From Pseudomonadota bacterium (GTDB lineage: Bacteria > Pseudomonadota > Alphaproteobacteria > Paracaedibacterales > JAKBAR01), in the NCBI GenBank assembly GCA_021808925.1, contig JAKBAR010000004.1, positions 1-53,054 on the forward strand: a stretch of 53,054 nt of DNA, given 5' to 3'. Below the pieces are notes generated by a model. That model ran no database searches, was not told the origin of the DNA, and worked only from the letters and a program-made list of their open reading frames with translations. How positions within the stretch are numbered: position 1 is the stretch's first letter; each line of letters opens with the position of its first letter. Shown piece by piece: positions 1-53,054 of this stretch. The position numbers and the translations under genes were made by a program.

Positions 1-472
1 CGGCGGTGGCCAGAATTCAACAGGCGATTGTGAACTTGAAAAAGCAGGTGACGGCGCAGGCCAAGGACCCGAAAAAACAAATGGGGGCGCTGACAGCGTT
101 AATTAATAAGCTGAAGGAGCTGGAGAATGCGGCCCGCTCGGCCAAGGATACGGCCACGGAAGGAAATGCGAAAAAAGAGCAGCAGACCTATCAAACGCAG
201 CTGGATCAGCTGAAAAAAGCCCCGCCGCCCACACAAAAGCCTGGGGCGAATCCGGCGGTGGCCAGAATTCAACAGGCGATTGTGAACTTGAAAAAGCAGG
301 TGACGGCGCAGGCCAAGGACCCGAAAAAACAAATGGGGGCGCTGACAGCGTTAATTAATAAGCTGAAGGAGCTGGAGAACGCGGCCCGCTCGGCCAAGGA
401 TACGGCCACGGAAGGAAATGCGAAAAAAGAGCAGCAGACCTATCAAACGCAGCTGGATCAGCTGAAAAAAGC
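1..472 (+). repeat. Coding direct repeat with 252-bp period (1-220 and 253-472)
   Basis: The copies are identical except gagaatgc/gagaacgc and are separated by a Pro-rich linker (PPPTQKPGANP). Confidence 0.95.
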
Positions 473-1016
473 TGGTCAAAAAGCTGCTGACGATAAAAAG
501 AAAAGGGAGGAGGCTGCCAAGAAAAAGCTCGAGGACGATAAAAAGAAAAGGGAGGAGGCTGCCAAGAAAAAGCTCGAGGACGATAAAAAGAAAAGGGAGG
601 AGGCCGCGAAGAAAGCTGCTGACGATAAAAAGAAAAGGGAGGAGGCCGCGAAGAAAGCTGCTGACGATAAAAAGAAAAGGGAGGAGGCCGCGAAGAAAAA
701 GCTCGAGGACGATAAAAAGAAAAGGGAGGAGGCCGCGAAGAAAAAGCTCGAGGACGATAAAAAGAAAAGGGAGGAGGCCGCGAAGAAAGCTGCTGACGAT
801 AAAAAGAAAAGGGAGCAGGCCGCGAAGAAAGCTGCTGACGATAAAAAGAAAAGGCAGGAGGCTGCTAAAAAAGCTGCTGACGATAAAAAGAAAAGGGAGC
901 AGGCCGCGAAGAAAGCTGCTGACGATAAAAAGAAAAGGGAGGAGGCCGAACGTAAAAGAAAAGCAGCTGCAGCAGAAGCAGCAAGGAAAGCCGCGGCTGC
1001 CAAGAAAAAGAAATAA
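1..1016 (+). CDS. 5'-truncated repetitive K/A/E/D-rich helical protein (84-aa repeats followed by 14/15-aa charged repeats)
   Basis: ORF is open from the window edge. It has two near-identical 84-aa-period units, then 11 DDKKKR-containing units, and ends AAAKKKK-stop. Confidence 0.85.
   Translation, partial: AVARIQQAIVNLKKQVTAQAKDPKKQMGALTALINKLKELENAARSAKDTATEGNAKKEQQTYQTQLDQLKKAPPPTQKPGANPAVARIQQAIVNLKKQVTAQAKDPKKQMGALTALINKLKELENAARSAKDTATEGNAKKEQQTYQTQLDQLKKAGQKAADDKKKREEAAKKKLEDDKKKREEAAKKKLEDDKKKREEAAKKAADDKKKREEAAKKAADDKKKREEAAKKKLEDDKKKREEAAKKKLEDDKKKREEAAKKAADDKKKREQAAKKAADDKKKRQEAAKKAADDKKKREQAAKKAADDKKKREEAERKRKAAAAEAARKAAAAKKKK
473..950 (+). repeat. Coding tandem repeat of 42/45-bp units
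   Basis: 11 units of AAKKAADDKKKREE (42 bp) or AAKKKLEDDKKKREE (45 bp) with invariant core gacgataaaaagaaaagg. Confidence 0.95.
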
Positions 1017-1093
1017 TTTGACGGTTTTGATGTCTTTTAAAAAAATCAAAAATTCAGTAGACTCTCTCCAGATGCTTTCTAGATACTTTTTTT

Positions 1094-2710
1094 ATGTTTT
1101 TTAACGTCCTTGCTCTTTTTTGCTTTTCAAGCTGTCTCGCACTTTACGCAGCCGCTCCTGAGGTTCTACCCCCCTCTGATACACCTCAAACACCCCCTAT
1201 CCAACCTGCACTGAGCACTGCAGAAAATATAAAAAAAATTCTTGACCTTGTCCGCCGAGGTGTTGTTGTCGTAGATGTCAAAACTTACGCCTCAACTGAT
1301 AGTGAAAAACGTTCGGCTTGGACAGGATCCGGCTTCATCGTTTTCATTGACCCCAAAGAGGATTTTGCCATTATCGCTACCAATCGCCATGTTGCAGGCG
1401 ATATGACCGTTAGCACTTATACGATTAAATTTTCAAATGGAACAACAACAACAGCTAAGTTGCTTTATTTTGACCCCCTTTTTGATTTTGCGTTTCTAAA
1501 AATTGAAAAATCGAAGTTGCCTAAAGATGCTATAGCGCTTGAACTGTCTAAACAACCTCTGGAGTTGAACACAAGTGTGTACACCATGGGAAATTCTGCC
1601 AAAGATGAGTTTTCAACCTATAAGTGCACTGTTTTTTCGCTTTATGAGATGCTTGGCCCTTTTGCTGAGCAATCGGTAAAGTTTGCGGGTCTCACAATAC
1701 CCGGAGCCAGTGGATCTCCTGGTTTTGACGAAAACGGCCGCGTTGTCCTTATTGTCTATGGGGGCAAAGGAACCTCCGGTGCAGGACTCCCCATCGCCTA
1801 TATTGCGGATGCTCTGGACTTTTTAAAACAAGGGAAAACACCTCCGCGCCGTACACTCGGCATCGTTCCTCAATATGTGAGCCTTGAGGATATGGTGAAG
1901 GCTGATTTGATTTCTGTTCAAGCCATGCAAGAGTATCTTAATGCGTTCCCCGACGCCAATAATAAAGTGCTTATGATTAATTCACGCCTGCCAGGATATG
2001 ATGCGTTTAAAGCTTTTGAGCCTGGGGATATTCTATGGAAGGTCAATGGCGAATTAATTGGTCCAAAACTCTATGAAATGGACCGGATTGTGAATCATTT
2101 TCCAGCAGACAAGCCCATTGTTGTTTCTTTTTATCGCAAAGGAGAGCTCAAAGATGTTCAGATTCATTCCTATGCACTTTCTCTAGCACCTGCGGAAGCT
2201 ATGATTAATTTTGCCGATGCTGCATGGATTCAAAACAGTGAATTTATTAAACTTTTTCTTGGGTGTGCTGGTGAAGGTGTTTTTATGCTGGGTGTAGGGC
2301 AAACCTCTCCGTTTCGTACTCTTTTTAATGGAGATCTTCCCCCCTTTTTCCTTGATACGCGCATTGTTCAAATGACAGAAATGGATGGAAAGGCCCTTAA
2401 GTCCTTAAAAGATTTAGAGGAGCTTATCCCCACGCTTATGAAAAAAACATACTTTACCGTTAAATATATTGATTTTATGGGGATGATTGGTCTTGGGCTT
2501 TTCACACCAGCCGATCGTGAGGAGCGCCTTGCGGTTGTGAAGTATGAGTCAAAGTTTGATTCGCCTAAGTTCTATCACTTTAATAACCAAACACATGAGT
2601 GGGATACTGTGGATCTCCACGCCCCCGCAAAAACGCCTGAAATTCCCCAGAAAGACTCAAAGGGTTTTATGCCCTCCAGTCCAACAAAAATAGATATTAC
2701 AAAGAAATAG
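1094..2710 (+). CDS. Exported trypsin-like serine protease with PDZ domains (HtrA/Deg clan, Nma111/DEG7-like)
   Basis: Hydrophobic N-terminus. Triad motifs TNRHV (His), DFAFLK (Asp), GASGSP (Ser). PDZ motif GDILWKVNGELI. Confidence 0.85.
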   Translation: MFFNVLALFCFSSCLALYAAAPEVLPPSDTPQTPPIQPALSTAENIKKILDLVRRGVVVVDVKTYASTDSEKRSAWTGSGFIVFIDPKEDFAIIATNRHVAGDMTVSTYTIKFSNGTTTTAKLLYFDPLFDFAFLKIEKSKLPKDAIALELSKQPLELNTSVYTMGNSAKDEFSTYKCTVFSLYEMLGPFAEQSVKFAGLTIPGASGSPGFDENGRVVLIVYGGKGTSGAGLPIAYIADALDFLKQGKTPPRRTLGIVPQYVSLEDMVKADLISVQAMQEYLNAFPDANNKVLMINSRLPGYDAFKAFEPGDILWKVNGELIGPKLYEMDRIVNHFPADKPIVVSFYRKGELKDVQIHSYALSLAPAEAMINFADAAWIQNSEFIKLFLGCAGEGVFMLGVGQTSPFRTLFNGDLPPFFLDTRIVQMTEMDGKALKSLKDLEELIPTLMKKTYFTVKYIDFMGMIGLGLFTPADREERLAVVKYESKFDSPKFYHFNNQTHEWDTVDLHAPAKTPEIPQKDSKGFMPSSPTKIDITKK

Positions 2711-2734
2711 TAAAAAGTGGAGGGGGTCCTTTTT

Positions 2735-3202
2735 TCATAAAATAAGACACCCCCCACTCCAATCTTTAGGGTTATCGATCCCTGTATACCCCTTGAGAGG
2801 ATATTCCTCTGTGGGGTTTTCTTGTCCTGTATAAACAAAGAGTTCCTTGATAAGTTTTGTTTTTTCATTTTTCTCAAGGTTTTGATTTTCACGAATTGAT
2901 TGGTTTAAAAGCGAAAAAAACCAAGTCTTTGTACTTTTTTTAGAATTATGAGCTAAATAAATTTCTGAGAGCTCACGAGAACTCAGCTGGTTCAAGTCTG
3001 TGATCTGTCGCTGATTAAGCTCCTCTTTAAGCGTATTGAGATCACTCGCTCTAATGTAATGGTCCGTGATATCAAAAAACCAATCCGACGTTTTAGTCGA
3101 CGCAAAAGAAAGATCCCCCGTCAAAAAGAAAAAACTCATTATGATAACAATCATCATACAACAAATCCTTTTTGAACATCTCTCAAAACCTATTGTAAGC
3201 AT
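2735..3202 (-). CDS. Hypothetical exported protein with C-terminal CaaX motif (CLIL)
   Basis: Hydrophobic stretch ending SFAS; C-terminus WSGGCLIL-stop. Start uncertain (3202 or 3157). Confidence 0.7.
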   Translation of the reverse strand: MLTIGFERCSKRICCMMIVIIMSFFFLTGDLSFASTKTSDWFFDITDHYIRASDLNTLKEELNQRQITDLNQLSSRELSEIYLAHNSKKSTKTWFFSLLNQSIRENQNLEKNEKTKLIKELFVYTGQENPTEEYPLKGYTGIDNPKDWSGGCLIL

Positions 3203-3247
3203 TTATTGTTTAATAATTAACTAAAAATAAATATGATTTTATGTTTT

Positions 3248-4072
3248 TTAGACACTTGAAGACATTTTCTTTTGACCTTTGGGCAATTGAATCATCTGCA
3301 TCAACGAGGCAAGTTCTTGTTTTGCCGCAACATGGGACATACTCATGGTCATATTATTTTCCCGCATATCCAAAAGTGTGAGACCACTCAAAAAAAGCTC
3401 ACGAAAGATGACACGCTCACCAAAACCAGGAAGAGAGCGAAAACCAATACGCTTTGCAAGTGCTGTGAGTACCTTTTCCATTTCCTCTTTGTTGCGAGAA
3501 TTAAGACTACTAAGACGATTGCGCAACACAATCCAATCGATCGAACCGCCACAGCGAATGGCTTTTTGTTTTTTTTGCTCCCACACCATTTCAGAATAGG
3601 TACTCGGTTTTAAAATATCCAGTGAATCCGCATTCAAGCGCACAAGCATATCAAGGTCGATAAAACTATCGTTCAATGGGGTAATCAGTGTATCCGCAAA
3701 AGAATGGGCGAGCCTGGACAAGTAACTATCACTTCCGGGCGTATCAATAACGATATAGTCCATATCCTTTAATGCCGTCATTACTCCCTCAAAGCGTGCG
3801 GCTTCATCCGCCTCTGCCTCATGACGATCGACAAGATCACTTTTAAAAAGAGGTTTATGCACCGGCAAAGGAAGATCTTGTTCCTTTGCTGCTTTGCGCA
3901 GGCTACGATTTTCCACATACCGCGTCAATGTTCCTTGCCGTGCATCAACATCCACAGAGCCCACAGTATAACCATCCCGAAGAAGGCTTGTAATAAGATG
4001 CATGGACACAGTGGATTTTCCTGTCCCTCCTTTTTCATTCCCTAAAACAATAACGTAAGGTTGCTGGGTCAT
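3248..4072 (-). CDS. mipZ: Division plane positioning ATPase MipZ (ParA-like)
   Basis: VLGNEKGGTGKST deviant Walker A, DVDARQG, IDTPG, TPLNDSFIDLD, ERVIFRELF. Confidence 0.93.
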   Translation of the reverse strand: MTQQPYVIVLGNEKGGTGKSTVSMHLITSLLRDGYTVGSVDVDARQGTLTRYVENRSLRKAAKEQDLPLPVHKPLFKSDLVDRHEAEADEAARFEGVMTALKDMDYIVIDTPGSDSYLSRLAHSFADTLITPLNDSFIDLDMLVRLNADSLDILKPSTYSEMVWEQKKQKAIRCGGSIDWIVLRNRLSSLNSRNKEEMEKVLTALAKRIGFRSLPGFGERVIFRELFLSGLTLLDMRENNMTMSMSHVAAKQELASLMQMIQLPKGQKKMSSSV

Positions 4073-4136
4073 AGTAAGTCATTCTTAAAAATATTATAGT
4101 TCTATTTTAGACATGTCTGCCCTCTCACGGCAAGAA

Positions 4137-4736
4137 TCAGTTGCTAGATCTTTTTTTATCTTTTTTGGTATGTCTTTTGAAGGAGGGACTTGGCCATTCA
4201 TATTGAAAGTCTTTGGCTAAATAATGACGAAAAAGAGAGTAGGATACATCAGTCTTATACCGCTCATTAATATCATTCAAGGCCTCTTGTTGTGTTTTCT
4301 TCATCCACTCTAATGCATCTTTATCCGTTATTTTTTTAGCTTTTTCTTTGTCAGAACTTTTCTCAACAATAAAATTTTTGAGATAATCGATATCATCCTT
4401 AAAAAAATTTATTTGATTTTCTTCCGTTTCTCTGAAGATCTTAAGATCAAACGCTTTATCTCTTTTTAAGCATTTTTTCGTTTTCTTTTTTTTCACAATC
4501 TTCGACTTTTTAAAATCAGAGGATTGTGTCTCGATCTTGGCAGTACAACTGTTGATAAACTTAATCAGTATCTTTGCGGCTTTCTCTATCTCTTCATTTT
4601 CTTTCTCAAGCGTTTGAGGAAAAGCAACTAAATTTCCTACATCTCCTGAGTTGATGTCTAGTTTTTCAGATTTTTCAGAGGCAAAAGCCGTTGTCATTAA
4701 AAAAGAAGAAAGGCTTAATAATGCTATTGTTTTCAT
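4137..4736 (-). CDS. Hypothetical exported Lys-rich protein
   Basis: Signal peptide MKTIALLSLSSFLMTTAFAS; basic clusters KKSKIVKKKKTKK and KRHTKKDKKR. Confidence 0.75.
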   Translation of the reverse strand: MKTIALLSLSSFLMTTAFASEKSEKLDINSGDVGNLVAFPQTLEKENEEIEKAAKILIKFINSCTAKIETQSSDFKKSKIVKKKKTKKCLKRDKAFDLKIFRETEENQINFFKDDIDYLKNFIVEKSSDKEKAKKITDKDALEWMKKTQQEALNDINERYKTDVSYSLFRHYLAKDFQYEWPSPSFKRHTKKDKKRSSN

Positions 4737-4928
4737 AAAATTAAAATTACTTTTTTAAATTGGTTAGATTGATTTTATGCTAATAAAATAATAGAAATTC
4801 AATATGATTATTTTTTATTAACCTCTCATGCCCAAGCTAAAGACGTTAAACGCCTTTTTTCATAGCATCACCACGGTATTTCGGGCATTCTTGGAGAAGA
4901 TAACAGGAAAATTGGATAAAGCGTTTTT

Positions 4929-7214
4929 ATGGGAATGATCGGCCGTATGGGTGTGTTTGTAGGCATTATTTTATTTATTCTCTCTTTTGCGCTACTCTCT
5001 CTCTCAATCTCAACGCCTCTCCAATTTATGGCTCTTGGAAGTCTTGCCCTTCTTATTTTTATTCTTGCCGCTTTTTTGAACCGGCAACGGACGGATAAAA
5101 AAAATATTTATTACCCCCTCGCTTTTCAGCATATTGCGAGCATGTGTGAGGTCGCTCTTTTTGATACAAAAGGGCAGCTACAGCTTAGTACGAAAGGACC
5201 TGCTTACCTTAATTTGTCAGATTTTGCACGTAAGCTTTTTCAAAAAATTCAACCCAGTGAGGCGTCTGCGAAACTCCAAGAAGCGTTGGAAACTCAACAA
5301 TATTGTGATGTCCTTGTAAATGGCGGCGGCAATGGTCTTGGACAGTTCGAAAAATGGTGGATGGTTCGAGTTTTCCCTCACCAAAAATCCTTAGGCGTTG
5401 CTGTTGTTGATGTGAGTCAGCCTGTAGGCAATTTTAATCAACTCCAACAAAGTTATAATGCGCTTGAAAAATTTATTGATAGTGCCCCTTTTGGTCTTTA
5501 TTACACAAGTCGTAGCGGTCACCTTGTGGGGCTTAATGCAACTTTTGCTAATTGGTTTGGCAAGCTTAAAGAAGAGCTTATTGGTAGGCGTGTCAGTGAT
5601 ATTTTAAATCAATCGAATGATGGTTGGGTCACCCTTCATACAGATCCTCCTTTGAAGCTTTATCATATTCTCAATGGATCGGCGAATCTTGTTTTTCGTA
5701 TGCCTGTTCAATCTTTGGCAAGTGTGGCGGGTAGCTATCTTGATACTTTTGAAAAAGAAGCGCTGCCTGCTTTAAAATTAAACAAGGCAGGACACGTGAT
5801 CGCGATGAACGCAGCTTTTCGTCATATGATCGTCGAATACCTCGAGATTAATGACCTCCATGTCTTTACAGATATTGTTAATGAAGGTCAACGCAGTGAT
5901 ATTCATAAGAAAATCCAAAAACTTTTTGATTCTATGCACAATCAACAGCCCTTTGAAGTACGTTTTAGTGATGAAAAAATTCACACTACGGCCTATGCTT
6001 CACGCATCGATAAGGATACAGCTCTCCTTCAATTTATTGATATTTCTGAGCAAAAACGCCTCGAACAGCAATTTATTCAATCACAAAAAATGCAAGCCGT
6101 GGGGCAATTAGCAGGAGGCATCGCCCATGACTTTAACAATCTCCTCACAGCGATGCTGGGCTTTTGTGATCTTTTGCTTCAGCGCTGTATCCCCAGCGAT
6201 CCTTCCTATAGCGATGTTATGCAGATTAAGCAAAATGGCATTCGTGCAGCAAATTTAGTGCGTCAACTTCTGGCATTTTCACGTCAACAAACACTGCAAC
6301 CTAAAATTACTCATATCACAGATGTATTGGCAGAACTCACAGCCCTCTTACGCCGTCTTATTGGTGCAGGGATTGATCTTCAAATGACCCATGGCCGCGA
6401 GCTTTGGCCTATCAAAGTGGATGCAAGTCAACTTGAACAAGTGATTATTAACCTTGTTGTCAATGCACGAGATGCGATGGGGCAAGAGGGTAAATTAATC
6501 ATCAAAACCTCTAATTATCACAGTTCAAAGGTCACACGCCTTGGCCATGATATGATGCCAAAGGGAGATTATGTTTTGATCGAACTTCAAGATACGGGCC
6601 ACGGCATTGAGCCTGAGAATATTGAACGTATTTTTGAACCTTTTTTTACCACAAAAGAAGTCGGCGCAGGAACAGGGCTTGGCCTTTCAACAGTGTACGG
6701 TATTGTCAAGCAAACAGGTGGATTCATTGCCGTTAATAGCTCAATAACCCCTCCCACGGGTACGATTTTTAAAATTTTTCTTCCGCGCTTTCAAGGCGAA
6801 GAGATTGTCGAATTTGTTGTTCCAGAAACCCCAACAACAGACTTAACGGGTGGTGGGAAAATTCTTCTTGTTGAGGATGAAGATGCTGTAAGGCTTTTTA
6901 GTGCTCGCGCTTTGCGTGAAAAGGGATATAACGTCACCGAAACATCAAGTGGTGATCAAGCCCTTGATCTTGTCAAAAATGGAGAGCGTTTTGACCTTCT
7001 GATTACGGATGTTGTCATGCCGAAAATGGATGGGCCTACACTTTCTAAAAAAATTAAAGATCACTATCCTGAGCTCAAAACTATTTTTATTTCTGGCTAT
7101 ACAGAAGATACGTTTCGAAAAAATTTAGGGCATGATGCAAAGATCCATTTTCTTGCAAAACCCTTTAGCCTTAAGGATCTTGCGGCAAAGGTAAAAGATA
7201 TTTTTAACGCTTAG
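4929..7214 (+). CDS. cckA: Hybrid histidine kinase CckA (TM-PAS-HisKA-HATPase-REC)
   Basis: Two N-terminal TMs, PAS-like regions, QSQKMQAVGQLAGGIAHDFNNLLT, NLVVNARDAM, FEPFFTTKEVGAGTGLGLSTVYGIVKQTGG, receiver LLVEDE...DVVMPKMDG. Confidence 0.92.
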   Translation: MGMIGRMGVFVGIILFILSFALLSLSISTPLQFMALGSLALLIFILAAFLNRQRTDKKNIYYPLAFQHIASMCEVALFDTKGQLQLSTKGPAYLNLSDFARKLFQKIQPSEASAKLQEALETQQYCDVLVNGGGNGLGQFEKWWMVRVFPHQKSLGVAVVDVSQPVGNFNQLQQSYNALEKFIDSAPFGLYYTSRSGHLVGLNATFANWFGKLKEELIGRRVSDILNQSNDGWVTLHTDPPLKLYHILNGSANLVFRMPVQSLASVAGSYLDTFEKEALPALKLNKAGHVIAMNAAFRHMIVEYLEINDLHVFTDIVNEGQRSDIHKKIQKLFDSMHNQQPFEVRFSDEKIHTTAYASRIDKDTALLQFIDISEQKRLEQQFIQSQKMQAVGQLAGGIAHDFNNLLTAMLGFCDLLLQRCIPSDPSYSDVMQIKQNGIRAANLVRQLLAFSRQQTLQPKITHITDVLAELTALLRRLIGAGIDLQMTHGRELWPIKVDASQLEQVIINLVVNARDAMGQEGKLIIKTSNYHSSKVTRLGHDMMPKGDYVLIELQDTGHGIEPENIERIFEPFFTTKEVGAGTGLGLSTVYGIVKQTGGFIAVNSSITPPTGTIFKIFLPRFQGEEIVEFVVPETPTTDLTGGGKILLVEDEDAVRLFSARALREKGYNVTETSSGDQALDLVKNGERFDLLITDVVMPKMDGPTLSKKIKDHYPELKTIFISGYTEDTFRKNLGHDAKIHFLAKPFSLKDLAAKVKDIFNA

Positions 7215-7223
7215 ATACTTTTC

Positions 7224-8654
7224 CTAATCAACATTCACAATCTTAAGGAAATTTGTACTGCCCTTTTCAAAAGGGATACCGGACGTCATAATCACCTGAT
7301 CATGTTTATGAACAAAGTGATGTTCCTTGGCATAGGAAATAGGATCAACATTCACTGCATCATGCGGCACAATGAGACTATAAACCCCCCAGCAAAGGCA
7401 AAGTTCTCGTGCTGTTTGCTTATTTTGTGTACATCCAATAATAGGCGCATAGGGGCGTTCTTTTGCAGCAGCATAGGCCGTGCTCCCTGAGTGAGTAAGC
7501 GTGATAATCGCCCTGATATTCAAATGCTGCGTAATTTCGCGCGCTGCTGCCGTAATCGCATCAGAAATACTTTTGTGTGTTGCTTGTTTGAGAACTTTAT
7601 AATCGCTTTGGCTATCTTTTTCTGTATGCAAAAGAATGCGGTGCATCATTTGAACTGCTTCTTTGGGATAGTGACCCGACGCAGATTCCGCGGAGAGCAT
7701 CACAGCATCCACATGATCATAAATTGCATTTGCTACATCAGACGCCTCCGCACGGGTTGGGGAAGGGGCCTCAATCATAGACTCTAGCATTTGTGTGGCG
7801 ACAATCACAGGCTTGCCAACTGAACGACAGCTACGAATAATGCGCTTTTGAAGACTCGGCACCTCTTCAAGAGGAAGCTCCACACCCAAATCACCGCGGG
7901 CAACCATAATTGCATCGCTTGCATTCACAATCGCATCTAAATGCCGAAGAGCCATAGGTTTTTCAAGCTTTGCAATAATTTTAGCTTTTGTCCCAATAAG
8001 CGCACGTGCCTCCTCAATATCATGCGGTGTTTGAACAAAAGACAACGCAATCCAAGGAATATCTTGCGTCAGAACAAAAGCCAAATCTTTTCTATCTTTA
8101 TCTGTCATGGCTGACAGAGGAAGCTGTATGTTTGGAACATTCACACCTTTTCGACTAGAGAGAGGGCCGCCAACAATGACTTCACAAGTTAAAATATTCT
8201 CTTTGTTTTTCAGCACAGTAAGTTTTATTTTACCATCATCAAGAAGCAAAGATGTTCCTTTTTCAGCAACATTAAAAATCTCTGGATGAGAGAGTTGCAC
8301 TGCTTTTTCTGTCCCTCTCACAGGATGAAGATGCAGCTCAAAAAGGTCAGAGGATTTTAGCGTAACAGGCCCATTCTCAATAACGCCAATACGAATTTTA
8401 GGCCCTTGAAGATCGGCTAAAACACCGATGGGGCGGTTATATTTTTTTTCTACATCCTGAATAAAGTGAAGGTTTTGAAGGTGTCCCGCATGATCACCAT
8501 GGGAAAAATTAAGACGAAAAACATCCACGCCTGAAAGAAAAAGAGACTCAATCATCTCAAATGTCGACGATGATGGCCCAAGCGTTGCTATAATTTTAGT
8601 ATTACGATCACGACTTTTTATCACTATCACTCTTCCCACATTTGTAGAGATCAA
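7224..8654 (-). CDS. pyk: Pyruvate kinase
   Basis: TKIIATLGP, RLNFSHG, DLQGPKIR, MVARGDLGVE, ATQMLESM, PTRAEASDVANA. True start probably a few codons downstream. Confidence 0.97.
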   Translation of the reverse strand: MISTNVGRVIVIKSRDRNTKIIATLGPSSSTFEMIESLFLSGVDVFRLNFSHGDHAGHLQNLHFIQDVEKKYNRPIGVLADLQGPKIRIGVIENGPVTLKSSDLFELHLHPVRGTEKAVQLSHPEIFNVAEKGTSLLLDDGKIKLTVLKNKENILTCEVIVGGPLSSRKGVNVPNIQLPLSAMTDKDRKDLAFVLTQDIPWIALSFVQTPHDIEEARALIGTKAKIIAKLEKPMALRHLDAIVNASDAIMVARGDLGVELPLEEVPSLQKRIIRSCRSVGKPVIVATQMLESMIEAPSPTRAEASDVANAIYDHVDAVMLSAESASGHYPKEAVQMMHRILLHTEKDSQSDYKVLKQATHKSISDAITAAAREITQHLNIRAIITLTHSGSTAYAAAKERPYAPIIGCTQNKQTARELCLCWGVYSLIVPHDAVNVDPISYAKEHHFVHKHDQVIMTSGIPFEKGSTNFLKIVNVD

Positions 8655-8710
8655 AACGGAAAATTTTTAGGCCCCCGCAAAAGCTAGAAAAAAAGACCTC
8701 TAACTAAGTA

Positions 8711-9664
8711 TTAGCCAATGTTCTTTGATACCTGTTCTTGCTGATGCTCACTCCCCCCTTCTTTTTTTCCATCATTGCGTTTGATATTAAGGTAAAGCAA
8801 CAAAGGTGACGCAAGGCAAATGGATGAAAAAGAGCCAATGAGAATACCAATTAAAATAGGCAAGCTAAATTCAGAAATCACATTACCTCCCATAAAGTAC
8901 AAAGCCATGACAGCAAGAAGGGTTGTGGAGGCTGTAAGAATCGTACGTGAAAGCGTTTCGTTAATACTTTTATTAATAAGCTCTGGCAAGGGCATTTTAC
9001 GAAATTTTCGAATATTCTCACGAATACGGTCAAAAATCACAATTGTATCGTTGATGGAATACCCTGCAGTAATCAAAATAGCAATAATGGCTGTTTCTTT
9101 AAACTCAAACCCAAAGAGAGTAAAAAGCCCTAAAATAGCAATACAATCATGGATCAATGCGACAATCGCACATACGGCAAATTGCCATTCAAAACGAAGC
9201 GCAATATAAGCCAGCATCGCCATGAGCGCAAATCCCACAGCTTTTAAACTGTTATGCACAAGGTCACTTCCCACCTTCGGCCCCACCGTTTCAATACGGC
9301 GATAATCCACATTCGGACCAAGGGCTTCTTTCACTTTCGCAATGGCCTTGCTTTGGGATTCTTCCGTTTCATCTTTACGCTCAAAGCGAATCAGAATATC
9401 CGAGCCATCGCCGAAGCTTTGCAAGGAAACTTCTCCCATATGCAGCGCATTCATTTTTTCACGCAGCTGTGCCACATCAGGTTTTTCATGAAAGCGAACC
9501 TCAAGGATATACCCCCCTAAAAAGTCGATCCCATAGTTAATACCTTTTGTGCTTAAAGAAAAAAGCGTTGCGAGAACGATTAAAATTGATATGGAAAACG
9601 AAACAACACGAAGCTTCACAAAATCGATTGTTGTGTTGTAGGGAATAATTTTTAGGAGAGCCAT
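8711..9664 (-). CDS. secF: Protein translocase subunit SecF
   Basis: GIDFLGG, VGPKVG, GYSINDTIVIFDRIREN, TLSRTILT; follows secD. Confidence 0.97.
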   Translation of the reverse strand: MALLKIIPYNTTIDFVKLRVVSFSISILIVLATLFSLSTKGINYGIDFLGGYILEVRFHEKPDVAQLREKMNALHMGEVSLQSFGDGSDILIRFERKDETEESQSKAIAKVKEALGPNVDYRRIETVGPKVGSDLVHNSLKAVGFALMAMLAYIALRFEWQFAVCAIVALIHDCIAILGLFTLFGFEFKETAIIAILITAGYSINDTIVIFDRIRENIRKFRKMPLPELINKSINETLSRTILTASTTLLAVMALYFMGGNVISEFSLPILIGILIGSFSSICLASPLLLYLNIKRNDGKKEGGSEHQQEQVSKNIG

Positions 9665-9686
9665 GATTTTTTCTCTATCTATAAAG

Positions 9687-11291
9687 CTATAAAGGCAGTG
9701 TTTGTTTATGTTTTTTACCCATCCAAAAGGACATAATCATTTTTGTCAGTGCAATGGCTGTAAACATAGAAATCAGAATACCAAGGGCAAGGTTCACAGC
9801 AAATCCACGAATAGGCCCTGTTCCAAATTCGAACAATACAGCGGATCCGATAAGCGACGTCAGGTTCGCATCCACAATCGTTGTCATTGCACGTTTATAT
9901 CCTGCTTCAATCGCAGCAACGGGGCGAAGGCCATGGCGCAGTTCTTCTTTAATACGCTCATAAATAAGCACGTTCGCATCCACAGCCATACCAATCGTGA
10001 GCGCAATCGCAGCAATACCTGGAAGGGTGAGGGTTGCTTGGAGAAGAGACAGTGCCGCAAAAAGTAAAATAAGATTAAAAATAAGCGCTACATTCGCAAA
10101 AACACCAAAAAGAGAATAGTTCAGTATCATAAAGATAGAGACGAGTATGAAGGCAAGAATCGTTGCGTTACGACCATCACTAATTGAATCTGCACCAAGG
10201 CTTGGTCCAACAGTTCGCTCTTCAATCACTTTAAGCGGGGCTGGAAGAGCACCTGCACGAAGGAGAAGGGCTAGTTCATTCGCTTCTTTGATCGTAAAAT
10301 TACCACTAATTTGGCCATTGCCATCAGGAATAATATCTTGAAAAACGGGCGCACTAATGACCTTACCATCCAGCACAATCGCAAATTGCTTTTTCAAAAA
10401 TTCTTTAGACATCTCCGCAAATTTTCGCGCACCCACAGAGTTAAATTTCTGACTGACCGCAGGTTGTCCATTTTGGTTCATACTGACTTGCGCATCAATA
10501 AGCGCATCACCAGAAACCAGAATTGGTTTTTTCACAGCGACATAGCGCGTAATTTCTTTATCCCCACGACGCACAACTTCGGGCAAAAGCTCAACCCCTG
10601 GAGGCAACTGTGCACTGGGTCTGCCGTGCGCATCATAAGAAATATCAACATTTTCGTCGACAGCACGAAAGCTCAGCTTCGCAACAGTTCCAAGACGTTT
10701 TCTAAGCTCTGCAGGATCGGAAATACCGGGAAGCTGCAAAATAATACGATCATTTCCCTGGGCCTGAATGGTGGGTTCCGTTGTTCCCGTTTCATCCACA
10801 CGACGGCGAATCACCTCAATGGTTTGATTCACAACAAGTTTATCCAGCTTTTCAAGGGATTCAGGATTAATAAAAATCTCCCCCTCACCGTTACTTGCGT
10901 GAACTGTCACAACCCAATTGCGGTCAATTTTTCGCAAGGCTTTTTGTACATTTTCTGCTTGGGAGGGATCGCGCAACACAAATCTTACAACGGAGGTCTC
11001 GCCCTTTTGATCAATTTTAAGATTCGCATAGCCAATCTGTTGTTTGCGAAGGAGCGCTCGCGTCTCATCCACAATGGCCGTCATCTGCTCTTTGTGAACC
11101 GTTTTGAGATCCACCTCAAGTTGCAAGTGAGCACCACCACGTAGCTCCAATCCAAGATTAACTGTTTTTTGCATAAAATGCGGAAGTTTTTGACGGACAT
11201 CCTCACTCACTATGTTTGGCAAAGAAAAGAGAATGCCCAGCAGGCACACAGAAAATGTCGCAATAATTTTCCAGCGAGCAATACGAATCAT
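9687..11291 (-). CDS. secD: Protein translocase subunit SecD
   Basis: NLGLELRGG, LRAGALPAP, VGPSLG, GMAVDANVLIYERIKEE. Confidence 0.97.
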   Translation of the reverse strand: MIRIARWKIIATFSVCLLGILFSLPNIVSEDVRQKLPHFMQKTVNLGLELRGGAHLQLEVDLKTVHKEQMTAIVDETRALLRKQQIGYANLKIDQKGETSVVRFVLRDPSQAENVQKALRKIDRNWVVTVHASNGEGEIFINPESLEKLDKLVVNQTIEVIRRRVDETGTTEPTIQAQGNDRIILQLPGISDPAELRKRLGTVAKLSFRAVDENVDISYDAHGRPSAQLPPGVELLPEVVRRGDKEITRYVAVKKPILVSGDALIDAQVSMNQNGQPAVSQKFNSVGARKFAEMSKEFLKKQFAIVLDGKVISAPVFQDIIPDGNGQISGNFTIKEANELALLLRAGALPAPLKVIEERTVGPSLGADSISDGRNATILAFILVSIFMILNYSLFGVFANVALIFNLILLFAALSLLQATLTLPGIAAIALTIGMAVDANVLIYERIKEELRHGLRPVAAIEAGYKRAMTTIVDANLTSLIGSAVLFEFGTGPIRGFAVNLALGILISMFTAIALTKMIMSFWMGKKHKQTLPL

Positions 11292-11301
11292 GAAAGCCTA
11301 C

Positions 11302-11793
11302 TTATTCTTTTGTTTTTTTAGGGGGTTGAGCACTCGTTTCTTTTTTTGTTTTAGAAGCGGTTTTTGACACTTGTTTGTTGGCAACCTTTGGCAATGCCGT
11401 CACATTATCTGTTGAAGGTTTTGCCGCATGAGTACTTTGACCTGCCATCACCTCACTGATCATCTGTTTCACAACATTAATCCTCACACCCTCTGCAATT
11501 TCTAAAACAACTTCAGTGTCAGTTGTTTTTTGAACAATCCCAATAATCCCACCCGAGGTAATCACTTTATCGCCACGACGCAGATTGCCGAGCAATTCCT
11601 GATGGGCTTTCGCTTTTTTCTGCTGAGGGCGCAGCAGGAGAAAATAAAACACAATGAAAATAAGAAAAATAGGCAGCAAAGACATCACATCAAATCCACC
11701 GCCGCCCGCATTGGCAGAGGCACTGGATATAAAAGCTAAAAATCCAAAAACAGAAAAAAAGACGTATTTCATAAAGAAAATCTCCAATAACAT
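11302..11793 (-). CDS. yajC: Preprotein translocase subunit YajC
   Basis: FYFLLLRPQQKKAK, LRRGDKVITSGGIIG; upstream of secD. Start may be 11772. Confidence 0.95.
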   Translation of the reverse strand: MLLEIFFMKYVFFSVFGFLAFISSASANAGGGGFDVMSLLPIFLIFIVFYFLLLRPQQKKAKAHQELLGNLRRGDKVITSGGIIGIVQKTTDTEVVLEIAEGVRINVVKQMISEVMAGQSTHAAKPSTDNVTALPKVANKQVSKTASKTKKETSAQPPKKTKE

Positions 11794-11865
11794 TTATGCA
11801 TAACACTAGAAAAAGAATTCTCGTCTGGCAAGCCTTAAGTGCACGCGAACTCTTTTCAAAGGCTT

Positions 11866-12186
11866 TTAAGCAACGCTATTCACCCACTCAATAAGTTTTG
11901 CTTTTGTCAAAAGCCCCACTTTTGTGGAATCAACGTGACCATTTTTAAACATAACCAATGTCGGAATGCTCCGCACATTAAAGCGCGCTGAAAGCTGAGG
12001 ACACTGATCAACATTAATTTTGACAATCTTTACTTTGCCTGCAATCTCGGGTGCTGTTTCCTCAAGAATCGGCAAAAGCATGCGGCAAGGCCCACACCAC
12101 TCTGCCCAAAAATCCACAATGACAGGCATTTCACTTTGTAAAACGTCTTGCTCAAAAGAGCTATCGGAAACTTGATGAAGGGCCAT
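11866..12186 (-). CDS. trxA: Thioredoxin
   Basis: VDFWAEWCGPC, SIPTL; start set at MALHQV. Confidence 0.97.
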   Translation of the reverse strand: MALHQVSDSSFEQDVLQSEMPVIVDFWAEWCGPCRMLLPILEETAPEIAGKVKIVKINVDQCPQLSARFNVRSIPTLVMFKNGHVDSTKVGLLTKAKLIEWVNSVA

Positions 12187-12262
12187 ATTAAAACCATCCT
12201 TTCTAAAATGGAAAAACAATCATAAGAACCATTTTATACAGGATAATATAAATTTTTTCAAA

Positions 12263-13447
12263 TTACACATTCATATGTGTATAAAGAGGTAAAATCACTC
12301 CAGCCACAATCCACAACAAAAGCAATCCCATCGTCACAATCAAACAAGGCTCAAGCTTTTTAAGAAACGCCACAAGGGTTTCATGGATATCGTCGCGCTC
12401 CATCTGATACGCTTTCTTAAAAAACTCTGCAAGACGGCCACTTTTCATGCCCAAAGAGCATAGAGATCGTGCAAATGGCGAAAAAAAACCTGTGTCTGCC
12501 ATGGTCTCTTCCATTGATTTGCCTTCCAAAAGATCCTTGTGCATCATCTCAATAGTGTTCCGAAGCGACGCATTTTTTATGTGGGTTACGGACTGATCCA
12601 GCGATTCTTTAAAAGGCACCCCTGCACCATAAAGCTCACCGACGACACTGAGCCAAGGCATTGTTTGAAAGCGACCGTAAAAAACACCCATCGACGGTAT
12701 TTTTAAAAGCAGCGGCGTAAGCTTTTTTTGCACAAATGACGATGTAAGAAATAAAAAATAAATCACGGCGATACTGATTAAAAAAAGACAAAAACTCACA
12801 GAATAATTTTCAAAAAAAGCCGTGAGTGATATTAATGTACGACTGGCCAGTGGAAGCTCTGATAGACCCATCTCCTTTAGATAAAGGACAACTTCGGGGA
12901 GAAGAAATTGCGTGAATAAAGCAAAAAGCCCCACAATGGCTGTCAATAAAAAAAGGGGGTAAAAAGTCACTTGCTTCAACTGGCTACGGTATTTTTCTTT
13001 TTGAACAAGATACGCATGGACCTTCAAAAGACCTGCTTCCAACTGCCCTGTCTTAAGGCTTTGATCAAGGATAGATAGCGTAAGCGAATCAAAGACCTTT
13101 GAATGCGCTCGAAAACATTCGATCAGTTCGACCCCACTTTCAAGCTGGGCTCTGATCAACATTAAAAGGTAGCGCATAGGCTTGCTATGTGCTGATTTTT
13201 CAAGATTATAAAGGGCGCACGCAAGCGGCTCTCCTGCATGCAGCAGCACAGAAAGTTTCAGGAAAAAATTTGATTTTTCCTTCTGTGATATTTTTGAAAA
13301 GGAGGTTGATTTGACCACATTATGACGGATGACCGTCGCCTTATGGTTTTTTAAAAGTTGTTGGAGATCGTCCCTCGACGTTGCAAGAACCGTTTCCTGC
13401 TGGATCACCCCCGTCGGGTCAAGTGTCGTCAGTTGAGCAAGAATCAT
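12263..13447 (-). CDS. Type II secretion F / type IV pilus PilC family platform protein
   Basis: Two T2SSF-like repeats (LSVLLHAGEPL...TGQLE...FYPLFLL; LYGAGVPF...SGRL...LEPCLIV...ILPLY). Confidence 0.85.
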   Translation of the reverse strand: MILAQLTTLDPTGVIQQETVLATSRDDLQQLLKNHKATVIRHNVVKSTSFSKISQKEKSNFFLKLSVLLHAGEPLACALYNLEKSAHSKPMRYLLMLIRAQLESGVELIECFRAHSKVFDSLTLSILDQSLKTGQLEAGLLKVHAYLVQKEKYRSQLKQVTFYPLFLLTAIVGLFALFTQFLLPEVVLYLKEMGLSELPLASRTLISLTAFFENYSVSFCLFLISIAVIYFLFLTSSFVQKKLTPLLLKIPSMGVFYGRFQTMPWLSVVGELYGAGVPFKESLDQSVTHIKNASLRNTIEMMHKDLLEGKSMEETMADTGFFSPFARSLCSLGMKSGRLAEFFKKAYQMERDDIHETLVAFLKKLEPCLIVTMGLLLLWIVAGVILPLYTHMNV

Positions 13448-13543
13448 ACCCTGGCGCCTCGGTTTGCTTTTTTATTATTGTATATAAGTGCACAACACTT
13501 GCCATAGGATTTTTTTTAGAGAGAGGCTTTTGAGTCTTTAGGT

Positions 13544-13631
13544 GTTTTTTTTATGAAGACATTATTTTAATTTATTTTTACAGATTCACGGATCGATCAC
13601 AACACCACAAATGATGGGGTGGGGATTTTGA
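13544..13631. repeat. 88-bp dispersed element, copy 1 (identical to 47542-47629)
   Basis: gttttttttatgaagacatt...gatggggtggggattttga matches copy 2 base for base in the same orientation. Confidence 0.95.
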
Positions 13632-13804
13632 GATTTTTTCCCTCCAAAAACATCTTGAGCCGTGCGTAAAAAATACACACTTGCGAACACTGAGTTTATG
13701 CGAAATATTCTTGTTTTTTCGCAGGAAACATGGCCTTATAAAAAGTGAAAGAAGGTTTTTTGTGAGGACTCTTTGTGGCAAGCCAACGCTGGCAAAGTGT
13801 TGAA

Positions 13805-14485
13805 ATGGTTCGCTTTGAGAACGTATCGCTGCGATACGGTGAGAGCTATCCTGTATTTCGTCATCTTAATTTTTCCTTTACCTCCGGGTCTTTTTATTTT
13901 CTCACAGGGGCAAGTGGCGTTGGGAAAACTTCTTTTTTAAAACTTATTTACCGCGAGCTCCAGCCAACTGAAGGGCGCGTGACTGTTTTTGGCCGCGACT
14001 TAGCAACACTTTCTCCAGCAGAATTGCCTTATTTTCGTCAGCGCATGGGCCTTGTTTTTCAAGATTGCCGGTTGATTGACACCCTTAATATCCTTGAAAA
14101 TGTATGCCTGAGTTTGCGCATTTTAGGCACTCAGGCAAAACGTGCCAAAATTTATGCTCATGAACTCCTCGAATGGGTGGGGCTTGCAACACATCTGTAT
14201 GAGTACCCTCATGCACTCTCTGATGGTCAAAAACAACGTGTAGCCATCGCACGTGCAGTGATTACACGCCCTCTTTTATTGCTTGCCGATGAGCCCACAG
14301 GAAATGTGGATGAAAATGCGGCGTTTAAGTTGATGTATCTTTTTGAGGAACTGAATAAAATGGGTACGACAGTCGTTTTAGCCACGCATAATCGCTCGAT
14401 TGTCAATGAATTTGCCTATCCAGAGCTCATGCTTGAGCGCGGTCATTTGCAGCTGATGAGTGGAGGTGACCGGAGTGCTTTCTAG
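13805..14485 (+). CDS. ftsE: Cell division ATP-binding protein FtsE
   Basis: MVRFENV start, GASGVGKT, GLVFQDCRL, LLADEPTGN, GTTVVLATH; followed by an FtsX-like gene. Confidence 0.9.
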   Translation: MVRFENVSLRYGESYPVFRHLNFSFTSGSFYFLTGASGVGKTSFLKLIYRELQPTEGRVTVFGRDLATLSPAELPYFRQRMGLVFQDCRLIDTLNILENVCLSLRILGTQAKRAKIYAHELLEWVGLATHLYEYPHALSDGQKQRVAIARAVITRPLLLLADEPTGNVDENAAFKLMYLFEELNKMGTTVVLATHNRSIVNEFAYPELMLERGHLQLMSGGDRSAF

Positions 14486-15332
14486 TAAAAAATCACTGAT
14501 TCTTGTGGATGAGCATTCGAACAAACCTATTCGTCTTATCATCGGATGCCTTGTTTTTGTGCTGACGCTTGTCATTTCAGGCACACTGGCGCTGAATCAT
14601 TTCGTTGAAAAATTCACCTCAGATCTCACCTCTAATATTGTTTTTGAAGTGAATTTGACAGGCATTGAACCGCTTCAACAGCCACAACTTTTAGCATCAC
14701 TACAGCAAGTTATTAATGGTTTCCCCTCCGTGAAAGAAAGCTTCGTTGTCCCCGTCGCCAGTTCCCCCATAGCCTTACACGAAACAGCCGCACCCCTTGC
14801 TTTTATTGAAGCTGTCATTCACGAAAAGCCACCGCTTCCTCTGGGTGAAGTGCTTTTAAAAATGCAACAAATTCATCCCCAAGTTCATATTCAATCTCAC
14901 GCCTTTATGACAGCGAATATTCGTTACTTGTACGAGTGGTTAAAGCTTTTCTCCTATGGGATCATTGCGCTGATCTCCTTTGTGATTATTATTACTATTA
15001 GTGTGATTACCCGCTCCGGTTTTCAGATGCAAAAAAATGTCGTGGATATTTTAAGGCTTATCGGTGCACCCAGTACCTATATTGCGAAACAATTTCATTG
15101 GATAGCCTTTCGTTTAGGTTTTTCCTCGAGCTTTATCGGTGTTTTTTTCGGTGTTGCTGTGTTTTTCATGACAGCCTATTTTGGCACAAATTTTGGCCTG
15201 CCAAAGGATCTTACACTCTTAAACCAAAATCTTATCATTGCCTTTGTTCTCTTGCCCTTTATCGTAGGGTTTATCAGCCTCTTCGTCGCAAGATTTGAAG
15301 TGATGCGGACACTGATTAAGCTGGACAAATAA
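14460..15332 (+). CDS. ftsX: FtsX-like permease (divergent)
   Basis: One TM, a periplasmic loop, then three TMs; ILRLIGAPSTYI motif; overlaps ftsE. Confidence 0.8.
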   Translation: MEVTGVLSSKKSLILVDEHSNKPIRLIIGCLVFVLTLVISGTLALNHFVEKFTSDLTSNIVFEVNLTGIEPLQQPQLLASLQQVINGFPSVKESFVVPVASSPIALHETAAPLAFIEAVIHEKPPLPLGEVLLKMQQIHPQVHIQSHAFMTANIRYLYEWLKLFSYGIIALISFVIIITISVITRSGFQMQKNVVDILRLIGAPSTYIAKQFHWIAFRLGFSSSFIGVFFGVAVFFMTAYFGTNFGLPKDLTLLNQNLIIAFVLLPFIVGFISLFVARFEVMRTLIKLDK

Positions 15333-15366
15333 CTGATTAGTGTAGATTTTGTTGTAAGTACTACAA

Positions 15367-15918
15367 CTATAACTTCGGTAGTGTGACGCCTTTTTGCCCC
15401 ATATATTTTCCATGGCGATCTTTATAAGATGTCTCGCACAGAGAATCTGCCTTAAGAAAAAGAAACTGACAGGCCCCTTCATTCGCATAGATTTTAGCGG
15501 GCAGGGGGGTTGTGTTAGAAAATTCTAATGTCACATGCCCCTCCCACTCTGGCTCAAGAGGTGTCACATTCACAATAATACCACAGCGTGCATACGTGGA
15601 CTTCCCAAGACAAATCACAAGCACATCTTTGGGAATGCGAAAATATTCTACGGTACGCCCCAAAACAAAGCTATTGGGGGGAATAATACACACATCGGTT
15701 TCTCTATTTACAAAGCTCTGCTCAGAAAATTCTTTGGGATCAACAATCGCATTATCCACGTTGGTGAAAATTTTAAACTCCCGAGAGACGCGCGCGTCAT
15801 ACCCATAGGACGACACACCATAGGACACAACTCCTTTGCGCTCTTGGTGCTCAACAAAGGGTTCAATCATCCCTTTTTGAGCCTGTGCGCGAATCCAATG
15901 ATCGGGAAGAATAGACAT
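15367..15918 (-). CDS. dcd: dCTP deaminase
   Basis: [34 protein letters not shown]. Confidence 0.97.
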
Positions 15919-16047
15919 AAAAACGTAACCTTAAGAAAAAGAATGACCTTACTATACTGAAAAAAAGATATTTATCCTAGTCTTAGTCGCTGGATTTGTG
16001 AGGAAGATGGCATAGATATTGCAGGATGAAAGGATAGCGCTTTTTAG

Positions 16048-16308
16048 ATGTATCAAAAAATGTTGCCTTGGCTTTCGAGTTTGTTTTTGGGGTTGATTGT
16101 ATCCGCCTGTAACCCCTTTAAAAACATGGCCCCTGACTCCACAGATATTCAAACGCGCCTCCTCGCCAAAAGGGGGGAGATCCCTGATCCCTATCCTCTT
16201 TATTGTTATCAAACTCTTGGCGAGAAAATGTGCTATGAAAAACCCCTTAAAAACGGAGACCCCCGCCTTGCTGGCTATTACGGCCCACCACCACGGCAAT
16301 ATGAGTAA
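16048..16308 (+). CDS. Small lipoprotein with paired Cys motif
   Basis: Lipobox LIVSA-C; YCYQTLG...CY motif. Confidence 0.7.
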   Translation: MYQKMLPWLSSLFLGLIVSACNPFKNMAPDSTDIQTRLLAKRGEIPDPYPLYCYQTLGEKMCYEKPLKNGDPRLAGYYGPPPRQYE

Positions 16309-16358
16309 CATTATTTTTGAATAATGGCCTTAACATAGTGTGATCTCAAAAGCTATCT

Positions 16359-17282
16359 TTAGTAATATTCACCCACGCGTAAAATTTCCCAATCAAGGGT
16401 GACACCCGATGTTTCTAAAACACGCTGACGGACTTTATCACCAAGATCCTCAAGATCTTTGGCGGAAGCATTCCCTAAATTCATCATAAAATTACAATGC
16501 TTTTCAGAGATCACAGCATCCCCTTGCATCAACCCCCGACATCCAGCCTCATCAATAAGTTTCCACGCAGAGTCATTTTCAGGGTTTTTAAAAGTACTCC
16601 CTCCTGTTCGTCCCTTCACAGGTTGGGTTTCCTGACGTCTTTCGAGAATATCTTGCATACGCCTTTGAATCTCTTCTTGAGGCGCTTGTGTTGTGTAAAA
16701 AGCAGCCTTTGTAAAAATCCAATCCTTTGGCACAGAACATTTACGATAGCCAAAACCCATCTCATCGGCAGAAAGACGGTGAATCTCGCCATTGGGTGTA
16801 ACAGCTTCCGCCCACAAAAGTCTATCTTTTGTTTCCACACCATAAGCCCCCGCATTCATGGCCAGAGCGCCCCCAATCGTTCCAGGAATACTAATAAAAA
16901 ACTCAAGACCACTCAGCCCATGAGACTGGCATGTAAGCGCAAGCGTGCGATCCAAGCAGCCTGCGCCTACTTCAACGATATGATCTTTGACAACAATTTG
17001 TGAGAAATCCCCGATTAAACGGAGTGTAATCCCTCGAATACCTCCATCACGAATGATAATATTTGAGCCAGCTCCAAGTGTAAAAATGGGAAGCGTGTTG
17101 GATTTGAGAAAAAAAATAAGATCATCAAGATCCTTTGGCTTAAAAAGGATAGATGCCGGCCCTCCCACAGAAAACCATGTAAGACTTTTAAGCAAGACAT
17201 CATATTGGTAACGCCCACGCACCTTTGGAAGATCAAAAGAAAGGGTGTCTGCATCCGACATAGTTTCAAAAGGAAGCGCCAT
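16359..17282 (-). CDS. murB: UDP-N-acetylmuramate dehydrogenase
   Basis: VGGPA, GAGSN, IPGTIGGALAMNAGAYG, GGSTFKNP, SEKHCNF. Confidence 0.97.
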   Translation of the reverse strand: MALPFETMSDADTLSFDLPKVRGRYQYDVLLKSLTWFSVGGPASILFKPKDLDDLIFFLKSNTLPIFTLGAGSNIIIRDGGIRGITLRLIGDFSQIVVKDHIVEVGAGCLDRTLALTCQSHGLSGLEFFISIPGTIGGALAMNAGAYGVETKDRLLWAEAVTPNGEIHRLSADEMGFGYRKCSVPKDWIFTKAAFYTTQAPQEEIQRRMQDILERRQETQPVKGRTGGSTFKNPENDSAWKLIDEAGCRGLMQGDAVISEKHCNFMMNLGNASAKDLEDLGDKVRQRVLETSGVTLDWEILRVGEYY

Positions 17283-17285
17283 AGA

Positions 17286-18752
17286 TTAACTCACTGCCTT
17301 TAGGCTATCATTGTCTGAACTGTCCACCCCCAGCTGATCCAACTGAACAGGGAGAGACGCTGCCCAATACGTAATCGATCCTGCGCCCATGCAAATAACT
17401 AAATCACCGGATTGCGAGAGACGCCTTATCATAAAAGGAAGTTCTTTGGGGTCAGAAATCTCATAGACCTCTTGGCCTCTTTCTCGCATTTTATGCGCTA
17501 AAATTTCAGAATTAATGCCTTCAATAGAATCCTCTCCCGCAGAGAAAACAGGTGCCAGAATAATTTTATCTGCATCAATCATCGATTCTGAAAAATCATT
17601 AAAAAAAGCCTTGAGGCGTGTATAGCGATGGGGTTGAAGAACAGCGATCACACGGCCTTTTGTTGCCTGACGCGCTGCCTTTAGTGTTGTTTTAATTTCC
17701 ACAGGATGATGCGCATAATCATCAACAATCGTTAGACCATGACTCTCTCCCACTTTTGTAAAGCGCCGCTTCACACCTTTGAAATGGCTAAGTGCTTTGA
17801 TCATGACAACATCACTTATCCCAAGCTCTTGCGCCACAGCAATGACAGCCAACGCATTTTGCACATTATGCTCACCCATCATTGGTAAAAAGAAACCGCG
17901 AATACGACGCGGCATTAATGTCAGCGTTGTTAAGCTTGGCTGAATTGTTGGCGGATTAATATCCACATCAAAGGTAATGCCTTCTTCTGTGGCATGAAGA
18001 TTGACGGCACGAATGTGCGCCCCCTCCTTGAGACCATAAGTCACAACGCGTTTGCCGATAAGATCTGGAATTATTTTTTGAACTTCCTCATGATCCGCGC
18101 ACAAAATAGCAGCACCGTAAAAAGGCACACGATCTAAAAAGCGCATAAAAGCCGATTTTATCTCGCTAAAATCTTTATAAAAATCCATGTGATCTTCATC
18201 GATATTTGTGACCACCGCAAATGTTGGAAAAAGTTTGACAAAACTACCATCGGATTCGTCCGCCTCAGCAATCACCCAATCCCCCGTACCCAAGCGCGCA
18301 TTCGTATTATAGGCGTTAAGGATACCCCCATTAATAATTGTTGGATTAAGTTCCGCTTCGTCAAAAAGAGCCGCCATGAGAGACGTCGTTGTTGTTTTAC
18401 CATGCGTTCCAGCAATGGCGACAGCGAATTTAAGACGCATCAGCTCGCCTAGCATTTCTGCACGTTGTACAACCGCAATACCTTGATTTTGCGCAGCGAT
18501 GACTTCTGGGTTATTTTTAGACACAGCCGTTGAAACAACAATAACCTGAGCGCCCTGAATATTCTCAACCGCATGGCCAATGTGAATTTTAATCCCAAGA
18601 TTTCTAAGGCGCTGAATATTAGAGCTTTCGTTCGCATCACTCCCTGATACGAAATAACCAAGGTTCGATAACACCTCCGCGATTCCACTCATGCCAATAC
18701 CCCCAATGCCCACAAAGTGAATATGCCGTATGAAATGAGGAGAAATGCGCAT
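17286..18752 (-). CDS. murC: UDP-N-acetylmuramate--L-alanine ligase
   Basis: HFVGIGGIGMSGIA, AGTHGKTTTT, EADESDGSF, DDYAHHP, QPHRYTR. Confidence 0.98.
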   Translation of the reverse strand: MRISPHFIRHIHFVGIGGIGMSGIAEVLSNLGYFVSGSDANESSNIQRLRNLGIKIHIGHAVENIQGAQVIVVSTAVSKNNPEVIAAQNQGIAVVQRAEMLGELMRLKFAVAIAGTHGKTTTTSLMAALFDEAELNPTIINGGILNAYNTNARLGTGDWVIAEADESDGSFVKLFPTFAVVTNIDEDHMDFYKDFSEIKSAFMRFLDRVPFYGAAILCADHEEVQKIIPDLIGKRVVTYGLKEGAHIRAVNLHATEEGITFDVDINPPTIQPSLTTLTLMPRRIRGFFLPMMGEHNVQNALAVIAVAQELGISDVVMIKALSHFKGVKRRFTKVGESHGLTIVDDYAHHPVEIKTTLKAARQATKGRVIAVLQPHRYTRLKAFFNDFSESMIDADKIILAPVFSAGEDSIEGINSEILAHKMRERGQEVYEISDPKELPFMIRRLSQSGDLVICMGAGSITYWAASLPVQLDQLGVDSSDNDSLKAVS

Positions 18753-18769
18753 GGTGCCTCTATAACTAT

Positions 18770-19861
18770 TTAATTGTTTGTCTCTAATGGTGGTAGCAAA
18801 TCTTGGATCACTTGTGCAAGATGTGATGCTGCTTGCACCATACTATAATTTTGAATATCCTTGGCTTTTTTTTCAAGTATTTCAGGCTGATTTAAACTTT
18901 TTTGCAGAATTTCTGCAAGCTTTTGAGGGGTAAGATTTTTTTGCTCTTCTAAAAAGCACGCATCGCCCAAAGCCTTTGCATTATACAATTGATGATGATC
19001 CGTCGCATAAGGATAGGGGATAAAAAGTGCTGCGCGCCCTGCAATAGTCAGCTCTGAGACTGTAGAAGCTCCCGCGCGCGCTATCACCAAATCCGCCTTT
19101 TCATAAAGCTCCTGTACATGATCAAAAAAAGGCTTGAGTGTTACATGCATACCAAGATCATCATAAGATTTTTGTGTGGATTCCAAAAGCTCCGCACGGC
19201 ATTGCTGCACCAATGTAATATTCTTACGCTTCTGTGCCGATAAAAGTGATAGAGCTTCTGGCAAAAGGGTTGAGAAAAAAGCAGCTCCCTGACTGCCTCC
19301 TGTGGCAAAAAGACTGAGATGATTCTTTTTCGGTTGATAGGGCGTGCAGGGATGAATACGGGCGGGATTACCCGTCACACAATGAGAAATCCTTGTATCA
19401 AAGGCCATTGTCTTTTCAAAGGAGAGAGCAACATGTCGCGCGCGCTTAAGAAGAGAGCGATTCGCACGACCAATATAAGCATTTTGTTCGTGGAGAATTG
19501 TTGGAATGCCGAGCATCTGCGCCGCTAAAACAGCGGGCACACTTGGATAGCCCCCAAACCCTACGACAATAGAGGGTTTTTCTGTTAAAAACAGATAAAA
19601 GCACCGTAAAAAACTCCAAAACATCGCGAAAATAAAAAGAGGAACTTGTATTTTTTTTGAGCGTAGTGGGATAAAAAGTTTGATGGCATTCACGTTTGGC
19701 TCGCTCACTCTTTTATCTGAAATAACTGTGATCTCAGTATCTGTCCTAGCCTTTAAAAGCGCGCGCGCTGTTGCAATAGCTGGGAACAAATGCCCCCCCG
19801 TTCCTCCCGCACATAAATAAATTTTAAAAAGACTGTTGCTCAATTTTTTTTGCATGAACAT
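18770..19861 (-). CDS. murG: Lipid I N-acetylglucosaminyltransferase MurG
   Basis: AGGTGGHLFPA, GFGGYPS, HEQN, TGNP, GGSQGA, RAGAST. Confidence 0.97.
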   Translation of the reverse strand: MFMQKKLSNSLFKIYLCAGGTGGHLFPAIATARALLKARTDTEITVISDKRVSEPNVNAIKLFIPLRSKKIQVPLFIFAMFWSFLRCFYLFLTEKPSIVVGFGGYPSVPAVLAAQMLGIPTILHEQNAYIGRANRSLLKRARHVALSFEKTMAFDTRISHCVTGNPARIHPCTPYQPKKNHLSLFATGGSQGAAFFSTLLPEALSLLSAQKRKNITLVQQCRAELLESTQKSYDDLGMHVTLKPFFDHVQELYEKADLVIARAGASTVSELTIAGRAALFIPYPYATDHHQLYNAKALGDACFLEEQKNLTPQKLAEILQKSLNQPEILEKKAKDIQNYSMVQAASHLAQVIQDLLPPLETNN

Positions 19862-19920
19862 ATGTTTAATTGGATAGAATACGCTATCCTACCCTTTTTT
19901 CTTTTTTTCTCACAATAACC

Positions 19921-40650: not shown

Positions 40651-41694
40651 TTGACACCTGTGATCCACGCGGTTGATATAAAAAATCTTTCTAAAATCAT
40701 CAATAACACTGTGATTTTGGACGATATCTCTTTGTCCATAGAAAAAGGATCCATTGCGGGAATTATCGGGCGAAGTGGGGCTGGAAAGACAACCCTCCTG
40801 CGCTGTCTAAGCGGTCTTGAGGCTGCATCCTCTGGCACAATCCACCTCTTGGGCCAGGATATTGCGTCTAAAAATAAGAAAAATACTGTGCCCATTCAGC
40901 AAAAAATAGGGGTTATTTTTCAACAATTTAATCTCCTCAGTCGCCGTACTGTTTTTGAAAATGTGGCCTTTCCTTTGGAGATTAGAGGTTTTTCTCAAAC
41001 ACTCATTCAAGAGCGCGTTACCCATATCCTGGATCTTGTAGGGCTCACAGGGAAAGAGTGCGCCTACCCCAGAGAACTCAGTGGGGGACAATGTCAAAGA
41101 GTTGCCATTGCACGGGCTTTGGTTGTGGATACGGAGGTGTTGCTGTGCGATGAATTTACGTCTGCGCTTGACCCAGAAACAACGCTTGATATTTTAGAGC
41201 TTCTTAAAAATATTAATAAGCACCTTGGTGTGACGGTTATTCTCATTACCCACGATATGACCGTTGTCAAAGAAATCTGTGATACCGTTTTTGTTCTAGA
41301 AAAGGGACAATGCGTCGAAAAAGGATCCATGAGCACGCTTTTGTTGCATCCTATCCATGAAACAACACAATCTTTGATCGGCAGTCTTTTTAAGCGCGAA
41401 CTGCCGCACAGCTATGAAGAACGTCTCGTCCATGAGCCCTTGGAAGGGAGTCAGATCATTGTGCGGCTTCTTTTCTCTAATAGTGCGGCAAAGGAACCCA
41501 TTATTGCCTCCCTTGTGGAGAAATTTCATCTTCCTATCAATATTATTTCCGGCCACCTTGATCATGTGCGCGAAGCTGTTTTTGGCCAGCTTTTGATGAG
41601 TTTTCCTTATACGCAAACTATTTTTGATGATGTTCAGTCTTATCTCAATCATTATCATGTCAAAACAGAATGTGTGGGGTATATACGTGATTGA
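40651..41694 (+). CDS. metN: Methionine ABC transporter ATPase MetN
   Basis: GIIGRSGAGKTT, IFQQFNLLSRRTV, LLCDEFTSALDPETT, C-terminal NIL-like domain. Confidence 0.92.
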   Translation: MTPVIHAVDIKNLSKIINNTVILDDISLSIEKGSIAGIIGRSGAGKTTLLRCLSGLEAASSGTIHLLGQDIASKNKKNTVPIQQKIGVIFQQFNLLSRRTVFENVAFPLEIRGFSQTLIQERVTHILDLVGLTGKECAYPRELSGGQCQRVAIARALVVDTEVLLCDEFTSALDPETTLDILELLKNINKHLGVTVILITHDMTVVKEICDTVFVLEKGQCVEKGSMSTLLLHPIHETTQSLIGSLFKRELPHSYEERLVHEPLEGSQIIVRLLFSNSAAKEPIIASLVEKFHLPINIISGHLDHVREAVFGQLLMSFPYTQTIFDDVQSYLNHYHVKTECVGYIRD

Positions 41695-42325
41695 TCTCAT
41701 TTTAAAAGGATTTTTAGAAACAGTCGCGATGGTGACACTCTCAGCCGCTCTTGGTTTTGTCATAGGCACGCCCATTGCTCTTTTTTTATGGATTATCAGT
41801 CCTGTAGGCTTAACACCTAAACCCTTTTGGCACAAAGTAAATGGTTTTATTATTAATGCCCTCAGGTCCATTCCCTACATTATTTTTATGGTTCTCCTGT
41901 TGCCCCTCACACGTCTTATTGTGGGCACATCTATTGGCACTCTCGCGGCCACTCTTCCGCTGTCTTTAGCAGCTATTTTGCTGTATATACGCCTTGCGGA
42001 GGATATTTTTGAGACCCTCCCCAAAGGCCTTGTCGAGGCTGGAAAAACCATGGGCGCCACAAAAAAGCAAATTCTCATCAAAATTGTTTTTTCAGAATCC
42101 CTTCCACAGCTTGCTGCAGCACTGACGAATCTCACTGTCATGCTGATTGGGTTTTCAGCCATGGCAGGGGCTGTTGGCGGTGGAGGCCTTGGCGATCTTG
42201 CGATTCGTTATGGGTATCAACGCTATGATCTTCTCTTTTTAGGAGTTATCGTTCTTGTCCTCGTTCTCATGGTTCAATGTGTGCAAATGCTCGGCAACCA
42301 TCTCGTGCAAAAATTAAGAAGTTAA
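41687..42325 (+). CDS. metI: Methionine ABC transporter permease MetI
   Basis: RSIPYII, IVGTSIG, SAMAGAVGGGGLGDLAIRYGYQRY. Confidence 0.93.
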   Translation: MIDLILKGFLETVAMVTLSAALGFVIGTPIALFLWIISPVGLTPKPFWHKVNGFIINALRSIPYIIFMVLLLPLTRLIVGTSIGTLAATLPLSLAAILLYIRLAEDIFETLPKGLVEAGKTMGATKKQILIKIVFSESLPQLAAALTNLTVMLIGFSAMAGAVGGGGLGDLAIRYGYQRYDLLFLGVIVLVLVLMVQCVQMLGNHLVQKLRS

Positions 42326-42481
42326 GTTTTGTTGTATCGTTAAAAATTCACCACATAACAGTCATCTCAAGCGCTGCCCTAACTCTTTAGCAGGGAAAAA
42401 TAGAGGGACGTAGCGATTCTATTTTTTAAAAAAGCATCCTTATGATAAGGTTTAGCATAAAAAGAGTATCCAAAAGACAGA

Positions 42482-44383
42482 ATGAAAGACTATTTGACGC
42501 GCATCTATACATTTTATGACGCCTTTATAAGATCGTATTTTCGCAAAACCACGCACTATCTCGATGAGCATAAAAATCTTGCTTATGGTGCCCTTGTTTT
42601 TGATGTCATTATTGCCTTTTTTTCCATACCTCTTGCGCTTTATTTTAAAATAGGGGATGAGTTTTTTTACTATTCGCGGCTATATCTTCTTAAAATAAGT
42701 TTTTGCTTCACACTGTGCTCTTTCACCTATTTTAATCTTCTCAGCACCCATCAAACGATGTGGCGCCACATAGAAACAGAAGATATTGTCAGGCATGTTA
42801 TCGCTATTACGCTTGGGTTTCTCACCTTTATTCCGCTCAAACACCTTCTGAGCCGCGAAGAACAAATGCCCCACTTTACACTTTTGATTGCCTGGGTTGT
42901 TTTTTTAATGATGACATTTGTGCCACGGCTTCTCATCTATTTTAGTCATCACAAGCGGCAAAGGCTGAAGCTCAAGCGCCCGCCTCTCCTTATTCTTGGC
43001 ACCGATAATCGTAGTGAATTGTTTTTAAAAGAAATGAGTCAAAATGAGGATTTTAACTATACGCCCTATGCACTTATTTCTCTTCGGTCCGATGAAATTG
43101 GCCTGAGTATTCATGGTATTCCCGTTGTCACAAGTGTAAAAGATCTCTCAAGGTGGCTTACAACACAGCCTGGGCTTTTAGCGCAAACACTCCGTCTTGT
43201 GATCATTCAACATCCTGGAAAATATTTGAATGATATTTTGCGGATTGCTAACGAGAATCGTATTCAGCTTCTTCGTATGCCAAAAGCCTTTACCTTTGAA
43301 AATACAGAGCTTAAAGAACTTTCTGTGGAGTCTCTTTTTAAAGAGCCTGTTATGAGCTGTTCAAAGGAGGAAAAAGCGCATATCAACACTAAAAAAATTC
43401 TGATCATCGGTGCGGGAAGTTATATTTTTAGACCGCTCATCCAACTTTTCCTCGATCTCGATGCTAAAAAATTAATCCTTGTTGACCAATCGATGGAGCG
43501 TCTTAAAAAACTAAGTATTTGGCTTGAAAGTCAAAACTATGACCGAGGACGTTTTGTTTTAAAAGTTGCAGATATTAATGATCAACCTCTCATCAGCTCT
43601 ATTATTGCAAATCACAAGCCTCATATTATGATTCACACACCCCTTATGACCTGGCCTGGTGAGGAAAATCAGCTGGCCTATTTTCGCACCAATATCCTTG
43701 CAACAGAGTTTCTCTCTTATCTTGCACACCACCACAAAGTCGAACAATGCTTGCTTCTTTTTGAAAATCCCACAGATTTTTATCCGAATGATCTTTTTGA
43801 GAGTACATCACTCAAAATGTTTGAAAGCCTTATTAAAGGGGCCTTCATGCGCTATTTTTATGAAAAAAGCACACAGTATTTCATTGCAAATATTCACAAT
43901 ATTATTGGCAGCTCGGCCTCTATAACAGCATCGCTTCAATCTCACATTAATGACGGTCTACACATCCATATTGATCACGAGGGCGCTGAAACCTCTCTCA
44001 TAACAGCTCAACAAATGAGTGCGCTCATTGTTTCAACACTGGCCGCTTTTAAAAACTCCAGAGACCTTTTGGAATATACACTCACAACCAATCACAAAGT
44101 GTGCACGCTCGACTTAGCCCACTATATGTTGTCCCTTGAAAAAGACGAAATTTCTCAAAACCTTCCCATAGTCTTTAGAAGTACAAAAGAAAAACAACCT
44201 AAAAATATGATCAAACTCAAAGCGACAAAATCCCCCTATATTTGGACAAGTGAGCATACGGCATGGACAGAAAATGAAGATCTTGACGTTGCTTTAAAAG
44301 CTGCGGATGATTGCGATGAAAGTCGCCTTAATGAGCTTCTGCAGCATTACTCGAAGAAGCTTTTGGTGAGATCTGCGGCGTAG
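42482..44383 (+). CDS. Degenerate PglF/CapD/WbpM-like membrane nucleotide-sugar dehydratase
   Basis: Four N-terminal TMs, LLILGT linker domain, LSVESLF, C-terminal SDR-like layout (ILIIGAGS, VADIND, TNILAT, NIIGSSASI) with eroded catalytic motifs. Confidence 0.75.
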   Translation: MKDYLTRIYTFYDAFIRSYFRKTTHYLDEHKNLAYGALVFDVIIAFFSIPLALYFKIGDEFFYYSRLYLLKISFCFTLCSFTYFNLLSTHQTMWRHIETEDIVRHVIAITLGFLTFIPLKHLLSREEQMPHFTLLIAWVVFLMMTFVPRLLIYFSHHKRQRLKLKRPPLLILGTDNRSELFLKEMSQNEDFNYTPYALISLRSDEIGLSIHGIPVVTSVKDLSRWLTTQPGLLAQTLRLVIIQHPGKYLNDILRIANENRIQLLRMPKAFTFENTELKELSVESLFKEPVMSCSKEEKAHINTKKILIIGAGSYIFRPLIQLFLDLDAKKLILVDQSMERLKKLSIWLESQNYDRGRFVLKVADINDQPLISSIIANHKPHIMIHTPLMTWPGEENQLAYFRTNILATEFLSYLAHHHKVEQCLLLFENPTDFYPNDLFESTSLKMFESLIKGAFMRYFYEKSTQYFIANIHNIIGSSASITASLQSHINDGLHIHIDHEGAETSLITAQQMSALIVSTLAAFKNSRDLLEYTLTTNHKVCTLDLAHYMLSLEKDEISQNLPIVFRSTKEKQPKNMIKLKATKSPYIWTSEHTAWTENEDLDVALKAADDCDESRLNELLQHYSKKLLVRSAA

Positions 44384-44882
44384 ATATATTCTTCTGTTCG
44401 CTGGCTGCAAAAGGCTCCCTTAAGTTTTCAGGCGGGCGTGCAAAAAAGAAATTATCAAAGAGAACAGCCTGTGCCTTACCGGGCCCTAGAATTTTGTTGG
44501 TAATTTGCTGAAGAATATTTTTAATATTATCAAGGCGCGGTTCTGATCCTGTGATCCAAAAATTACTCAAAATACTTGACAACTGTATAATGTATTCACT
44601 GCGTAAATAGGGGGCAAGGGAGCGTACATATTCGAAGTTTTTTTCTGTTTGGGTCCATAAATTAATTGTGAATCTCAAATAGCCTTTAATTTCATCTGCT
44701 TTGACAATGCTAATCGTAAGAGGCCCAATGGTGATATAGGGCTTAACTTTATTTTTGCTGTCTTCACCTCCTTCACCACCTCCATGCTCAGAAGCTTCAC
44801 CATGATCAGCCTTATCCCCCTCTTTCCCAGCAAAGAGAGGGTTGGTACTCAAAAAGAGACATAAGATCAAAAAATATTTCAA
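44328..44882 (-). CDS. fliL: FliL-family flagellar basal body-associated protein
   Basis: N-terminal hydrophobic segment, EHGGGEGG linker, YITIGPLTI, PYLRS, ILGPGKAQAVLF. Confidence 0.65.
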   Translation of the reverse strand: MKYFLILCLFLSTNPLFAGKEGDKADHGEASEHGGGEGGEDSKNKVKPYITIGPLTISIVKADEIKGYLRFTINLWTQTEKNFEYVRSLAPYLRSEYIIQLSSILSNFWITGSEPRLDNIKNILQQITNKILGPGKAQAVLFDNFFFARPPENLREPFAASEQKNISTPQISPKASSSNAAEAH

Positions 44883-44932
44883 TGTACTTAAAAAAAATAA
44901 TACACCAATGCCTTTAGGCTAAGCTCAAAAGA

Positions 44933-44947
44933 TTAAAAAAAGGTTAG
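44933..44947 (-). promoter_or_regulatory. CtrA-like box upstream of fliL
   Basis: TTAA-AAAAAGG-TTAG (TTAA-N7-TTAA with one mismatch), about 50 nt upstream of the start. Confidence 0.55.
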
Positions 44948-44964
44948 GAGAAGCAAAAGATATT

Positions 44965-45393
44965 TTACTCAGATTCGTCTTCTGTGATAATTTCCTCACC
45001 ATTATCATAATAGTGAACCCAATCATTTGCTTTAATGTGATGGTCATAGGTGCCTTCTGATGCCACAGCGCCATTACTATGAAAGGATTTAAATGGACCA
45101 TGAAGCAACCCTTTGTCATAGGTATCGATTTGAGTGATCATACCTTCCTCACTATAGTGAACACGCTCACCATGCAATTGTCCCTCATGATGATACATCG
45201 TTGATTGGATCTGACCATTAAAATGATAGGTTGAGGCGGGACCGTGTAGTTTTCCATGAACATATTCACCCTTAAAAAAAAGTTTCCCTTGTTCATAAAA
45301 TTCACAAACTCCATGCAGCTGATTTTGCTCGTCAAAGAAGAGTCGTGCTGTTATGCGTCCTTGATCATCTTTGTGAATCACTTCACGGGTCAT
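44965..45393 (-). CDS. MORN-variant repeat protein (YwqK-like)
   Basis: Repeats of GxLHGxxxxY/F(H)xNG; immediately downstream of vgrG. Confidence 0.85.
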   Translation of the reverse strand: MTREVIHKDDQGRITARLFFDEQNQLHGVCEFYEQGKLFFKGEYVHGKLHGPASTYHFNGQIQSTMYHHEGQLHGERVHYSEEGMITQIDTYDKGLLHGPFKSFHSNGAVASEGTYDHHIKANDWVHYYDNGEEIITEDESE

Positions 45394-45430
45394 TATTTTT
45401 TGCCATTTCTTTTATTGATTACAAACATCC

Positions 45431-47539
45431 CTAACCAAGTTTTGTCACAGCCCCTTTAAAGGCGGCAGGACCTGAGGCAACAATCGCACAAACACCTGAG
45501 CTATTGATGGAAAGGGCACCCGAGCAATTGATATTTGCAACAGGGCCAAGCATCATAGTTGTTTGAGCATTCGCCGTGAGTTTCATCATAGATGCTGTCA
45601 TATCCGCCATTGTTTTAGCATTCAGTGTGTATTTAAGGGCATCAATTTTATATTCCGTTGTGGCATTATGTGCAATTTCTGTCATGGCATCCACACCCAC
45701 TTTCCCCCCCTTAATATTCACAGAAGCTGTGCCTTCGATATTCACAGCATTTGTCGCTTTTATATTAATCGTGTTACCCGCCTCAATATCAATATTAAGA
45801 GCTTTGATCGTTATTTTATGATTACTCACATCCAATGTAAAATCATCTGTCACAGTGTGTTTTTCTGTTTTCGTCACATTAAGAGTACGCGTACCCGCAA
45901 TTTTAATCACCTCATCCCCCGTATCAACCTTAAGAGTGCGATTTCCTTTTTTAATCGTAAGTGTGTCATCTCCCTCGTGAATAATCAGCGTACGGTCACC
46001 CTTCATGACCTCACGATCATAATCTTTTTGAGCACGGACATAGAGTTGCTCGCTATCTTTTTTATCCTCAAAACATATTTCGTTATACGCATCAGACGCA
46101 TTTTTTGAGCTTTGCGTTTTAATCGTGCTTTTTGTTTTCTCATCGGGCAAGGGATAAGGAGGTTTATTATTCCCATTGTAAACGGATCCCACCACAAGAG
46201 GACGATCTGGGTCGCCCTCTAAAAAGCTCACAACCACTTCCATATCAATGCGCGGAATAAACATTGTGCCGAAACCAGACCCGCCCCACATGTGGGCCAC
46301 ACGGACCCAACAAGAGCTTTTCTCATTATTTTTACCACGTTGATCCCAATAAAATTGCACTTTAATACGACCATGCTCGTCGGTGTGAATTTCCTCGCCG
46401 GAAGGCCCTACAACAATGGCGACCTGATTGCTGTAAATACGCGGTTTGGGCTTAGGAAAAGGCCGAAAAGGTGTTTTAGCTGGAAAACACGTAAACCGAT
46501 TGTAATAAAGGGCACGGTCACTCTCATTCTTGACATTCTCCCGTACATCAAAAAAATGTTCAACCTCATAAACAATATAATCCTGATTGGTATCATTTCT
46601 TGGATGGTTTTTAAGCTTAAATTTCCCCCCCGTTGCCATTCCTGGCGCTGTGCTGCGACCATAAAACATATGACGATTCCACTCGAGCTGCTCCATATGC
46701 GTTTTATTGAGATCTTCACCTGTCTCCATTTTAAAAAAACGACCGGGATAGCGATACACTTCACCACCTTCACCCTTGCCCGAAGTTTTTTGATAAAGCT
46801 TTGTATCCGGTGCTGTAAAATCATAATCCGCAAGGGACGCACTTTTGCTCACTACACGCTGTTCTTTATAAAATTCTTGAACAGCATTTTGCCAGGATAC
46901 AGAGCCCACCTGTTGAGGCGTAAACTCAAGAGTCTCTTTGTCAAGGGGTTTAAGCCCCGAAACAGCATCGTGTACCTCAAGCGTATCGCCTGAAGAGGCG
47001 TGGGAAAAAAAATAAAAAATACCCTCTTCCGACCATAGACGGTTAATAAAATCAAAAGCACTCTCGCCATATTGTGTGCAATATTTTCGCTTTTTCGAGC
47101 CCTTTTTAGAAGCATTATAGCGAGTATCCGGCACATTATACTCTTTAAGCAATTCCTCACACATGTCATTGGCGGATTTATTTTGAAAAATACGATAGTC
47201 CTGGTTAAAGCGCGCCATCCAAAATGTTGGATAAAGTGTCAATATGTAGTGTGAAAAACCCGACGCATCTTCGGTCACACCTTGCCTAACTTCACCAATG
47301 ATTCCTGTGAAGTAGCGCTTTTTATCACCATCATAGGTCAAAAGAAGTTGCGCTGATTTACCCATTAATTTTTCAAAATCAATATCACTTTCCTTGCCAT
47401 GGGCGTGAATCGTCAGATGATAAACATCACTCAGCCGCTCTAACATATGCACTTTGTCAACCATCAGTTTTTGCGGACCAAGAGGTGTTGTCAGTTTAAG
47501 CGATAGGTGTTTATCATTTTCTGGAAGATGCGCTGGCAC
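45431..47539 (-). CDS. vgrG: Type VI secretion spike protein VgrG (TssI)
   Basis: RIFQNKS, YCTQYGESAFDFINRL, EEGIFYFF, EIHTDEHGRIKVQFYWD, SCWVRV, PRIDMEVVVSFLEGDPDRP, gp5-like beta-helix tail. Confidence 0.96.
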   Translation of the reverse strand: MPAHLPENDKHLSLKLTTPLGPQKLMVDKVHMLERLSDVYHLTIHAHGKESDIDFEKLMGKSAQLLLTYDGDKKRYFTGIIGEVRQGVTEDASGFSHYILTLYPTFWMARFNQDYRIFQNKSANDMCEELLKEYNVPDTRYNASKKGSKKRKYCTQYGESAFDFINRLWSEEGIFYFFSHASSGDTLEVHDAVSGLKPLDKETLEFTPQQVGSVSWQNAVQEFYKEQRVVSKSASLADYDFTAPDTKLYQKTSGKGEGGEVYRYPGRFFKMETGEDLNKTHMEQLEWNRHMFYGRSTAPGMATGGKFKLKNHPRNDTNQDYIVYEVEHFFDVRENVKNESDRALYYNRFTCFPAKTPFRPFPKPKPRIYSNQVAIVVGPSGEEIHTDEHGRIKVQFYWDQRGKNNEKSSCWVRVAHMWGGSGFGTMFIPRIDMEVVVSFLEGDPDRPLVVGSVYNGNNKPPYPLPDEKTKSTIKTQSSKNASDAYNEICFEDKKDSEQLYVRAQKDYDREVMKGDRTLIIHEGDDTLTIKKGNRTLKVDTGDEVIKIAGTRTLNVTKTEKHTVTDDFTLDVSNHKITIKALNIDIEAGNTINIKATNAVNIEGTASVNIKGGKVGVDAMTEIAHNATTEYKIDALKYTLNAKTMADMTASMMKLTANAQTTMMLGPVANINCSGALSINSSGVCAIVASGPAAFKGAVTKLG

Positions 47540-47541
47540 AA

Positions 47542-47629
47542 GTTTTTTTTATGAAGACATTATTTTAATTTATTTTTACAGATTCACGGATCGATCACAA
47601 CACCACAAATGATGGGGTGGGGATTTTGA
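47542..47629. repeat. 88-bp dispersed element, copy 2
   Basis: Identical to 13544-13631; separated from the vgrG GTG by 2 nt. Confidence 0.95.
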
Positions 47630-47722
47630 TAGCTTGCCGCTCTCAAGATCATGAATCACAACTTCCACAAAAGGAGAAAAAAGTTGCGCGATACTTTTCG
47701 CAAGAGGTGCATAGATCGACAT
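47576..47722 (-). pseudogene. Truncated YheO/DauR-like PAS-HTH regulator fused to the 88-bp element
   Basis: MSIYAPLAKSIAQLFSPFVEVVIHDLESGKL resembles the YheO-type PAS N-terminus (EVVxHDL); the frame then runs into the repeat and stops. Confidence 0.7.
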
Positions 47723-47740
47723 GTGCAGGGGCCAAAAATA

Positions 47741-47780
47741 TTTAGACTGATTAATCTAAATATAGACTAAAAAATCTAAT
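47741..47780. promoter_or_regulatory. Tandem pair of imperfect 20-bp palindromes (putative operator)
   Basis: tttagactgattaatctaaa followed by tatagactaaaaaatctaat. Confidence 0.5.
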
Positions 47781-47846
47781 ATTGCAAGGGGTTCTCGTTT
47801 TATGCATTTATTTTGATAAAATTGTAAACAATAGCCTCAACCTCCT

Positions 47847-48305
47847 ATGTCTCTCTCCCTCCGTTATGCTATCGCTGATGACATCCCGCACATGATCCCC
47901 CTTTTTGATCAATTGGGGTACCCCGTTGAGGCAAAAGATCTTGAACACAGATTCAACATTTTCACTCAAAAGGAGGATTGCGGTCTTTGTGTGGCTGTGA
48001 CTGAAAGTACGGTTGTGGGATGGATTGCATGGTCAAAAACGCCTTGTTTTGTTTCAGGCAAAGTAAAATTTCGGATTGAGGGCCTCGTCGTGGGTCACGC
48101 TTACCGGCGAAGGGGAGTCGGTCAAAAGCTTATGCAGTTCGTGGAAAATATCGCCTCTCAAAGCGCACCAAGTGTGATTGATCTAACATCCGGGCTGAGG
48201 CGCGCTCAAGAGGGCACACATCTCTTTTACAAGAATCTTGGTTATCAAAATGAAGGCTTTATGGCCAAACTTTATTTAAGAAAAGAAATCTCTTCACCCC
48301 TTTGA
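47847..48305 (+). CDS. GNAT family N-acetyltransferase
   Basis: LVVGHAYRRRGVGQKLM acetyl-CoA motif; FYKNLGY. Confidence 0.92.
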   Translation: MSLSLRYAIADDIPHMIPLFDQLGYPVEAKDLEHRFNIFTQKEDCGLCVAVTESTVVGWIAWSKTPCFVSGKVKFRIEGLVVGHAYRRRGVGQKLMQFVENIASQSAPSVIDLTSGLRRAQEGTHLFYKNLGYQNEGFMAKLYLRKEISSPL

Positions 48306-49610
48306 AACAACAAGGATTTGCTTGCTTATGCCGGTGAGGTTATTAAAATTAATCTTTGAAATTGGCTGAAAATCCTCATCTCTTAAAAGGCGCATGTTGT
48401 CTTGAAAGTGTTTAATACTCTGGAAATCGCCCTCACTAAAGGCCTCATTGAGCATAAAGCGCAAACGATTTGCTCTTTTTTTGTCAATCACCTCATTATT
48501 TTTATTTAAAAGAGGCATTAAATCCGGCAAAGCCATGGTTTCATTATCAAAATTGCATTGGCCATTGCGCCTTTTATCATCCGCTAAAATGAATTTTTTA
48601 ATTGAAGGTGCTATCTGATACAAAAGGAATTTAGATGTGCTTGAGTCGATTCTTAACGCGGCTGGATATTCGACATAGGCATACACACGACTGTGGGGGG
48701 GCGTTCTTGCATAAGACACTGCAACAATCGCCTTGTCTAAGGCCCCAAGAAGAGGTTCATCTTTTAGCTGATTAAAATGCGTCAAGGGTTTTTGTTCTTT
48801 GCCATCGATATCTTTCAGCCAAGCCTGACCGTCTTTCTCAAGCTTGTTCCAAAAAATAGTTTCACTATACAGGTCACTATCGTCTTGGATAATCTCAACA
48901 GGAATGGCCTTTGCACCTGCTTTTTGATCTTTAAGAAATTCATTGATCGTATCCACAAAGACAACATACGCATGATTGGGGGCTAAAACGACCTTAAAAG
49001 GTATGTTTGTATCACGGGCGGAACGATTTTTGTTATAGGGAAGTGATGGATGACCTGGCTGCTCGCGTGTATACCAGTGCTCAAAAGCTTCTTTGGAATA
49101 GATGGTTACGGGGGGGTGGACAAGATCCATAGAAAGATAAAAAATATCGCCCGTGTGCTTTTTTTTAAGGTCAAGGGCCTTGTCAATTTCGATTAATTTA
49201 ATATTTTCAGGCGCCGATTTAGCTTTTTTCCCGCTACTTTTTTTCTTGTTATCCTCCGTATCAGTTTGATCACTTTCATCGCTATCTTCAGTTTGTTGCG
49301 CAGGGCTTTTTAAACCACCCCCGCCGAATTTTTTTTGAATGGTATCTACATTTTCTGTGCTATCAAGGGCGGATTCCTCAATAAATTCATTTTCTGAACG
49401 AATAGGATTGCCCTCAAAGGACTCATCACTATCGTCAATCGGAAGCTCTGGGCCGAAATCCACACTTGAGTCTACGCTTGAATCCGCGTTTTGAATCGAT
49501 TGAAAAGGATTGCTTGCCCCCAGATTGCCAAGAAGATCAGACGCATTCAAGAGAGAGGACTCAAGACAGAGCACACTGAAAAAAAGAGTTTTTAGCACAT
49601 CAAAAAACAT
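48294..49610 (-). CDS. Exported protein with acidic linker and degenerate ParB-like (ParBc_2-type) domain
   Basis: Signal ending LNAS; D/E/S-rich linker; VHP..., VVLAP..YVVFVD, GAKAIPVEIIQDDSDL, FWNKL, WLKDIDG, LKDEP. Confidence 0.65.
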   Translation of the reverse strand: MFFDVLKTLFFSVLCLESSLLNASDLLGNLGASNPFQSIQNADSSVDSSVDFGPELPIDDSDESFEGNPIRSENEFIEESALDSTENVDTIQKKFGGGGLKSPAQQTEDSDESDQTDTEDNKKKSSGKKAKSAPENIKLIEIDKALDLKKKHTGDIFYLSMDLVHPPVTIYSKEAFEHWYTREQPGHPSLPYNKNRSARDTNIPFKVVLAPNHAYVVFVDTINEFLKDQKAGAKAIPVEIIQDDSDLYSETIFWNKLEKDGQAWLKDIDGKEQKPLTHFNQLKDEPLLGALDKAIVAVSYARTPPHSRVYAYVEYPAALRIDSSTSKFLLYQIAPSIKKFILADDKRRNGQCNFDNETMALPDLMPLLNKNNEVIDKKRANRLRFMLNEAFSEGDFQSIKHFQDNMRLLRDEDFQPISKINFNNLTGISKQILVVSKG

Positions 49611-49659
49611 CTTATTTTTTAAGAGAGAAAGAACTACCTTGATGTTAGAAGAGCAAAAA

Positions 49660-49674
49660 TTAAAAAAAGGTTAA
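49660..49674 (-). promoter_or_regulatory. CtrA consensus box
   Basis: Perfect TTAA-AAAAAGG-TTAA, 50 nt upstream of the 49610 start. Confidence 0.6.
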
Positions 49675-49781
49675 TATTTTGACAGCGGCTCTTTTTCGTG
49701 AAAAACTATGAAAAACATAGCCACTTTAAAGGGTTATTTGCTAATACTAAAAGAAATCCTTTTAAAAAAATATGCACACTT

Positions 49782-50789
49782 ATGACGGCTGATTTAGAAA
49801 AAAATTTTCACCTCGCGCTTGAAAAATCTCAAAACTTGCAGATGCTTGAGGAACTGCGTGTGCGCTATCTCGGCAAGCAAGGAATGATCACAGAGGCCCT
49901 TAAATCTCTTGGGGCAATGGATCCAGAAACCCGTAAGCAAAGAGGTGCGGAACTCAATCGCTTACGCGCCCTGTGTCAAGAGGCACTGAGTGTTCAAAAA
50001 GAAAAACTCGAAGAACAGGCGCTTACCCTAAAATTGGCCTCAGAGAAAGTGGATTTGACGCTTCCTACACTGGCGCTTCAAAAAGGTACGCATCACCTGA
50101 TCACCCAAACCACAGAAGAGATTGTGCGTTATTTTGAGCGCTTTGGCTTTAAGGTCGAGGAAGGCCCAGATATTGAAACAGAAGAGCATAATTTTAATGC
50201 GCTTAATATTCCTCCGCATCATCCAGCGCGCCAAAATCATGATACTTTTTATGTTGATGCTGCTGCGGAGCCTTTGTTGCTGCGCACACACACCTCCACA
50301 GTTCAAATTCGCACCTTTAAAAAAGGTGAGCTTCCTTTGCGTGTTTTAGCACCAGGGCGTGTGTATCGTGCAGATTATGACGCGACACACTTGCCCATGT
50401 TCCATCAAATCGAGGGATTCATTGTAGAGGAAGGTATTCATTTGGGACATTTGAAGAGTACGCTCATTGATTTTTGTCGTGCGTTTTTTAATAAAAATGA
50501 TTTGAAAACACGCTTTCGTCCAAGCTTTTTTCCTTTTACAGAGCCCTCCTTTGAGATGGATATTTTTGGAAATGGTCGCTGGCTTGAGGTGCTGGGGTGT
50601 GGGATGATTCACCCGCAAGTTTTACGTAATGTGGGCCTTGATCCAAAAAAACATCAGGGCTTTGCCTTTGGCATGGGCGTTGAGCGCTTTGCGATGCTTA
50701 AATATGAAGTGAATGATATCCGTAATTTTGTCACAGGGGATGTGCGTTGGAATCGTCAAATGAGCGTATCAAGGGCTTTTGGCACTTAA
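49782..50789 (+). CDS. pheS: Phenylalanine--tRNA ligase alpha subunit
   Basis: HPARQNHDTFY, LLRTHTS, DATHLPMFHQIEG, FRPSFFPFTEPS, FAFGMGVER; start set at MTADLEK. Confidence 0.98.
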   Translation: MTADLEKNFHLALEKSQNLQMLEELRVRYLGKQGMITEALKSLGAMDPETRKQRGAELNRLRALCQEALSVQKEKLEEQALTLKLASEKVDLTLPTLALQKGTHHLITQTTEEIVRYFERFGFKVEEGPDIETEEHNFNALNIPPHHPARQNHDTFYVDAAAEPLLLRTHTSTVQIRTFKKGELPLRVLAPGRVYRADYDATHLPMFHQIEGFIVEEGIHLGHLKSTLIDFCRAFFNKNDLKTRFRPSFFPFTEPSFEMDIFGNGRWLEVLGCGMIHPQVLRNVGLDPKKHQGFAFGMGVERFAMLKYEVNDIRNFVTGDVRWNRQMSVSRAFGT

Positions 50790-51782
50790 ATGCGCATGAG
50801 CTCTTTTAAAATAATCATTATTTTTTGTCTGATGATGGCCTCTCTTTGTGCGGAGGAAAAAAAGACTTTTAAGATTATCATGGTTCTTTGGAACGGAAGC
50901 ACTTTGCTTGAGGAAGGCTTTGTCAATTATCTTAAGAGTAAAGAGGTGAGTGTTGATATTCAAACACTTGATTGCCAGGGAGACCGGGCAAAGTGTCATG
51001 CTTTTGTCACAGATATTAAGCGTATTCAGCCTGATCTGATAACAATTTGGGGAACCCCCGCTCTCCAAGAAATTGCCGGGCGTCTCGATCAGGCAAAAGA
51101 AAATTATATTTGGGATATCCCCATTATAGCCTTGATCGTTTCAGATCCCGTCAGAACAGGCATTATTGCTGCGTTGGACAGGCCGGGGCGGAACGTAACG
51201 GGCGTGAGTCACCTTGCCCCCATTGAGGCACAGCTGAATGCTCTCCTTTTGTATAAAAAAGACGTTAAAACCATTGGAGCTATGTATAACCCCGATGAAC
51301 CCAATTCAAAAATTCAAGTGGAAAATCTCGCAACTCTGGCTGAGGGCAAGGGCATTCGTGTAATTCTTTTGCCTGTGCCCATGATCGATCACAAGCCCGA
51401 CTCGGATCATCTCTGTGATGTTGTTGAAAAAGCAGCATCTCTTAAGGCGGATTTTATTTATATTCCCGCCGATACCTTTCTCTCAAAGCATGCTCCAATT
51501 TTTATTAACAAAGCTCATGAGCTCAAAATTCCAACATTTGCTGCGACTGAATCCCTCTATTGGCATACAAAACCCATGCTTGGCATGTTCAGCCACTTTT
51601 TTAATGTGGGGATGTTCGGAGGGGCCAAAGCTTTTGATATTCTTGTGAATAAACAAGATCCAGGGACCATGCCCTATGAAAAATTATCCCGTTTTTCCAT
51701 TGTTATTTCACGCTCAGCTTATGAATCCATGGGTATTTCTCCTCCTCTCACCCTTTTAAAATTTGCTGAGATACGGGACTAG
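50790..51782 (+). CDS. ABC transporter substrate-binding protein (orphan)
   Basis: Signal peptide; PDLITIWGTPA, VSDPVRTG, PGRNVTGVS, YNPDEPNS. Confidence 0.85.
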   Translation: MRMSSFKIIIIFCLMMASLCAEEKKTFKIIMVLWNGSTLLEEGFVNYLKSKEVSVDIQTLDCQGDRAKCHAFVTDIKRIQPDLITIWGTPALQEIAGRLDQAKENYIWDIPIIALIVSDPVRTGIIAALDRPGRNVTGVSHLAPIEAQLNALLLYKKDVKTIGAMYNPDEPNSKIQVENLATLAEGKGIRVILLPVPMIDHKPDSDHLCDVVEKAASLKADFIYIPADTFLSKHAPIFINKAHELKIPTFAATESLYWHTKPMLGMFSHFFNVGMFGGAKAFDILVNKQDPGTMPYEKLSRFSIVISRSAYESMGISPPLTLLKFAEIRD

Positions 51783-53054
51783 AGATGAGTTTAGGTGAGG
51801 ATGTCTAAAGTTTTCTCTTAAAATTTCGAGGGGATTTCAGTGAAAAATAGTTGTGCTGGAGGGGGGGCTGTATTGAGTGACTCTCGTGTCTTTGATGTGG
51901 GCACAAAGGCTGTAAGCGATTTTTAGAAAAATTTTCCCTTCTTAACAGTCGTATGAAACTAGGGTTTTTCGGGATTTTTATGTTTATTTTTTGAATTTTT
52001 CACAAAAATCGATGAAAAAGAGGGGATAAGGTGCGTTTTTGCGAAGATTTTTTTTAAAAATTTCTCTTCTCAGTGCGCCCCTAGATTTTCCTTCGAAAAT
52101 CCTATTTTTTTCGCTATTTTGTGTGTTTTTCATGTAAAAAATGGGCTTTTTTGGCGAGAAAAATAGTAAATTGAAGCTTTTATCTCCTGATTTGACGCAG
52201 TATTGTCCCTTAAAAGCATGATTTGAGGCCTTCGCTCTCTGATTTGAGTGGGGATAGCCGCCTTTTTCTTTGCAAATAACCCTTTTTGCGGTCTATTTTG
52301 GGAAATTTCGAGGGTTTTTCAGGATTTTTAGATTTTTTTCTCTCCTACGGGAATTTTCACGGTCCATTTTGGGAAATTTCGAGGGGATTTCATGAAAAAT
52401 AGTGTATTTTTTGCGTGACTAGGCGATTTTTGAGGCGAATTTTCGCTTTTTTGACCGATATTTTGTGGTTTTTCATGATTTTTATGTTTATTTTTTGAAT
52501 TTTTCCGACGATTTTCGAAAAAATAGTTGTGCTGGAGGGGTCTGTATTGAGTGATTCTCGTGTCTTTGAGATGGGCACAAAGGCTGTAAGCGTTTTTTAG
52601 AAAAATTTTCCCTTCTTAGCATCTTCTTAGCACTCGCTAAAAAGAGGATTTTTTCATGAAATATTTTGTAAAAAAAGGGCTGTTTTTGGGAAAAATTTGT
52701 GGTTTTTGAGTATTTTCATGGCATTTCGCAGGAATTTTCGCTTTCTGGGACGCTATTTTCTGTGTTTTTCATGTAAAAAAGGGCTTTTTTAACGCATTAG
52801 GCACGACAGTAGGTGAATTTTTAGCATTTTAATGCCAATTTTCATGGATATAACGCCATTTTTTGGGCTTATGGGCGGTTTTTTGACGATTTTATGCGTT
52901 GAAGGGGGCTTTTTCGGCGAGAAAGGAGCGCTGATCGCTGCGTTAAATGGCAAGACGCCTTAAATTTTCTTCAAAGGGCGAAAGATTTTTTTGTTAAAAC
53001 ATTAACCTTTTATTCACACACCTTAACAAAAAGTTAATTTTCGCACCCCCACCC
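51783..53054. repeat. Non-coding mosaic of shuffled repeat modules
   Basis: ~100-bp duplicate (51843-51944 and 52519-52618) plus several 20-50-bp modules in 2-4 copies; no credible ORF. Confidence 0.85.
53002..53037. promoter_or_regulatory. Two adjacent CtrA-like boxes
   Basis: TTAA-CCTTTTA-TTCA (53002-53016) and perfect TTAA-CAAAAAG-TTAA (53023-53037). Confidence 0.5.

Follow-up and report, generated by a model that had tools for sequence, protein, structure and literature searches.

An orphan protein of a Holosporales-like bacterium combines a predicted Sec-type signal peptide with a C-terminal CaaX box, an architecture that recurs in the same genome

Results

The locus

The window, that is the whole stretch of 53,054 nucleotides that was analysed, carries a small orphan open reading frame (hereafter the ORF) between mipZ and the gene of an exported protease. 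The features of the locus and the other genes discussed below are collected in Table 1. The genome to which the window belongs comprises 1,397,397 bases (1.40 Mb) in 71 contigs, with 41.7% GC and a completeness of 95.8%. Relatives of its MipZ occur in MAGs labelled Holosporales, Paracaedibacteraceae, Finniella, Odyssella and Caedibacter, and judged by its sequence the genome appears to be Holosporales/Paracaedibacteraceae-like. A Paracaedibacter-like symbiont whose genome is close to this one in size and GC content has been described as living free in the host cytoplasm and as possessing Sec and a T6SS, along with numerous unique hypothetical proteins that are secreted (PMC8163844).

The mipZ neighbourhood was compared across 80 related loci, in most of which galU follows mipZ directly. 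A counterpart of the ORF downstream of mipZ was found in 0 of the 80, including the closest (86% MipZ identity), and since galU adjoins mipZ in the relatives the ORF is taken to be a lineage-specific insertion. None of the 627 ORFs of those mipZ loci has a CaaL-like end, and Cys occupies position -4 in four of them. Across mipZ from the ORF there is another lineage-specific insertion, likewise a signal-peptide orphan.

Table 1. Features of the orphan locus and related genes elsewhere in the genome. Positions with a contig label (C31, C65, C71) lie on other contigs; all others refer to the window.
Feature	Position	Strand	Remarks
Exported trypsin-like protease gene	1094..2710	plus	weak PDZ match; convergent with the ORF; stop 2708-2710
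Terminator-like hairpin and U-run	2712..2760	minus	hairpin 2714-2760; -23.5 kcal/mol; z = -2.7
Orphan ORF	2735..3202	minus	155 aa, or 140 aa from Met16; includes stop TGA (2735-2737)
CaaX box Cys152-Leu-Ile-Leu155	2738..2749	minus	TGT CTT ATT TTA, then TGA
Predicted Sec-type signal peptide	3101..3202	minus	residues 1-34 or 16-34; read by eye and with a crude heuristic
ATG of Met16	3155..3157	minus	140-aa form
Shine-Dalgarno-like AAAGGA	3166..3171	minus	8 nt upstream of the Met16 ATG
First ATG	3200..3202	minus	155-aa form
mipZ	3248..4072	minus	PF09140, E = 2.7e-101; one neighbour of the ORF
Signal-peptide orphan across mipZ	4137..4736
Second putative signal-peptide/CaaX gene of the window	25287..26081	plus	264 aa; ends SCPCPCIIL
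Putative signal-peptide/CaaX gene	C65:38724-39875		383 aa; CIIL; lipobox-like FFTGC; NIF phosphatase domain
Putative signal-peptide/CaaX gene	C31:12051-12518		155 aa; CLIL; tandem pair with C31:11517-12005
Putative signal-peptide/CaaX gene	C31:11517-12005		162 aa; CNIL
Paralogue of the ORF	C71:30217-30648		no CaaX box

Reading frame, start site and export signal

By its codon usage the ORF looks coding-like. Its codon log-likelihood was 0.156 per codon; accepted ORFs of 100-200 aa scored 0.165 +/- 0.106, shadow ORFs -0.09 +/- 0.11 and the only overlapping alternative frame -0.157. The GC content of the ORF is 36% vs 41.7% for the genome. The first ATG has no Shine-Dalgarno-like sequence ahead of it and the ATG of Met16 does; the sole public gene call, P0002, is 140 aa long and begins at Met16. 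In the contigs of four DNA runs, all belonging to one study and one of them perhaps the source, the ORF stretch was identical, with zero variants, so that the stop and the tail are not an assembly slip. Among the runs listed as carrying the stretch there was no RNA run.

The N-terminus of the encoded protein reads MLTIGFERCSKRICCMMIVIIMSFFFLTGDLSFA|STKTSD and its C-terminus GIDNPKDWSGGCLIL, followed by TGA. Within the predicted signal peptide, a hydrophobic core, CMMIVIIMSFFFL, is followed by the c-region TGDLSFA and a predicted cut at A34|S35. Both start sites retain a core of 12-13 hydrophobic residues and the ensuing S-F-A|S, while the basic n-region (R8, K11, R12) is present in the long form only and the Shine-Dalgarno-like site favours the short form. 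An earlier examination of the letters alone, the sequence-only reading, had pointed to a signal-like segment ending in SFAS. The string is there, and the export-type N-terminus was recognised again, by eye and with a home-made heuristic, which were also the basis of the signal-peptide calls made genome-wide.

Orphan status and the single paralogue

The description of the protein as an orphan held up, save for one weak paralogue within the genome. A search of 5.8 billion clusters returned the ORF itself only, and no homologue was found in three other genomes of the family. An exhaustive profile search of 1.84 billion representatives matched the ORF, the paralogue and P0004, a protein of 807 aa with tandem repeats; the last was rejected as a homologue, since ten short stretches were matched, a repeat artefact. 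A Pfam iSTAND match of 16.9 bits was likewise discarded, being below the cut-off of 24. NCBIfam gave no match to the ORF, the best hit of a PDB sequence search had E = 0.12, and in the ESM Atlas there was no feature match, with a pLDDT of 0.51 for the protein's own model and all TM scores below 0.5. AlphaFold2, supplied with the alignment of the ORF and its paralogue, gave a mean pLDDT of 40.3 and a pTM of 0.25. From this low-confidence prediction the protein is tentatively pictured as a helical body with an unstructured tail.

The paralogue is related to the ORF at E = 8.9e-6 and approximately 28% identity. Both proteins are built of a signal peptide and a helical middle part, with the motif ...EP.E.YP....TG..NP...W..C in common, and the alignment extends to the W...C in the tail of the ORF. 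The paralogue ends GWCTHILSLSCMPFF; this tail is longer, with Cys residues near its end and no CaaX box. Homologues lacking the Cys had been named as a finding that would speak against a prenylated effector. The only homologue keeps a Cys near the end without the box, so that the box is not conserved among homologues of the ORF, and this counts against the ORF individually.

The C-terminal box and a census of CaaX ends

The sequence-only reading had the protein end in DNPKDWSGGCLIL and a stop, with a CaaL box at the terminus, and the minus-strand frame bears this out. Cys is exactly at -4, a2 is Ile and X is Leu, at the exact C-terminus, and the last residue belongs to the set that prenyltransferases accept. 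The residue at X decides between farnesyl and geranylgeranyl, and Leu in this last position directs a protein to GGTase-I.

A census of such ends was taken over the whole genome, using 1457 greedy non-overlapping ORFs of at least 60 aa that cover 89% of it. Cys at -4 was not enriched per se (22 of 1457, with 10-25 at neighbouring positions). There were seven cases of Cys followed by two aliphatic residues at -4, as against 0-3 at each of ten other offsets. The pattern C-x-[ILVM]-[LFM] was found at the exact C-terminus of eight ORFs, whereas shuffling the last 20 residues gave an expectation of 0.85 +/- 0.93 and a maximum of 5, none of 2000 shuffles reaching eight; moved 1-15 residues inward, the pattern occurred 0-3 times. 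Fifteen ORFs end in IL, five of them with Cys at -4; in 3028 shadow ORFs there was one CxIL.

The excess was also seen among signal-peptide-like ORFs. Cys was at -4 in 11 of these 326 vs 11 of the remaining 1131 (Fisher p = 0.004). As the motif classes were defined with the data in view, the p-values of the census are optimistic; signal peptides, too, were called crudely, and the size of the excess matters more. At each of eleven other terminal positions, Cys occurred 1-6 times in the signal-peptide-like ORFs. Their CaaL-type ends numbered five, against approximately 0.2 expected. Thus the genome-wide enrichment of CaaX ends among signal-peptide proteins that had been proposed as a check is present, with five of the eight ends on proteins with signal peptides. 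The observation itself, an export signal combined with a CaaX end in a non-random manner, is confirmed as real.

The five signal-peptide/CaaX proteins (Table 1) have no mutual BLASTP similarity at E <= 0.01. The possibility that the common tail is a repeated DNA element was excluded, the codons, the 3' DNA and the flanks differing between the genes. Judged by sequence, then, at least five unrelated, apparently exported proteins of this genome are built like the ORF product. Two more exported-looking proteins end in CILS and CIVS.

Of the other three ends, one is that of a nitroreductase (CKVL) and one that of an S8-like ribosomal protein (CTVF), both cytoplasmic housekeeping proteins, and the third is that of a doubtful ORF of 92 aa; they are the chance or housekeeping background that is to be expected. 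The orthologue of the nitroreductase in the sister genome G002 ends in CTIL, so a conserved CaaL end alone is no proof.

The phosphatase domain encoded at C65:38724-39875 is of the eukaryote type, NIF/dullard-like, and the orthologue of this protein in genome G001 ends in KSLF, without the Cys. A search of 61 other genomes of the order with the three orphans at C31:11517, C31:12051 and C65:9092 brought up no significant homologues; the best E-values, 0.001-0.007, were for matches in unrelated long frames. Additionally, a sample of 724,934 bases of G002 (approximately 56%; 723 ORFs) contained no further signal-peptide/CaaL orphans, its CaaX ends being those of the C92-like gene described below and the nitroreductase. 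Hence, to the extent of the sampling, the orphan set is restricted to the window's genome.

A conserved family with the same architecture

The second signal-peptide/CaaX gene of the window has relatives, and by sequence comparison its product belongs to the C92/YiiX-like permuted papain-type cysteine peptidase fold. The protein itself is below every Pfam threshold; its distant homologues bear PF05708 (Peptidase_C92), the family profile matched PDB 3kw0, a 'cysteine peptidase', with E = 2.5e-5, and the His/Cys motifs WSH...FCSE are invariant in the family. The gene is preceded by pntB in the window and directly by tssG in G002.

Homologues with a signal peptide were found in 4 of 4 genomes of the window's family and in 8 of 8 genomes of a second family, and the CaaX box is kept in 10 of these 12 genomes. 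The ten ends are CPCPCIIL, NCCVLF, CCFGCCTLL, GCCTIL, NCCIIF, GCCILI, KKGKSSCCVIM, GCCTII, GCCTIM and SSCCILL; the two without the box are TCCFSLQ and ...KDQRA. Six further distinct database proteins end with the box in GCCTIL, GCCIIL, KKGKRKWCILF, GCAGCVIL and NGCCVLM, and without it in SKCCFGLQ. In all, Cys is exactly at -4 in 15 of 18 distinct proteins, the identity to the query being 27-47%. The box has Ile or Leu at a2 and L, F, M or I at the end; variation is seen at a1 (I, V, T or L) and in the residues ahead of the box. A Cys tail is missing from two distant homologues that also lack a signal peptide. In a third family there are more remote paralogues with signal peptides, whose ends (KVCCCSCVQ) are Cys-rich and non-CaaX.

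Eukaryotic prenylation makes use of a 'second signal', an upstream palmitoyl-Cys or a polybasic stretch. In the C92-like tails displayed here, a Cys lies directly upstream of the box in most and a Lys-rich stretch in some. By its sequence conservation the family shows that, in this order, a Sec signal paired with a CaaX end is an architecture of some age and under selection.

Processing enzymes and secretion systems

Enzymes that might act on the box within the bacterium were looked for in the 95.8%-complete genome. PPTA, an Rce1-like/CPBP protease and ICMT were not found, the control genomes responding to these searches; the Prenyltrans model gave no match in the genome and was silent in the control genomes also. 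Any processing of the box would be by a eukaryote.

No gene for a VirB4-type T4SS was found in the genome. A GspE/PilB-type ATPase with an MshEN domain is encoded amid housekeeping genes, together with one secretin, two TolC-like proteins and a T6SS sheath gene; a single FHIPEP match may be flagellar or belong to a T3SS. The sequence-only reading had set the Sec-type signal of the ORF product apart from the type IV and type III substrates, and this is true of all five proteins and of the C92-like family. Neither substrate class fits the ORF product, given its Sec-like signal and the genome's lack of a VirB4 match. The cleavable Sec signal would place the protein in the periplasm, which counts against delivery to the host cytosol. 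For a bacterium without a vacuole, crossing of the outer membrane suffices to reach the host prenyltransferases.

Discussion

A proposed host-prenylated effector

The preferred reading is that the ORF product is a Sec-exported effector that is geranylgeranylated by the host and anchored to host membranes. The mature part of the pre-protein would have approximately 121 aa; it is probably helical and ends in a flexible acidic-to-glycine tail. The Sec translocon would export it and signal peptidase would cut after LSFA. From there it may leave the bacterium by a route involving the GspE/PilB-type ATPase, the lone secretin, the TolC-like proteins or the T6SS. Since relatives live free in the protist cytoplasm, the protein would there meet a cytosolic host prenyltransferase; GGTase-I (X = Leu) would lipidate Cys152, host Rce1 and ICMT would then trim and methylate the C-terminal end, and the lipidated protein would be anchored to host membranes. 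It may be, on the other hand, that the host of this bacterium lacks GGTase-I.

Much of what was first proposed has stood: the orphan status, the export signal, the CaaL box and the genome-wide enrichment all speak for an effector. The one paralogue, devoid of the box, speaks against it. For the ORF product we consider the chances of this mechanism to be about even. For the C92-like family, host prenylation appears clearly more probable than for the ORF product.

Possible origin and alternative functions of the tail

The 3' end of the ORF lies within a terminator-like structure. This hairpin was found by folding, and a simple terminator scan with a loop limit of 8 did not list it; 2 of 200 shuffled sequences folded equally well. 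It is followed by a U-run and probably serves as terminator for both the ORF and the convergent protease gene. Codons 148-155 (WSGGCLIL), the final eight of the ORF, fall together with the stop within the 5' arm and loop. Since these codons lie inside a strong hairpin, WSGG-CLIL may have been shaped, or in part created, by RNA structure instead of protein function.

The ORF could accordingly encode an ordinary exported orphan in which CLIL is functionless, the by-product of a frame that runs into a bidirectional terminator. The composition of the hairpin agrees with this, the G-rich stem yielding W-S-G-G and the AT-rich loop L-I-L-stop, as does the different and longer tail of the paralogue. 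The cluster, representative and family-genome searches provided no orthologue that might reveal constraint, and the nitroreductases and the S8-like protein illustrate that housekeeping proteins may acquire such ends by chance or structure. However, an origin in the terminator would leave unaccounted for the excess of such ends among signal-peptide-like ORFs. The other four tails lie outside terminators, the one clear hairpin, at C31:11517, being approximately 25 nt past the stop. Furthermore, the alignment of the paralogue into the W...C of the tail indicates that, in this family, the stretch belongs to the coding region. A functionless tail is thus unlikely, although it retains appreciable weight.

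The possibility was also considered that the Cys-hydrophobic end is a signal on the bacterial side and not for the host, whether as a ligand of a periplasmic PDZ protease or quality-control system, as a sorting tag for export across the outer membrane, or as a metal/disulfide Cys tail. Every carrier has a Sec signal, so that the tail would first be exposed in the periplasm. Hydrophobic C-termini are classic PDZ ligands, and the convergent neighbour of the ORF, which is HtrA-like, has trypsin-like and weak PDZ matches. Some members of the C92-like family, moreover, have Cys-rich tails that are non-CaaX (CCFGLQ, CCFSLQ, CCCSCVQ). Against a bacterial signal stands the form of the tails: Cys at -4, a tolerant a1, an aliphatic a2, an L/F/M/I end and an upstream Cys or Lys-rich stretch are the grammar of eukaryotic prenylation, and to our knowledge the conserved grammar of the C92-like tails matches no known bacterial tag. 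The bacterial C-terminal sorting signals that we know of (sortase, exosortase, rhombosortase) include a transmembrane helix, which is absent from these tails. In addition, the genome search found neither a CPBP/Rce1-like nor an ICMT gene, and the CaaX genes other than the ORF are not adjacent to PDZ proteases. A bacterial-side signal is, on this evidence, improbable.

That the ORF is a chance open frame in the AT-rich stretch between mipZ and the protease gene, and not a gene, is scarcely credible: its lower GC content, the first ATG without a Shine-Dalgarno sequence, and the absence of homologues outside the genome and of RNA runs carrying the stretch among those listed would agree with it, but the codon score is typical of genuine small genes and 2 SD above that of shadow ORFs, the overlapping frame scores poorly, a paralogue of like architecture exists elsewhere in the genome, and the frame has a Shine-Dalgarno-like site ahead of Met16 and a terminator after its stop.

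Comparison with known prenylated proteins

Host prenylation of a bacterial effector, the preferred reading for the ORF product, has precedents. It is established for Legionella AnkB, in a study that also reports CaaX proteins identified in silico for 20 pathogens and one endosymbiont (PMC2916131), and is reported for Legionella PelC and PelE (PMC13081727). The likeness lies in a CaaX end in a bacterium that lives within protists, the Legionella proteins being lipidated and anchored to membranes by host prenyltransferase, Rce1 and ICMT. Unlike the candidates described here, which are all of the Sec type in a genome with no VirB4, the AnkB and Pel proteins are Dot/Icm type IV substrates without a Sec signal. 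They also come from another lineage and have no sequence similarity to the present proteins, which are known from sequence alone.

In Salmonella, a CaaX motif reportedly enhances the membrane association of GtgE (PMC13423502). SifA and GtgE resemble the present proteins in having a CaaX-type end for host prenylation; they differ in being type III substrates of a vacuolar animal pathogen, without a signal peptide and with unrelated folds. SifA reportedly combines its CaaX end with a nearby acylated Cys, and the C92-like family mostly adds an upstream Cys.

With the eukaryotic Ras/Rho CaaX proteins, the present proteins share the Cys at -4 and the aliphatic a2, and the C92-like tails reproduce both types of second signal. 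The proteins described here are, in contrast, bacterial, with N-terminal export signals and no GTPase domain, and the tail of the ORF product is devoid of a polybasic stretch and of any Cys in the 10 residues upstream. The permuted papain-like enzymes YiiX/YaeF (PF05708; 3kw0) are like the product of the second window gene and not like that of the ORF; the Holosporales-like subfamily differs from them by the addition of a signal peptide and a CaaX tail.

Literature searches joining CaaX with Holosporales, or prenylat* with Caedibacter, returned no paper, and there was none on Sec-dependent secreted CaaX proteins of endosymbionts and host prenylation among the top 10 matches. The mention of CaaX in a Wolbachia preprint concerns host genes (10.1101/174375). 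Going by the sequences, what is new here would be the coupling of a known host-prenylation trick to Sec signal peptides, in a new lineage.

Implications

We know of no effector biology for this lineage. A broader picture is offered tentatively, at less than even chances: in this order of Holosporales-like protist endosymbionts, proteins would be exported through Sec with no injection machine and then prenylated, and probably palmitoylated, by the host, the C92-like enzyme being an ancient client that has retained its CaaX tail in two bacterial families, to which individual species repeatedly add new ones when young orphan genes acquire a CaaX end. For the ORF, this end may even derive from a transcription terminator's loop. 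The lipobox-bearing NIF phosphatase with its CIIL end could tether the bacterial surface to host membranes.

So far, prenylation by the host is known for a small number of bacterial proteins, effectors injected by Legionella and Salmonella. In the present lineage the tag consistently accompanies Sec signals, and it is also present in one enzyme family that is conserved across two bacterial families. If the reading is true, it would be evidence that proteins routed through the periplasm reach the host cytosol. Moreover, it would provide a tractable set of small proteins for work in amoeba or yeast, and a signal peptide together with a CaaX end would be a cheap sequence rule for recognising host-targeted proteins of uncultured protist symbionts.

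Features discussed in this part, with their positions and terminal sequences
Feature	Position	Strand	Remarks
Open-ended frame, 337 aa within the window	window 3-1016	+	~84-aa unit duplicated, then many AADDKKKREEAAKK(KLE) repeats
Lys-rich signal-peptide orphan, 199 aa	window 4137-4736	-	signal peptide MKTIALLSLSSFLMTTAFA, then SEKSE...; ends KKDKKRSSN
C92/YiiX-like signal-peptide protein	window 25287-26081	+	permuted papain fold; C-terminus SCPCPCIIL
Nitroreductase-family protein, cytoplasmic	G000:C6:1027-1608	+	ends DVCKVL
Its counterpart in G002	L119:7951-8532		ends DVCTIL
Tandem pair of orphans with signal peptides (162 aa; 155 aa)	G000:C31:11517-12518	-	C-termini ESWCNIL, ESACLIL
CaaX-type gene	G000:C47:5193-5690 = L086:1194-1691	-	signal peptide KFRLLFLNLMAFSALSLPTLA, then SD; ends TNCIVS
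NIF/dullard-like phosphatase protein, 383 aa	G000:C65:38724-39875 = L083:2225-3376	+	lipobox-like signal FFTGC; C-terminus CHLLFCKGCIIL

Surroundings of mipZ and the start of the window

Since the Lys-rich orphan, which has no Pfam family, sits across mipZ from the main ORF, mipZ is bordered on both sides by lineage-specific exported orphans; in relatives, galU occupies the place of these exported orphans. The frame that opens the window encodes a highly charged repeat protein, for which a family match was sought and none was found.

CaaX-type ends elsewhere in the genome

A CaaX-type motif by itself proves nothing, as is illustrated by the nitroreductase-family protein, a housekeeping enzyme without a signal peptide whose CaaL-like end is conserved between the source genome and its sister genome G002. 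The phosphatase protein carries a eukaryote-type NIF/dullard-like domain (PF03031, E = 1.2e-7), and its orthologue in the related genome G001 is without the Cys tail. Just 5' of its gene lie two decayed paralogous pieces (C65:37588-38422), one with an in-frame TAA.

A search of the order's 61 other genomes found no significant homologues of the tandem orphans, and BLAST detected no similarity between the two. Despite this, their similar tails suggest that the pair arose by an old tandem duplication.

Upstream of the gene ending TNCIVS (L086:1692-1770) there is an ATG with a AAAGGAAAA site, separated from the signal peptide by five tandem CAGCCAA heptamers and lying in a different frame. Because the gain of one heptamer or the loss of two puts this ATG back in frame, the CaaX protein encoded here appears to be subject to slipped-strand phase variation.

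The C92/YiiX-like protein

The C92/YiiX-like gene is flanked in the window by pntB and a histidine phosphatase gene. The corresponding CaaX gene of G002 (L088:193-1179, contig G002:C53) lies ahead of glyA and immediately 3' of the type VI secretion (T6SS) baseplate gene tssG (PF06996, E = 3.3e-62), an adjacency that hints weakly at a tie to the T6SS. Signal-peptide homologues of the window's protein retain the CaaX end in 10 of 12 genomes, drawn from its own family and a second family of the order, and most of their tails have a Cys upstream of the box or a Lys-rich stretch. Within the lineage, no other protein makes as strong a case for prenylation by the host as the C92/YiiX-like one.
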